From positions 1 to 55,715 of the forward strand of contig JBFHSI010000001.1 of NCBI GenBank assembly GCA_041591245.1: a stretch of 55,715 nucleotides of DNA. The letters are read 5' to 3'. The position numbers and the translations under genes are program-made. The DNA is from Marinobacter sp. (GTDB lineage Bacteria > Pseudomonadota > Gammaproteobacteria > Pseudomonadales > Oleiphilaceae). A model generated the notes under the pieces. It had not been told where the DNA came from. It saw nothing but the letters and a program-made list of their open reading frames with translations, and made no database searches. Within the stretch, counting starts at the first letter, position 1. Each line of letters starts with the position of its first letter. Shown one piece after another: positions 1 through 55,715 of the stretch.

Positions 1-14
1 TGGTGCGCGAGTGA
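1..14 (+). CDS. 3' end of an upstream CDS (partial; possibly a TlpA-family thioredoxin, which usually precedes DUF4266)
   Basis: Only ..VRE* (GTG CGC GAG TGA, 3-14) is visible. The identity is inferred from typical operon context. Confidence 0.25.
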
Positions 15-34
15 TTCGGTACAGGCCAAAGATT

Positions 35-271
35 ATGGGCAGATTGACCATTCGGGTGTTGTTGCTGGCGGTGCTGGTGGTTTCCGGCACCACCGGTTGC
101 AGTCCCATCAAGCCCTGGGTAAAACCCTATGAAAGGGACAAGCTGGCGGATCCAGTGATGAGCCTGAGTCGTCATGGCAAGGCGGATGTGTATATGCACC
201 ACGTCTATCAGGCCCGTGAATCTGCCCGGGGTGCCGAAGGTGGTTCAGGAGGCGGCTGTGGCTGTAACTGA
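35..271 (+). CDS. DUF4266 family small lipoprotein
   Basis: Signal peptide ending TTGC, the VKPYERxxLADPVM motif and the diagnostic C-terminal GGGCGCN. ATG 35 chosen (track starts at GTG 11). Confidence 0.85.
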   Translation: MGRLTIRVLLLAVLVVSGTTGCSPIKPWVKPYERDKLADPVMSLSRHGKADVYMHHVYQARESARGAEGGSGGGCGCN

Positions 272-1418
272 TATCCGCGACAGGCTGATCCGCCAGGCAG
301 GGCTGCTGGTCCTGTTGTGGCTGCCGGTTTCCGGTATTGCAGCAACGCTGCCGGCGGACAATGTAGACATGCTGTACCACCGTTACGACGGCGGCGGCAT
401 GGTCATTGATGGTCCGTCGGTGCTGGTCAGGAAAAGCGTTGGCTCTTCGGTGTCACTGACCGGCCAGTACTATGTGGACTCGGTATCCGCGGCATCCGTG
501 GATGTGCTGGCCACCGCCAGTGAGTATACCGAGGAGCGTAACGAATATACCGTCGGCGTGGACTATCTGCATGAGGATGCCACTCTGAGCCTGGGCTTTA
601 CCAACAGTTCAGAGAACGACTACGAGGCAAATACCGTGTATTTCTCGGTGAGCCAGGAGTTCTTCGGAGGTATGTCCACAATTACCATGGGGTATGCCAA
701 CGGCTGGGATGAGATTGGTAAGGTCGGCAATGACACCTTCAGTGAAGAGGCGGACCGGCGCAATTACCAGCTGGGCCTGAGTCAGGTGCTCAGCCGCAAC
801 AGCTTGGTGGGCATTGATCTGGAAGTGGTGACGGATGAGGGCTACCTGCAGAACCCATACCGCCAGAACCGGTATCTGGATCCCAATAACCCGGGTGCCT
901 ATCTGTATCAGCCAGAGCGTTATCCGGAAACCCGGACCAGTACCTCCGTGGCTGCCAGGGCGCTCTATTATCTGCCGTACCGGGCATCCATCCGCGGCGA
1001 GTACCGCTACTTTACCGACAGCTGGGGCATAGAGGCCCATACGGTGGAACTGGCCTATGTCCACGGACTGACCGAACGCTGGACCCTGGAAGGCTCGGTA
1101 CGCTACTACACCCAGGATGCTGCAGATTTCTACAGTGACCTGTATGCCTATGAAAACTCGCAGACCCATCTGGCCCGGGACAAGGAGCTGAGCACCCTGT
1201 CGGGAACCACCTTTGCTACCGGTGCTGTCTACGAATGGAAGCAGACATCAGTGCCGGGTATCAAAAGGCTGCAGTTCAGCCTTCTCGTAGACTGGCTTAA
1301 CTTTGAATACGACGATTTCCGGGACCTAACCGCGTCGGGCACTTATCAGCCTGGCGAGGAACCGCTTTATTCCTTTGATGCACTGGTTACCCGTGCATCT
1401 CTGATACTCGAATACTGA
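258..1418 (+). CDS. DUF3570 family outer-membrane beta-barrel protein
   Basis: GTG 258 with AGGAGG at 247-252, signal peptide, motifs YYVDSVSAAS-VDV and RYFTDSWGI, alternating beta-strands and an aromatic C-terminal residue (LEY). Confidence 0.85.
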   Translation: MAVTDIRDRLIRQAGLLVLLWLPVSGIAATLPADNVDMLYHRYDGGGMVIDGPSVLVRKSVGSSVSLTGQYYVDSVSAASVDVLATASEYTEERNEYTVGVDYLHEDATLSLGFTNSSENDYEANTVYFSVSQEFFGGMSTITMGYANGWDEIGKVGNDTFSEEADRRNYQLGLSQVLSRNSLVGIDLEVVTDEGYLQNPYRQNRYLDPNNPGAYLYQPERYPETRTSTSVAARALYYLPYRASIRGEYRYFTDSWGIEAHTVELAYVHGLTERWTLEGSVRYYTQDAADFYSDLYAYENSQTHLARDKELSTLSGTTFATGAVYEWKQTSVPGIKRLQFSLLVDWLNFEYDDFRDLTASGTYQPGEEPLYSFDALVTRASLILEY

Positions 1419-1437
1419 TTTGGCAGGAAGACTGATC

Positions 1438-1983
1438 ATGGCGATATCGTTCAAGTCCCTTGGTGTTGCAGCTGGTGCCGGCCTGTGGCTGGCGCTGGCA
1501 GGGCCTGCAGCCGCACAATCCGACGACAGCGCTGATACCAAGGCGGTAGCGGAGTCGGTGGAAGATCTCAAGAAGCAGGTGATAAGCCTGAACCGGGACC
1601 TGTTCATTCTGGAAGAGGATCTGCTGTTTCCCGCCAGCACCCAGGTTGCGGTGTTTCTGAGTGTGGATGCCGGTGAGTTCCTGAAACTGGATTCGGTAAA
1701 GCTGAAGGTGGACGGCGATGTGGTGGCTGCCTATCTGTACACGGATCGTCAGATTCAGGCCCTGGAGCGGGGTGGCATGCAACGGCTCTACGTGGGAAAC
1801 CTGAAGACCGGCAGTCATGAAGTGACCGCTTTTGTTGAAGGTATAGGTCCGGACAACCGGGCATACAAACAGGCGGCCACGCTGGAGTTCGAGAAGGCAA
1901 CTGGCACTGCAGCCCTTGAAATCCGGGTGCAGGACCGCTCCTCCGATTACCAGCCCGAAGTTTCCATTGTGGAATGGGAGTAA
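1438..1983 (+). CDS. Secreted conserved protein of DUF3570/TPR/ExbBD clusters (coiled coil + beta domain; often mislabelled AraC)
   Basis: Signal peptide (AAA|Q), LNRDLFILEEDLLFP and GGMQRLYVGNL motifs, no HTH. Confidence 0.75.
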   Translation: MAISFKSLGVAAGAGLWLALAGPAAAQSDDSADTKAVAESVEDLKKQVISLNRDLFILEEDLLFPASTQVAVFLSVDAGEFLKLDSVKLKVDGDVVAAYLYTDRQIQALERGGMQRLYVGNLKTGSHEVTAFVEGIGPDNRAYKQAATLEFEKATGTAALEIRVQDRSSDYQPEVSIVEWE

Positions 1984-3932
1984 ACCGCACTGTGGGACTG
2001 ATGGCAGGTATTCCGTTCCGAAGGCTGTCGGCACTGGTTGCCGGTGGTTGCCTGTGCTGGGCCGCAGTGGCACCGGTCCAGGCTGACGAGTCCTTGCCCG
2101 GGCACGCCCGGGATCTGAACTACGGCTGGATGCTGTACAGCTACCACCAGGGCAAAGCCTTTGACGCGCTGACCCGGTTGGGGGTTGCCCGGGAGCGGGG
2201 GGGCATTAAGGGGCATGGGGATTATCCTGAGTTGCTGGAAGGCAGCCTGATGCTGTCCTACGGCATGACCCGGGAAGCCGGCCAGGTGTTTACCGAGCTG
2301 CTGGGAAGGGATGGAGCCGGCAGCTCACTGTCTCCGGAAGTGCGTAATCAGGCCTGGTTCTATCTTGGCAAGGTGCTGTATCTGCAGGGTGATTACGAAC
2401 TGGCCCTGGGCAATCTGCAACGGGTGGATGGGGATGTTCTGGAGGACAGCGACGCCGCTCTGTATGAGGAATGGCTGTATCTGCAGGCCCGTCTTGCCAT
2501 GACTTTCCCGGGAGCCGGCGATGCTGAGGCTATCCGGGAACAGATGGATGAAGATACGCTCTGGTCAGACTATCTGGTGTACAACCATGCCATGCAACAG
2601 GTTGCCGACGGTGACCGCGAAGCTGCGGTAGAGACCCTGGTTGAGCTGATTGAGGACATGGAGGACCGGGGCCCCGAAACCGAAGATGAAACCCGGGAAT
2701 TCCACGCTCTGATCGACAAGAGCCGGCTGTCGCTGGCACGTCTGTATGTGGATGCCAACCGCTTTGATATAGCCCAGAAAACCCTTTGGAATTTGCCTGT
2801 AAACGGACCTTTTTCGGACCGGGCCCTGTTTGACTATGCCATCGCTGCCGCCGGCAGGGGCGATATGCAAAGGGCCTTCAATGCCATGGAGACCCTGTCC
2901 CGGAAAGAACTGTTCACACCCTGGCTGCAGCAGGTTCCCTATGCCCGGGGCTACCTTCTGGAACAGATGAATCGCCCCCGGGAGGCCCTGGCCGCGTTCC
3001 GGGAAGCCGCAAGCGAATATGAAGAACTGGATGCCCGCCTGGTCCAGGCCCGGGCTGAACTGACGGAAGAAAAGCTGCTGTCAGGTCTGCGTTTCAGTAC
3101 CGATGGTGGTGATGTGCAGACCGATGCCTATGGTCGCCTGCAGGTTGTACCTGAAGATTTTGCCCTGTCCGGAATTCTCGCCACGGAATCCTTCCAGCAG
3201 GCCCTCAGCGAATTGCACGAGCTCTACCAGATTGGTGCATTCCTCGGGGACTGGCTGAAACAGCTGGATTCTTTCCGGGCCATGCTGGAGACCCGCAGGA
3301 TCTATCGGGACTCCCGGATAGATCAGACCCGGGAAGTGCTTGCCGGGCTTGGGACTGATACATGGCTGGTAGAACATGAACAGCTCCGTCAGCAGATAGG
3401 TGAGGCTCTGGAGCGGGAAGATGCCGAATTCTTCATGACCACAGAACAGAAGGCTCTGAAACGGAAGCTGGACAAGGTGGCGGAGACTCTGGCGAAACTG
3501 CCGGATGACGAACGCACTGCCAGCCAGAGGGAAAAGTTCCGGCGTATGCAGGCCTATTTCAACTGGTGGATTGTGGATGACTACGGGATCAATCGCTGGG
3601 CCGCACAGAAACAGCTCCGGGAGCTGGACAGGGTTATGGCCGTTCATGTTTCCCAGTACGAAAAGATCGAACAGCTCATGGCGGAAGACAGGGAGAACCA
3701 GCAGTTGGGTCAACGCCTGGAACAGAAAGAACAGGAACTGCTGAGCCTGCAGGCTCGCTTGTCCGGTGTCCTGGATATTGCCCGGGCACAGCTGATGGCA
3801 AGCGTTGATGAAGCCCTGGCGAAACGCAGGGAACAGTTACGGGGCTACCTGGTGGCTTCCCGTCATGCCCAGGCTCGCCTGGCCGACCAGTTGTTCCGGT
3901 CCGGAGCGGTACAGGGAGGGGCTGATGAATAA
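1974..3932 (+). CDS. Secreted TPR/coiled-coil protein (GltC-like)
   Basis: Signal peptide (VQA|D), TPR-like helices (AWFYLGKVLYLQGDYELA) and a long C-terminal coiled coil. Start could be 2001. Confidence 0.75.
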   Translation: MGVNRTVGLMAGIPFRRLSALVAGGCLCWAAVAPVQADESLPGHARDLNYGWMLYSYHQGKAFDALTRLGVARERGGIKGHGDYPELLEGSLMLSYGMTREAGQVFTELLGRDGAGSSLSPEVRNQAWFYLGKVLYLQGDYELALGNLQRVDGDVLEDSDAALYEEWLYLQARLAMTFPGAGDAEAIREQMDEDTLWSDYLVYNHAMQQVADGDREAAVETLVELIEDMEDRGPETEDETREFHALIDKSRLSLARLYVDANRFDIAQKTLWNLPVNGPFSDRALFDYAIAAAGRGDMQRAFNAMETLSRKELFTPWLQQVPYARGYLLEQMNRPREALAAFREAASEYEELDARLVQARAELTEEKLLSGLRFSTDGGDVQTDAYGRLQVVPEDFALSGILATESFQQALSELHELYQIGAFLGDWLKQLDSFRAMLETRRIYRDSRIDQTREVLAGLGTDTWLVEHEQLRQQIGEALEREDAEFFMTTEQKALKRKLDKVAETLAKLPDDERTASQREKFRRMQAYFNWWIVDDYGINRWAAQKQLRELDRVMAVHVSQYEKIEQLMAEDRENQQLGQRLEQKEQELLSLQARLSGVLDIARAQLMASVDEALAKRREQLRGYLVASRHAQARLADQLFRSGAVQGGADE

Positions 3933-6813
3933 CCTCCGTCGTTACAGAGCTCTGGCTACCCGGCACCTGGCCACAGGCGCGGCGGTGCTGGTACTGGCCG
4001 GGTGCCAGGCCATGCCCTGGCCCTTTGCTGACCGGAGTGCAGGCCGGGATACGGATACCCTGACCCTGGGTGAACTGCCCGATACGGTGGCCGCTATACC
4101 GGCAACTCCGGATCCGTCTGCAGGCCCGGCAGAGGCGGTTTCACTAGAGACAGTGATGGACAGCTACCGGGCACTGCTGCCACTGGTGGAAGACCCCGTT
4201 ACCCAGGTCACCATCCGTCACCGTCTCGCGGATCTGGAGTTCATGCGGGCGGAACAGAAAATTGCCGATACCGCAGTGGATGAACTGTCCGGTGCCATTG
4301 ATGCCTATGTCAATCTGCTGACCGAGCATCCGGACCGGGAGGGTAACGACCAGATCTACTACCAGCTGGCCAGGGCCTGGGAACTGCGGGGAATGACGGC
4401 GGAGGAGCTGGACACCCTGAACACGCTGGTACAGACCTATCCGGACTCCCCTTACTGGGTGGAAGCCCAGTTCCGGCGCGCCGACCTGATGTTTACCGAT
4501 GGTCGCTACCGGGATGCCGAGCAGGCTTTCAGTGAGGTGGCGCGGGTCAGCCGGGAACGGGAAGCTGATGCCTCGTTTCTGGTGAATGCCCACTACATGA
4601 AGGGCTGGAGTCAGTTCAAGCAAGGCAATTATCAGCAGGCACTTCTGAGCTTTATTGATGTGCTGGACCTGGTATTGCCGGAAGGGCAGCCGGTTCAGGA
4701 CATCGACCAGCGTAACCGTACCCTGACTGAAGACCTGTTCCGGGTATTCGGCCTGTCCCTGACCTATCTGGACGGTGCGGACACCCTGCAGGCCCTGTTC
4801 CGGGAAACCGGCAGCCGACCCTACGAAATCCTGATCTATGAGCGGTACAGCAGCCTGCTGGTGGAGCGGGAGCAGTATTCCGATGCCATTGAAGTGTATG
4901 AAGCCTTTATTGAGGATCACCCGGACAGCCGCTGGGCGCCCAGGTATTACATCAATATTATCCAGACCCTGGAACTGGCCGGTTTCGGGCGTACGGTACC
5001 GGAGCGCAAGGCAGCCTTTGTCCGGGAATATGGTCTGTACAGCGACTACTGGGCTGGTGCTGACGAAGAAACCCTCGGCTATATAAAAGAGCAGCTGGAG
5101 CCCATGCTGTCGGAACTTGCTGACAGGGAGTATCTGCTGGCCGGGGAAACCAAGAAAGCAGCGGATGCCCGGGACCACTACCGGCAGTCTGCAGCCTATA
5201 ACGAGGAGTTCGTTGCCACCTTCCCGACCCATTCAGGTACGCCGGAACGTTTGTTCCTGCTGGGTGAAACCTATATCGAACTGCAGGACTGGCCCTCGGC
5301 GATTACCGCGTTCGAGCGGGTGGCCTATGACTTTTCCTACGGGGACGAGGTGCCGGGTCGGGCAGCGGAAGCCGGATATGCGGCGGTACTGGCATTTCGT
5401 GAATACGCGAAGACCTGGCCGCAGGAACCTGAATCAGAGCTGACCGGCTATCAGGAGCTCCAGCAGCTCAACCGGTTGCGCTTCGTTAACGCCTTCCCGG
5501 AGGACCCCCGGGCGCCGGATGTGTTCTATATCGCGTTACAGCGGGAATACGAACAGAGCAACTGGGAAGAGGTGGTTGCCATGTCCGCCCGCCTGGTGAC
5601 CTGGCAGCCGGCTCCGCCCCAGACGCTGATTACCGAAGCCCTGCTGCTGTCTGGCCACAGCCTGTTTGAGCTGGAGCGTTATGGTGAGGCTGAACAGTCC
5701 TACCGGGAGGCTTTGGCGGCCATGCCGGAAACCGACGAGCGGCGTACCGGAGTCATGGAGAACCTGGCCGCATCTGTATTCCGTCAGGCAGAACAGCTGG
5801 CCGAAGCCGGAGATGTGGATGCTGCCGTTGGCGAATACCTGAGGGTCGGAGTGCTGGTGCCGACATCCGCCCTGCGGGCCAATGCCGAATACGATGCCGC
5901 ATCCCTGCTGATTACTGCCGCGCGCTGGGATGAGGCTGCAACGGTCCTGAACGGATTCCGGGCACGCTTCCCGGACCATGAACTGGCCAATACCGTGCCC
6001 GCAAAACTGGCGCTGGCATACCGGGAAACCGGACAGTGGGAAAAGGCGGGGGATGAACTCAACCTTATGGTGGCCATGGCCTCCACCCCCGAAGAACACA
6101 GGGAAAACATGAGCATTGCCGCTGAGCTCTATGACAAGGCGGGCAATACCCAAAAGGCCATCACTGCCTGGGAGGATTACGCAAAGGCCTATCCGGAGCC
6201 TGCCGGGGAATATATGGAAGCCGCTAACCGGCTGGCGGAGCTGTACGAGTCCCAAGGCGATATCGCCAGCAGAAACACCTGGCTGTACCGGCAGATGGAC
6301 GTGGTTGACGGCAATCCTGATGCCAGTGATGACCGCATGCGCTGGCTGGCGGCTTCCGCCTCCGCAGTTCTGGCCCGGGAAGCCCTGGCCCGCTATGACG
6401 CCATAAGCCTGACTCTGCCCCTGGCCGACAGTATGGCTGCCAAGTCCGCAGCCCTGGAAGAGGCGGTCAATGCCTACCAGAAAACAGCAGGTTACGGCCT
6501 GTCCTCCTTTGCCACCGAAGCCGGCTACCAGATCGCCCATATCTATGGTCGCCTGGGATCAGACCTGATGAATTCGGAAAGACCAGCAGGGCTTTCCGAG
6601 CTGGAGCTGGAACAGTATGAACTGCTGCTGGAAGAGCAGGCCTATCCCTTTGAGGATAACGCCATTGATATCCACGAGCAGAATATCCTGCGGGCCAGAG
6701 AGGGCATTTTCGACGAGTGGGTGCAGCGGAGTTACGAGGCGCTGCGGCAGCTACTGCCGGGCCGATACAACAAACAGGAAGTTACAACCGGAGTCGTCAA
6801 TGAGCTGGGCTAA
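3925..6813 (+). CDS. Large TPR lipoprotein (GltD/AgmU-like)
   Basis: ATG 3925 overlaps the previous stop, lipobox VLAGC, many TPR repeats (YYQLARAWE, AHYMKGWSQFK), C-terminal LEEQAYPFEDNAIDIHEQN...W...L..L.P.RY. Confidence 0.8.
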   Translation: MNNLRRYRALATRHLATGAAVLVLAGCQAMPWPFADRSAGRDTDTLTLGELPDTVAAIPATPDPSAGPAEAVSLETVMDSYRALLPLVEDPVTQVTIRHRLADLEFMRAEQKIADTAVDELSGAIDAYVNLLTEHPDREGNDQIYYQLARAWELRGMTAEELDTLNTLVQTYPDSPYWVEAQFRRADLMFTDGRYRDAEQAFSEVARVSREREADASFLVNAHYMKGWSQFKQGNYQQALLSFIDVLDLVLPEGQPVQDIDQRNRTLTEDLFRVFGLSLTYLDGADTLQALFRETGSRPYEILIYERYSSLLVEREQYSDAIEVYEAFIEDHPDSRWAPRYYINIIQTLELAGFGRTVPERKAAFVREYGLYSDYWAGADEETLGYIKEQLEPMLSELADREYLLAGETKKAADARDHYRQSAAYNEEFVATFPTHSGTPERLFLLGETYIELQDWPSAITAFERVAYDFSYGDEVPGRAAEAGYAAVLAFREYAKTWPQEPESELTGYQELQQLNRLRFVNAFPEDPRAPDVFYIALQREYEQSNWEEVVAMSARLVTWQPAPPQTLITEALLLSGHSLFELERYGEAEQSYREALAAMPETDERRTGVMENLAASVFRQAEQLAEAGDVDAAVGEYLRVGVLVPTSALRANAEYDAASLLITAARWDEAATVLNGFRARFPDHELANTVPAKLALAYRETGQWEKAGDELNLMVAMASTPEEHRENMSIAAELYDKAGNTQKAITAWEDYAKAYPEPAGEYMEAANRLAELYESQGDIASRNTWLYRQMDVVDGNPDASDDRMRWLAASASAVLAREALARYDAISLTLPLADSMAAKSAALEEAVNAYQKTAGYGLSSFATEAGYQIAHIYGRLGSDLMNSERPAGLSELELEQYELLLEEQAYPFEDNAIDIHEQNILRAREGIFDEWVQRSYEALRQLLPGRYNKQEVTTGVVNELG

Positions 6814-7378
6814 ACCTCTGGCAGTTGCCACATTGTTTGCGGTGTTGCTGAGCGGATGCGCGCTGAGTCCCGGAAAAGGTTCAGGTACCTCGGGGGCTCC
6901 CGGGGCTGATCCATCCTTACAGAAGGCCTTTGCAGAGGCTGTGAACCTGATGCAGGCGGGTAATACCGGCGAAGCCAAAGCCCGTTTCCAGGAACTGGCG
7001 AAAGCCCATCCGGAGCGCACCGGGCCGCTGGCGAACCTGGGGGTTCTGGCCTATCAGGCTGGTAATCCGGACGAGGCCCGGGGTTACTTCGAGGCGGTGA
7101 TTACCCTGGATCCGGGGCACAAGGCTGCGCTCAATTATCTGGGGGTGATTGCCCGTCTGAACGGTGATTTTGAACAGGCTGAAGGCTTTTACCTCAAGGC
7201 CCTTGAGGCGGATCCGGATTATCTGCCGGCCATGCTGAACCTGGGCATTCTTCTGGATATCTATCTGGGGCGCCCGGAAGAGGCGATTCCCCTGTATGAA
7301 CAGTACCAGGCCATGGCTCCGGATATGCAACCGGGGCTGGAAGACTGGATTTTTGATGCCAAGAACCGGCTGCAATGA
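6800..7378 (+). CDS. TPR lipoprotein (GltE/AglT-like)
   Basis: ATG 6800, lipobox LLSGC, 3-4 TPRs (NLGVLAY, NYLGVIAR, NLGILLDIY). Confidence 0.8.
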   Translation: MSWAKPLAVATLFAVLLSGCALSPGKGSGTSGAPGADPSLQKAFAEAVNLMQAGNTGEAKARFQELAKAHPERTGPLANLGVLAYQAGNPDEARGYFEAVITLDPGHKAALNYLGVIARLNGDFEQAEGFYLKALEADPDYLPAMLNLGILLDIYLGRPEEAIPLYEQYQAMAPDMQPGLEDWIFDAKNRLQ

Positions 7379-7388
7379 GGTGACGGAC

Positions 7389-7700
7389 ATGACTATGTGC
7401 AAGTACCTGCTTCCGGTGGCAGCTCTGATGCTGGCCGTGCCCGGGCTACAGGCCCAGGAGTCCGGGGTGATGACTATCGAAGGTGCACGTATCCGTGGTG
7501 ATCAGGAAATGCCCACGGTGATGTACCTGGTGCCCTGGCAGCCCCCGACAGCGGAGACGCTCCCGGGGCGGGATGAGCGTCTGCTGGTGTCCCAGGCGTT
7601 TGAGCCTCTGGAGCGATACGAATTCCAGCGGCTGGTGAAATATTACGAAGTTTTTCGCCAGAGCCAGGAGGAAAACGCTCCGGCACCGGACAGTCCCTGA
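7389..7700 (+). CDS. Small secreted protein (GltF-like)
   Basis: GAGG SD and ATG 7389, signal peptide (LQA|Q), conserved-looking IEGARIRGDQEMPTVMYLVPW motif. Confidence 0.7.
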   Translation: MTMCKYLLPVAALMLAVPGLQAQESGVMTIEGARIRGDQEMPTVMYLVPWQPPTAETLPGRDERLLVSQAFEPLERYEFQRLVKYYEVFRQSQEENAPAPDSP

Positions 7701-7834
7701 GAACAGCATCACAACCTGCCTGTGCCTGAACGCAAGGGAAAACAAACCGCTACAAAGACTTTCGCGAACTTACCCCTACCGGGCCCATAGCCCTTTACAC
7801 TGATCCAAATACCGGACCATGGAGTACTACCAAA

Positions 7835-8530
7835 ATGATTGATACCGCCGTTCGCTTCTTCCAGGAAGGTGGCTTTTTTATGTATCCGATTGCTGTTGTT
7901 CTGATCATCGGACTCATTGTAGCCATTGAACGATATGTATACCTGTCTGCGCAGAAACTGACCAATCGTCGGGATTTCAATCGTCTGCACCAGCTGATCG
8001 CCAAGCGTGATTACAAAAATGCCCTGAACTACGCCACGGATTCCGGAACCGCCATGTCCACCATGATTGGATTCGGCCTGCAGCGTCTGGCCCGCCGTCA
8101 GGGCCGTGAGGAAATCGAATACGCCATGGAAGAAGGCCTGCTGGACGTTATGCCGCGCCTGGAAAAACGCACCCAGTACCTGGCTACTCTGGCCAATATC
8201 GCAACCCTGCTGGGGCTGCTCGGTACCATCATTGGTCTGATCGCTGCGTTTACTGCAGTGGCTTCTGCCGATCCGGCGGAGAAGGCCAGCCTGCTGTCCC
8301 AGAGTATTTCCGTGGCCATGAACACCACCGCTTTCGGTCTTATGTCCGCCATTCCCATGCTGCTGATCCACTCGCTGCTGCAAACCAAGACCAACGAGAT
8401 TGTCGACAGTTTTGAAATGGCCGGAGTCAAGATTCTCAACCTGCTGAGTGATGGCAACGGACAGCGTTCCCAGGTACAGGGCACACCTGCTGCAGCAAAG
8501 GTAGCCACTCCGGCTGGCTCAGCGGCCTGA
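7835..8530 (+). CDS. MotA/TolQ/ExbB proton channel protein (AglR-like)
   Basis: Three TM helices, ATLLGLLGTIIGLI and ISVAMNTTAFGL motifs. Confidence 0.92.
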   Translation: MIDTAVRFFQEGGFFMYPIAVVLIIGLIVAIERYVYLSAQKLTNRRDFNRLHQLIAKRDYKNALNYATDSGTAMSTMIGFGLQRLARRQGREEIEYAMEEGLLDVMPRLEKRTQYLATLANIATLLGLLGTIIGLIAAFTAVASADPAEKASLLSQSISVAMNTTAFGLMSAIPMLLIHSLLQTKTNEIVDSFEMAGVKILNLLSDGNGQRSQVQGTPAAAKVATPAGSAA

Positions 8531-8555
8531 TAACCAGAAAAAAGGACATCAGGCC

Positions 8556-9068
8556 ATGAGACGGAAACATCGTCGGTTACATACAGAGCCGGATCTGGAC
8601 ATCACGCCTTTCATGAACCTCATGATTGTGCTGGTGCCGGTTCTGCTGCTGAATATGGTGTTTGCCCACACCAGTGTGCTGGAGTTGAACTTTCCCACCG
8701 GAGACAGCCTGAATCAGGATCAGCAGGAAGAGCTACAGATTCAGGTGATCGTCTACGAAGACCAGCTGGTAGTGGCAGCCAATCAGGGTGGCGTTATCAA
8801 GGTCATTCCCAAGGCGGATGGGGAATACAACTTTATTAAGCTCAAGGACGTCATGAAGGAGCTGAAAAGCCGGGTTCCTGCAAAGAAAGACGTCATTATC
8901 ATGCCTTCCACCCAGACCAGCTACCAGACTCTGGTGACGGTCATGGATACGGTTCGTTCCTATGAGACGGTTGTTGCCGGCAGTGTGGTTGATGCCGAAC
9001 TGTTTCCGGACATCTCTCTTGGTGATGCACCTGCGCAGACCGGCAAGGACGGAGGGGTGAGCTCATGA
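8556..9068 (+). CDS. ExbD/TolR family subunit 1 (canonical TM Asp replaced by Asn)
   Basis: Basic N-terminus, TM LDITPFMNLMIVLVPVLL, C-terminal YQTLVTVMD. Confidence 0.85.
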   Translation: MRRKHRRLHTEPDLDITPFMNLMIVLVPVLLLNMVFAHTSVLELNFPTGDSLNQDQQEELQIQVIVYEDQLVVAANQGGVIKVIPKADGEYNFIKLKDVMKELKSRVPAKKDVIIMPSTQTSYQTLVTVMDTVRSYETVVAGSVVDAELFPDISLGDAPAQTGKDGGVSS

Positions 9069-9565
9069 AAGAATCCGCCAAGGCCCGCCGGGTCAGGCGT
9101 CATCAGCGGCGCAGCCAGAATCAGAGCAAGCTGAACCTGGTTTCACTGATGGACATATTTACCATTCTGGTGTTCTTCCTGATGGTGAATTCGTCCTCGG
9201 ACGTTCAGGTCCTTAACCAGAACAGCACCATCAAACTGCCGGATTCCACGGCGGAGAAATCCCCCGATGAAGTGTTGGCGCTGACGGTGACCGATGAGGA
9301 CATTCTGGTGAACGGCCGGGTTGTGCTCAAACGTGCAGCGCTGCTTGCCTTTGACGGGCAGGTTGAGCCGGCACTGAAGGAAGAGCTGAACTATCAGGCC
9401 AGCCGTACCTTGGTTTCGGCACCGGATACCGGGCGCCCGATTACCATTCTGGCAGACCGGGAGCTTCCCTATGAGCTGCTGAAGAAAATCATGTCCACCT
9501 GCGTGGATGCCGGTTACGCCGCTATTTCACTGGCGGTGAATCAGCATAAGGAACAGGGGGCCTGA
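9065..9565 (+). CDS. ExbD/TolR family subunit 2 (AglS-like)
   Basis: LNLVSLMDIFTILVFFLM with the conserved Asp; ILADRELPYELLKKIM. Confidence 0.88.
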   Translation: MKESAKARRVRRHQRRSQNQSKLNLVSLMDIFTILVFFLMVNSSSDVQVLNQNSTIKLPDSTAEKSPDEVLALTVTDEDILVNGRVVLKRAALLAFDGQVEPALKEELNYQASRTLVSAPDTGRPITILADRELPYELLKKIMSTCVDAGYAAISLAVNQHKEQGA

Positions 9566-9567
9566 CA

Positions 9568-10557
9568 ATGATGGATTATTGGTATGGATTGCCCTGGAAC
9601 CGGGAGCCGGGGGAGCGCAAGCGCCTGCTGACCATCTCCATGGTGGTGGTGCCCCTGTGCCTGGCTTTTGCGGTATTTGTGACCCTGGTGGAGTTGCCGG
9701 AACCGGACCGCAAGGAAAAGGAAGCTTTGCCTCCGCAACTGGCCAAACTCATTCTGGAGCGTAAGGAGCCGCCCAAGCCGGTGGTTGTTCCCAAACCCGA
9801 GCCTGAGCCGGAAAAGCCCAAGCCGGAAGAGAAACCGGAAAAGAAACCGGTGGAGCAGGCCAAGCCGGAACCTAAACCGGAACCCAAGCCCAAGCCTAAA
9901 CCGCGGATTGAAAAGAAACCCGAACCCACACCAGAGAAAGTTCAGGTGGCCAGGGAGAAGGTGAAGAAAACCGGCATTCTGGCCATGGGCAAGGAACTGT
10001 CGAAAATGAGTGAGCTGGCCAGTTCAGTGAAACTCAACGCTCCGGTTACCCGGACCGCCCAGCCCATCGCCAGAAAGACCACAGATACTCTGGCGGCACG
10101 GGCGACGGCTACCGGCCGCAGTGCCGGCGTCGACGAGGCCAATCTGCAGCGTGAAACCCGGCAGGTGGCACTGGCCGAAAGGCAGCGTGCGGAAGTCGCC
10201 GAGGTGGAACGGGTCGCAGCGGTCAAGGAAGAAGTCCGCCGTGCCCAGAAGGATGTGGCTTCCAGAACCCGGAGCAGGGAAGAGCTGCGGCGCACCATGG
10301 ATGCCAACAAATCGGCTATCTACAGCATCTATAACCGGGAGCTGAGGCGTAAACCGTCGCTTCAGGGCAGTATTACCCCGGAACTGGTGATCGAATCCAA
10401 TGGCTCGGTATCCAGTTGTGCTGTGGTTGAGTCAACCCTCAACGAACCGGGGCTTGAGAAGAAAATCTGTAACCGCCTGAGACTGGTGGATTTCGGTGCC
10501 CGTCCAGGAGTGGATCAGACCAAGATCCGCTATCCCATCGAACTCCTGCCCGGCTGA
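9568..10557 (+). CDS. TonB-like energy transducer with AgmX/PglI-type C-terminal domain (GltG-like)
   Basis: Single TM, Pro/Lys/Glu-rich linker, C-terminal IYNRELRRKPSLQG...I..NG.V domain. Confidence 0.85.
   Translation: MMDYWYGLPWNREPGERKRLLTISMVVVPLCLAFAVFVTLVELPEPDRKEKEALPPQLAKLILERKEPPKPVVVPKPEPEPEKPKPEEKPEKKPVEQAKPEPKPEPKPKPKPRIEKKPEPTPEKVQVAREKVKKTGILAMGKELSKMSELASSVKLNAPVTRTAQPIARKTTDTLAARATATGRSAGVDEANLQRETRQVALAERQRAEVAEVERVAAVKEEVRRAQKDVASRTRSREELRRTMDANKSAIYSIYNRELRRKPSLQGSITPELVIESNGSVSSCAVVESTLNEPGLEKKICNRLRLVDFGARPGVDQTKIRYPIELLPG
9766..9936 (+). repeat. Low-complexity (KP/EP)n coding repeat in the TonB-like linker
   Basis: EPPKPVVVPKPEPEPEKPKPEEKPEKKP...KPEPKPEPKPKPKP; boundaries approximate. 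Confidence 0.7.
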
Positions 10558-10592
10558 CTCTGCCGGTCAGGCTTTCCGGTTCTCCCTGGTTG

Positions 10593-10635
10593 TCCCGGCA
10601 TCAGATTCTTTGTCTGATGCCGGGATTCCTTTTTC
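10593..10635 (+). terminator. Rho-independent terminator ending the envelope operon
   Basis: 13-bp perfect stem TCCCGGCATCAGA / TCTGATGCCGGGA, 7-nt loop, followed by TTCCTTTTT. Confidence 0.75.
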
Positions 10636-10681
10636 TGTGCCCGCGCCTGCTGCGTCCCGCCGGCCCCCACCTGTATCTGTT

Positions 10682-10695
10682 TTGATAAACATCAA
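10682..10695 (+). promoter_or_regulatory. FNR/Anr box
   Basis: Exact consensus TTGAT-AAAC-ATCAA. A TAGTGT -10-like hexamer at 10717-10722 fits class II spacing. Confidence 0.8.
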
Positions 10696-10771
10696 ACGAA
10701 GATGCCGCTTATGCTTTAGTGTAGGGCTATAGTTAAAAACTCTGAATCTTCCGTCCTGCAGGAGCATTGCC

Positions 10772-11095
10772 ATGACCAACCGGAAATCGGAACTGGAAAC
10801 CCTCAAAGCAGACCTGAGCGCCAGGCTGTCCCGCTACAAGTCCCACCAGCATCGGGAAGAAGGGGCTCTGGACAAGGATTTTGCTGAGCAGGCCAACCAG
10901 ACCCAGAATGATGAGGTTGTGGATTCCCTGGAAACGGAAACCCGTGCTGAATTGTTACAGGTAGAGCATGCCCTGGAGCGTATTGAAAGCGGGGAGGGGG
11001 ATCTGTGCGAGGTTTGCGGCAAAACCATTGACCCGCGTCGGTTGCAGGTGCTGCCTTACACTACCCTGTGTGTGGATTGCGCGGGCTCGGAATAA
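10772..11095 (+). CDS. TraR/DksA C4-type zinc finger protein
   Basis: CEVC...CVDC zinc finger, coiled coil with DFAEQA tip, AGGAG SD. Confidence 0.9.
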
Positions 11096-11112
11096 GCCCG
11101 ACGGAGCCGGCG

Positions 11113-11829
11113 GTGACCGAGTCCCGGCAACCGGTGTTTCACGCCCGCGGGGTGGTGAAAACCTATCGGCAGGGTGAGGTTGAGGTGCGCGCCCTGCGGG
11201 GGGTGGACCTGGATCTGTATGCCGGGGAGCTGGTGGTCATGCTGGGGGCCTCCGGGTCCGGGAAGTCCACGCTGCTGAATATTCTGGGGGGGCTGGATGT
11301 GCCCACATCAGGGGAGGTCCGGTACCGGGATTACGAGCTGACAAACGCCAGCGACCGGACCCTGACTGCCTACCGCCGGGAGCATGTGGGCTTTGTCTTC
11401 CAGTTCTATAACCTCATTCCAAGCCTGACGGCCCTTGAAAATGTGGAGGCAGTCACCGAGATTGCCAGCCATCCCATGGCCGCGGAAGACGCCCTGGCCC
11501 TGGTGGGCCTGCAGGATCGCATGGACCATTTTCCGGCACAGATGTCCGGCGGCGAGCAACAGCGGGTGGCCATAGCCCGGGCTGTGGCCAAGCGCCCGGA
11601 TGTACTGCTCTGTGACGAGCCCACCGGTGCCCTGGACTCAGAAACCGGAATACTGGTGCTGGCTGCTCTGGACCGGGCCAACCGGGAAACCGGCACCACC
11701 ACCGTTATCATTACCCACAATGCTTCCATTGCCGGCATGGGTGACCGGGTGATCACCCTGTCCGATGGCAATATCAGTGGTCAGCGGCGCAATGACCAGC
11801 GTCAGGACCCACACACACTGAGCTGGTAG
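11113..11829 (+). CDS. ABC transporter ATP-binding protein (MacB/LolD type)
   Basis: [39 protein letters not shown]; GTG 11113 after GGAG. Confidence 0.93.
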
Positions 11830-11832
11830 CTT

Positions 11833-14208
11833 ATGGGCAGGGTTTTCGGCACCTTGAACACCAAACTGCGCCGGGAACTCTGGCATATGCGGGGGCAGGT
11901 GCTGGCCATTTCCCTGGTGATTGCCGGTGGAGTTGCCGTCTGCGTCATGTCCCTGGTGAACTACTCCTCCCTGTCTGCGACCCGCAGCCTGTACTACCAG
12001 CAGTATCAGTTTGCCGAGGTGTTCGCCGTCCTGAAACGGGCTCCGGAGCATGTTCTGCAACGGGTTGCGGAGATCCCCGGCATTACCCGCATCAGCAGCC
12101 GGGTAGAAGGGGCCGCCAAGCTGGAAATTGCCGGTTTCAGCGATCCGGTATCGGCCCGTCTGGTGTCACTACCGGCCGGGGGGCAGCCGGAGGTGAACCG
12201 GCTGTTTGTGCGCTCCGGACGTTTGCCGGCGGCCGGCCGCAACCGGGAGGTGGCGGTGATTGGCAGTTTTGCCGAGGCCCACGGCCTGAAACCCGGAGAT
12301 ACTTTTCCCGCCATCATCAATGGCCGGCGTCAGGTTCTGCGGCTGACCGGAATTGTGGAGTCTCCTGAGTTTATCTATGTCATTCCGCCCGGGGGCATGC
12401 TGCCGGACTACCTGCGCTACGGAGTTCTGTGGATGAGCCGGGATGCCCTGGAAGCTGCCATGGACATGAAGGGGGCTTTCAACAGTCTGGTGGCGCGGGT
12501 GCGGCCGGGTTATCCGGTGGACTCGGTTATCGATGAGCTGGACCGGGTGCTGGATCGCTATGGGGGTACCGGTGCCTACAGCCGTGAGGACCAGTTTTCC
12601 CACCGCTTTCTCAATGATGAGCTGACCCAGCTGAAGGTGATGGCCACGGTTTTTCCTCTTGTTTTTATGGGGGTGGCCATGTTTCTGCTGAATGTGGTGA
12701 TCGGGCGGCTGATCAGTACCCAGCGGGATATTATTGCCATTCTCAAGGCCTTTGGTTACAGCAACCGGCAGATCGGCTGGCATTACAGCCAGATGGTGCT
12801 GGTTATTGCGGTCACCGGGTTTGTTCTGGGGCTGGCCCTGGGGCTCTGGGCCGGAAATGCCATGGGCCGGATGTATATGCAGTACTACCGTTTTCCCTGG
12901 CTGCTGTTCCGGATTCACCCCGGATGGATTCTGGTGCTGGGCGCAGGCACAGTTCTGGTGGCCTGGCTGGGTGGCTGGCGGGCCATTCGTCAGGCTACAG
13001 CCCTGCCGCCGGCGGAGGCAATGAGGCCGGAAGGGCCTGCCAGGTTCCGGGTTACCCGGCTGGAAACATGGCTCTCGGGGCTGCGCCTGTCCCAGCCCTC
13101 CCGGATGATTTTCCGGCAGATGGCGCGACGGCCCCTGCGCAGTTTTCTGGCTATGCTGGGTGTGGCCATGGCGACCGCAATTATTCTGGTGGGTAACTTC
13201 CAGTTCGATTCGGTGGCCCTGATGGTGCATGCCCAGTTTGCCCGGGTGCAGCAGGAGGATCTGGCGGCCACCTTTACCGATCCGGTCAATGGGGCTGTGC
13301 TCTATGATCTGAGGCGCAAACCTGGGGTGCGCTTTGCCGAAGGGCGGCGTGTGGTGGCTGCGCGCCTGGTCAATGGTCACCGGCAGTGGCGCAGTGCGGT
13401 GACCGGAATTCCGGCGGATGCCCGCCTGCAGTTTGTGGTGGACCGGGAGATGCAGCCGGTGACCATCCCCCTGGAGGGCCTGCTGATCACTGATTATCTG
13501 GCCAGGGAGCTGGATATAGCACCCGGGGACCGGCTGGTCATTGACATTCTGGAAGGCGACCGGCGGCAGATTTCGGTGCCCGTGGCCGGTATCAGCCAGG
13601 AATTTCTGGGGGTGGGGGTGTACATGAACCTGGATGCCCTGAACCGGGTACTGGGCGATGGAGACCTGATCAATCAGGCTCTGGTGAATGTGCAGCCGGA
13701 CCGGGCCGGGGAGGTGTACCGGACCCTGAGGGACATGCCCAAGGTACAGGGTGTCAGTATCCGCCAGACTCTGATCGACAGTTTTCATGACACTCTGGGC
13801 AAGACCTTTCTGACCTTTACTTTTTTCAACAGCCTGCTGGGGGGCATTATTGCCTTCGGGGTTATTTACAACACAGTACGCATTTCCCTGGCCGAGAAGG
13901 GCCGGGAGTTGGCGAGCCTCCGGGTGCTTGGGTATACCCATAACGAGGTTGCCCATATTCTGCTGGGGGATATTGCCCTGCTGTTGCTGGGGGGAATCCC
14001 CCTGGGCTGGCTGATTGGTGAAGGCCTGGCCTCTATGATCATTACCGCCATGCAGACAGAGCTGTATCGGGTACCTCTGCTGATAACCCCGCAGACTCTG
14101 GGCATGTCAGGGGCGGTGGTGATTGTCTCGGCACTGGCGTCGGGAGTTATTGCCTGGTGGCGGTTGCGGGGGCTGGATCTGGTGGCGGTATTGAAAACGA
14201 GGGAATGA
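11833..14208 (+). CDS. FtsX/MacB-like ABC permease (duplicated)
   Basis: Two FtsX halves (QRDIIAILKAFG; GRELASLRVLG) with large periplasmic domains. Confidence 0.9.
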   Translation: MGRVFGTLNTKLRRELWHMRGQVLAISLVIAGGVAVCVMSLVNYSSLSATRSLYYQQYQFAEVFAVLKRAPEHVLQRVAEIPGITRISSRVEGAAKLEIAGFSDPVSARLVSLPAGGQPEVNRLFVRSGRLPAAGRNREVAVIGSFAEAHGLKPGDTFPAIINGRRQVLRLTGIVESPEFIYVIPPGGMLPDYLRYGVLWMSRDALEAAMDMKGAFNSLVARVRPGYPVDSVIDELDRVLDRYGGTGAYSREDQFSHRFLNDELTQLKVMATVFPLVFMGVAMFLLNVVIGRLISTQRDIIAILKAFGYSNRQIGWHYSQMVLVIAVTGFVLGLALGLWAGNAMGRMYMQYYRFPWLLFRIHPGWILVLGAGTVLVAWLGGWRAIRQATALPPAEAMRPEGPARFRVTRLETWLSGLRLSQPSRMIFRQMARRPLRSFLAMLGVAMATAIILVGNFQFDSVALMVHAQFARVQQEDLAATFTDPVNGAVLYDLRRKPGVRFAEGRRVVAARLVNGHRQWRSAVTGIPADARLQFVVDREMQPVTIPLEGLLITDYLARELDIAPGDRLVIDILEGDRRQISVPVAGISQEFLGVGVYMNLDALNRVLGDGDLINQALVNVQPDRAGEVYRTLRDMPKVQGVSIRQTLIDSFHDTLGKTFLTFTFFNSLLGGIIAFGVIYNTVRISLAEKGRELASLRVLGYTHNEVAHILLGDIALLLLGGIPLGWLIGEGLASMIITAMQTELYRVPLLITPQTLGMSGAVVIVSALASGVIAWWRLRGLDLVAVLKTRE

Positions 14209-14260
14209 TGGTGCCCGGGCGAAACTATGGCCCGGAGGCTGTCCGGGTAACAGAAGGATT

Positions 14261-15466
14261 ATGGCTATGACACAGGGGAAGGGGAAATGGGTGTTCTGGG
14301 GGCTGTTTGCAGTACTGGCCCTTGCGGTACTGTTTGTTGCCTTCCGGCCTGATGCGGTCTGGGTGGATCTGGCATCCGCTACCCGGGGACCGCTGGAGGT
14401 GAGTATTACCGAAGAGGGCAAAACCCGGGTCAAGGACAGGTACCAGGTGTTTGTGCCGGTGGCGGGCTTTCTGCACCGGATTCGTCTGGATGTGGGGGAC
14501 CGGGTCGAGCAGGGGGCGATCCTGGCCCGGGTGGACCCCATGCCCGCCAGTGTTCTGGATGCCCGCAGCCGGGCCGAAGCGGAAGCCAGGGTCGGTGCGG
14601 CCCGTTCGGCGCTGGCTTCGGCACAGCAACAGATTGAGGCGGCCCGCACGGAAGCCGATCTGGCAGCAAAGGAACTGGCCAGGTTACAGGCTCTGGCGGT
14701 TGGCCGTTTTGTGTCCGAAGAGAAGTTGCAGCAGGCCCAGGCTGCGGCAGATCGGACCCGGGCCATTCTGCGTTCGGCGCGCTTTGATGGAGAGGTGAGA
14801 GCCCATGAACTGCGGGCGGCTCAGACCCGGCTGGAAGTTTCTGCCGCCACTTCCTCTGGTGCAAGCCCGGCAGAAACGGTACCGGTGCGCTCCCCGGTCA
14901 ATGGTGTGGTTCTGGATGTGGTGCGGGAAAGCGAAGGCGTCATCCAGGCGGGGGAACCTGTGGTGGAAGTAGGTGATCCGGCGGCCCTGGAGGTGGTGGT
15001 GGATGTGCTCAGCTACGATGCGGTCAGGCTGGCTCCCGGGACTCAGGTACGGCTGACCGGGTGGGGCGGGCCAACTCTGAACGGGCTGGTCCGTCGGGTG
15101 GAGCCCGCCGGATTCGAGGATGTTTCCGCCCTGGGGGTGGAAGAGCAGCGGGTCCGGGTGGTGGCGGATATTGTCAGCCCGCAGGAGCAATGGCAGACCC
15201 TGGGGGATGGCTACCGGGTGGATGCCACGTTTGTGCTCTGGGCGGAGGAGGATGTGCTGCAGATTCCCGCTTCTGCCATATTCACCCAGGATGACCGCCA
15301 GTATGTATTTCTGGCGCAGGAGGGCCGGGCAAGGCTTGCCGAGGTCAGGACCGGCCGCAGTAACGGGCTGTATACGGCGGTGACGGAAGGGCTGTCCGAG
15401 GGGGATCAGGTGGTCCGCCATCCGGACCGGCAGTTGCAGGCGGGGAGTCGTATCCGGGTGCGCTAG
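14261..15466 (+). CDS. Efflux periplasmic adaptor subunit (HlyD/MacA family)
   Basis: N-terminal TM, lipoyl/hairpin coiled coil, VRSPVNGVVL, SALGVEEQRV. Confidence 0.9.
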   Translation: MAMTQGKGKWVFWGLFAVLALAVLFVAFRPDAVWVDLASATRGPLEVSITEEGKTRVKDRYQVFVPVAGFLHRIRLDVGDRVEQGAILARVDPMPASVLDARSRAEAEARVGAARSALASAQQQIEAARTEADLAAKELARLQALAVGRFVSEEKLQQAQAAADRTRAILRSARFDGEVRAHELRAAQTRLEVSAATSSGASPAETVPVRSPVNGVVLDVVRESEGVIQAGEPVVEVGDPAALEVVVDVLSYDAVRLAPGTQVRLTGWGGPTLNGLVRRVEPAGFEDVSALGVEEQRVRVVADIVSPQEQWQTLGDGYRVDATFVLWAEEDVLQIPASAIFTQDDRQYVFLAQEGRARLAEVRTGRSNGLYTAVTEGLSEGDQVVRHPDRQLQAGSRIRVR

Positions 15467-15538
15467 GCCGGAATCAGTGCACCGGAAGCATTTCCCGGGG
15501 ATGGGGGGGCTGCAGGTTTGACCCATTAAGGAGTTAAA

Positions 15539-16201
15539 ATGCGCAACGTCATCAAGGACCGGATTCAGGGTGGGAGTGAGGAAATGGCACGATCAACAAT
15601 CTGGGCTCTGGTCTGGGCAGCGGTCTTTTCCGGGGTGCTGGTATGGTCTGGCATAGGCCCCATGGACCGGGCCACCTGGGTACTGGAGGTGCTGCCGGCA
15701 GTCCTGGGATTTATCGCCGTGATCTGGTCCTGGTATCGCTACCCACTGACACCGCTGACCTACTGGCTGATTCTGGTGCATGCGGTGATTCTCATGATCG
15801 GAGGGCATTATACCTACGCCGAGGTTCCGCTGTTTGAGTGGCTTGGGGAGATGTTTGGATGGACCCGCAACAATTACGACAAACTCGGGCATTTTGCCCA
15901 GGGATTTGTCCCGGCACTGATTGCCCGGGAGCTGGTAACCCGGCTTTCCGTGTTTTCCGGTAACGGATGGCGTGCCTTTTTCATAGTCTGCTTTTGTCTC
16001 GCTCTGAGTGCGTTCTACGAATTGATAGAATGGTGGGTCGCACTGGTGAGCGATGATGCGGCGGATTCTTTTCTGGGAACCCAGGGATACATTTGGGATA
16101 CCCAGTCTGATATGGCCTGGGCCCTGACCGGAGCCCTTGCTGCACTGATATTGCTTGGACGCCTGCAGGACCGGCAGATAGCCGGACTCGGCCGGCGCTG
16201 A
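15539..16201 (+). CDS. DUF2238 (YjdF-like) inner membrane protein
   Basis: GGHYTYAEVP, RNNYDKLGHFAQG, YELIEW, FLGTQGYIWDTQSDM. Alternative start 15584. Confidence 0.88.
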   Translation: MRNVIKDRIQGGSEEMARSTIWALVWAAVFSGVLVWSGIGPMDRATWVLEVLPAVLGFIAVIWSWYRYPLTPLTYWLILVHAVILMIGGHYTYAEVPLFEWLGEMFGWTRNNYDKLGHFAQGFVPALIARELVTRLSVFSGNGWRAFFIVCFCLALSAFYELIEWWVALVSDDAADSFLGTQGYIWDTQSDMAWALTGALAALILLGRLQDRQIAGLGRR

Positions 16202-16232
16202 AACCCTTTCAATCCTCTCGAAGATACAGTTT

Positions 16233-17696
16233 ATGACTGATACACATGATCCACGCACACCCGGAAAGGGGCTTCCCAAAAGCCAGCTGATAGGCCTGCT
16301 GGTCGGGGCTGTGTTTCTTCTGATCACACTGGTTCTGCCGCCACCGGCCTCCATGGGGCAGGAGGCCTGGGCGGCTCTGGGCATGATGCTGCTGATGGCG
16401 ACCTGGTGGTCAACCGAAGCCATCCCCATTCCGGCCACGGCCCTGCTACCCATTGTGCTGATACCGGCTCTGGGGCTGGGCAGTATCGGTGAGGCAACGG
16501 CACCCTATGCCAATCCCATCATCTACCTGTTCCTGGGGGGCTTTACCCTGGGGCTGGCCATGCAACGCTGGAATCTGCATCGGCGTATTGCCCTGCTGAC
16601 CCTGAAAACCGTGGGCGACCGTCCCAGTCGGCAGATTGGCGGTTTCATGCTGGCCACGGCCTTTCTGAGCATGTGGGTCAGCAACACGGCAACCGCAATC
16701 ATGATGCTGCCCATTGGCCTGTCCATGATTGCCATGGCTGACAGCTCTGACCCGGAAGGGGTTCGCCGCTATGCCACTTCCCTGTTACTGGGGATAGCCT
16801 ACGCGGCCAGCATTGGTGGTATTGCCACCCTTATTGGTACTCCGCCCAACGCCCTGCTGGCGGCCTACCTCAGTGACAGCCAGGGCATCGAGATAGGGTT
16901 TGCCCAGTGGATGCTGCTGGGCCTTCCGGTAACCGTAATCATGCTGGCTGCTGCATGGTGGTGGCTGACCCGCAAGGATTTCGGGGTGGAGCATGAAGGG
17001 GATACCGGGCAGATGATTCTGGATGAACTGGAGGCTCTGGGCCCCCTGAGCCGTGGTGAAAAACTGGTGGCTCTGGTGTTCCTGCTGACAGCCGCAGCCT
17101 GGATATTCCGGCCCCTGCTGTCCCACAGCCTGCTGCCCTGGCTCAGTGATACCGGTATCGCCATAGCGGCGGCGGTCGCCATGTTCATTATTCCGGTGAA
17201 CACCCGGGAGCGGGAATTTGTTCTGGACTGGGATACCGCCAAAAATCTGCCCTGGGGCGTTTTGCTGCTGTTCGGGGGAGGCCTGGCCATGGCCGGCGTC
17301 ATCAAAAGCTCCGGTCTCGCGGTCTGGATTGCTGAAGGTCTGGGGGCCGCGGGAAGCATGCCCACAGTGGTGGTTATTGTGCTGGTGGTGGCGGTGATTA
17401 TTTTTCTTACCGAAGTCACCAGCAACACGGCCACTGCTGCTGCCTTCCTGCCGTTGCTGGGGGCGCTGGCCATGTCCCAGGATGTGTCACCGCTGCTGCT
17501 GACAGTACCGGCGGCCCTGGCCGCCAGTTGTGCCTTCATGATGCCGGTGGCCACACCCCCCAACGCCATTGTGTTCTCTTCCGGACACATGAAAATCGGC
17601 GATATGATCGGCGCCGGTTTCGCCCTGAACCTGGTGGGTGTTGTGGTGGTTACCCTGCTTTGCTACGGCCTGCTGGGCGTGGTTTTCACTCTCTGA
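16233..17696 (+). CDS. DASS/SLC13 sodium-coupled di-/tricarboxylate symporter
   Basis: Two SNT motifs (SMWVSNTAT, TEVTSNTAT), GTPPN, MPVATPPNA. Confidence 0.92.
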   Translation: MTDTHDPRTPGKGLPKSQLIGLLVGAVFLLITLVLPPPASMGQEAWAALGMMLLMATWWSTEAIPIPATALLPIVLIPALGLGSIGEATAPYANPIIYLFLGGFTLGLAMQRWNLHRRIALLTLKTVGDRPSRQIGGFMLATAFLSMWVSNTATAIMMLPIGLSMIAMADSSDPEGVRRYATSLLLGIAYAASIGGIATLIGTPPNALLAAYLSDSQGIEIGFAQWMLLGLPVTVIMLAAAWWWLTRKDFGVEHEGDTGQMILDELEALGPLSRGEKLVALVFLLTAAAWIFRPLLSHSLLPWLSDTGIAIAAAVAMFIIPVNTREREFVLDWDTAKNLPWGVLLLFGGGLAMAGVIKSSGLAVWIAEGLGAAGSMPTVVVIVLVVAVIIFLTEVTSNTATAAAFLPLLGALAMSQDVSPLLLTVPAALAASCAFMMPVATPPNAIVFSSGHMKIGDMIGAGFALNLVGVVVVTLLCYGLLGVVFTL

Positions 17697-17941
17697 ATCT
17701 TGGCGCGGGTCCGGCGGCTTCCGGCCCCGGTCCCGCGCACCTTCCTTCCTCTGGCCAGCCCTGTTTCGGGGGGATTGGTCACAGCTTGAACCAGTTCTCG
17801 TTTCCCTGTCACCAGCGCCCTTCTGCGGGGGCGGATTTGAGGCACAGTTATCTTTAAGCCTGCCGGCTTTTCGCTATCGTACCGTAACAACATGTAACCC
17901 GATAAATGTCACGACCCATAATAACAGGAACATAGTCTGAC

Positions 17942-18742
17942 ATGCTGCTGGTACTCGCGGGATCCCTCCTTACCTTTGCCATGGTGCAGGAAGCGACACA
18001 GGTCGAACCTTTTGAAAAGGGCGCCATTGTCATCGAGCAGGATATTGATTCCGGCCCGGTCAGTCTGCGTTCCGATATCCAGGTGGAGCCGCTGGTTGAA
18101 CAGAAGTACCGCAATATCGTTCGCCAGGCCTATGACTACAGTTGCGGCAGTGCCGCCCTGACCACGGTTCTCAATCATTATCTGGGCCGGAATCTGTCGG
18201 AACGGCAGGTTATGGAGGGGTTGTTGCATTACGGTGAGCGGGAAAGGATTGTCGCCCGGCGTGCCTTCTCCATGCTCGACATGAAGCGGCTGGTGACGGC
18301 CCTGGGTTACCCCTCCGGAGGCTTCAGGGCCAGCATTGACGATCTGAAAGAGCTGGATCACCCGGCCATAGTTCCCATCCACCATGCCGGCTTCAAACAC
18401 TTTGTGGTGTTGCGGGCCATACGGGATGGGCGGGTTTTCCTGGCAGATCCCTCGGTAGGCAATATCTCCTTTCCCCTGGCCCAGTTTGAGAGCAAGTGGG
18501 ATGACAATGTCCTGTTTGTGGTTTTTCCGGGAAACAGTTCGCCTCTGGATGATCTGGAGTTGAAAGACGAAGACCTGCGATTCGTGGATGACAGAACACT
18601 GACCCTGTTGGCTCTGCAGCAGATGCCGGTCTTCCACGAGGCCACAGAGCGGCGGATACAGAATCTTCTGGAGCGGCAGAAGAACAATCCGGACGGCAGT
18701 GTCGAGAATACCCGAAAGCAACTGCATTACCGCCGCAACTGA
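17942..18742 (+). CDS. C39 family peptidase (FilB/FapD-like)
   Basis: RQAYDYSCGSAAL (catalytic Cys), KHFVV (His), ADPSVG (Asp); hydrophobic N-terminus. Confidence 0.88.
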   Translation: MLLVLAGSLLTFAMVQEATQVEPFEKGAIVIEQDIDSGPVSLRSDIQVEPLVEQKYRNIVRQAYDYSCGSAALTTVLNHYLGRNLSERQVMEGLLHYGERERIVARRAFSMLDMKRLVTALGYPSGGFRASIDDLKELDHPAIVPIHHAGFKHFVVLRAIRDGRVFLADPSVGNISFPLAQFESKWDDNVLFVVFPGNSSPLDDLELKDEDLRFVDDRTLTLLALQQMPVFHEATERRIQNLLERQKNNPDGSVENTRKQLHYRRN

Positions 18743-18795
18743 AACCGGTTGGCTGACCGGAGCAGGAAATACCAATAATAAATAAGGAATTCAGC

Positions 18796-19800
18796 ATGAA
18801 TCGGTGGTTTCTTCGAGGTGTCATACTGGCTATGGCGGTGATCCCGGGTGAGGTGTTGGCCCAGGACGAGGCGGTGGATGAGGCCCGGGAAGCACTGGCC
18901 CGGCAGGAAGGGGACCAGGATGCCACCAGCCAGCTGGAAGAGGTGTTCCAGGCGGCGGAAAAGAACTATTCCCTGCAGAAGCGGGGCAGCCATGCCCTGA
19001 ACTATTCCTTCGATTATTCCTACACCGGTGACCAGCGTATCGACCTGGAGATTTCCGGTGGCTCGGTCCGGAATATGGATGTGGTGCCTTCCGCCACCCA
19101 CAACTTCACCAATGCCTTTACCTATGATTACGGGCTTCTGGACAATCTCACCATAGGCACCCGTATTCCCCTGGTGGTGAAATACGATACCCAGGATGAA
19201 CTCAGTGTTTATGATTTCGGAGATGTTTCCCTGACCGGACGCTGGCAGCCGTTTGCCTATGTACCGGGGAAAATGTCCACCACCTTTTTTGCTACCCTGA
19301 GCACCAAAACCGGTGTCAGCCCCTATGAAATTGATGTCCGGGAGCAGCTCTCCACCGGCAGCGGTTATTACTCCGTCAGTGCCGGGGCCAGCCTGTCCAA
19401 AGTCCTCGATCCGGTGGTGGTTTTTGGTTCCCTGAGTGCCTCCTGGAATCTGCCGGAAACGGATCTGCAGCAGGTGCGTGGAGCCCGGCTGTTACTGGAA
19501 CTGGAGCCGGGAATGGGGCTTTCCGCTTCTGCGGGCTTTGCCTATTCGCTGTCCTACGATATTTCCTTGAGTATTTCCACCCAGCTCAGCTACACCGATG
19601 AAACCATCCTCACCTTCAGTGACGGCACCCGGGCTGTGGCCCAGGACCAGATGACCGGGTTTCTCAGCATGTCCCTGGGCACCCGGGTCAGTGATACCAC
19701 CATTATCAATACCAGCCTTGGAATTGGTCTGACGGAAGATGCCCCGGACTTTTCCCTGGGGCTGTCCCTGCCCATCAACTTCTCCGGCCTCAAAGAGTGA
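18796..19800 (+). CDS. Outer-membrane transporter (FilC/FapF-like, MetA-pathway family barrel)
   Basis: Signal peptide, N-terminal helical region, FGDVSL, TGVSPY, STGSGYYS, DPVVVFGS, C-terminal GLTEDAPDFSLGLSLP. Confidence 0.8.
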   Translation: MNRWFLRGVILAMAVIPGEVLAQDEAVDEAREALARQEGDQDATSQLEEVFQAAEKNYSLQKRGSHALNYSFDYSYTGDQRIDLEISGGSVRNMDVVPSATHNFTNAFTYDYGLLDNLTIGTRIPLVVKYDTQDELSVYDFGDVSLTGRWQPFAYVPGKMSTTFFATLSTKTGVSPYEIDVREQLSTGSGYYSVSAGASLSKVLDPVVVFGSLSASWNLPETDLQQVRGARLLLELEPGMGLSASAGFAYSLSYDISLSISTQLSYTDETILTFSDGTRAVAQDQMTGFLSMSLGTRVSDTTIINTSLGIGLTEDAPDFSLGLSLPINFSGLKE

Positions 19801-19833
19801 CGGTCGTGACTGACGCAACAGGAGAAGGGAGCC

Positions 19834-21459
19834 ATGGGAGTCAATATCTTTAAGCGCCGGGTCCTGGGATTGCTGGTGGCCTTGCCGTTATCCTGTGCCG
19901 TTCATGCCCAGCTGACCCAGAACCTCACCATACACCCCAAAGCGCTGGCCCTGGGCAATGCGGTGACCGCAGATCCGCCGGGGGTGATGGCCATTCACTA
20001 CAATCCGGCGGGACTGACCCGTCTTGATGACCGTCAGCTGGAAGTGAACCTGATGAGCGTCTATCTGGATATAGACGCAGACTTCAGTGCGCCGGAAGGC
20101 TATGAGATTTTTGGCATCGACGGACTGGCCAAGGATCCTCTGACCGGGCGCCAGAAAGATCCGGTGGCGAACAGCCACAGCCATACCAACAACGTGGCAC
20201 TCTATTTGCCCGGATACGGCATACTGCGCGCGCCCCCCGGACCGGCACTGGCGCCATCTGCAGGTATCAGCATCAATTCCCCGGGCTCCAGGCTGACCTT
20301 TGCCAATGCCTTCTATCTGCCTATGGCAGCCGGTTTCTACCGGGATGAAAATGACCCGGGGCGTTATCAGCCCCAGGCCACAGCCCTGCAGCGGATCACC
20401 TATCTGTCGCCCACAGTAGGCTATGAAATAAACGATGAGTGGTCGGTGGGGGCGGGGATTCACCTGTCCCATATGGGGATTGCCGCGGACCAGTACATGC
20501 GTGCTCCCAACCTGCTGCTGGGGGTGGCTGAAATCCTTCAGGATGCCTTTAACTGTGAGAGCGGGGACGAGCCCCTGCAGCCCTGGCTGGCCCTGTGTGG
20601 CGGTAACGTCGGCCCCTGGGATGATATCGGCGCCCTGAATATCAATGTCCAGGAAAGCCTGTCTCCCACCTACACCCTGGGGGTGATGTGGGAGCCGGTG
20701 GACTGGTTCCGCTGGGGAGCAAGCTATACCTCTGAAGCGGATATGAATCTCAAGGGCACCTTCGAGATCGAGTACACCGATGACTGGTCCGGCTTCTGGC
20801 AAAGCGTCAATGGTTCGGTACTGGGGGCCATAACCTCTGCCATTCTCAGCCTGCCCTCCGGGGCCCCCCGGGAGGCGGGTAATGTCAGCATGGACCTGGT
20901 GTACCCCCAGCATTTCCAGACCGGGATCAGCGTTGATGTTCATCCCAGGCTGACCCTGAATGCGGATATCGGCTGGACCGACTATGCCCAGTGGGATGCC
21001 TTCCTGTTCCGTTTTGACCGCAATCTGGAATTCCTCAACGCAGCCCGGATCCTGTCGCCGGATAATGCGACCCCCAGCACCCTGAAGCTGCCCCTGGGAT
21101 TCAAGAGTCAGTGGAACTGGGCCTTCGGCATGGAGTTTCACGCCTCCAGCCGCCTGGATCTGCGGGCCGGTGTGGAAATCCGGGACTCGGTGATTCCGGA
21201 TGACCAGCGCCAGGTCATGGCTCCCTTCGGTGGTGCCAACCTCTACAGCATTGGCATGGGCTATCGCTGGGACAAGAATACAGAGATTGATATGAACCTC
21301 AGTTATCTGCAATCCGTAGAGAGTATTCCTGCGGACACCAGCTGCAACCTGAACTGCGACAATATCACCAACATCATCTACAACCCCTATGCCGGCCTGG
21401 ATGTCAAAACATCCCTGAGGGTAGTGATGGCGGGGCTCAGTTTTCGCACCAAATTCTGA
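19834..21459 (+). CDS. FadL/OmpP1-family outer membrane protein (FilD/AupA-like)
   Basis: Signal peptide, KALALGNAVTADPPG..AIHYNPAGL hatch motif, C-terminal F. Confidence 0.85.
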   Translation: MGVNIFKRRVLGLLVALPLSCAVHAQLTQNLTIHPKALALGNAVTADPPGVMAIHYNPAGLTRLDDRQLEVNLMSVYLDIDADFSAPEGYEIFGIDGLAKDPLTGRQKDPVANSHSHTNNVALYLPGYGILRAPPGPALAPSAGISINSPGSRLTFANAFYLPMAAGFYRDENDPGRYQPQATALQRITYLSPTVGYEINDEWSVGAGIHLSHMGIAADQYMRAPNLLLGVAEILQDAFNCESGDEPLQPWLALCGGNVGPWDDIGALNINVQESLSPTYTLGVMWEPVDWFRWGASYTSEADMNLKGTFEIEYTDDWSGFWQSVNGSVLGAITSAILSLPSGAPREAGNVSMDLVYPQHFQTGISVDVHPRLTLNADIGWTDYAQWDAFLFRFDRNLEFLNAARILSPDNATPSTLKLPLGFKSQWNWAFGMEFHASSRLDLRAGVEIRDSVIPDDQRQVMAPFGGANLYSIGMGYRWDKNTEIDMNLSYLQSVESIPADTSCNLNCDNITNIIYNPYAGLDVKTSLRVVMAGLSFRTKF

Positions 21460-21474
21460 AGCAGGGGCCCAGCC

Positions 21475-22494
21475 ATGATATTCCCATCTGACACGAGATT
21501 TTCCATGCAGGTGCTGATCATGCTGGCTCTGTTGCTCTCCGGCTGCCAGGGAGGAAGCCCGGTGGTTTCTCCCGATGACCGCTACTTTACCTGGGTGGAT
21601 GAACAGGGGCGGATGCGTTATTCCCCCATGATCGGGAGTGGTGATCAGGGGAAGGGAGCAACCGGGAATCCGGAGCAGGAGACGGGCGCAGCCACAGCCG
21701 CTGAATCAGAATTTACGCTCGAGAACTATCCGGATGCTGACCAGCTGGCGGCTGACGGCTATGTCCGGCCCGGTACCCGGCAGCCCTATTACACCTGGCG
21801 GGATGCCCAGGGCAATATCCGGGTCAGTTACTACCAGCCGGATACCGGGACAGACAAGCACAGAGGTCGGCCTCCCACAGCTCCGGAGATTACGCCGGCC
21901 CGGGTATACCGGGCGGGTGTTGCTGATTTCCCGGACCCGTCTGTCCGTGGTGATCCGGACGTACTGGCGGTGCTGGGAATTGACGCGGATGCCGGGGACT
22001 CTCTGGCCTGGTTTTCCGGAGCCTGCTGCCAGACGCTGGACAGCAGGGACCATGAGCGCTGGCAGATGGGCCGGGAGTTCGCTGTCCATATCACGAAGGA
22101 CAGCCCCAGGCACCGGTTCGCCACGGGTCCTAGCCATTTCCGGATAGTATCCCTGTCCGCTATTGCCAACAGGCCGGATTTCATCATGGTACTGCGCTCC
22201 TACAACCACAAAGGGGTGTTTGTGCCCTCCCTGGCTTTTCTGGACCGCAATCTTGAGCCGGTCCGCCTGGTAACCGATCTGCTGGGCGTGTACGAGCCCG
22301 GGAACTGGCACCGGAGGGGGTATCTGCAAGCGCGGGTGCCTGTCTTTCCCGGGCAGGGCGAACGCTGGCTGGTGATCTTTACCCGGGACCGGGATCTGGA
22401 CGGACAGACTGTGGTGGAAACGGATCAGGGGACACTGGTGGTTCCCCATGTGGCCACCGGCGAACTGGGGCTGAACATGGCCGGGGAGGAATAG
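21475..22494 (+). CDS. Lipoprotein with MalM-like C-terminal domain (FilE-like)
   Basis: Lipobox LLSGC, duplicated YxTWxDxQG motif, FVPSLAFLD..., TGEL C-terminus. Start may be 21505. Confidence 0.7.
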   Translation: MIFPSDTRFSMQVLIMLALLLSGCQGGSPVVSPDDRYFTWVDEQGRMRYSPMIGSGDQGKGATGNPEQETGAATAAESEFTLENYPDADQLAADGYVRPGTRQPYYTWRDAQGNIRVSYYQPDTGTDKHRGRPPTAPEITPARVYRAGVADFPDPSVRGDPDVLAVLGIDADAGDSLAWFSGACCQTLDSRDHERWQMGREFAVHITKDSPRHRFATGPSHFRIVSLSAIANRPDFIMVLRSYNHKGVFVPSLAFLDRNLEPVRLVTDLLGVYEPGNWHRRGYLQARVPVFPGQGERWLVIFTRDRDLDGQTVVETDQGTLVVPHVATGELGLNMAGEE

Positions 22495-22496
22495 CC

Positions 22497-23537
22497 TCAG
22501 TCCTCCGGCCGGCTCAGGTCCAGCCAGGGCTGGGACAGCCAGTAGTAACGGCCACCCCCTGCAGGACTGGTGCAGTTGTAGCGGAAGCGGCGGCTGTGGA
22601 AGGCGGCCGGGGCCTGTATCTCGACCCGGCCGGACTCAGTTACCTGTACCGGAATCCGCCCTTGTCCGGAGGCGAAACAGCTGAGCCTGTCCGGGTTCAG
22701 GGTTGCCGGCAGTTCCAGGGAGAGAATCGGCGGGTTGGCGGTTACTATCCCGTCAGGCAGGGCCTGCAGATCCATGGGGAAAGCCCGGCTTAGCAGTTTG
22801 TCTTTGAGTGCCTCCGGCTGGCCATAGGCTTCCGCCATGGGAAACCGCGGCAAACGGGTGGGGGCGGAGCCGGGTCCGATAGGGCCCGAGTGCTGGCCAT
22901 ATCCGAACCAGCCCCGGCGGCCAATCAGGGACTCCAGAGCACTATCGAATTCTCCATAGGGATAGGCAAACAGAGGTGCGTTGGCTCCCAGTTTCCGCTC
23001 CAGAGTCTCCCTGGCTTCATCGAGACTGAGCTGTACCCGGGCCTGCCATTGGCTCTGGGGCTCATCCCGGCGTCGCGCCAGGTGACCGTGGTCAGCGCTG
23101 TGGTTGGCGATGGTAACGCTTTCATCCCTGGCCAGTTCCCTGAGCTGATCCCAGTTCATGTAGCCGGCCCGTCCCACCGCACGGGTATTGACAAAAACTG
23201 TGTAGGGAAAGCCATGGCTGGCAAGTATGGGCACGGCGTTGGTGAACACCGAAAGGTAGGCGTCATCGAAGGTGATGGCTACCCGGCTGGTTTCTGCATC
23301 CGTACCCTTCAGGGCAGCCCGGGTGCCGCTTTCCAGGGGCACCACCTCCAGCCCCAGTGCCCGGATCATCTGCAGCTGGGTGGTGAACAGGGAAACGGAA
23401 GTGCTGGTGGCTGCGGGGGTAGTGTCGCTGATGTGGTGATACTGGAGAACCACCAGATCGGCCTGTACCGGCAAGGAGAAAAGGCTCAGAGCGGCAAACA
23501 GAATGGCGCTCAGCCGGCCGGGGTGTGTCAGAACCAT
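22497..23537 (-). CDS. Periplasmic polysaccharide deacetylase (CE4/NodB)
   Basis: LQYHH, AITFDDAY, ANHSADH, FAYPYGE, LPRF motifs; signal peptide. Confidence 0.9.
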   Translation of the reverse strand: MVLTHPGRLSAILFAALSLFSLPVQADLVVLQYHHISDTTPAATSTSVSLFTTQLQMIRALGLEVVPLESGTRAALKGTDAETSRVAITFDDAYLSVFTNAVPILASHGFPYTVFVNTRAVGRAGYMNWDQLRELARDESVTIANHSADHGHLARRRDEPQSQWQARVQLSLDEARETLERKLGANAPLFAYPYGEFDSALESLIGRRGWFGYGQHSGPIGPGSAPTRLPRFPMAEAYGQPEALKDKLLSRAFPMDLQALPDGIVTANPPILSLELPATLNPDRLSCFASGQGRIPVQVTESGRVEIQAPAAFHSRRFRYNCTSPAGGGRYYWLSQPWLDLSRPED

Positions 23538-23570
23538 AATACTGCTGCTCCCTGAAAAGGCTTCCCTGGG

Positions 23571-24248
23571 TCAGGAGGCCAGACGAAAGTGGTTTCTGAG
23601 GGTGGCGAACGCCTGATTCAGTGCCTGAACGCTTTCGGTATCGCCTCCCCGGTCCGGGTGGGCCTGCATGACTGCCCGGCGGAAGCGTTGCTTGACGGTC
23701 GCGAAACTGTCCGGAACCTCTTCAAAACCCAGTACATTGGCTGCGGCAACCAGCTCTTCCGGCTGCAGGGAGGAACCCGGGCGACCGGCCCAGAAGTCGT
23801 CCATCATCCGCTGTATGGTGGATGCCGGCATCCGGTAGCCGGCAAGATCCAGATAGAAAGCCCGCAGCTTGTCGACGCTGGTGGGCGAACGCTGGCCCTC
23901 ATCACCCTCCGGCAAGGGTTCCAGGCGGATGCACATTGGGGACAGGTCCAGGGTTTCCCCGGTTTCCGAGAGCCGGTCCCGAAGCCGGTAGAGTACATGG
24001 AACAGCAGAAAATGAACCGGATAGAGATTTTCCGGCTCGCTGAAACTGACCTCTCCGATCAGTTGCCAGGGAGTCTGTTGCAGGATCCGGATCAGCTCCA
24101 GCTCCGACAGCCCGGCGGGGGCAAGGCGCAGCTCGTGTTCCACAGCCACCAGCAGGTGCTGGACCTGATCCTCCAGGGCGGCATCCAGATCGGGATTCCG
24201 GGGCAGCTCTGGTTCTGTCCCTGCCTCCGTGTGATGCGTATAATCCAC
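23571..24248 (-). CDS. DnaJ-related domain protein (C-terminal J domain)
   Basis: HFLLFHVLY motif; C-terminal AHPDRGG. Confidence 0.85.
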
Positions 24249-24262
24249 CGTTCACTGTCCCT

Positions 24263-25186
24263 ATGAATGTCGTTGATATGTCCCAAGCCAATATTGCCAG
24301 CTCTGAATCATCCCTGTCTCCGGAACTCAAACACAGCCTGAAACCGGAACTGAACAAACTGCAGAAGCGTCTGCGCCGGGAGGTCGGGCAGGCAATTGCC
24401 GATTTCTCGATGATTGAAGCCGGTGACAAGGTGATGTGCTGCCTGTCCGGAGGCAAGGATTCCTATGCCATGCTGGATATTCTGCTCAATCTGCAGAAAA
24501 GTGCCCCTGTCTCCTTCGAGCTGATTGCAGTCAACCTGGACCAGAAACAACCGGGTTTTCCGGAAGATATTCTGCCCGGATATCTGCAGACGCTGGGCAT
24601 CGAATATCACATCATCGAGCAGGATACCTACAGCATTGTCAGGGAAAAGGTGCCGGAAGGGAAGACCACCTGCGGCCTGTGTTCCCGGCTTCGGCGCGGC
24701 ATTCTCTACAACTTTGCCGAGGAACACGGGGTCACCAAGATTGCCCTGGGACATCACCGGGATGACCTGCTGGAAACCCTGTTCCTGAACATGTTCTATG
24801 GCGGCAAACTGAAGACCATGCCGCCGGTGCTGCACAGTGATGACGGCCGTAATACGGTTATCCGCCCGCTGGCATACTGCCGGGAGAAGGATATTGCCCG
24901 CTATGGGGAACTCCGGGAATTCCCCATTATTCCCTGCAATCTGTGTGGCTCCCAGGACAACCTGCAGCGCCAGGTGATCAAGGAAATGTTCCAGACCTGG
25001 GACGAACAGCATCCGGGCCGACTGGAAAGCATGTTCCGGGCACTGCGCAATGTGGAACCCTCACATCTTGCCGATACCCGGCTGTATGATTTCCGGGAAG
25101 GCAAGCCTCTGGCCGGAGCCTCCCGGGGGGTGGAAATTGTTGAGGGGGATGCCGACTTCGGCCGGCTGGATGTTCTCAATATCTGA
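24263..25186 (+). CDS. ttcA: tRNA 2-thiocytidine(32) synthetase
   Basis: SGGKDS PP-loop, [17 protein letters not shown]. Start could be 24278. Confidence 0.95.
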
Positions 25187-25210
25187 TTTGCAGGCTCGCC
25201 GGAGGCCGGA

Positions 25211-25900
25211 CTACAGATTGGACAGGGCATGCACCGGCAGGGTCCACAACCCGAAAGCAATCAGCAGGGCCCCGGTGAGCTTGCGGAACAGCATCTGGTT
25301 CTGCAGGCCACGGATCCAGCCGGCGGCATAGCCGGTGGCGAGCATGGAGGGCAGGGTACCCAGACCGAAAAATACCATGGTCAGGGCGGCGCTGCCGGTA
25401 GTCGGCTGCAGGGCCGCCCAGCCCAGGGTGCTGTAGATCAGGCCACAGGGTAGCCATCCCCAGAGTGCACCCAGCGCCAGCGCCTGCCCCGCGTTGTGGA
25501 CCGGCAGAAACTTCCGGGTAAGGGGAGACAGCCGCTTCCAGACTGGCGCACCTGCCCGTTCCACATAACGGATGCCCTGCCACCACTGCCCCATGGACAG
25601 CCCCATGAAAATGAGTAACAGGCCCGCCAGTGCCCGCAGTACCAGCCCCAGGGACTGCCACTGGGCAGCTGCAGATGTGCTTACCAGGGCCACCAGGGCT
25701 GCGATCAGGGCGTAGCTGCCAATTCTCCCGGCATTGAATGCCAGCAACAGCAGGGTCTGGCGCAGCCGGAAGCCTTTGCCCACAGGCAGGGCCATGGACA
25801 GGGAGGCACTGATTCCGCCGCACATACCAAGGCAATGGGTGCTCCCCAGCAGCCCGATCAGGAAGGCACCAGGGTAACTGAGGTAGAGTTCCGGAGTCAT
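25211..25900 (-). CDS. TauE/SafE-like (DsbD_2) membrane protein associated with cbb3 assembly
   Basis: HCLGMCGG and GWLPCGLIY motifs; follows ccoS. Confidence 0.9.
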   Translation of the reverse strand: MTPELYLSYPGAFLIGLLGSTHCLGMCGGISASLSMALPVGKGFRLRQTLLLLAFNAGRIGSYALIAALVALVSTSAAAQWQSLGLVLRALAGLLLIFMGLSMGQWWQGIRYVERAGAPVWKRLSPLTRKFLPVHNAGQALALGALWGWLPCGLIYSTLGWAALQPTTGSAALTMVFFGLGTLPSMLATGYAAGWIRGLQNQMLFRKLTGALLIAFGLWTLPVHALSNL

Positions 25901-26148
25901 TGGGGCTTGGGCGGTTCCTGTTCCTGTCCGGCGTCATCCGCGTCTGCAGGCTTGGCGGAAGGGCTGCGCTCTGGCTGCTCCGGACGGGCATCCTCGGGAA
26001 TCATGTCAGCATCATCGTCATAGAGAATACGGTGGGCCGGTCCTTCGAGGTCATCGTACTGACCGCTCTTGACCGCCCATGAGAACAGAATGACACCCAG
26101 GGTCACCACAATCAGAACCAGTGGGATCAGGATGATTACGATTTGCAC
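25897..26148 (-). CDS. ccoS: cbb3-type cytochrome oxidase assembly protein CcoS
   Basis: WAVKSGQYDDLEGPAHRIL; GTG 26148 after GAGGTG SD. Confidence 0.9.
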   Translation of the reverse strand: MQIVIILIPLVLIVVTLGVILFSWAVKSGQYDDLEGPAHRILYDDDADMIPEDARPEQPERSPSAKPADADDAGQEQEPPKPQ

Positions 26149-26184
26149 GATATCCACCTCGTGGAAAAGGATGATGTTACGGTA

Positions 26185-28635
26185 TCAGGACAGCAGCTGG
26201 GCGCCAACCTCGGAGTTTTCCTGCTGAACCTGCTGTGCTGGCGCCTTGCCCAGACGCAGGGCGTTGAGTACCACGACCAGAGAACTGACGGACATGCCTA
26301 TGGCGGCAAGCCAGGGTGGAACCATGCCCGCAGCGGCCAGAGGCAAAGCGCAGACATTGTAGATAAAGGCCCAGATCAGATTCTGGCGGATGATCTGGCG
26401 GGTTTTCTGACTGGTTTTCAGAGCTTCTACCAGCTGCATCAGCTGGCCGTTGAGCAGTACTGCATCGGCCTTGAGCTGGGTCAGGTCGGCAGCCGAGCCC
26501 ATGGCCACAGAAATGCCGGCTCCGGCCATGGAGGGAAGGTCATTGAGACCGTCCCCCACCATCATGACCTGATGCCCCTCATTACGCAGACCCTCAAGCA
26601 CTTCCAGTTTGCGCTCCGGTGAGGCCTGGCCAATGGCCTCACTGATCCCCAGGGTTCTGGCCACCTGGGCGACATGTCCGGAACGGTCACCACTGAGCAG
26701 GAGGGTTCGGATACCCATATCCTGTAACGTCTGGATAGCCTGTGCAGCATCGGCTCTGGGCTGGTCGTCCAGAACAAAGCGGGCAAGCCACCGGTCATCA
26801 CTGGCCAGCCAGATTTCAATGCCCTGGTCATTGCCGGGTGCCGGTGCCGGGGCGCTGACATGATTTTCCACAAACTCCCGGTGGCCGATATAGAGATTCT
26901 GGTCGCCCAGCCTGCCGGACAGGCCCCCGCCCAGATGGTTTTGTACATGTTCCACGTCGGCGGCGGGCAGGCCATGGAAGACCCTGGCAATGGGGTGTTC
27001 CGAGTGTTTCTCCAGTCCGGCGGCCAGTTTCATGCACTGGTCTTCATCCAGATTGCCCAGCACCTGGTGGCCGGTCAGACTCAGTTCACCCCGGGTGAGG
27101 GTGCCGGTCTTGTCGAAAATGATGGTGTCCACAGAGTTCATGGATTCCAGGGTGTGGCCCCGGGTGGGCAGGAACCCCAGACGACGGAGCTTGACCGTAG
27201 CGGCGGTAATGGCGGTGGGGGTGGCCAGTGACAGGGCGCAGGGACAGGTTACCACCAGCACCGAGAGGGTAATATCAAAGGCGTTCTCGGCTCCGGCCAG
27301 CCACCAGCCAATCCAGACCACAGGCGCCAGTATCAGCACCCTGCCAACAAATTTTCCGGCAATACGGTCTGCCATCCGCGCCACCGGTGGTTTTTCTGAC
27401 TGGACACGGTCCAGCACCCGGAGAATACCTGACAGCCGGGTCTGGGAACCGGCTTTCATGACTTCCACATCCAGCGGGTTTTCGCCGTTGATGCTGCCCG
27501 CGTGGACGGTATCACCGGGGCCCCGGGTCTCCGGCAGATATTCGCCGGTGAGCGCAGCTTCATTGAGGGTTGAGTGGCCACGGAGGATGGTGCCATCCAC
27601 CGGCAGCGTCTCACCGGGGCGGATGCGGACTGTATCGCCGACCCGGATCTCATGGGCCGGGACTATATCGGTTTCCTCTCCCCGTACCCGGGCCGCCACG
27701 GAGGGCTGGAATCCCGCCAGGGCATTGCCGGTCAGGCCAGCGCGATACCTGGCCTGTACTTCCACATAGCGGCCAAGAAGCAGGAAGAAGGTGAACATGC
27801 ACACCGATTCAAAGTACACCTCTGCGCCTCCGAATACAGTGACCCAGGCACTGGCGCCATAGGCAAGGCCTATGGCAATGGCCACCGGAACGTCCATGGT
27901 CAGATGGCGGCTTTCGATATCCCGCCGGGCGTTCCGGAAGAAGGGCCTGGCGCTGTAGAAGACAACCGGAGTGGTAATCAGCAGGCTGAACCAGCGAAAC
28001 AGGCTGACAAACTCCGCGGACAGGTCGTTGACCATTTCGAAGTAGAGAGGGAACGCCAGCATCATGCTCTGGAAGGAGCCGATTCCGGCGATGGTGAGCC
28101 GGATCAGCATGGACCTGTGTTCCGCTTTCAGAGCCTGTTCGGCTTCATCCGCCTGATAGGGACGGGCGGTATATCCCAGTTCGTGTATGGCGATCAGCAG
28201 ATCACTGAGCCGGGTTTGATCCTGGCTCCAGACCAGTCGAGCCCTCTGGGTGGTGTGGTTGACGGAAAATGCCAGCACCCCCGGCTGTTTGTTCATGTGC
28301 TTTTCCAGCAGCCAGATGCAGGCAGCACAGGTAATGCCGCCGATCAGGAGCTGAGCTTCCTGTCCGCCTTTGACCGGAGATACAAAAGACTGCTGGACCA
28401 GTGGGTGGTCCAGTTCCCGCAAACGGGCAAGTTCAGGCTGGGTAAGCTGACGTGGAGTGACCGCAGGTTCTGTACGTATGTCGTAGAACCCGGTCAGGCC
28501 TTCGGTATGGATGGTTTCGCAAACCGCCTTGCATCCCTGACAGCAGAAATGCCGGGTTTCCCCATCCAGTTGCAGAGTAATCGGTGGCTCACCGGAGGCC
28601 GGTTCGCCACAGTGGTAACATTCCAGGGGGGTCAC
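26185..28635 (-). CDS. ccoI: Copper P1B-type ATPase CcoI/FixI
   Basis: CYHC...CCQGC, CAAC, CPC, DKTGT, GDGLND. Confidence 0.93.
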   Translation of the reverse strand: MTPLECYHCGEPASGEPPITLQLDGETRHFCCQGCKAVCETIHTEGLTGFYDIRTEPAVTPRQLTQPELARLRELDHPLVQQSFVSPVKGGQEAQLLIGGITCAACIWLLEKHMNKQPGVLAFSVNHTTQRARLVWSQDQTRLSDLLIAIHELGYTARPYQADEAEQALKAEHRSMLIRLTIAGIGSFQSMMLAFPLYFEMVNDLSAEFVSLFRWFSLLITTPVVFYSARPFFRNARRDIESRHLTMDVPVAIAIGLAYGASAWVTVFGGAEVYFESVCMFTFFLLLGRYVEVQARYRAGLTGNALAGFQPSVAARVRGEETDIVPAHEIRVGDTVRIRPGETLPVDGTILRGHSTLNEAALTGEYLPETRGPGDTVHAGSINGENPLDVEVMKAGSQTRLSGILRVLDRVQSEKPPVARMADRIAGKFVGRVLILAPVVWIGWWLAGAENAFDITLSVLVVTCPCALSLATPTAITAATVKLRRLGFLPTRGHTLESMNSVDTIIFDKTGTLTRGELSLTGHQVLGNLDEDQCMKLAAGLEKHSEHPIARVFHGLPAADVEHVQNHLGGGLSGRLGDQNLYIGHREFVENHVSAPAPAPGNDQGIEIWLASDDRWLARFVLDDQPRADAAQAIQTLQDMGIRTLLLSGDRSGHVAQVARTLGISEAIGQASPERKLEVLEGLRNEGHQVMMVGDGLNDLPSMAGAGISVAMGSAADLTQLKADAVLLNGQLMQLVEALKTSQKTRQIIRQNLIWAFIYNVCALPLAAAGMVPPWLAAIGMSVSSLVVVLNALRLGKAPAQQVQQENSEVGAQLLS

Positions 28636-29156
28636 CCTTGGTTGGATTTTTCTGTGCTGGAGGTGATGATTCCTTTCGCCGGCAGCACCGCCTCACCTTT
28701 CAGACGCCAGTCATTGCTGGGGCCGCGCAGGTCGTAGTACCAGCGCCCGTCGATATCCTCCAGGATGGTGCCCTGGTAGTGGCCTTCGCTGACCCGGGTG
28801 AACTGAATGGTCCGGTCCTGATCGGCCAGGGTCGGATGGAACAGGTTCAGAACGACATAGGGGTAGCCCGCCGGGCCGTTACGGGTATCCAGCTCCAGGG
28901 TGGCGGAGCGTTTGTCGAAACGCATTGCCGCCTTGATTCCCAGGTCCGCAGCTTTCTGATCCCGGGCTATCTCCAGATTGATGGCGCGACCTTCCTTGGA
29001 ATAGTCGTCACTGACCATGGTGTCCTTCATGTTCAGTGCCACCGTGATCATGAACGCACACCAGATAATGGCCGCAATCGGGAAAATGGTCAGGAACCAG
29101 AACCAGGGCTGGCGGTACCATGGGGCAACAGGAGCTTGTTCAGTCATAGCGTTCAT
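28632..29156 (-). CDS. ccoH: CcoH/FixH family protein
   Basis: PWYRQPWFW, DDYSKEGRAIN, HPT...D. Confidence 0.9.
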   Translation of the reverse strand: MNAMTEQAPVAPWYRQPWFWFLTIFPIAAIIWCAFMITVALNMKDTMVSDDYSKEGRAINLEIARDQKAADLGIKAAMRFDKRSATLELDTRNGPAGYPYVVLNLFHPTLADQDRTIQFTRVSEGHYQGTILEDIDGRWYYDLRGPSNDWRLKGEAVLPAKGIITSSTEKSNQG

Positions 29157-29198
29157 TACTCGTTCAAAACCGGGTGGTTGCAGGTCTCAACCCGCGCG

Positions 29199-30632
29199 TT
29201 AGCGGGTTGGACCAACAAACCGGCTTTCAGTTTCAAGAATCAGCGAATTATCTGTCTGCGACCTGGCTGTAAACCGGATTTCGTTGTTGGATTCGGTGAT
29301 GGACTCTGGCGGAACATCCACAACGGTAGGCAGTGAACGGTTCTCGCCGCTGTCTACAGTCACCGTGGTTTCCGTGAGAATGCGCATGCCCTCCAGGCCA
29401 TCAACAGCCAGCACGAAGGTTTGCGGAATTTCACTCATGTTGGCGAGCTTGAGGGTGTAGGAGTTTTCTATACGCCCCTCACCGTTGTAGCTGAACAGGG
29501 CACCGCGGTCACGAAGCGCATCAATCTGCGCCGGGACCCGGGTCGCAATGGTGAAGATGATAGCACCAACCATGGCACAGAGCACGGCGCCGTAGCCGAA
29601 GGTACGGGGGCGCATGAGCTTGGAAGTCTTGCCTTCCAGTTCATTCTCCGTGGTATAGCGGATAAGCCCTTTGGGGTAGTTCATCTTTTCCATGATCTGG
29701 TCACAGGCATCGATACACAGGGCGCAGCCGATACACTCATACTGCAGACCGTCACGGATATCGATACCGGTGGGGCAGACCTGGACGCACTGTCCACAGT
29801 CGATACAGTCACCAAGACCTACCTCGGAAGGCTTGACGTCTTTCTTGCGTCCGCCCCGGGGCTCGCCACGGTTCGGGTCGTAGGAGACGACGCGGGTGTT
29901 GGGGTCAAACATGACCGACTGGAAGCGGGCATACGGGCACATGTACAGGCACACCTGTTCGCGCATCCAGCCTGCGTTGAGGTAGGTGGCTACGGTGAAA
30001 AAGGCTACCCAGAAGTAGGCCCAGCCGTTGGCATTGAAGGTGAACAGGTCTGCAATCAGTTCCCGGATGGGGTAGAAGTAGCCGACAAAGGTCAGGCCCG
30101 TCGCCAGCGCTATCAGGAGCCAGATAGCGTGCTTGAGCGACTTCTTCATGATTTTTTCACGGGTCCGGGGAGCCTTGTCCAGCTTCATGCGCTGGTTACG
30201 GCTGCCTTCAATACGCTCTTCAACCCACATGAAGATAAAGGTCCACACGGTCTGAGGGCAGGTATATCCGCACCAGACCCGGCCAAACAGGGTAGTGATA
30301 AAGAACAGGCCAAAGGCCGAGATGATCAGCATCCCGGACAGGAGTATGAAGTCCTTCGGATAGAAGGTCATTCCATACATGTGGAATTCCCGGGCCGGAA
30401 GGTCGAAATGGATAAGGGGCTGGCCATCCAGTGTCAGCCATACAAACAGGAAATACATGCCCATCAGCAGTGTCAGGCTGACGTTACGGATACGCTGGAA
30501 GAAGCCTTTGACTTCCTTTACGTAGATTTTCTTTCTGCTGGCATAAAGTTCGACACCGGCATCATTCTTGTTTTTTTTGCCGGAAGAATCAGGGGTCGGG
30601 TCTATTTGCTTGACCGGAATCTCACTGCTCAT
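29199..30632 (-). CDS. ccoG: Cytochrome c oxidase accessory protein CcoG
   Basis: GRVWCGYTCPQT, CLYMCPY, two 4Fe-4S motifs; ATG 30632. Confidence 0.95.
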   Translation of the reverse strand: MSSEIPVKQIDPTPDSSGKKNKNDAGVELYASRKKIYVKEVKGFFQRIRNVSLTLLMGMYFLFVWLTLDGQPLIHFDLPAREFHMYGMTFYPKDFILLSGMLIISAFGLFFITTLFGRVWCGYTCPQTVWTFIFMWVEERIEGSRNQRMKLDKAPRTREKIMKKSLKHAIWLLIALATGLTFVGYFYPIRELIADLFTFNANGWAYFWVAFFTVATYLNAGWMREQVCLYMCPYARFQSVMFDPNTRVVSYDPNRGEPRGGRKKDVKPSEVGLGDCIDCGQCVQVCPTGIDIRDGLQYECIGCALCIDACDQIMEKMNYPKGLIRYTTENELEGKTSKLMRPRTFGYGAVLCAMVGAIIFTIATRVPAQIDALRDRGALFSYNGEGRIENSYTLKLANMSEIPQTFVLAVDGLEGMRILTETTVTVDSGENRSLPTVVDVPPESITESNNEIRFTARSQTDNSLILETESRFVGPTR

Positions 30633-30729
30633 CGTTTTCTCCCGAGGAAATATTTGGCGGGAACAGGCCCAAAGCAATCTAGGTCTCTTCAAGCCTGTGC
30701 CCGCGAGGGCAGACACAGGGTTGAACAGA

Positions 30730-30758
30730 CCTGGCCGGGGAGAGGTTCCCCGGCCAGG
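30730..30758 (-). terminator. GC-rich hairpin between ccoP and ccoG (partial terminator or mRNA-stabilising stem)
   Basis: 12-bp stem CCTGGCCGGGGA/TCCCCGGCCAGG; only a weak U tract. Confidence 0.5.
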
Positions 30759-30761
30759 GCA

Positions 30762-31652
30762 TCAGTTGGACAGGCTGTAAATATACGCAGCCAGGATATG
30801 GATTTGATCATCGGAAAGGCGACCAGCCTGGGCCGGCATCTGGTTCTGACGACCATGTACGACGGTTTCCTTGATCTTGTCGTAGGTGGAGCCATAGAGC
30901 CAGATGCTGTCGGTCAGGTTAGGTGCACCAACTGCCTGGTTGCCTTTGGCATCCATGCCGTGACATGCGACACAGGCCTGGGCAAATACGGCCTTGCCAG
31001 CCTCTGCAGCGGCAGCATCTTGCTCCCGGCCACTGAAGCTCAGGACGTAGTTCACAACCTGGTCAACCTGTTCGTTGGTCATGTTGGGCATTACGCCTTT
31101 GGCTGTCATGACACCCATACGACCGTTGCGGATAGTCTCCAGGATTTTTTCCGGAGTGCCGCCATACAGCCAGTCATTGTCTGTCAGGTTGGGGAAGCCA
31201 ACCTGGCCGCGGGCTGCGGAGCCGTGGCAGACAGCGCAGTTGTTTGCGAACAGACGCTGACCGATTTTCAGAGCATCCTCGTTGGTGGCCAGTTCCGGAA
31301 TCGGAGTCTGACCAAACTGGGCGTAGATGGGGCCGTATTTTTCGTCTGCGGCCGCAACTTCGGCTTCCCACTGGTTGGTAGAGGTCCAGTTCAGCAGGCC
31401 TTTCCAGTTACCAAGACCCGGGTAGAGGGCCAGATAGCCCAGGGCAAACACACAGGTGGACATAAAGAGGTAGAACCACCACTTGGGCAGCGGGTTGTCA
31501 TACTCTTCAATGCCATCAAAGGAATGGCCCATTGTACGGTCTGTTTCAACATCTGTGGTTTGGCCCTTTCGGGTGGCCCAGAGCAGCCAAACACAGCCAA
31601 AAACAGTACCGAGCACGATCACACTGATCCAGATGCTCCAGAAGGTACTCAT
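30762..31652 (-). CDS. ccoP: cbb3-type cytochrome c oxidase subunit III
   Basis: GHSFDGIEEYDNPLPKWW; two CxxCH (CAVCH, CVACH). Confidence 0.97.
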   Translation of the reverse strand: MSTFWSIWISVIVLGTVFGCVWLLWATRKGQTTDVETDRTMGHSFDGIEEYDNPLPKWWFYLFMSTCVFALGYLALYPGLGNWKGLLNWTSTNQWEAEVAAADEKYGPIYAQFGQTPIPELATNEDALKIGQRLFANNCAVCHGSAARGQVGFPNLTDNDWLYGGTPEKILETIRNGRMGVMTAKGVMPNMTNEQVDQVVNYVLSFSGREQDAAAAEAGKAVFAQACVACHGMDAKGNQAVGAPNLTDSIWLYGSTYDKIKETVVHGRQNQMPAQAGRLSDDQIHILAAYIYSLSN

Positions 31653-31834
31653 CGTTTATTCTCCGTTTGTTCCTGTTCGAGAGTACGCTTTTCCACGTCA
31701 TCATCGTCAAAGGGCAGATGTGCCGCTTCGTCATTGGCTTTTTTACGGTGAGAGCTGTAGGCCCACCAGACGATTCCAATAAAAACCGCCATTACCAGAA
31801 GCGTGTGAAAACCGCGTAACTCATTCAAATCCAT
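31649..31834 (-). CDS. ccoQ: cbb3-type oxidase subunit IV
   Basis: Small TM protein FIGIVWWAY...DEAAHLPF between ccoO and ccoP. Confidence 0.9.
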   Translation of the reverse strand: MDLNELRGFHTLLVMAVFIGIVWWAYSSHRKKANDEAAHLPFDDDDVEKRTLEQEQTENKR

Positions 31835-31839
31835 GGGGA

Positions 31840-32448
31840 TCACCGTTTGTCTGAAATCACTGTGCCCAGGTGTTGCAGGTATGCAACCAGAGCTTCGATT
31901 TCAAATTTGCCTTTAACCTGCTCAGGAGCCGCTGCAATTTCTTCATCGGTGTAGGGAACGCCGAGAGTCTGCATGGCTTTGAGTTTGGCACTGGTTCCGG
32001 TTTCATCCACACGGTTTTCGAACAGCCATGGGAATGCCGGCATGTTGGATTCCGGAACTACACTGCGCGGGTCGAACAGGTGCTGGCGGTGCCAGGCATC
32101 GGAGTACCGGCCACCGACACGGGCCAGGTCCGGACCGGTGCGCTTGGAACCCCACAGGAACGGGCGATCGTAGACAAACTCACCCGCAACGGAGTAGTGG
32201 CCATAGCGCTCGGTTTCTGCCCGGAACGGACGGATCTGTTGCGTATGGCACACATGGCAGCCTTCCCGGATGTAAATGTCCCGTCCTTCCAGCTGCAGCG
32301 CGGTGTAAGGCTTGAGGCCTTCAACCGGCTCGTTGGTTTCATTCAGGAAGAACATGGGCACAACTTCAACCAGAAAGCCGCCGCTGATGGTCAGGATGAT
32401 CAGTACGATCATCAGGCCAATATTCTTTTCAACTATTTCGTGATTCAT
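31840..32448 (-). CDS. ccoO: cbb3-type oxidase subunit II
   Basis: [23 protein letters not shown]. Confidence 0.97.
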
Positions 32449-32463
32449 CTGGTCTCTCTCCCG

Positions 32464-33894
32464 TTACGCTGCCTGAGCTGCTACGTTGTCTTGCGCAACC
32501 GCATGCTTCTGGCGAACGGTCATGTACACGTTATAGGCCATGAACAGCATACCGCTCAGGAAAATGACGCCACCGAGGAAACGTACAAAGTATCCCGGGT
32601 ATGAGGCTTCCAGAGACTCAACGAAACTGTAGGTCAGGGTGCCGTCTTCGTTGACTGCACGCCACATCAGACCCTGCATGATTCCGTTAACCCACATGGC
32701 AGCGATGTAGAATACGGTACCAACAGTAGCCAGCCAGAAGTGCACGTTGATCAGGGCAACGCTGTACATTTCTTTCAGGCCCCAGAGTTTGGGAATCAGG
32801 TGGTAGATAGCACCGATACTGACCATGGCAACCCAGCCCAGAGCACCGGAGTGCACGTGACCGATAGTCCAGTCAGTGTTGTGGGAGAGGGCGTTAACGG
32901 TCTTGATGGACATCATCGGACCTTCAAAGGTGGACATACCGTAGAAGGACAGGGAAACCACCAGGAAGCGCAGGATCGGGTCGGTACGCAGTTTGTGCCA
33001 GGCACCGGACAGAGTCATCATACCGTTGATCATACCGCCCCAGGAGGGAGCCAGCAGAATCAGGGACATAACCATACCTGCAGTCTGTGCCCAGTCAGGC
33101 AGTGCAGAGTAGTGCAGGTGGTGACCACCGGCCCATACGTAGGTGGCAATCAGCGCCCAGAAGTGGACGATGGACAGACGGTAGGAATAGACCGGACGGC
33201 CAGCCTGTTTGGGAACGAAGTAGTACATCATGCCCAGGAAGCCGGCAGTCAGGAAGAAGCCCACGGCGTTGTGACCCCACCACCATTGCATCATGGCGTC
33301 GGTAACACCCGCGTATGCAGAGTAGGACTTGAAGGCACTGACCGGCAGCTCCATGTTGTTGCCCAGGTACAGGAAGGCAACGGTGATAATGAAAGCACCG
33401 TAGAACCAGTTGGCAACATAGATATGGGGGGTATTACGCTTGGCGACGGTGCCGAAGAAGACGATGGCGTAGGTCACCCAGATAACTACAACGGCGATAT
33501 CAATCGGCCATTCCAGCTCGGCGTATTCCTTGGTGGAGGTCAGACCCATCGGCAGAGTGATGGCTGCTGCAACAATAACAGCCTGCCAACCCCAGAAGGT
33601 AAACGCAGCCAGTTTGTCCGAAATCAGACGTGTCTGGCAGGTCCGCTGTACCACATAATAGGAGGTGGCGAACAGTGCGCATCCACCGAACGCAAAGATA
33701 ACCGCGTTGGTATGCAGCGGCCGGAGACGGCCGAAGTGGGTAAAGGGCAAATCAAGGTTGAGGGCTGGCCAGTAGAGCTGTGCCGCAATCAGCACACCTA
33801 CCGCCATGCCTACAACACCCCATACCACTGTCATGATGGCGAATTGTCTCACCACCTTGTAGTTGTACGTCAGGTTTGTATTTACTGTGCTCAT
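32464..33894 (-). CDS. ccoN: cbb3-type oxidase subunit I
   Basis: [29 protein letters not shown]. Confidence 0.98.
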
Positions 33895-33964
33895 AGCCTT
33901 ACCAATGGGTTTGAAATGAGGAATTATGCGGGCGCAAGTATGGAGAAAGCATTAGCTCTTTGCA

Positions 33965-33978
33965 ATGATTCAGGTCAA
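33965..33978 (-). promoter_or_regulatory. FNR/Anr-like box upstream of ccoN
   Basis: Minus strand TTGAC-CTGA-ATCAT (8/10 consensus), about 70 bp upstream of the ccoN ATG; this is the expected regulation for cbb3. Confidence 0.65.
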
Positions 33979-34116
33979 CTCCTGAATCCCGCCAAAGGCG
34001 CCGGAATCAGCGACATGGCATCCTTTTCGCGGGGGTGTGATGCGGTCAATGTCCGGGCTGTGGGTGGTTTTGGCTGAGCGCTGCTGGCTGGCTTCAATGG
34101 TCCCGAGGTAAATGCT

Positions 34117-34809
34117 GTGGAATTGATTAATACCAAAGAATATGAAAATAGTCCGGAAGCGGTAATTGTTCTGGCCCATGGGGCCGGGGCGCCGGCTGAT
34201 TCACCTTTTATGCAGATGTTGGCCGAATCCCTGCAGAAGTATGGGGTGCCCAGTGTCCGTTTCGAGTTCCCCTATATGCAGAAAAGGAGGGTGGACGGGA
34301 AAAAACGTCCCCCTGATCGTCAACCGGTATTGCTGGAGTTCTTTTCCGGTATTGTGGACCAGGTCCGGCGTGATCAGGGACCCGATTGCCGGATACTTGT
34401 GGGTGGAAAGTCCATGGGCGGGCGTATGGCCAGTATTCTGGCGTCTCAGCGGGACGGCATTGATGGGGTGGTCTGCTACGGTTACCCGTTTCACCCCCCG
34501 GGTAAGCCGGATCGGTGGAGAACCGGGCATTTTCCTGATATCCGCTGTCCGGTCAGTATTTTCCAGGGAACCCGGGATCCATTTGGCAAGCCCCATGAGC
34601 TGGAGCAGCAGGGGGAAGTATTGCAGGCGGTGCAGTTGCATTGGCTGGAGGGGGGTGACCATGATTTCCGGCCGCTGGCGCGCCAATCCTGGAGTCAGCA
34701 GGACCTTGTGGATGAGGCGGCCAGAAAAACCCGGGAATTCGTGGATGCTATAGGTTCCGGAGCCGGCGCCAAGGACGCCGGAACCCCTGTTCCGGATGCC
34801 GTGATATGA
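34117..34809 (+). CDS. Alpha/beta hydrolase family protein
   Basis: AHGAGA, GGKSMGGR nucleophile elbow, QGTRDPFG, GDHD. Confidence 0.88.
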   Translation: MELINTKEYENSPEAVIVLAHGAGAPADSPFMQMLAESLQKYGVPSVRFEFPYMQKRRVDGKKRPPDRQPVLLEFFSGIVDQVRRDQGPDCRILVGGKSMGGRMASILASQRDGIDGVVCYGYPFHPPGKPDRWRTGHFPDIRCPVSIFQGTRDPFGKPHELEQQGEVLQAVQLHWLEGGDHDFRPLARQSWSQQDLVDEAARKTREFVDAIGSGAGAKDAGTPVPDAVI

Positions 34810-34819
34810 TCGCGGGCGC

Positions 34820-35110
34820 TCAGACCGAACTTTGCTTGAGAACGGTGATGGATTCATCCCGGTCCATCATGGGTATGAGTTCGGCCATAAGCTCCCGGCG
34901 CTCTTCTGACTGGAACCAGCGGTTCCAGTCCATTTCAGAGCGCCAGTTGGCCAGGGTGATACGGTGGTTTGGGTCGTGGCTGTCGGACAGTGTTTCCCCG
35001 GAGATAAACCCCGGCGCGCTGACAGCATGCTGGAGGACCTTTCGTGCCCGCAGTTCATAGGCCGACTCCAGCGATTCGGCGATGTGGCGTTCGATCAGAA
35101 CCCGGATCAT
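34820..35110 (-). CDS. Antibiotic biosynthesis monooxygenase (ABM) domain protein
   Basis: PGFISGETL, W.S...W..W..S..R pattern. Confidence 0.82.
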   Translation of the reverse strand: MIRVLIERHIAESLESAYELRARKVLQHAVSAPGFISGETLSDSHDPNHRITLANWRSEMDWNRWFQSEERRELMAELIPMMDRDESITVLKQSSV

Positions 35111-35205
35111 GATTCACCTCTGTTTGTTTTAACTGTTATAAACAGTAATTTAGCAGGTTTTTCTGGAAAATCATGCAATAAAAGGAGGGCGTTCTTTTGA
35201 AGGCC

Positions 35206-35439
35206 ATGGCATACGATGCTGAACTGGATGCCCGGGGGCTGTACTGTCCCGAGCCGGTGATGATGCTGCATAACCGGATCAATGATGTGAATCCGGGCGG
35301 CATCCTCAGGGTCCTCGCCACCGACCCGTCAACTACCCGGGATGTACCGAGATTTTGTCAGTTTCTGGGGCACGAGCTGGTGGGCGAGGAAGAAAAGGGC
35401 GGAGAGTATGTTTATCTCATCCGCCGGGGCGCCGGTTAG
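35206..35439 (+). CDS. tusA: Sulfur carrier protein TusA
   Basis: [23 protein letters not shown]. Confidence 0.92.
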
Positions 35440-37343
35440 GCGTCACTGATACCGGAATCCAGGTTTTTCAGATGGTGCAGGAATTCATTTCTGTCCATTT
35501 CCCCCAGAATCCGGTGCTGCAGTAATTCCTCACCTCCCTTGTGATAGAAAAGTATGGCGGGAGGACCAAAGAGTCCCAGCTGGTCCAGCCATGCCTGCTG
35601 AGCCGGGGTGTTGTCGGTCAGGTCAATCTGCAGCAGGGTATAGGGAGACAGTGCCTGGATAACCTCCGGGTCACTGAATACATTTCTTTCCATGACCTTG
35701 CAGGATATGCACCAGTCCGCATAGAAATCCAGAATGACCGGTTTTTGTGCACTGCTGGCCTGGGCCAGCAGTGCCTGGATGTCGTCCGGTGTCTGCAGAC
35801 GCTGGAAGCCGGCATGGGTCGGACCTGTGCCCTGGACCGGAACTGAGGCAGCGGACGCGGTAAACGGTGCCAGAGGTTTCAGGGGGTCATCAGCGCCGCC
35901 AGTGGCACCGGCAAGAAGAGCCAGACCATAGGCAAAGAGTACCAGCCCAAGGCCTTTGCGGGTCCTTTCCCAGCCGGCTTTTGCCGCATCAAACGCGCCC
36001 AGCTGAACACCGGTGACGGTAACCAGCAGGCCCCAGAGTGTCAGTCCCAGCCAGACCGGAACCAGCCTTTCCACCAGCCAGATGGCGACTGCCAGCAGCA
36101 TGACCCCATAGAAGTGCTTGACGGTGGCCATCCAGTGGCCGGTGCTGGGCAGCAGTTTGCGGCCACCCACGGCTACCAGAATCAGCGGAACCCCCATACC
36201 CAGCCCCAGGGACAGCAGGGCGATACCGCCAATAACCGCATCCTGGGTGGTGGATATATACAGCAGGCTTCCGGCCAGAGGCGCGGAAACGCATGGGGAG
36301 ACAATCAGTGCAGACAGAGCCCCGATTCCGAAAATGCTGGCCACCCGGGAACCGGTCAGGCTCTGGCTGGCATCGTTCAGGGGTTCGCGGATAAACCGGG
36401 GCAGTTGCAGTTCAAACAGGTCAAACATGGACAGGGCAAAGATCACGAACAGGGCCGCGAACAGACCCAGCGCCAGGGGCGACTGGAGTTGCGCCTGCAG
36501 GTTGAAACTGGCGCCCAGCAGCCCGGTGAGAACGCCTGCAGCGGCATAGGTCAGTGCCATGCCCAGCACGTAGCTGAAGGACAGCAACAGTGCGTGCCCT
36601 GTGGTGCGGGTATTGTGTCCGGACACCAGGCTGGAAATGATGGGTACCATGGGCAGGACGCAGGGGGTAAAGGTCAGGCCCAGGCCCAGCAGGAAGAATA
36701 CTCCGGCAATCACCATGATGGACTGGCGGGAAAGAAAGCCGGCCAGACCGGTTGCGGAGGAGGTATCGATCTCACTGCCCGCGGCAGCGGTGCCGGCGAT
36801 GTTGCCGGAATCTGACGGGGCTGAAGGTGTCTGGGCAGAGGTTCCGGGATAATAGAGAACCTCCCGGGTCTGGGGTGGATAGCACAGGCCGGCCTTGGCA
36901 CAACCCTGGTAGGTTACTTTCAGTTGGGCTTCGGTGGTGCCTGCGGGCAGGGTGACAGGAACCCTGGCTTCAACCGGATCATAGAATACCGTCACTTCCC
37001 CGAAGTACTCATCTTCTATGATTTCCCCCGGGAGGGAAAATTCAGGTTCGCCGGCCTGGACACCGGGGGTAACCGGAGTGACACGGATACGCCCCTTGTA
37101 CAGGTAATGGTGGGGGGCAATGTCCCAGCTCAGAACAACGGCACCATTCCCGGTGCTGAAGTTGAAGGGCAGGGCTTCATCCACCGGCAGAAACTCTGTG
37201 CGGTTATTATTGCCGAACAGCGAATTGTCGGCACCGATGGCCGCGGCCGAGCCGGCAGCCAGCAGGAGCATCATGAACACAGTCAGACGCAGGATTGACC
37301 GGGGCTGGCGGCAGTAAAAAGCATTTGCAGCAGAGGCAGTCAT
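35436..37343 (-). CDS. dsbD: Protein-disulfide reductase DsbD
   Basis: [33 protein letters not shown] thioredoxin domain. Exact start uncertain. Confidence 0.95.
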
Positions 37344-37502
37344 GGTTGGTACTGGTTCCTGTTTGGTGTCATTTGTTCGGGGCGCGGGCGGCGCCGGTAT
37401 GGTTGCCCGGTTTTCCTGATCCGTCCGGTGCCAGTGGACAGAGGCGGACCCTCAAAGTTCCCTCTGGTATTGCTCGCGCTAAAGTCGCACAATACTCAGC
37501 CA

Positions 37503-38096
37503 ATGAAGCACAGTACGAACGATTTAGTCATGCTGTTCAATGACCTCTTCCGGGAATCATACCGGACGATTCTGGTCAAAGGCGGCGAAGAACCCGAGTA
37601 TCTGCCCGCAGATGGCCCCGATGGCCTGGCGCAGGTTATCTTTGCGCACGGCTATTATGCCAGTGCTTTGCACGAAATCAGCCATTGGTGTATCGCAGGT
37701 GAGTACCGGCGCACATTGTGCGATTTTGGTTACTGGTACTGTCCGGACGGTCGCAGCCCTGAACAGCAGCGGGCTTTCGAGCGGGTTGAAGTCAAACCTC
37801 AGGCCCTGGAGTGGCTGTTTTCCGTAGCCTCTGGATCCCGTTTTCACATCAGCGTGGACAACCTTTCCGGCGCTGGTGCAGCGGATGACCGGGGGTTCAG
37901 GGAAAGTGTTGTTGACCAGGCCCGTACCTATCTGACGGACGGCTTGCCGGGCAGTCGGGCCAGAGATTTTCTTGAGGCCCTGAAGCAATTTTACGGAACC
38001 GGAGAGACCTTTGTTGAGGCCTGGCTGCAGGATGCCCGGCGAATCGCTCCGCTGTATCATACACCGGATATTCCGAGGAAGACTGAGACTGTATGA
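37503..38096 (+). CDS. epmC: Elongation factor P hydroxylase EpmC/YfcM
   Basis: FAHGYYASALHEISHWCIAG, DFGYWYCPDGR, FERVEVKPQALEW. Confidence 0.9.
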   Translation: MKHSTNDLVMLFNDLFRESYRTILVKGGEEPEYLPADGPDGLAQVIFAHGYYASALHEISHWCIAGEYRRTLCDFGYWYCPDGRSPEQQRAFERVEVKPQALEWLFSVASGSRFHISVDNLSGAGAADDRGFRESVVDQARTYLTDGLPGSRARDFLEALKQFYGTGETFVEAWLQDARRIAPLYHTPDIPRKTETV

Positions 38097-39376
38097 CATC
38101 TGACCCAAAGCAAACCGGAACCCTTCGGTTTCAGGATCTTAATCTGGACCAGCGTCTGCTGGATGCCATTGCCGCGATTGGTTTTGAATACTGCACCCCC
38201 ATTCAGGCTGAAACCCTGCCCTGGACCCTCGCCTGCCAGGACCTGATCGGCCAGGCCCAGACAGGTACCGGGAAAACTGCGGCATTCCTGATCACGGCCA
38301 TTCAGACTTTGCTGGAAACCCCCATTCCTGAAAAGGATCGCTTTGCGTCCGAACCCCGCGTGCTGGCGCTGGCGCCGACCCGGGAACTGGCCATGCAGAT
38401 TGCCAAGGATGCGGAGCAGCTGTGCAAACACACAGGGCATAACGTTGTCACTGTCGTTGGCGGTATGAACTACGACAAACAGCGGGACCAGCTGCAGAAT
38501 GAAATTGTGGATATTCTGGTGGCGACGCCTGGCCGGCTGATCGATTTCCTTGGTTCCCAGGATGTGTTTCTGGATCAGCTCGATATCCTGATTCTGGATG
38601 AAGCGGATCGCATGCTGGATATGGGTTTTATTCCCGATGTGAAGCGGATTATCCGCAAGTGCACCGCCAAGGAAGATCGCCAGACCCTGCTGTTCAGTGC
38701 CACCTTCAATCAGGACGTGCTGAACCTGGCATCCATGTGGACGAAAAATGCCGAGTTTGTGGAAATTGAACCGGAGCAGAAGACTGCCGAGCGGGTAGAG
38801 CAGACGGTTTATCTTGTCGGGGATGATGAGAAACTCACGGTGCTGGTGAATTACCTGAAACGCCCGGAAGTGGAAAAGGCCATCGTTTTCGCTAACCGGC
38901 GTGATCAGTGCCGGGATCTGGAAGAGGATCTGCGCAATCAGGGCGTCAAGGTGTCCCTGATGTCCGGAGAGATTGCCCAGAACAAACGCCTCAAGACTCT
39001 GGAGCAGTTCAAAGAGGGCTCCATCCAGGTCCTGGTGGCTACCGATGTGGCCGGGCGGGGCATTCACGTGGATGGTGTGACCCACGTGTTCAACTATAAC
39101 CTTCCGGAAAATGCCGAGGATTATGTCCACCGTATCGGCCGAACCGGACGGGCCGGTAAAACAGGAGTCTCGGTCAGCTTTGCCGGTGAGAATGATTCCT
39201 TTGCCCTGCCGGAAATAGAGTCCTATATCAGTCAGAAACTGAAAACCCAGGTTCCTGAAGATGCCCTGATGGCGCCTCTGGAACATCCTCTGATAACCCG
39301 TAAACGTGGCGGTCGCCGCCCCCGTCCCCAGAGTGGCCGGGGTCAGGGTAGTCGTCCGCACCAGCGCAGGAATTGA
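38093..39376 (+). CDS. rhlB: DEAD-box RNA helicase RhlB
   Basis: AQTGTGKTAAFL, PTRELA, DEAD, SAT, HRIGRTGRAG, Arg-rich tail. Confidence 0.88.
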   Translation: MTSDPKQTGTLRFQDLNLDQRLLDAIAAIGFEYCTPIQAETLPWTLACQDLIGQAQTGTGKTAAFLITAIQTLLETPIPEKDRFASEPRVLALAPTRELAMQIAKDAEQLCKHTGHNVVTVVGGMNYDKQRDQLQNEIVDILVATPGRLIDFLGSQDVFLDQLDILILDEADRMLDMGFIPDVKRIIRKCTAKEDRQTLLFSATFNQDVLNLASMWTKNAEFVEIEPEQKTAERVEQTVYLVGDDEKLTVLVNYLKRPEVEKAIVFANRRDQCRDLEEDLRNQGVKVSLMSGEIAQNKRLKTLEQFKEGSIQVLVATDVAGRGIHVDGVTHVFNYNLPENAEDYVHRIGRTGRAGKTGVSVSFAGENDSFALPEIESYISQKLKTQVPEDALMAPLEHPLITRKRGGRRPRPQSGRGQGSRPHQRRN

Positions 39377-39393
39377 TAGGGCCGGAGCCTAGC

Positions 39394-40548
39394 ATGTTGA
39401 TTGTTGCAGACGAGAATATCCCGCTACTGGATTCGTTCTTTGGTGATTTTGGTGAGATCCGCCGGGTTCAGGGGCGGGCCATGGGCCCGGAGGATGTCCG
39501 GGATGCCGATATTCTTCTGGTGCGCTCTGTCACCCGGGTTGGCCGGGAACTGCTGGAAGGCAGCCGTGTCCGCTTTGTCGGAACGGCGACCATTGGCACT
39601 GACCACGTGGATCAGGACTGGCTGCAACAGCAGGGCATCAGCTTTTCGGCGGCACCTGGCTGCAACGCCAACAGCGTGGCCGAGTACATCCTGTCCGTTC
39701 TGTCGATTCATGCAGAGCGGCTGGGGCTGGACGACTGGGCCGGGCTGAGTGTGGGTATCGTCGGTGTGGGTAATGTGGGCGGAGAGCTGGCCCGCAAACT
39801 GACCCGACTGGGATTTGAGGTTGTTCTGTGTGACCCTCCCAGGGCCGAGGCCGAAGGCGAGTCTGCGCCGCCTTTTGTATCCCTCGAAGAGGTCATGAAG
39901 TGTGACGTGGTCACCCTGCACACCCCACTGACCCGGGGCCAGCATCATCCGACCTATCATATGATCGGGGATGCAGAGCTGGATGCCCTGACATCCCGCC
40001 AGCTGCTGATCAACAGCGGCCGGGGGGAGGTGATTGACAATTCTGCGCTGCTCAGGCGTCTGGAGAAGAAGGATGCGCCTGTGGTGGCGTTGGATGTCTG
40101 GGAAGGAGAGCCGGCCATCAATGCGGAGCTGGTGTCCCGGGTCTGGCTGGCGACACCGCATATCGCGGGATACAGCCTTGAGGGCAAGGTCCAGGGTACG
40201 GAAATGATTTATCAGGCCCTGTGCCGTTTTCTGGGCCTGCCGGTCCGGAAGCAGGCAGGCCAGTTCCTTCCGGAGCCTGCACTGAACAAGGTTTCCTTTA
40301 CCAGTGCCGCCGGTGAGCGCAGTGCCATCCGGATTGCCCTGCGGGCCTGTTACGACCCCCGCCGGGATGACGGTCGTTTGCGGGCCGCCATGAGGATGCC
40401 GGAACACGAGCGGGCTCAGGCCTTTGACCGTTTGCGCAAGGATTATCCCGTGCGCAGGGAGTGCTCAAGCCTGAAAGTGCAGCTCAAGGGCACCAGTAAA
40501 TCCATGCAGGATGTGTTCAGAGTGATGGGGTTCAAACTCAAGATCTGA
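39394..40548 (+). CDS. pdxB: 4-phosphoerythronate dehydrogenase
   Basis: IVADENIP, TATIGTDH, APGCNA, TPHIAGYS, FDRLRKDYPVRRE. Confidence 0.93.
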   Translation: MLIVADENIPLLDSFFGDFGEIRRVQGRAMGPEDVRDADILLVRSVTRVGRELLEGSRVRFVGTATIGTDHVDQDWLQQQGISFSAAPGCNANSVAEYILSVLSIHAERLGLDDWAGLSVGIVGVGNVGGELARKLTRLGFEVVLCDPPRAEAEGESAPPFVSLEEVMKCDVVTLHTPLTRGQHHPTYHMIGDAELDALTSRQLLINSGRGEVIDNSALLRRLEKKDAPVVALDVWEGEPAINAELVSRVWLATPHIAGYSLEGKVQGTEMIYQALCRFLGLPVRKQAGQFLPEPALNKVSFTSAAGERSAIRIALRACYDPRRDDGRLRAAMRMPEHERAQAFDRLRKDYPVRRECSSLKVQLKGTSKSMQDVFRVMGFKLKI

Positions 40549-40563
40549 TTTCCGGAACGCAAT

Positions 40564-40591
40564 AAAAAACGGGGCCGATTGGCCCCGTTTT
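40564..40591. terminator. Bidirectional terminator between pdxB and putP
   Basis: AAAACGGGGCC-GATT-GGCCCCGTTTT with A/T tails on both sides. Confidence 0.85.
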
Positions 40592-40608
40592 GCGTTTTAG
40601 CCTGACTT

Positions 40609-42126
40609 TTAGGCAAATGCTTCCTGCACGCCACCAGGTTTGTGCTGGGATTCCATTTGTTCGAACATTTCCTCCACTTCCCTGGATGGTTTGGGGGTTG
40701 CCAGAGAGGTTACAACGATGGCTGTGAGGGCAAACAGGAAGCCCGGAACTATCTCATAGAGATCGAAGATTCCGCCGGAAATCTTTGACCAGACAATAAC
40801 GGTAATGCCACCAACAACAACTCCTGCCATGGCGCCCCATTGGTTCATGCGTTTCCAGTAAAGGGCCATGATCAGTGTCGGACCAAAAGCAGCACCAAAA
40901 CCTGCCCAGGCATAGGACACCAGTCCAAGAACCCCGGAATCCGGCGCCATGGCCAGGGTAACGGCAACAGCCGATATGGCCAGCACTGCAATGCGACCAA
41001 CCATCACCAGCTCTTTTTCCGTTGCGTTTTTCCTGAAGCTGGCCTTGTAGATATCGTCGGCAATGGTGGAAGAACAGATCAGCAGCTGGGAGTCAGCCGT
41101 GGACATTACTGCTGCCAGAATGGCCGTGAGCAGTACACTGGCGATAACCGGGTTGAACAGCATATTCACCATGAACATGAAGATTCGTTCGTGGTCGCCA
41201 TTCATGCCTTCCGGTGACATGGCGTGGCCGAAAATGCCGATCAGTACTGCGCACACAAGGCCCAGGCCGGTCCAGCTCAGGGCAATACGGCGGGCAAAGG
41301 GTATGTTCTTGTGATCATTGATGCCGGCAAAGCGTGCCAGGGCGTGTGGTTGGCCAAAATAGCCGAGTCCCCAGGCCAGTGAACTGACGATGGCGAGAAG
41401 GGTCAGGTGTTGTGCGCTGGCGGTATCCCTCATCCAGTCCAGAATGCCAGGCATGTTGGTTTCGGCGGCAGACAGGCTGGCCTGCAGGCCGTCCATTTCC
41501 ATTATGACGGCAACGGGAACTGCCACCAGGGCAAAGATCATCATCAGGCCCTGAAGCACGTCGGTCCAGGAAACCGCAAGGTAGCCACCAAAGAAGGTGT
41601 AGGAAACAATGGCCAGTGCGCCGATCAAAACCGCGGTCTGGTAGTCCATTCCAAACACGGTGGTCAGAAGCTTGCCGCCGGCAACCAGGCCGGAACTGGT
41701 GTAGAACAGGTAGAACACGATAATGAATACCGCAGCAACGATCCGCAGCAAACGGGTGTGCTGCTGGAAACGTTCGGCCAGGAATTCGGGAATGGTCAGG
41801 GAGTTATTGGCGACGTAACTGTATATGCGCAGGCGGCGGGCAACCAGAACCCAGTTGAGGACGCACCCCATCATAAGTCCGAATGCCACCCAGAAAGATG
41901 ACATGCCAGATGCGTAGGCGTAGCCGGGCATGGCCACCATCAGCCAGCCTGACATTTCCGAGGCGCCACTGGACAGTGCAGTGGCGAAGGGGCCCAGGGA
42001 GCGGCCGCCCAGGGCATAGTCTTCAAAGTTGGAGGAGCGCCTCCAGGCAACAATGCCAATGACAAACATTATTACGAAGTAAAAGATAAAAGTACCGAGT
42101 GCTACCGTCGTATTGGTTTCAAACAT
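40609..42126 (-). CDS. putP: Sodium/proline symporter family (SSS) transporter
   Basis: DYALGGRSLG, GGYLAVSWTD, LGYFGQPH, AAVMSTADSQLL; ATG 42126 after AAGGAG. Confidence 0.88.
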   Translation of the reverse strand: MFETNTTVALGTFIFYFVIMFVIGIVAWRRSSNFEDYALGGRSLGPFATALSSGASEMSGWLMVAMPGYAYASGMSSFWVAFGLMMGCVLNWVLVARRLRIYSYVANNSLTIPEFLAERFQQHTRLLRIVAAVFIIVFYLFYTSSGLVAGGKLLTTVFGMDYQTAVLIGALAIVSYTFFGGYLAVSWTDVLQGLMMIFALVAVPVAVIMEMDGLQASLSAAETNMPGILDWMRDTASAQHLTLLAIVSSLAWGLGYFGQPHALARFAGINDHKNIPFARRIALSWTGLGLVCAVLIGIFGHAMSPEGMNGDHERIFMFMVNMLFNPVIASVLLTAILAAVMSTADSQLLICSSTIADDIYKASFRKNATEKELVMVGRIAVLAISAVAVTLAMAPDSGVLGLVSYAWAGFGAAFGPTLIMALYWKRMNQWGAMAGVVVGGITVIVWSKISGGIFDLYEIVPGFLFALTAIVVTSLATPKPSREVEEMFEQMESQHKPGGVQEAFA

Positions 42127-42268
42127 GTTCTGCTCCTTTTTCAGGCACAACAGTGCCCCTGAGACGCATAGTGTGCGCAGTGAACAGATCAAAGGTTGGC
42201 ATTGAGCCGGCAAGGCTGGTCCGTTGGCGCGGACACTTATAGCTGTCGTTTTTTGGTAACGGGATCAT
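42119..42268 (-). CDS. Candidate 49-aa leader ORF overlapping the putP start
   Basis: ACAAAAACAATACAGGGGA SD region then ATG; open for 49 codons (MIPLPKNDSYKCP...EKGAEHV*), with its stop just inside putP. Below the ORF-track length cutoff. Confidence 0.35.
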   Translation of the reverse strand: MIPLPKNDSYKCPRQRTSLAGSMPTFDLFTAHTMRLRGTVVPEKGAEHV

Positions 42269-42315
42269 GGACGACTTCCCCTGTATTGTTTTTGTGGATC
42301 AAGGCCTTGGCCTGA

Positions 42316-43107
42316 CTAGTCTGGTGCTGTGGATGCTGCATTTTCGGCAGCGTCCACACCGGCAAACAGAGCTTCGTTCAGGCCGTGGGTCATCATGGCT
42401 TTCAGACCTTCAGTGGTTGTGCCAGCGTAGGAAAGAAAGCGGCGCACCAGCTCAGCCGGGGTATCCGGGCCATGCTGAAACACTCGGGCTGCACCGTCCA
42501 GGGTGGTAACAACGGCTCTGGTCGCTTGCGCTTCAGAGAGTCCTCTGGACATGGCATGTTCGATCAGAATATTTGCTATCAGTGCAGGAAAAGCGGGGCC
42601 ACTGCCAGTCAGGGCAGTAAGGTAGTCAATGTGTTGTTCGCAGCTGACTTCATCTTCAGCGCCGGATGCTGCGAAGAACTCCTGTAGCCAGGATTTCCGG
42701 GTGTCATCAACCTGGGGCGAGGCCTGCCAGGGAGTATAGGATTGCCGGAATTCTGCAGCAGCATTGGGCATGGCCCGGACTGTCTGCTGGCTTCGGGTTT
42801 TCTCCTGGATCATGGCCATGGGCACCCTGGCCATGATGGAAATTACCAGCTTGCCGGAAGCATCAATGACCAGTGGGGCGAAGTGTTCGGGGCGGACAGC
42901 AAGAATCAGAATGTCAGAACGTTCTATCAGAAGGTGGGAGGGCGTGGGAGTAACTCCCGGCCAGTCACGGTAAGACCAGTTCCGGCGGCTTGTGCTGACA
43001 AGCAGGTGTTCGGGAGCTATAAGGCCTGCAGAGAGAGCGTTGCGGCCAAGGGCGCTCCCCATCCAGCCATTACCCCCCAGAATTCCCACTGTTGGTCTGT
43101 CTGCCAT
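42316..43107 (-). CDS. Pyrroline-5-carboxylate reductase family protein (ProC paralog)
   Basis: GILGGNGWMG Rossmann motif, RAMPNAA, TALTGSGPAF, GTTTEGL. Confidence 0.85.
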   Translation of the reverse strand: MADRPTVGILGGNGWMGSALGRNALSAGLIAPEHLLVSTSRRNWSYRDWPGVTPTPSHLLIERSDILILAVRPEHFAPLVIDASGKLVISIMARVPMAMIQEKTRSQQTVRAMPNAAAEFRQSYTPWQASPQVDDTRKSWLQEFFAASGAEDEVSCEQHIDYLTALTGSGPAFPALIANILIEHAMSRGLSEAQATRAVVTTLDGAARVFQHGPDTPAELVRRFLSYAGTTTEGLKAMMTHGLNEALFAGVDAAENAASTAPD

Positions 43108-43771
43108 TACCTATTCCCCGCTTTGCCGCAAGAAGGCCTGCCTCAGTGAACAGATCTGTGTGCCGGGCGGCAAAACGATCGAGGTCGGATTGCTTGCAAG
43201 GCTCACCTGTGAATATCTCCACATACCTGGGAACCCGCTCCAGTCGAACATCCCCGGGTTCCTTGAAACGCATCGATATGTAGCCAATCTGGATCAGGTA
43301 GACGGTTCGGGCACGGGTGTCAGCTTCGTACTGGTCCAGTCCGTAGCGCATGAACATTTCCCGGATCGCCTCCAGCCGGGTGGCATCAGCATCCCGGACT
43401 GCGTTAGCTACCTTTTCGTCCTGTAATCCCCAGCTCCTCACCGCGTATTCGAATTCCGAATCGAACAGCTGGTTGTCAAACCAGCAGTCGAAAACGTTGA
43501 GCATGGCCTCAACCACGGTTGCGGCATAACGTTCCGACTGACGCAAAACGGCTTCTGTATTCTGCTGCCAGCGCTCCAGCAAAGCCTGCAGCACGTCGTC
43601 CCGGTCTTTGAACAACCAGTAAAAGCTGGTTCGTGAAGTGCCCATTTTTTTTGCCAGGGGCATCACTTTGACCGCTTCAATGCCCGAATGGATGAGCAGT
43701 TCATAGGCTGCGTCGATCCAGGCTGCGCGTGATGTTTCCGTTCGTTCGTTTTTCACAGTTCGCTCTCGCAT
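43070..43771 (-). CDS. TetR/AcrR family regulator of the stcD islet
   Basis: N-terminal HTH WIDAAYELL...LAKKMGTSRTSFYWLF. Confidence 0.9.
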   Translation of the reverse strand: MRERTVKNERTETSRAAWIDAAYELLIHSGIEAVKVMPLAKKMGTSRTSFYWLFKDRDDVLQALLERWQQNTEAVLRQSERYAATVVEAMLNVFDCWFDNQLFDSEFEYAVRSWGLQDEKVANAVRDADATRLEAIREMFMRYGLDQYEADTRARTVYLIQIGYISMRFKEPGDVRLERVPRYVEIFTGEPCKQSDLDRFAARHTDLFTEAGLLAAKRGIGNGRQTNSGNSGG

Positions 43772-43829
43772 TGACCTTCACTCGATTCCGATTCGAGACA
43801 CTACACGAGAGTAATCGATTTCGATACCG

Positions 43830-43887
43830 TGTACACATATGTACATAATGTTTGACATGAGTGTACATTACGGAATAGCGTTGTCAA
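43830..43887. promoter_or_regulatory. Overlapping divergent sigma70 promoters with tandem operator boxes
   Basis: TGTACA-CATA-TGTACA (43830-45) and TTGACA-TGAG-TGTACA (43852-67). Plus-strand TTGACA-N18-TAGCGT; minus-strand TTGACA (43887-82)-N16-TACACT. Confidence 0.65.
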
Positions 43888-43925
43888 CACTGCATAAACA
43901 ATCAGGTCATTCTGGAGGTGTTACT

Positions 43926-45962
43926 GTGAATAACGATCCCTTGCTGCAGCCCTTGCAGATCAAGCATCTGACCCTAAGAAACCGGATCATGCTGACGTCC
44001 CACGAGCCAGCCTACCCAGTGGATGGGATGCCCAAGGAGCTCTACCGTGCCTACCATGTAGAGCGTGCCAAGGCCGGAATCGCGTTGACCATGACGGCAG
44101 GCTCTGCCTCTGTTGCCAAGGACAGCCCACCGGTGTTCAACAATATCCTGGCTTACAAGGACGAAGTGGTGCCCTGGATGAGGGAGCTGACCGACGCCTG
44201 TCACGAACATGGCACTGCGGTGATGATCCAGCTGACACACCTGGGACGCAGAACCCGTTGGGACAAGGCAGACTGGCTGCCTGTGGTATCCGCATCCAAC
44301 CGCCGGGAAGCATCCCATCGGGCCTACCCGAAAAAAGCCGAAGACTGGGATATTGAAAGGCTGATAAAGGACTATGTGGATGCCGCCGAGCGCATGCATG
44401 CTGCGGGGCTGGACGGGCTGGAGATTCAGGCCTATGGCCATCTGATGGATCAGTTCTGGTCACCCCTGACCAATGAGCTGGAGGGGCCGTACGGCGGCAG
44501 CCTGGAAAATCGTCTGCGCTTCACCTTCGATGTTCTCAAAGGCATTCGTGCCCGGGTGGGCGACGAGTTTCTGCTTGGGGTTCGTTATACCGGGGATGAG
44601 TGTCTCCCTGGCGGATTTGGTGCGGATGAGGGCTTTGAAATATCCCGCCGCCTCAAGGACAGTGGTCTGGTTGATTTCCTCAATGTGGTGCGCGGTCATA
44701 TTGATACTGATCCCGGGCTGACGGATGTGATTCCGATTCAGGGCATGCCATCTGCGCCACACCTTGATTTTGCCGGGGACATTCGCCAGGAAGTTGAGTT
44801 CCCGGTATTTCATGGGGGCAAGATCCAGGATGTAGCCACTGCCCGCCATGCCATTTCCTCCGGCAAGGTGGATATGATCGGAATGACCCGGGCCCATATG
44901 GCGGACCCGCATCTGGTCCGCAAGATTATCGAGGGCAAGGAAGAAAGCATTCGTCCCTGTGTCGGTGCCAACTATTGCCTGGACCGGATCTATCAGGGAG
45001 GGGCAGCCTACTGCATTCACAATGCTGCAACCGGTCGCGAAACCACCATGCCCCATACGATTCCCCTGGCATTGAGGCGCCGCAAGATTGTGGTGGTCGG
45101 TGCAGGTCCTGGCGGACTGGAGGCGGCGAGGGTGGCGGCAGAACGTGGTCATGAGGTAGTGGTATTTGAAGCTACAGATGGTCCGGGTGGACAGATTCGC
45201 CTGGCCGCCCAGAGTGAGCGCAGGCGGGAGATGATGGGCATTATTGATTGGCGCTATGAGCGCTGCCTGAGCATGGGGGTGACTTTCCACTTCAATGTTT
45301 TTGCCGAGCCGGATGAAGTGATCAATGAGAACCCGGATGCGGTGATTATTGCCACCGGAGGCCTGCCGAATGATCAGGAGCTGGACACCGGTAACGAATT
45401 GGCGGTGAGTGGCTGGGATATCCTGTCAGGCCACGTCAAACCCGGCACCAATGTGCTGATATACGACGATGCGGGCGACCATACGGCATTGCAGGCTGCG
45501 GAAATCATTGCCGCCAGTGGCGCCAGGGTAGAATTCATGACCTCTGATCGGTCGCTGGCGCCTGAAGTTATGGCCATGAATCTGGTGCCCTATATGCGCA
45601 GTCTGCAGAAGCTGGATGTCCGGTTCACCCCCACATTCAGGCTCAAGGGCATCCGCCGGGATGGTGGTGAGCTGATCGCATCTGTTGGCAGTGATTACAC
45701 CGACCTGGATCTGGAACGGCGAGTGGATCAGGTGGTCGTGAATTTTGCCACTTTGCCGATGGATGATCTGTATTTTGATCTCAAACCCTACTCCACGAAT
45801 CAGGGGGTGGTGAACTACGATGATCTGATTGCAGGTAAGGCGCAGTCTGAGGTGCGGGATCCGGAAGGCAAGTTCCAGTTGTTCCGTATCGGTGACGCCG
45901 TTTCCCAGCGCAATACCCATGCCGCAATCTATGATGCCCTGAGAAGTGTAAAGGATCTCTGA
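43926..45962 (+). CDS. stcD: N-methylproline demethylase-like NADH:flavin oxidoreductase (StcD/HpbA)
   Basis: 678 aa from GTG 43926 (GGAGGT SD). NDPLLQP.Q.KHLTLRNR, HEPAYP.DGMPK, CVGANYCLDRIYQGG..CIHN closely match the rhizobial StcD sequence as I recall it. Confidence 0.85.
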   Translation: MNNDPLLQPLQIKHLTLRNRIMLTSHEPAYPVDGMPKELYRAYHVERAKAGIALTMTAGSASVAKDSPPVFNNILAYKDEVVPWMRELTDACHEHGTAVMIQLTHLGRRTRWDKADWLPVVSASNRREASHRAYPKKAEDWDIERLIKDYVDAAERMHAAGLDGLEIQAYGHLMDQFWSPLTNELEGPYGGSLENRLRFTFDVLKGIRARVGDEFLLGVRYTGDECLPGGFGADEGFEISRRLKDSGLVDFLNVVRGHIDTDPGLTDVIPIQGMPSAPHLDFAGDIRQEVEFPVFHGGKIQDVATARHAISSGKVDMIGMTRAHMADPHLVRKIIEGKEESIRPCVGANYCLDRIYQGGAAYCIHNAATGRETTMPHTIPLALRRRKIVVVGAGPGGLEAARVAAERGHEVVVFEATDGPGGQIRLAAQSERRREMMGIIDWRYERCLSMGVTFHFNVFAEPDEVINENPDAVIIATGGLPNDQELDTGNELAVSGWDILSGHVKPGTNVLIYDDAGDHTALQAAEIIAASGARVEFMTSDRSLAPEVMAMNLVPYMRSLQKLDVRFTPTFRLKGIRRDGGELIASVGSDYTDLDLERRVDQVVVNFATLPMDDLYFDLKPYSTNQGVVNYDDLIAGKAQSEVRDPEGKFQLFRIGDAVSQRNTHAAIYDALRSVKDL

Positions 45963-45991
45963 TCTGTCGTATGGGGCATCAGAAGTAAAAG

Positions 45992-46016
45992 AAAACCCCG
46001 CTTTTGCGGGGTTTTT
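45992..46016. terminator. Bidirectional terminator between stcD and htpX
   Basis: AAAACCCCGC-TTTT-GCGGGGTTTTT. Confidence 0.88.
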
Positions 46017-46041
46017 CTGACTGGTGATGGAGCTTGCAGGC

Positions 46042-46923
46042 TTACAGCTGTGCTGTCTGCAGGGCAGCAATGCGCTCTTCCAGTGGCGGGTGGGTCATGA
46101 ACAGGGCGCTCAGGCCGGCGCGGGCACCCCGGTTGATGCCGAAAGCCTGCAGGGTGTCGGGCATCTGGTCCGGAACCTCGCTTTCCTGTTTCAGCCGTGC
46201 CAGGGCATTGATCATGGCATATCGTCCGGCCAGCTGGGCGCCGGCAATATCGGCCCGGAACTCCCGCCTGCGGGAGAACCAGAACACTATGGTGCTGGCG
46301 AGAATACCGAGCACAATCTCGGCAACAATGCTGACTACCATAAAGCCCAGGCCGTGGCCGTTTTCATTCTTGAAAATCACCCGGTCGACGAAGGAACCGA
46401 TGACCCTGGAAATAAAGATGACGAAGGTATTTACCACACCCTGAATGAGAGTCAGTGTCACCATGTCTCCGTTGGCCACGTGACCGATTTCATGGCCAAG
46501 TACGGCCCGGATTTCATCCTTGTTGAAGCGCTGTAGCAGGCCTTCGCTGACGGCAACCAGGGCGTCATTCTTGTTCCAGCCAGTGGCAAATGCGTTGGAC
46601 TGGGAGGCCGGGAAGATGGCCACTTCAGGCATACCGATACCGGCACGTCCGGCCAGGTCGGCAACGGTTTCCACCAGCCAGCGTTCAGCCGGAGTCCGGG
46701 GTGTGTCAATGACCTTGGCCCGGGTGCTCCACTTGGCCATGGGCTTGGAGATCAGCAGAGAAATGAACGCGCCGGCGAAACCGAAAACGGCGGCAAATGC
46801 CAGCAGCGGTCCATACTGGATGCCATACTGGGACAGGTAGCCGTCCACCCCCAGAAGGCGCAAGGTGATACTGGCGACCGCAATCACGGCAAGGTTGGTG
46901 GCCAGAAATAGCAGTATTCGCAT
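46042..46923 (-). CDS. htpX: Membrane zinc metalloprotease HtpX
   Basis: [42 protein letters not shown]. Confidence 0.96.
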
Positions 46924-46976
46924 GTTGATTCCCTGAAATGTTGGTCGAACACTCAATAGCTGACGTTATGACAGAA

Positions 46977-47004
46977 TTATGTGGTCAGGGTTCAGAAGTT
47001 CAAG
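46977..47004 (-). promoter_or_regulatory. Sigma32 (RpoH)-type promoter of htpX
   Basis: Minus strand CTTGAA-N14-CCACATAA against the consensus CTTGAA-N13-17-CCCCATnT. Confidence 0.65.
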
Positions 47005-47017
47005 GTTTTACAGGGAT

Positions 47018-47485
47018 TTAATGGTTGCTATCGGTAAAGAAGGCGGCCTGGACTGCGTGGCTGATGCGCCCGGAATGCCGGCTTTTCAGGGCGGCCCGGA
47101 TCAGGTGGATATAGGTGGACATATCGGCCTGTACTGACGGCGGCAGGGAGTCGGCCGGCCAGGTCTGGTCCGCGCCCACCGCTTCCACAAGGTCTTCCTG
47201 GGCGGGCGAACTCAGGCGGACAAAGGCCTTGTGGGTGAGTACAGCCTGATCCAGGGCTTCCTGGCGGATGGTGTCCACATAGCGCAGCAGCCCTTCTTCC
47301 GCGAGCCAGAGCAGGGCGCCGAAGCAGGCCATGTGCCGTGTGCTGTGCAGGCCGAACTCATCAGGCTCGTCCGGACCGGCGATATCCTCCACAAAGAGAT
47401 TGATCCGCCGGGGGAACGCCCCGTACAGCTGCACCAGGGCAATGGCTACATCCTTGTAAAACTCCTCGACATGAATCTCTGCCAT
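47018..47485 (-). CDS. Conserved hypothetical protein
   Basis: ATG 47485 after GGAG; EEFYKD...FPR...VEDIAGPDEPDEFGLHS.RH.AC; lies between alaA and htpX as in pseudomonads. Confidence 0.8.
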   Translation of the reverse strand: MAEIHVEEFYKDVAIALVQLYGAFPRRINLFVEDIAGPDEPDEFGLHSTRHMACFGALLWLAEEGLLRYVDTIRQEALDQAVLTHKAFVRLSSPAQEDLVEAVGADQTWPADSLPPSVQADMSTYIHLIRAALKSRHSGRISHAVQAAFFTDSNH

Positions 47486-47495
47486 GGGGTCTCCG

Positions 47496-48710
47496 TTACT
47501 GGTGGTAAGTCGCCAGAAAATGGCCGAGCCGGGCCATGGCATCTTCCAGTGTGTCTTTTCGGGGCAGGAACACAACCCGCAGGTGCTGGTTGTCATCCAC
47601 ATTGAAGGCGGAACCCTGTACCAGCAGAATCTTCTCCTGAAGCAGCAGGTCCAGCACCAGTTTTTCGTCATTGGCGATAGGGAATTTCCCCGGGTCCAGT
47701 TTCGGGAACATATACAGGGCACCCTGGGGTTTGACGCAGCTCACCCCGGGGATGTCGTTCAGCATCCGCCATGCGACCTCCCGTTGCTCGTACAGGCGTC
47801 CACCGGGGGCAACCAGGTCGTCAATGGACTGGTAGCCACCCAGGGCGGTCTGAATGGCCAGCTGGGCCGGAACATTGGCGCACAGGCGCATGTTGGACAG
47901 CATTTCAATGCCTTCGAGCAGGTCCGTTGCCCGGTGTTTGGCCCCGCTGATAATCATCCAGCCGGAACGGTAGCCGGCGGCCCGGTAGTTCTTGGACAGG
48001 CCGTTGTAGGTGAAAAACAGGACGTCGTCGGCCAGAGAAGCGGTGGAAATATGCTCTGTGCCATCATAGAGAATCTTGTCGTAGATCTCGTCCGAGAGCA
48101 CGATCAGATTATGCTGGCGCGCCAGTTCGATGACTTCTTCCAGCAGTTCCTTCGGATATACCGCCCCGGTGGGGTTGTTGGGGTTGATGAGCACAATCGC
48201 CCGGGTGCGCCGGGTGATTTTCTTGCGCATGTCGTCAATATCCGGGAACCAGTCCTGTTGCTCGTCACAGCGATAGTGCACAGGTTTGCCGCTGGACAGG
48301 GTGACAGCAGCCGTCCACAGGGGGTAGTCCGGGGCCGGAATGAGCACCTCATCACCGGTATTGAGCATGGCCTGCATGGACATCACGATCAGCTCACTGA
48401 CCCCGTTGCCCAGGTAAATATCATCAATATCCACCTTGCTGATATTGCGCTGCTGACAGTAATGCATGACCGCCTTGCGGGCGGAAAACAGTCCCTTGGA
48501 CTCCACATAGCCCTGGGCCTGGGGCATGTTGTAGATAACGTCCTGCTGGATTTCTTCAGGAACATTAAGATCGAAGGTTGCCGGGTTGCCGATATTGAGC
48601 TTGAGAATCCGGTTGCCTTCTTCTTCCAGTCGTCGCGCTTCCCGCAGAACTACACCCCGTATTTCGTAACACACGTTATCCAGTTTGGCGGATTTGTAGT
48701 AGTTCTGCAT
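47496..48710 (-). CDS. alaA: Glutamate-pyruvate aminotransferase AlaA
   Basis: KLDNVCYEIRG, LKLNIGNPA, INPNNPTG, DEIYDK, NGLSKNYR. Confidence 0.92.
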   Translation of the reverse strand: MQNYYKSAKLDNVCYEIRGVVLREARRLEEEGNRILKLNIGNPATFDLNVPEEIQQDVIYNMPQAQGYVESKGLFSARKAVMHYCQQRNISKVDIDDIYLGNGVSELIVMSMQAMLNTGDEVLIPAPDYPLWTAAVTLSSGKPVHYRCDEQQDWFPDIDDMRKKITRRTRAIVLINPNNPTGAVYPKELLEEVIELARQHNLIVLSDEIYDKILYDGTEHISTASLADDVLFFTYNGLSKNYRAAGYRSGWMIISGAKHRATDLLEGIEMLSNMRLCANVPAQLAIQTALGGYQSIDDLVAPGGRLYEQREVAWRMLNDIPGVSCVKPQGALYMFPKLDPGKFPIANDEKLVLDLLLQEKILLVQGSAFNVDDNQHLRVVFLPRKDTLEDAMARLGHFLATYHQ

Positions 48711-48911
48711 AAGACCGGGACTTCCTTAATTGGGATAGGGTAGAGATCTTTGCCCTCAGGCAGGTCCCTTATTCTAGCGGAGCAGGCGCCCGCGACAACA
48801 GGGGAATTATGATGAATTGTGGCGTGATAGGGCGGAACGGGTCGGCGAATTGCTGTGTTGATCGGGGAAAAAACGGCAGAGTTTTCTTATTTCGTGGTTA
48901 TTCTGATAAAT

Positions 48912-48923
48912 ATTGTGCACAAT
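48912..48923. promoter_or_regulatory. Palindrome, probable OhrR/OspR operator
   Basis: Perfect ATTGTGCACAAT in the AT-rich gpx promoter, upstream of a gpx-MarR operon. Confidence 0.55.
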
Positions 48924-48966
48924 CAAAACGTGAAAAATATAAATCAGAACAGAAAAGGAGAGCGCC

Positions 48967-49452
48967 ATGAGCGGAACCAGCATTTATGATTTCAAGGTGA
49001 CGGATATCAAAGGCAACGAACAGTCCATGGCCGATTACCGGGGCAAGGTTCTGCTGATTGTGAATACCGCCAGCAAGTGCGGGTTCACACCCCAGTTCGA
49101 GGGTTTGCAGGCGCTGTACAAGGATCTGGCGGATCGTGGCCTGGAAGTGCTGGGTTTTCCCTGCAACCAGTTCATGAACCAGGATCCGGGTAACGAGGAT
49201 GCCATCAGCCAGTTCTGCAGCCTCAATTATGGCGTCGAATTTCCCATGTTTGCCAAGATCGAAGTCAATGGTCCTGATGCCCATCCCCTGTACCGGTTTC
49301 TGAAACAGTCGGCCAAAGGCGTTATGGGTTCGGAGAAGGTGAAGTGGAATTTCACCAAATTCCTGGTAGGCCGTGATGGCCAGGTGATCCGCCGCTACCC
49401 GCCAACCGCCAAGCCGGAAAGCATCCGGGCTGATATCGAAAAGCTCCTGTAA
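48967..49452 (+). CDS. Glutathione peroxidase (Cys type)
   Basis: NTASKCGFTPQ, FPCNQF, KWNFTKFL. Confidence 0.95.
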   Translation: MSGTSIYDFKVTDIKGNEQSMADYRGKVLLIVNTASKCGFTPQFEGLQALYKDLADRGLEVLGFPCNQFMNQDPGNEDAISQFCSLNYGVEFPMFAKIEVNGPDAHPLYRFLKQSAKGVMGSEKVKWNFTKFLVGRDGQVIRRYPPTAKPESIRADIEKLL

Positions 49453-49454
49453 TC

Positions 49455-49919
49455 ATGGATCCGGACAAGGATTTTCTGGCTCTGGATCATCAGGTCTGTT
49501 TTGCCCTGTATGCGGTCAACCGGGCGGTGACCGCCCGTTACCGGCCGTTGCTGGCAGAGCTGGAACTGACCTATCCCCAGTATCTGGTGATGCTGGTTCT
49601 GTGGGAGCAGGATCAGGCCGGACAGGTATGCTGTGTGTCCGACCTGGGCAAGCGCCTGCGTCTGGATTCCGGCACCCTCACGCCCCTGCTGAAGCGTATG
49701 GAGGCGAGAGGGCTGATCGAAAGGCAGCGCAGTCTTAGTGATGAGCGGGTTGTAACCCTGCCGCTGACGGCGGCGGGACGGGCACTGCGGGAAAGGGCTC
49801 AGGCGATTCCGGAACAGCTGCTGTGCGGACTGGATATTGCTCCGGAGCGGCTGACGGCCTTGCGCGAGGAACTGCGGTCGCTGCTCAGCTGTCTTGACGG
49901 CCCGGCGCCCAGCGGCTGA
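49455..49919 (+). CDS. ospR: OhrR/OspR-like MarR redox-sensing regulator
   Basis: LDHQVCFALY (sensing Cys), LTYPQYLVML, LDSGTLTPLLKR; co-transcribed with gpx. Confidence 0.8.
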   Translation: MDPDKDFLALDHQVCFALYAVNRAVTARYRPLLAELELTYPQYLVMLVLWEQDQAGQVCCVSDLGKRLRLDSGTLTPLLKRMEARGLIERQRSLSDERVVTLPLTAAGRALRERAQAIPEQLLCGLDIAPERLTALREELRSLLSCLDGPAPSG

Positions 49920-52218
49920 TAACAGTCCTCAGTTCAGTGCGGTTGTAGGGTTTTGTGATGTAGTCGTTCATGCCTGAGGTGATGCAGTCCTGACGGTCAC
50001 CCTGCATGACATTGGCGGTCATCGCGATTATCGGGATCTCTTTCCAGTCCGGATTCTGGCGGATTTTCCGGGTGGCCTCGTAGCCGTCCATAACCGGCAT
50101 CTGGCAGTCCATCAGCACCATGTCGTAATGGCTCATGGCCAGCAGTTCCAGAGCCCGGCGGCCATTCTCTGCGAGGCTCACCTGGTGGCCCAGTTTTTTC
50201 AGGAGACTGGTGGCTACCAGCTGATTGACCTGATTGTCTTCCACCAGCAGGATCTTCAGCGGTGCGCAGGGGGGTAAGGTTTCGGTTGCGCTGTCTGCTG
50301 GGACTCTGGTTCCCAGCTCCAGAATGCCGGCAGCCCGGCACAGGCAATGGTACAGCTCATCCCTGCGCAGGGGCAGGGACAGGACCTGGTGCCTGGCAGA
50401 GGCCGGAGGTACGGTTCCCAGTGTGCTGGCCAGAATGACACCTCGTCCCTTCCAGTTGTCCGCCAGAGTCGTGGCTTCAGGGTCCTTGTCTCCAACCAGC
50501 ATGAGCAGTATGCCGCCACTGGACTCGTCGCCATCTATGAGCGGAATATCCCAGGCATTGAGCTGGCTTTCCAGTGGTTTTCGGTACGGACTGTCCGCTG
50601 GTATGGACAGAAAAACGCCAATTTCCCGAAGTCTGGAGGCGCTATCCGGTAGCTTCCCGGCATCACCGGGTTCGTGTACCGGCTGGGGCAGGTATACGGT
50701 GAAGCGGGTGCCCTGGCCCTCGCTGGACTCCACCAGAATCTGGCCATGCATGCGCTCCACCAGTTGCCGGCACAGGGTCAGCCCCAGACCTGTGCCACCA
50801 TAGAGCCGGGTTGTGTCAGTATCGGCCTGGGCAAAGGGCGAGAAGATCTTGTGCAGGCCGTCACTGGACATGCCAATGCCGGTATCCACAACGTCAAGAT
50901 GAAGGCTGCCACCGGAATGACTGGCCCTGATATGAACGGATCCATTGTCGGTAAACTTGATGGCGTTGCTCAGAAGGTTGTTGACGATCTGGCGCGCCCT
51001 GGTGGGATCACCCAGGAAACTGTCCGGCAGTGCCGGATCGATATCGGTCACCAGATCAATGTGCTTGCGCCGGGCCTGCTGGGAATGCAGGGTAGCGCAC
51101 TCTTCAATCACATTGCGTACGCTGAAGGGAATGTTCTCCAGGTTCAGCTTGCCGGCTTCCACCTTGGCAATGTCGAGAATATCGTTGAGCAGCCCGAGCA
51201 GGCTTTCCCCGGCATTGAGTGCAATTTCCAGGCGGTTGCGCTGGGCTGGATCCAGCTCCCCCTCCAGAGCCAGTCCGAGCATGCCGAGAACGCCGTTTAG
51301 CGGGGTGCGTATCTCATGGCTCATGCTGGCCAGGAAGTTGGCCCGGGCCCGGGCCCGGCGTACCGCATCTTCTTTGGCCTTGATCAGGGCCCGGTTACCC
51401 CGTTGCAGGGCATCATTCTTCTCGGAAATCTCCCGGATCCGGTCATCCACTTCCCGCTCGAGTTGGCTGGAATAGTACTTCATGGCACTTTCAGCATTGC
51501 GCAGCTGGACCAGGCTGGAATCAACGGTTTCCAGGTGCCGGTTAATGATGTCCACCATAACGCCTATCTCGTCTTCCTGGTGGTTGTCCGGTAACGGCAG
51601 CCGGACTTTCCCTGGCGAGCTGGCCTGCACCTTGCCCAGTGCGCTGATGACATTGAGCATGGGCCGGGTGAGTACAAAATAGAAAATGGCGAACAGGGCG
51701 GCGGACAGGATCAGGCTCTTGATCAGGCCGCTGACCAGGGTATAGCTTGCCCGCTCCAGAAACTGCAGGCCGTAGTGATAGGTATCAATGGTAATGACCA
51801 GCTGTCCCAGGGGCAGATTGTCCAGCTGGGCCACGGCCAGTTCATGCCGGTACTCCCGATTGGGGCCGAACAGCTGATCACTGAGCCAGCGGTAAGGGGA
51901 ATCCTGGCTGCTGCGGCTGGCGCTGGCCATGACCTGGCCGTCGTGGTCCACTATCCGGGCGTCAACGGCGGCAGGATGGTGCAGGAGGCCTTCCAGCAGC
52001 TCTCCTGCGAGCCGGACGTTGATGTCATAGGCAATCTGGGAAGCCGGGCTGACACTGATCTGGATCAGGGCTTTGACCTCTTCCTCCATGGCTTTGCGGG
52101 CGCTGAAGTAATCCAGGGTGATCTGGACAATGTTGAGCACCAGCCCCAGCGCCATGGCAACCAGCACGGTATCGCGGGTCAGTCGGTAGGAAAGCCTGTG
52201 TCGGAAGGGGTTTGTCAC
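49885..52218 (-). CDS. sagS: Hybrid sensor histidine kinase/response regulator, SagS-like
   Basis: TM-periplasmic-TM-HAMP, SMSHEIRTPLNG, HATPase, C-terminal REC (LMDCQMP). N-terminal sensor and synteny with ospR-gpx match P. aeruginosa SagS as recalled. Confidence 0.75.
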   Translation of the reverse strand: MTNPFRHRLSYRLTRDTVLVAMALGLVLNIVQITLDYFSARKAMEEEVKALIQISVSPASQIAYDINVRLAGELLEGLLHHPAAVDARIVDHDGQVMASASRSSQDSPYRWLSDQLFGPNREYRHELAVAQLDNLPLGQLVITIDTYHYGLQFLERASYTLVSGLIKSLILSAALFAIFYFVLTRPMLNVISALGKVQASSPGKVRLPLPDNHQEDEIGVMVDIINRHLETVDSSLVQLRNAESAMKYYSSQLEREVDDRIREISEKNDALQRGNRALIKAKEDAVRRARARANFLASMSHEIRTPLNGVLGMLGLALEGELDPAQRNRLEIALNAGESLLGLLNDILDIAKVEAGKLNLENIPFSVRNVIEECATLHSQQARRKHIDLVTDIDPALPDSFLGDPTRARQIVNNLLSNAIKFTDNGSVHIRASHSGGSLHLDVVDTGIGMSSDGLHKIFSPFAQADTDTTRLYGGTGLGLTLCRQLVERMHGQILVESSEGQGTRFTVYLPQPVHEPGDAGKLPDSASRLREIGVFLSIPADSPYRKPLESQLNAWDIPLIDGDESSGGILLMLVGDKDPEATTLADNWKGRGVILASTLGTVPPASARHQVLSLPLRRDELYHCLCRAAGILELGTRVPADSATETLPPCAPLKILLVEDNQVNQLVATSLLKKLGHQVSLAENGRRALELLAMSHYDMVLMDCQMPVMDGYEATRKIRQNPDWKEIPIIAMTANVMQGDRQDCITSGMNDYITKPYNRTELRTVISRWAPGRQDS

Positions 52219-52274
52219 TAGGTTTGAGGATTCCGGTTGTGGGGCTGGTCGCTGCCGGCCCGGGTGTACGGCGA

Positions 52275-53048
52275 TCAGTCGTCGTAGTCAGCCTTTTTCT
52301 TCCACTCATCGTCGTGCAGGAAAGTATCCCATTCCCGGTCAAGCTTTGACTGGGATTCGGGAGAAGCTGTGTCTGTACCGGCCGCACTCATGGCTTCCAG
52401 TTCGCTGATCCGGGTCCGGAAACTCTTGACCGCTTTCATGGCCATGGGGTTGTCCCGGGATTTGCCCATTTCCGTACTGGCCAGATGGTAGGCATGAATG
52501 GCCTTGCGAATTTCATTCTGGCGGACATAGTCCCGGGCCTGGAATACATGCAGGTCGGCATGGGTCTTGTGTACAAGAAACAGGATATGCCGGAGGTTGG
52601 CCTTGGCGGTGGCGCCGTCAATACGCCGGCTTTTGTACATGGCCTCTACCATCCGGAACAGGCTCTGCAGCATTTCTTTGACCTGGGCGGATTTCTCCGG
52701 GGAATCAATCTTGACGAAAGATCGCTTATCCCGGTTTTCCAGAATCTCGTTCTTAAGAGCCAGAATATCTTCCTGCCATTTCTGCACCGGAAGATTGGAC
52801 TTGAGGCTACCCAGGTCGCGGCAGGCTTCTTCCATCTGCTTGATCAGCAGCAGCTTCAGGTCCGATGTCAGATACTGACCAGGGATCTCGGCAAGCAACC
52901 TGTGGGCCCGGTTATAGGTGTCCTCGCTGGCGGTGATTTTGCGCGTGCGCTCGATTTTTGCCCGTTCGCGCATCTGACTGATGACAATGATGACAATAGA
53001 GGCGATAACAATAGCAGCCAGTATCAGGACAATGGTGGTGGCATTCAT
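52275..53048 (-). CDS. Hypothetical membrane-anchored helical protein
   Basis: N-terminal TM, helical body, C-terminal DDEWKKKADYDD; GGAG SD. Confidence 0.75.
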   Translation of the reverse strand: MNATTIVLILAAIVIASIVIIVISQMRERAKIERTRKITASEDTYNRAHRLLAEIPGQYLTSDLKLLLIKQMEEACRDLGSLKSNLPVQKWQEDILALKNEILENRDKRSFVKIDSPEKSAQVKEMLQSLFRMVEAMYKSRRIDGATAKANLRHILFLVHKTHADLHVFQARDYVRQNEIRKAIHAYHLASTEMGKSRDNPMAMKAVKSFRTRISELEAMSAAGTDTASPESQSKLDREWDTFLHDDEWKKKADYDD

Positions 53049-53300
53049 CGGTCAGTAGTGACTCCGGTTTCCTTGGCAAGCGGTGGCAGAGCGTTCCTGG
53101 CCCAAGGGCAAGAAGCTGATTCAGTAAGTATAAGAAAGACTATCAGAAATACGACATTGATTTCGTATCTATATGTCAAAGTGGTGGTTGGTCATGGATT
53201 CAGTGATCCGGCATACTGGGGTATATTGTAGGGATGACCGAAGTGCCGGATTTTGCAGGGCCTTCGATTGCATTAATGTGCGTTTTGCCCGGAGTCATCC

Positions 53301-54311
53301 ATGGATATTTCCCGCGTTGATCTGAACCTGCTTGTATATCTGGATGTGCTGTTGCGGGAAAGGAATGTCACCAAGGCTGCCAATCACCTGGGAATTACCC
53401 AGCCGGCCATGAGTAATGGTCTGAGGCGGCTCAGGGATCTGTTCGGGGATCCGTTGCTGGTGCGTACCAGTGAAGGCATGACGCCGACCGAGCGGGCCAG
53501 GGAACTGCAGCCTCTGGTGCGAAGTATTCTGTCGGATATTGAGCAGGCGGTGCAGGAAAAGAATGCGTTTTCTGCCCTGGAAAGCCAGCGAGTGTTCCGC
53601 ATCATGGCCAGTGATTATGCCGAATCCTGTCTGATGCCCCGGGTACTGCGCCGGATCCGCCAGGAGGCCCCCCATGTGACTCTGGATGTACTGACCCCCA
53701 GTGATGTCAGCTTTCTGGATGTTGAGCAGGGCCGTCTGGACATGGCCATTAACCGCTTCGACAAGATTCCCCAGTCATTCCACCAGAAAACCCTCTGGAC
53801 CGAATACTTCGCCTGCCTGATGAATGCCCACAACCCCATACTGCGGGAACCCTTTACCCTGGACACCTATCTGGATGCCAGTCATATCTGGGTGAGCAAG
53901 ACCGGGTTCGGTGTGGGGGTTGGTGTCAATCCCAAGGATGTGCAGCGCCTGGGCTGGGTGGACGAGGCTCTGTCCCGTATGGGGCGTAAGCGTCAGATCT
54001 CCGTGTTTACCCGCCATTATCAGGTGGCCATGCTGCTGGCGGAGCAGCATGACCTGATTGCCACTTTACCGTCCCGGGCAGCCTGGCTACAGAAGGACAA
54101 TCCCAATCTGGTAGCCAAAATTCCGCCCTTTGAGATTCCGCCGTTTGACCTGAAGATGGCCTGGAGTCCGCTGCTGCAGCACAACGCGGATCATCGGTGG
54201 TTGCGCAAGCTTATTGCTGAGGTGGCGGAGGAAGTGGATGCGGAGTTCGCCCCCTTCGGTGCCCAGTTTGAAGCGGCAAAAATGATGCCGGGGCATCACT
54301 CACAAAGGTAA
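53301..54311 (+). CDS. LysR family transcriptional regulator
   Basis: DLNLLVYLDVLL.ERNVTKAA...TQPAMSNGLRRLR. Confidence 0.93.
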   Translation: MDISRVDLNLLVYLDVLLRERNVTKAANHLGITQPAMSNGLRRLRDLFGDPLLVRTSEGMTPTERARELQPLVRSILSDIEQAVQEKNAFSALESQRVFRIMASDYAESCLMPRVLRRIRQEAPHVTLDVLTPSDVSFLDVEQGRLDMAINRFDKIPQSFHQKTLWTEYFACLMNAHNPILREPFTLDTYLDASHIWVSKTGFGVGVGVNPKDVQRLGWVDEALSRMGRKRQISVFTRHYQVAMLLAEQHDLIATLPSRAAWLQKDNPNLVAKIPPFEIPPFDLKMAWSPLLQHNADHRWLRKLIAEVAEEVDAEFAPFGAQFEAAKMMPGHHSQR

Positions 54312-55265
54312 TTCCCTCAGCTCAAGGGATGGCTTGCCGGCTTCCCACATGCGCTGGAACTCTTCGGCAAGAAGCCTGGCCCGGCCGCTGTCGGAGAAAC
54401 AGGCAAAGCCTTCGGCTTTGTTGAAGTCCGGGCGGTGCAGAACGCCTTCCCGGTCCACCAACATAAAGGGCTGGTCTGCAATCGGGTAGTGGGGGTTGAC
54501 CAGACGTAGCTGAATCCGGCTGGGCAGTCGCCGCATCAGTTCAACAATCCTGTGCCGGCGCTCCACCAGCGGCCGGTCATTGTGAATCAGCAGACGAACC
54601 TCGGCCTGAGGGTGCTTCCTGGCAAGGGCGGAAACCAGTTCCCGGAACCTGTGCCGGTCATAGAGCTGGTGATCCAGAACCTGTTCGTACAGCCACAAGC
54701 GTTGTCTTGCCTGACCGGACAGGGAATCGGTGAGGCTGGCCATGGCGGATTCACCGGAAAAAGCCCAGGGGGCGTCGTCTGCCGCCAGAATCATGGGTTG
54801 TTCCCGCTGCCAGGCATCCTGCGCCACCAGCTGTGGGGCCAGGCAGCGCATGTCGAAATGGGGAATACCTGCATCGTCGTAGACGTCGGAGCATACATGG
54901 AAGCCGGTTTTCTGATAGAAGGGAATCGCATGCTTCTGGGCAGAGAGAACCACCTCCGAAAACTGCCCTGCGGCTTCTGAAACCAGGTGGCGCAGCAGGC
55001 GTTCGCCAACGCCATGCCCCCGGAATTCCGGAAGAATGGCCATTCTTCCGATATGGGCGGTTTCATCAAGCGTCGAAAACAGGCGGGCGGTGCCCACCGG
55101 GGTATTGTCGGGCAGCACCGCCAGATAGTGGTCGGCTATCTCGTCGGTATCATCCCACTCCAGCTCCGGGGGGACCTTCTGCTCATCAATAAAGACGGTC
55201 TGGCGTATGTTGCGGATGGAGTCCGGGGCCAGCTGCCAGCTGTATTTCCTGAATCTCAGATTCAT
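54300..55265 (-). CDS. GNAT (ElaA-like) acetyltransferase fused to a C-terminal domain of unknown function
   Basis: IRQTVFIDEQKVP, IGRMAIL...RGHGVG, FYQKTGF, DAGIPH, plus a second domain of about 150 aa. Confidence 0.85.
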   Translation of the reverse strand: MNLRFRKYSWQLAPDSIRNIRQTVFIDEQKVPPELEWDDTDEIADHYLAVLPDNTPVGTARLFSTLDETAHIGRMAILPEFRGHGVGERLLRHLVSEAAGQFSEVVLSAQKHAIPFYQKTGFHVCSDVYDDAGIPHFDMRCLAPQLVAQDAWQREQPMILAADDAPWAFSGESAMASLTDSLSGQARQRLWLYEQVLDHQLYDRHRFRELVSALARKHPQAEVRLLIHNDRPLVERRHRIVELMRRLPSRIQLRLVNPHYPIADQPFMLVDREGVLHRPDFNKAEGFACFSDSGRARLLAEEFQRMWEAGKPSLELRELPL

Positions 55266-55274
55266 AGTGGTGCT

Positions 55275-55715
55275 TTACTCGAAATAGACCGATCCCTGGT
55301 TGTACAGGGTGCACAGGAGACCCAGCAGAGCCTGGTCCCGGGCAAAGTCGGCCAGTTGCGTCATGTCGATCCGGGATCCGGCGCAGAGCAGGGGGGCCAG
55401 TGGCCGAGCGTCCCCTTTCAGCAGGTATTGTTCTCCGTCCACGAACAGGGCAGTTTCTCCATCCAGTTCGTGGTAGGCAAACCGGGAACCTTCGTTCCAG
55501 CGCAGTTGTCCCCCGTCGTCAATGGTTGGTGCCCGGAAGCCCACGGACAGGGTGATGCAGTCGTCTTCGGCTACGCCATAGTGGCCGATGGCCGGCGGCA
55601 GATAAAGCATGTCGCCGGGCTCGAGAACAACGGTTTCTTCACCGTCCCAGTCACTGAGGATGCGCAGAGGTGTGCCGGCAAGGCGGGGCGAGTTCTGGTC
55701 GCACTGGCCGCCAAA
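55275..55715 (-). CDS. roxA: Ribosomal protein uL16 hydroxylase RoxA/YcfD (5'-partial; apparent internal in-frame deletion)
   Basis: Frame is open to the window end: ...LEPGDMLYLPPAIGHYGVAEDDCITLSVGFRAP joined almost directly to the C-terminal LRWNEGSRFAY domain. Confidence 0.8.
   Translation of the reverse strand, partial: FGGQCDQNSPRLAGTPLRILSDWDGEETVVLEPGDMLYLPPAIGHYGVAEDDCITLSVGFRAPTIDDGGQLRWNEGSRFAYHELDGETALFVDGEQYLLKGDARPLAPLLCAGSRIDMTQLADFARDQALLGLLCTLYNQGSVYFE

What the first reader, a model, noticed from the sequence alone, without database searches (positions are those of the whole stretch)
35..10557. Agl-Glt-like trans-envelope motor fused to a DUF4266/DUF3570 outer-membrane module: best candidate for an uncharacterised system
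Seen: 11 co-oriented genes, mostly overlapping or close together, closed by one terminator. They span every envelope compartment: OM barrel, lipoprotein with C-terminal CGC, three TPR scaffolds, small secreted protein, ExbB-like channel, two ExbD-like subunits and a TonB/AgmX-like transducer. No TonB-dependent receptor or TolB/Pal lies in the visible operon. Established: this TPR + ExbB/ExbD/ExbD + TonB-like set corresponds to the core of the Myxococcus Agl-Glt gliding and Nfs spore-coat machinery, and as I recall related cores occur in non-gliding gammaproteobacteria with no known function. DUF3570/DUF4266 genes have separately been linked to thioredoxin/ApbE redox clusters. Inference: a PMF-driven machine acting on the DUF3570 barrel, possibly redox-gated, for export, assembly or movement of a surface substrate.
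Basis: partly seen in the sequence, partly recalled or inferred. Interest (0 to 1): 0.85.

Follow-up and report, generated by a model that had tools for sequence, protein, structure and literature searches.

The report
Gliding-motor core with haem cargo
These eleven genes encode the motility-free core of the Myxococcus gliding motor in a Marinobacter, and its most constant partners across genomes are two small outer-membrane barrels and a two-haem lipoprotein just upstream, which the motor likely holds and moves at the cell surface, giving a testable job to a machine whose function has been open since 2011.

Summary
The 11 co-oriented genes and the terminator are real. Seven of them, plus the small gene, are the gammaproteobacterial Agl-Glt 'core complex' of unknown function (Luciano 2011). 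The window is the tail of a 19-gene locus that continues on contigs C141 and C154: two TIGR04565-type barrels (the family of barrels found near myxobacterial gltC), a hydrazine-synthase-alpha-like di-haem lipoprotein, TlpA, ApbE, two more cytochromes and a Tat protein. In 401 Gammaproteobacteria, all 57 genomes with the barrel/DUF3570 module (34 families) also have the scaffold gene orf3, in shuffled gene orders. The halves are therefore linked. DUF3570 is not the constant partner: five Marinobacter loci keep motor, barrels and haem lipoprotein without it. Best model (inferred): a proton-driven motor pulls, through the Glt scaffold, on a GltA/B-like barrel pair that holds the haem lipoprotein, as GltAB holds CglB. 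DUF3570/DUF4266/TlpA/ApbE would be an accessory redox arm. No binding or activity was shown. My literature searches did not find the link; this scan had already noted the same locus on other DNA. New variant of a known kind.

The parts
1..14 (+). 3' end of TlpA-family thioredoxin gene (body on contig C141)
   Evidence: C1 starts with ...VRE* and C141 ends inside TlpA; same order in relatives
35..271 (+). DUF4266 lipoprotein, C-terminal CGC
   Evidence: PF14086 78.9 bits; C22, C75, C77 conserved
258..1418 (+). DUF3570, predicted 16-strand outer-membrane barrel without plug; SAAS at the first flavinylation site
   Evidence: PF12094; model pLDDT 90.5; barrel matches; motif; start
1438..1983 (+). 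orf3: secreted protein, constant first gene of the scaffold block; named 'AraC family regulator' in databases, with no family hit here
   Evidence: weak profile match to a Polyangiales protein in the same position (prob 58.8%)
1974..3932 (+). GltC-like TPR protein
   Evidence: profile hits the Myxococcota protein in the gltC position, up to 65 bits; one such protein is NF033756-like at 277.6 bits, below the 450 cut-off
3925..6813 (+). GltD-like TPR lipoprotein
   Evidence: profile hits the Myxococcota gltD-position protein at 198 bits and a Polyangiales paralogue at 319-327 bits
6800..7378 (+). GltE-like TPR lipoprotein (short form)
   Evidence: NF033758 42 bits, below cut-off; 143 bits to the Myxococcota gltE-position protein; TPR hits are partly generic
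7389..7700 (+). small secreted protein, positional counterpart of GltF/CglF
   Evidence: same position after gltE as Myxococcota CglF; hhalign prob 24.6%, inconclusive
7835..8530 (+). AglR-like (ExbB/TolQ family) channel subunit
   Evidence: PF01618; profile 200 bits to the Myxococcota motor gene at L140 vs 114 to the best other paralogue in this genome; both channel Thr conserved
8556..9068 (+). ExbD-like subunit 1, Asn in place of the proton-carrying Asp
   Evidence: PF02472; N in 41 of 44 aligned rows
9065..9565 (+). ExbD-like subunit 2, Asp kept
   Evidence: PF02472; D in 45 of 45 rows
9568..10557 (+). GltG-like transducer: one TM helix, Pro-rich linker, AgmX/PglI C-domain, no cytoplasmic FHA
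   Evidence: NF033768 65 bits over cut-off; NF033760 match covers model positions 376-642 only
10592..10626 (+). intrinsic terminator-like hairpin
   Evidence: 15 pairs, 8 G-C, T run

Best explanation
The window encodes the Agl-Glt core (motor AglR/Q/S-like, transducer GltG-like, scaffold GltC/D/E-like), which likely works as a proton-driven machine that pulls on a pair of small outer-membrane barrels predicted to hold a di-haem, hydrazine-synthase-alpha-like propeller lipoprotein at the outer membrane and so to control its exposure or position. Shown here: the identity of the core, the linkage to the barrels and the lipoprotein through many gene shuffles, and the folds of DUF3570 and the lipoprotein (predicted models). 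Inferred from the Myxococcus model (PMC11761067, itself an AlphaFold study; PMC9946355): ion flow turns the 5:2 motor; the GltG C-domain grips the small GltF-like protein and GltD; GltC docks under the barrels; the lipoprotein takes the place of the adhesin CglB. The DUF3570/DUF4266/TlpA/ApbE genes and the PSD-like, LamG and Tat proteins would be an accessory redox arm, kept in most lineages and lost in some. The substrate is unknown; electron exchange or haem chemistry at the cell surface is the most likely output.
For: Co-occurrence in an even draw of 401 Gammaproteobacteria: 57 of 57 genomes with the close DUF3570 subfamily and/or TIGR04565 over cut-off have orf3 (34 families), and 53 of 54 with the haem lipoprotein have orf3. 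44 of 57 DUF3570 places lie within 30 kb of orf3, 13 are on another contig, and none is far away on the same contig. The link survives many orders and orientations. In the genus, 62 of 62 barrel genes (61 genomes besides G000, of 121 searched) lie within 3 kb of an orf3. Minimal form: 5 of 5 loci fetched of a second Marinobacter type have barrels | orf3-core-lipoprotein and no DUF3570, PSD, LamG, Tat or ApbE in the DNA fetched. The two barrels are paralogues (prob 96.6%). Tandem TIGR04565 barrels lie about 6-25 kb from gltC in 3 of 5 Myxococcota genomes searched. Two Polyangiales loci run barrel, orf3-like, GltC, GltD, GltE. The lipoprotein has an invariant lipobox Cys and two invariant CxxCH and matches hydrazine synthase alpha over most of its length (5c2v, E 9.6e-29, TMq 0.53).
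Against: All functional steps are inferred from gene context and analogy; nothing here shows surface exposure. Many cores have no such partners: 21 of 78 orf3-positive genomes lack the module, and 40 of 102 orf3-positive Marinobacter lack the barrel. The core can therefore exist, or persist, without this cargo. Four of 57 module genomes had no lipoprotein match. Orthology to GltA/GltB is weak on sequence: the gamma barrel profile scores the tandem Myxococcota barrels at only about 20 bits. Kin are not independent, and the GltD tree has poor deep support. The Mtr cytochrome cluster next to the barrels was seen in only 1 of 5 loci.
Confidence: 0.45

Rival explanations
1. Energised uptake: the motor works like TonB, opening an outer-membrane channel capped by the propeller lipoprotein (as BtuG or SusD cap their barrels) to import and reduce or modify a metal complex or small substrate.
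For: The motor family is the same as ExbBD. A surface propeller lipoprotein, BtuG, is among the fold matches (Z 15.6). Méheust 2021 (PMC8238504, passages) links some DUF3570 clusters to an iron transporter. DUF3570 is a 16-strand barrel.
Against: No plug-bearing receptor in the locus: DUF3570 has only 17 residues before its first strand. A TonB-dependent receptor was seen in 1 of 37 neighbouring proteins scanned. The constant barrels are about 190-230 aa, probably too small for a pore (general knowledge).
Confidence: 0.2
2. Biogenesis machine: the motor drives export or assembly of the haem lipoproteins across the outer membrane, with TlpA/DUF4266 keeping their cysteines reduced.
For: Three c-type cytochromes and a Tat protein with many conserved Cys, plus a ResA/TlpA thioredoxin, in the locus.
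Against: In Myxococcus the Glt barrels are not needed for CglB to reach the surface (PMC9946355, passages). The minimal loci have no TlpA.
Confidence: 0.15
3. One reading: the motor acts on the DUF3570 barrel, gated by the DUF4266/TlpA redox state.
For: DUF3570 lies within 2.5 kb of orf3 at 27 of 57 places; the close DUF3570 subfamily was never found without orf3 (56 of 56 genomes).
Against: Five complete motor loci lack it. In G030 it is on another contig. 35 genomes have only distant DUF3570s, and 27 of them have no orf3.
Confidence: 0.12
4. The two halves are unrelated neighbours that travel together.
For: Half or more of the core copies stand alone among housekeeping genes (30 of 60 loci).
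Against: One-way dependence of module on core in 57 of 57 genomes, linkage kept through inversions and shuffles, and barrel-orf3-GltC order also in Myxococcota.
Confidence: 0.05
5. It drives gliding as in Myxococcus.
For: Homologous motor and scaffold.
Against: The GltG-like protein lacks the FHA half; no GltI, GltJ or vWA adhesin in the locus. Luciano 2011 argues that the core alone does not drive motility.
Confidence: 0.03

Closest known systems
Agl-Glt 'core complex' of Gammaproteobacteria (gltC, D, E, G, aglR, Q, S plus one extra gene; Luciano et al. 2011, PMC3169522)
   Same: Same seven genes in one operon. The locus-tag pattern given for Marinobacter aquaeolei (1807-1814, with 1811 unlisted) fits this gene order, with the small gene as the 'extra' one (my reading of the tags).
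   Different: Described as having no barrels (gltA/B restricted to Myxococcales and Bdellovibrionales) and as 'standalone' (Wartel 2013, PMC3858216). Here it has orf3, two barrels of the TIGR04565 type, cytochromes and a flavinylation module.
Myxococcus xanthus Agl-Glt gliding and Agl-Nfs spore-coat machines
   Same: Heterodimeric ExbD pair, TonB-like GltG, TPR scaffold in the order C-D-E-small, barrel pair, propeller lipoprotein as putative cargo.
   Different: No FHA domain, no GltI/GltJ platform in the locus, no vWA adhesin; the putative cargo is a di-haem protein; one ExbD has Asn for Asp.
DUF3570-DUF4266-thioredoxin-ApbE flavinylation clusters (Méheust et al. 2021, PMC8238504)
   Same: All four genes are in the locus.
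   Different: Divergent DUF3570 subfamily (23-24% identity to three canonical ones), mostly without [ST]GA[ST]; no DsbD in the locus. 'barrel', 'ExbB' and 'TPR' do not occur in that paper's main text.
Hydrazine synthase alpha subunit (PDB 5C2V) and its non-anammox homologues (Hägglund et al. 2025, PMC12758564)
   Same: Propeller, middle domain, two haem motifs; a conserved His (H856) aligns with His772.
   Different: Lipoprotein; no Tyr at the Tyr591 position; no beta/gamma gene in the locus. 'Gammaproteobacteria' does not occur in that paper's main text.

Membership tests
Agl-Glt core complex | gltC, gltD, gltE homologues clustered | tested here: met
   Profiles of the three TPR proteins pick the three genes upstream of Myxococcota gltG in the same order (65, 198, 143 bits)
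Agl-Glt core complex | gltG-type transducer with AgmX/PglI C-domain | tested here: met
   NF033768 65.2 bits, cut-off 40; its profile retrieves FHA-bearing GltG-like proteins
Agl-Glt core complex | AglR plus two ExbD-like subunits of the Agl clade | tested here: met
   200 bits to the Myxococcota motor gene (1 locus, L140) vs 114, 60 and 53 to this genome's other paralogues; no tree of the motor was built
Full Myxococcus gliding machine | cytoplasmic FHA domain on GltG | tested here: not met
   329 aa, TM at the N-terminus; matches NF033760 positions 376-642 only
Full Myxococcus gliding machine | GltI, GltJ, GltK, CglB | tested here: inconclusive
   none in the locus; the GltG-like profile finds no second gene in the genome; no genome-wide search for GltI, GltK or CglB; genome 88% complete
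Full Myxococcus gliding machine | GltF/CglF | tested here: inconclusive
   same position and layout; hhalign prob 24.6%, E 8e-4; direct hmmsearch found nothing
GltA/GltB outer-membrane barrels | paired small barrels of the family found near gltC | tested here: inconclusive
   One barrel is over the TIGR04565 cut-off (156.9 bits); its partner is a paralogue; tandem Myxococcota barrels near gltC are TIGR04565. Direct scores to those are about 20 bits, and 69-71 bits to the paralogue clusters. M. xanthus GltA/B themselves were not available.
Tol-Pal | TolQ/TolR orthologues with TolB and Pal | tested here: not met
   TIGR02796 61.5 vs cut-off 221; TolR 27-33 vs 127; no Pal among the locus genes
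TonB-ExbBD uptake system | plug-bearing TonB-dependent receptor, ExbB orthologue | tested here: not met
   TIGR02797 48 vs 206; DUF3570 model has no plug
DUF3570 flavinylation system | ApbE + DUF3570 + DUF4266 + thioredoxin together | tested here: met
   ApbE at the far end of the divergent arm (C154)
DUF3570 flavinylation system | two [ST]GA[ST] motifs in DUF3570 | tested here: not met
   none in this protein. At the first site 4 of 23 motor-type proteins have SGAS and 21 of 23 keep the last Ser/Thr; all 3 canonical proteins have two or more motifs
DUF3570 flavinylation system | covalent FMN on DUF3570 | not testable with these tools
   needs co-expression with ApbE
Hydrazine synthase | alpha subunit with Tyr591-ligated haem I, plus beta and gamma subunits | tested here: not met
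   no Tyr after the first CxxCH (residue roles from PMC12758564 section 8); no beta/gamma-like gene among the locus genes; genome not searched for them

The most novel reading that the evidence does not exclude
The ancestral job of the Agl-Glt machine is to display and mechanically drive a haem lipoprotein on a GltA/B-type barrel platform: a PMF-powered, motor-coupled surface redox apparatus with a flavinylated barrel as electron path, widespread in Gammaproteobacteria. Myxobacterial gliding arose when the propeller-cytochrome cargo was replaced by a propeller-vWA adhesin.
Probability: 0.3. Interest if true: 0.85.

Novelty: new variant of a known kind. Interest (0 to 1): 0.62.

Why it matters
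The function of the Agl-Glt core outside myxobacteria has been open since 2011, and the core was thought to lack outer-membrane parts. This locus names candidate outer-membrane partners and a cargo in a culturable genus, with natural variants (full, minimal, orphan) to compare. If the model holds, it shows what the gliding motor did before motility, adds a new use for 5:2 ion-driven motors (acting on redox proteins), and gives context to two orphan families: motor-type DUF3570 barrels and non-anammox hydrazine-synthase-alpha homologues. The locus is common: 57 of 401 Gammaproteobacteria and 62 of 121 Marinobacter sampled.

Tried and rejected
Complex prediction of GltC-like + orf3 with the TIGR04565 barrel as partner gave no answer (score 0.00 in 2 of 2 runs, controls not folded); it is not used as evidence either way. 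The partner barrel was left out of that job. No RNA holder was listed for window 1-9990, so co-transcription is untested. The ESM Atlas gave no result for orf3. orf3 has no PDB sequence relative beyond coiled-coil noise. A search for long relatives of the GltG C-domain with the single sequence found none; the alignment did. The maximum-likelihood GltD tree did not finish. The FastTree run (66 rows, long rows cut to the last 940 residues) scatters unlinked cores among linked ones with weak deep support, so no order of gain or loss is claimed. No sigma-70-like promoter was found on the + strand. DUF3570 fold matches are generic barrels (best Z 18.8, rmsd 3.9, 284 aligned, CdiB), so no specific relative is claimed. 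Rejected: 'AraC regulator' for orf3 (signal peptide, no Pfam or NCBIfam hit); hydrazine synthesis; large genes beside orphan cores as cargo (housekeeping genes). Literature searches without a paper on the link: (open-access library only). The supplementary gene tables of PMC8238504 were not read and may list some of these neighbours.


Full report
Observation. The eleven genes are present as described, on the + strand from 35 to 10557, followed by a 15-pair hairpin at 10592-10626. Pfam and NCBIfam give DUF4266, DUF3570, three TPR proteins, ExbB/TolQ, two ExbD and an AgmX/PglI C-terminal domain over its cut-off. orf3 and the small gene have no family. Homologues of orf3 are labelled Marinobacter.

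The core is known. Luciano et al. 2011 (PMC3169522; I read parts 1-2 of 8, passages and Figure S1 text) describe gltC, D, E, G and aglR, Q, S plus one extra gene as an operon of unknown function in Gammaproteobacteria, Marinobacter included. Wartel 2013 (PMC3858216, passages) calls it standalone. I tested membership on 80 Myxococcota loci fetched around GltG-like genes. Profiles built from the gamma proteins pick the three genes upstream of gltG in the same order (65, 198, 143 bits) and, in one locus, the motor (ExbB 200 bits). This genome's other ExbB/TolQ paralogues score 114 or less, and TolQ and ExbB models score far below their cut-offs. The small gene sits where CglF/GltF sits, but the profile match is inconclusive. 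The motor looks intact: both channel threonines are conserved, and one ExbD keeps Asp (45 of 45) while the other has Asn (41 of 44).

The locus is larger than the window. The window opens contig C1 with the last codons of TlpA. C141 carries, co-oriented, an 888-aa lipoprotein, an SH3+barrel protein, a TIGR04565 barrel and TlpA. Divergently it carries a PSD-like mono-haem protein and a LamG di-haem lipoprotein. C154, which overlaps C141, adds a Tat-type protein and a convergent apbE. Relatives carry the lipoprotein-to-GltG arm on single contigs, and the divergent arm continues as here. That makes 19 genes.

Linkage. In an even draw of 401 Gammaproteobacteria (G000 included), orf3 was found in 78, the close DUF3570 subfamily in 56 (bits over 150, 400 scored), TIGR04565 over cut-off in 55 and the lipoprotein in 54. 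All 57 genomes with barrel or close DUF3570 have orf3; they span 34 families. 53 of 54 with the lipoprotein have orf3. The converse fails: 21 of 78 have only the core. Of 57 DUF3570 places, 44 are within 30 kb of orf3, 13 on other contigs and none far on the same contig. I fetched 60 of the 99 orf3 places outside G000. Thirty show module genes within the 20 kb fetched, in many orders and orientations; the others sit among housekeeping genes. The bit-score thresholds were chosen after seeing the lists, and related genomes are not independent.

Which partner is constant. In 121 Marinobacter, 62 have the barrel; all 62 barrel genes outside G000 lie within 3 kb of an orf3. Nineteen of these places are a second type. 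I fetched five of them: the two barrels are transcribed divergently from orf3, the haem lipoprotein follows gltG, and no DUF3570, DUF4266, TlpA, PSD, LamG, Tat or ApbE gene is in the DNA fetched. PF12094 was not found in 4 of these 5 genomes (99-100% complete); the fifth has a canonical one on another contig. G030 places lipoprotein, barrels and TlpA directly before orf3, with DUF3570 elsewhere. So the barrels and the lipoprotein, not DUF3570, are the near-constant partners. In Myxococcota, tandem TIGR04565 barrels lie near gltC in 3 of 5 genomes searched, and two Polyangiales loci run barrel, orf3-like, GltC, GltD, GltE. Direct similarity to the tandem barrels is weak, about 20 bits.

Structures. 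DUF3570 is predicted as a 16-strand barrel without plug (pLDDT 90.5; strands counted; generic barrel matches). The first flavinylation site reads SAAS at the end of strand 3. Only 4 of 23 motor-type proteins have the canonical SGAS there, though 21 keep the last Ser/Thr, so flavinylation is possible but not shown. Méheust 2021 (PMC8238504, passages) showed it for a canonical DUF3570. The lipoprotein (pLDDT 87.7) matches hydrazine synthase alpha with a TolB-like propeller. It has two invariant CxxCH; H856 aligns with His772 (my reading of the offsets), and there is no Tyr591 equivalent (roles from PMC12758564, abstract, passages and section 8). It is therefore unlikely to make hydrazine.

Mechanism (inferred). 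In the Myxococcus model (PMC11761067, parts 1-3 of 7 read; an AlphaFold study) GltC sits under the barrels, GltF bridges GltC to the GltG C-domain, and the barrels hold the lipoprotein CglB, which has a propeller followed by a vWA domain. Experiments show that the barrels retain and regulate CglB but do not export it (PMC9946355, passages); PMC5349195 (part 1 of 2) gives the TonB-like pulling model. The gamma locus has a counterpart for most of these parts, with a propeller-cytochrome in place of a propeller-vWA. I therefore propose that the motor pulls on a barrel platform that holds the haem lipoprotein and controls its exposure or position, and that the flavin/thiol genes form an optional redox arm (0.45). 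That the genes form one system I put at about 0.85. Rivals are energised uptake (0.2), a biogenesis machine (0.15), action on DUF3570 (0.12), mere neighbourhood (0.05) and gliding (0.03).

Novelty. The parts are known; the assembly was not found in the eight literature searches (listings only, except the papers named above; subscription journals are mostly missing). The scan's own notes had already reported this locus on other DNA, which I saw after reaching the linkage result. Verdict: new variant of a known kind, interest 0.62.

Noticed in passing
L233:11370-18395 (G023): A complete MtrC/MtrA/MtrB cluster with a NapC-type tetrahaem and a di-haem shuttle lies right behind the two barrels; seen in 1 of 5 such loci.
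   Followed up: partly
L231:1419-9882; L232:9698-16791: Many Marinobacter carry a second, partner-less core copy beside dnaX/recR and a MoxR-type gene; in G012 this copy has lost the three motor genes but keeps gltG. G000 showed only one copy.
   Followed up: partly
window 8556-9068: The first ExbD has Asn instead of the proton-carrying Asp in 41 of 44 rows, so the heterodimer may have one proton path; the Myxococcota pair at L140 has Asp in both.
   Followed up: partly
window 1438-1983: orf3 homologues are widely named 'AraC family transcriptional regulator' although the protein has a signal peptide and no family hit; it precedes gltC in 59 of 60 loci (loci were chosen by orf3).
   Followed up: yes
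L227:13216-16792 (G441, Polyangiales): Lipoprotein, SH3+barrel, DUF3570 and another lipoprotein form a small operon away from any Glt genes.
   Followed up: no
L225:812-7805; L226:6822-15073: A Polyangiales Glt paralogue cluster closer to the gamma core than canonical gltD, with barrel and orf3-like gene in front.
   Followed up: partly
window 7700-7835; L067, L076, L081, L085, L088, L099 and others: The 134-nt gap before ExbB is a recurrent break point: in about 16 of 60 loci (counted by eye) the motor genes do not follow the scaffold block.
   Followed up: no
L239:11102-11779 and four sister loci: A conserved 225-aa two-helix membrane protein with no family follows the haem lipoprotein in all 5 minimal loci and was not found in the full-type loci.
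   Followed up: partly
L058:4682-5968; L059:6028-7602: The PSD-like mono-haem protein (weak DUF1585/DUF1588 hits) and the Tat protein (no family) are highly conserved and uncharacterised.
   Followed up: partly
window 10772-14208: After the terminator come a DksA/TraR-type zinc-finger gene and an ABC exporter-like pair; these differ in relatives and are not part of the system.
   Followed up: no
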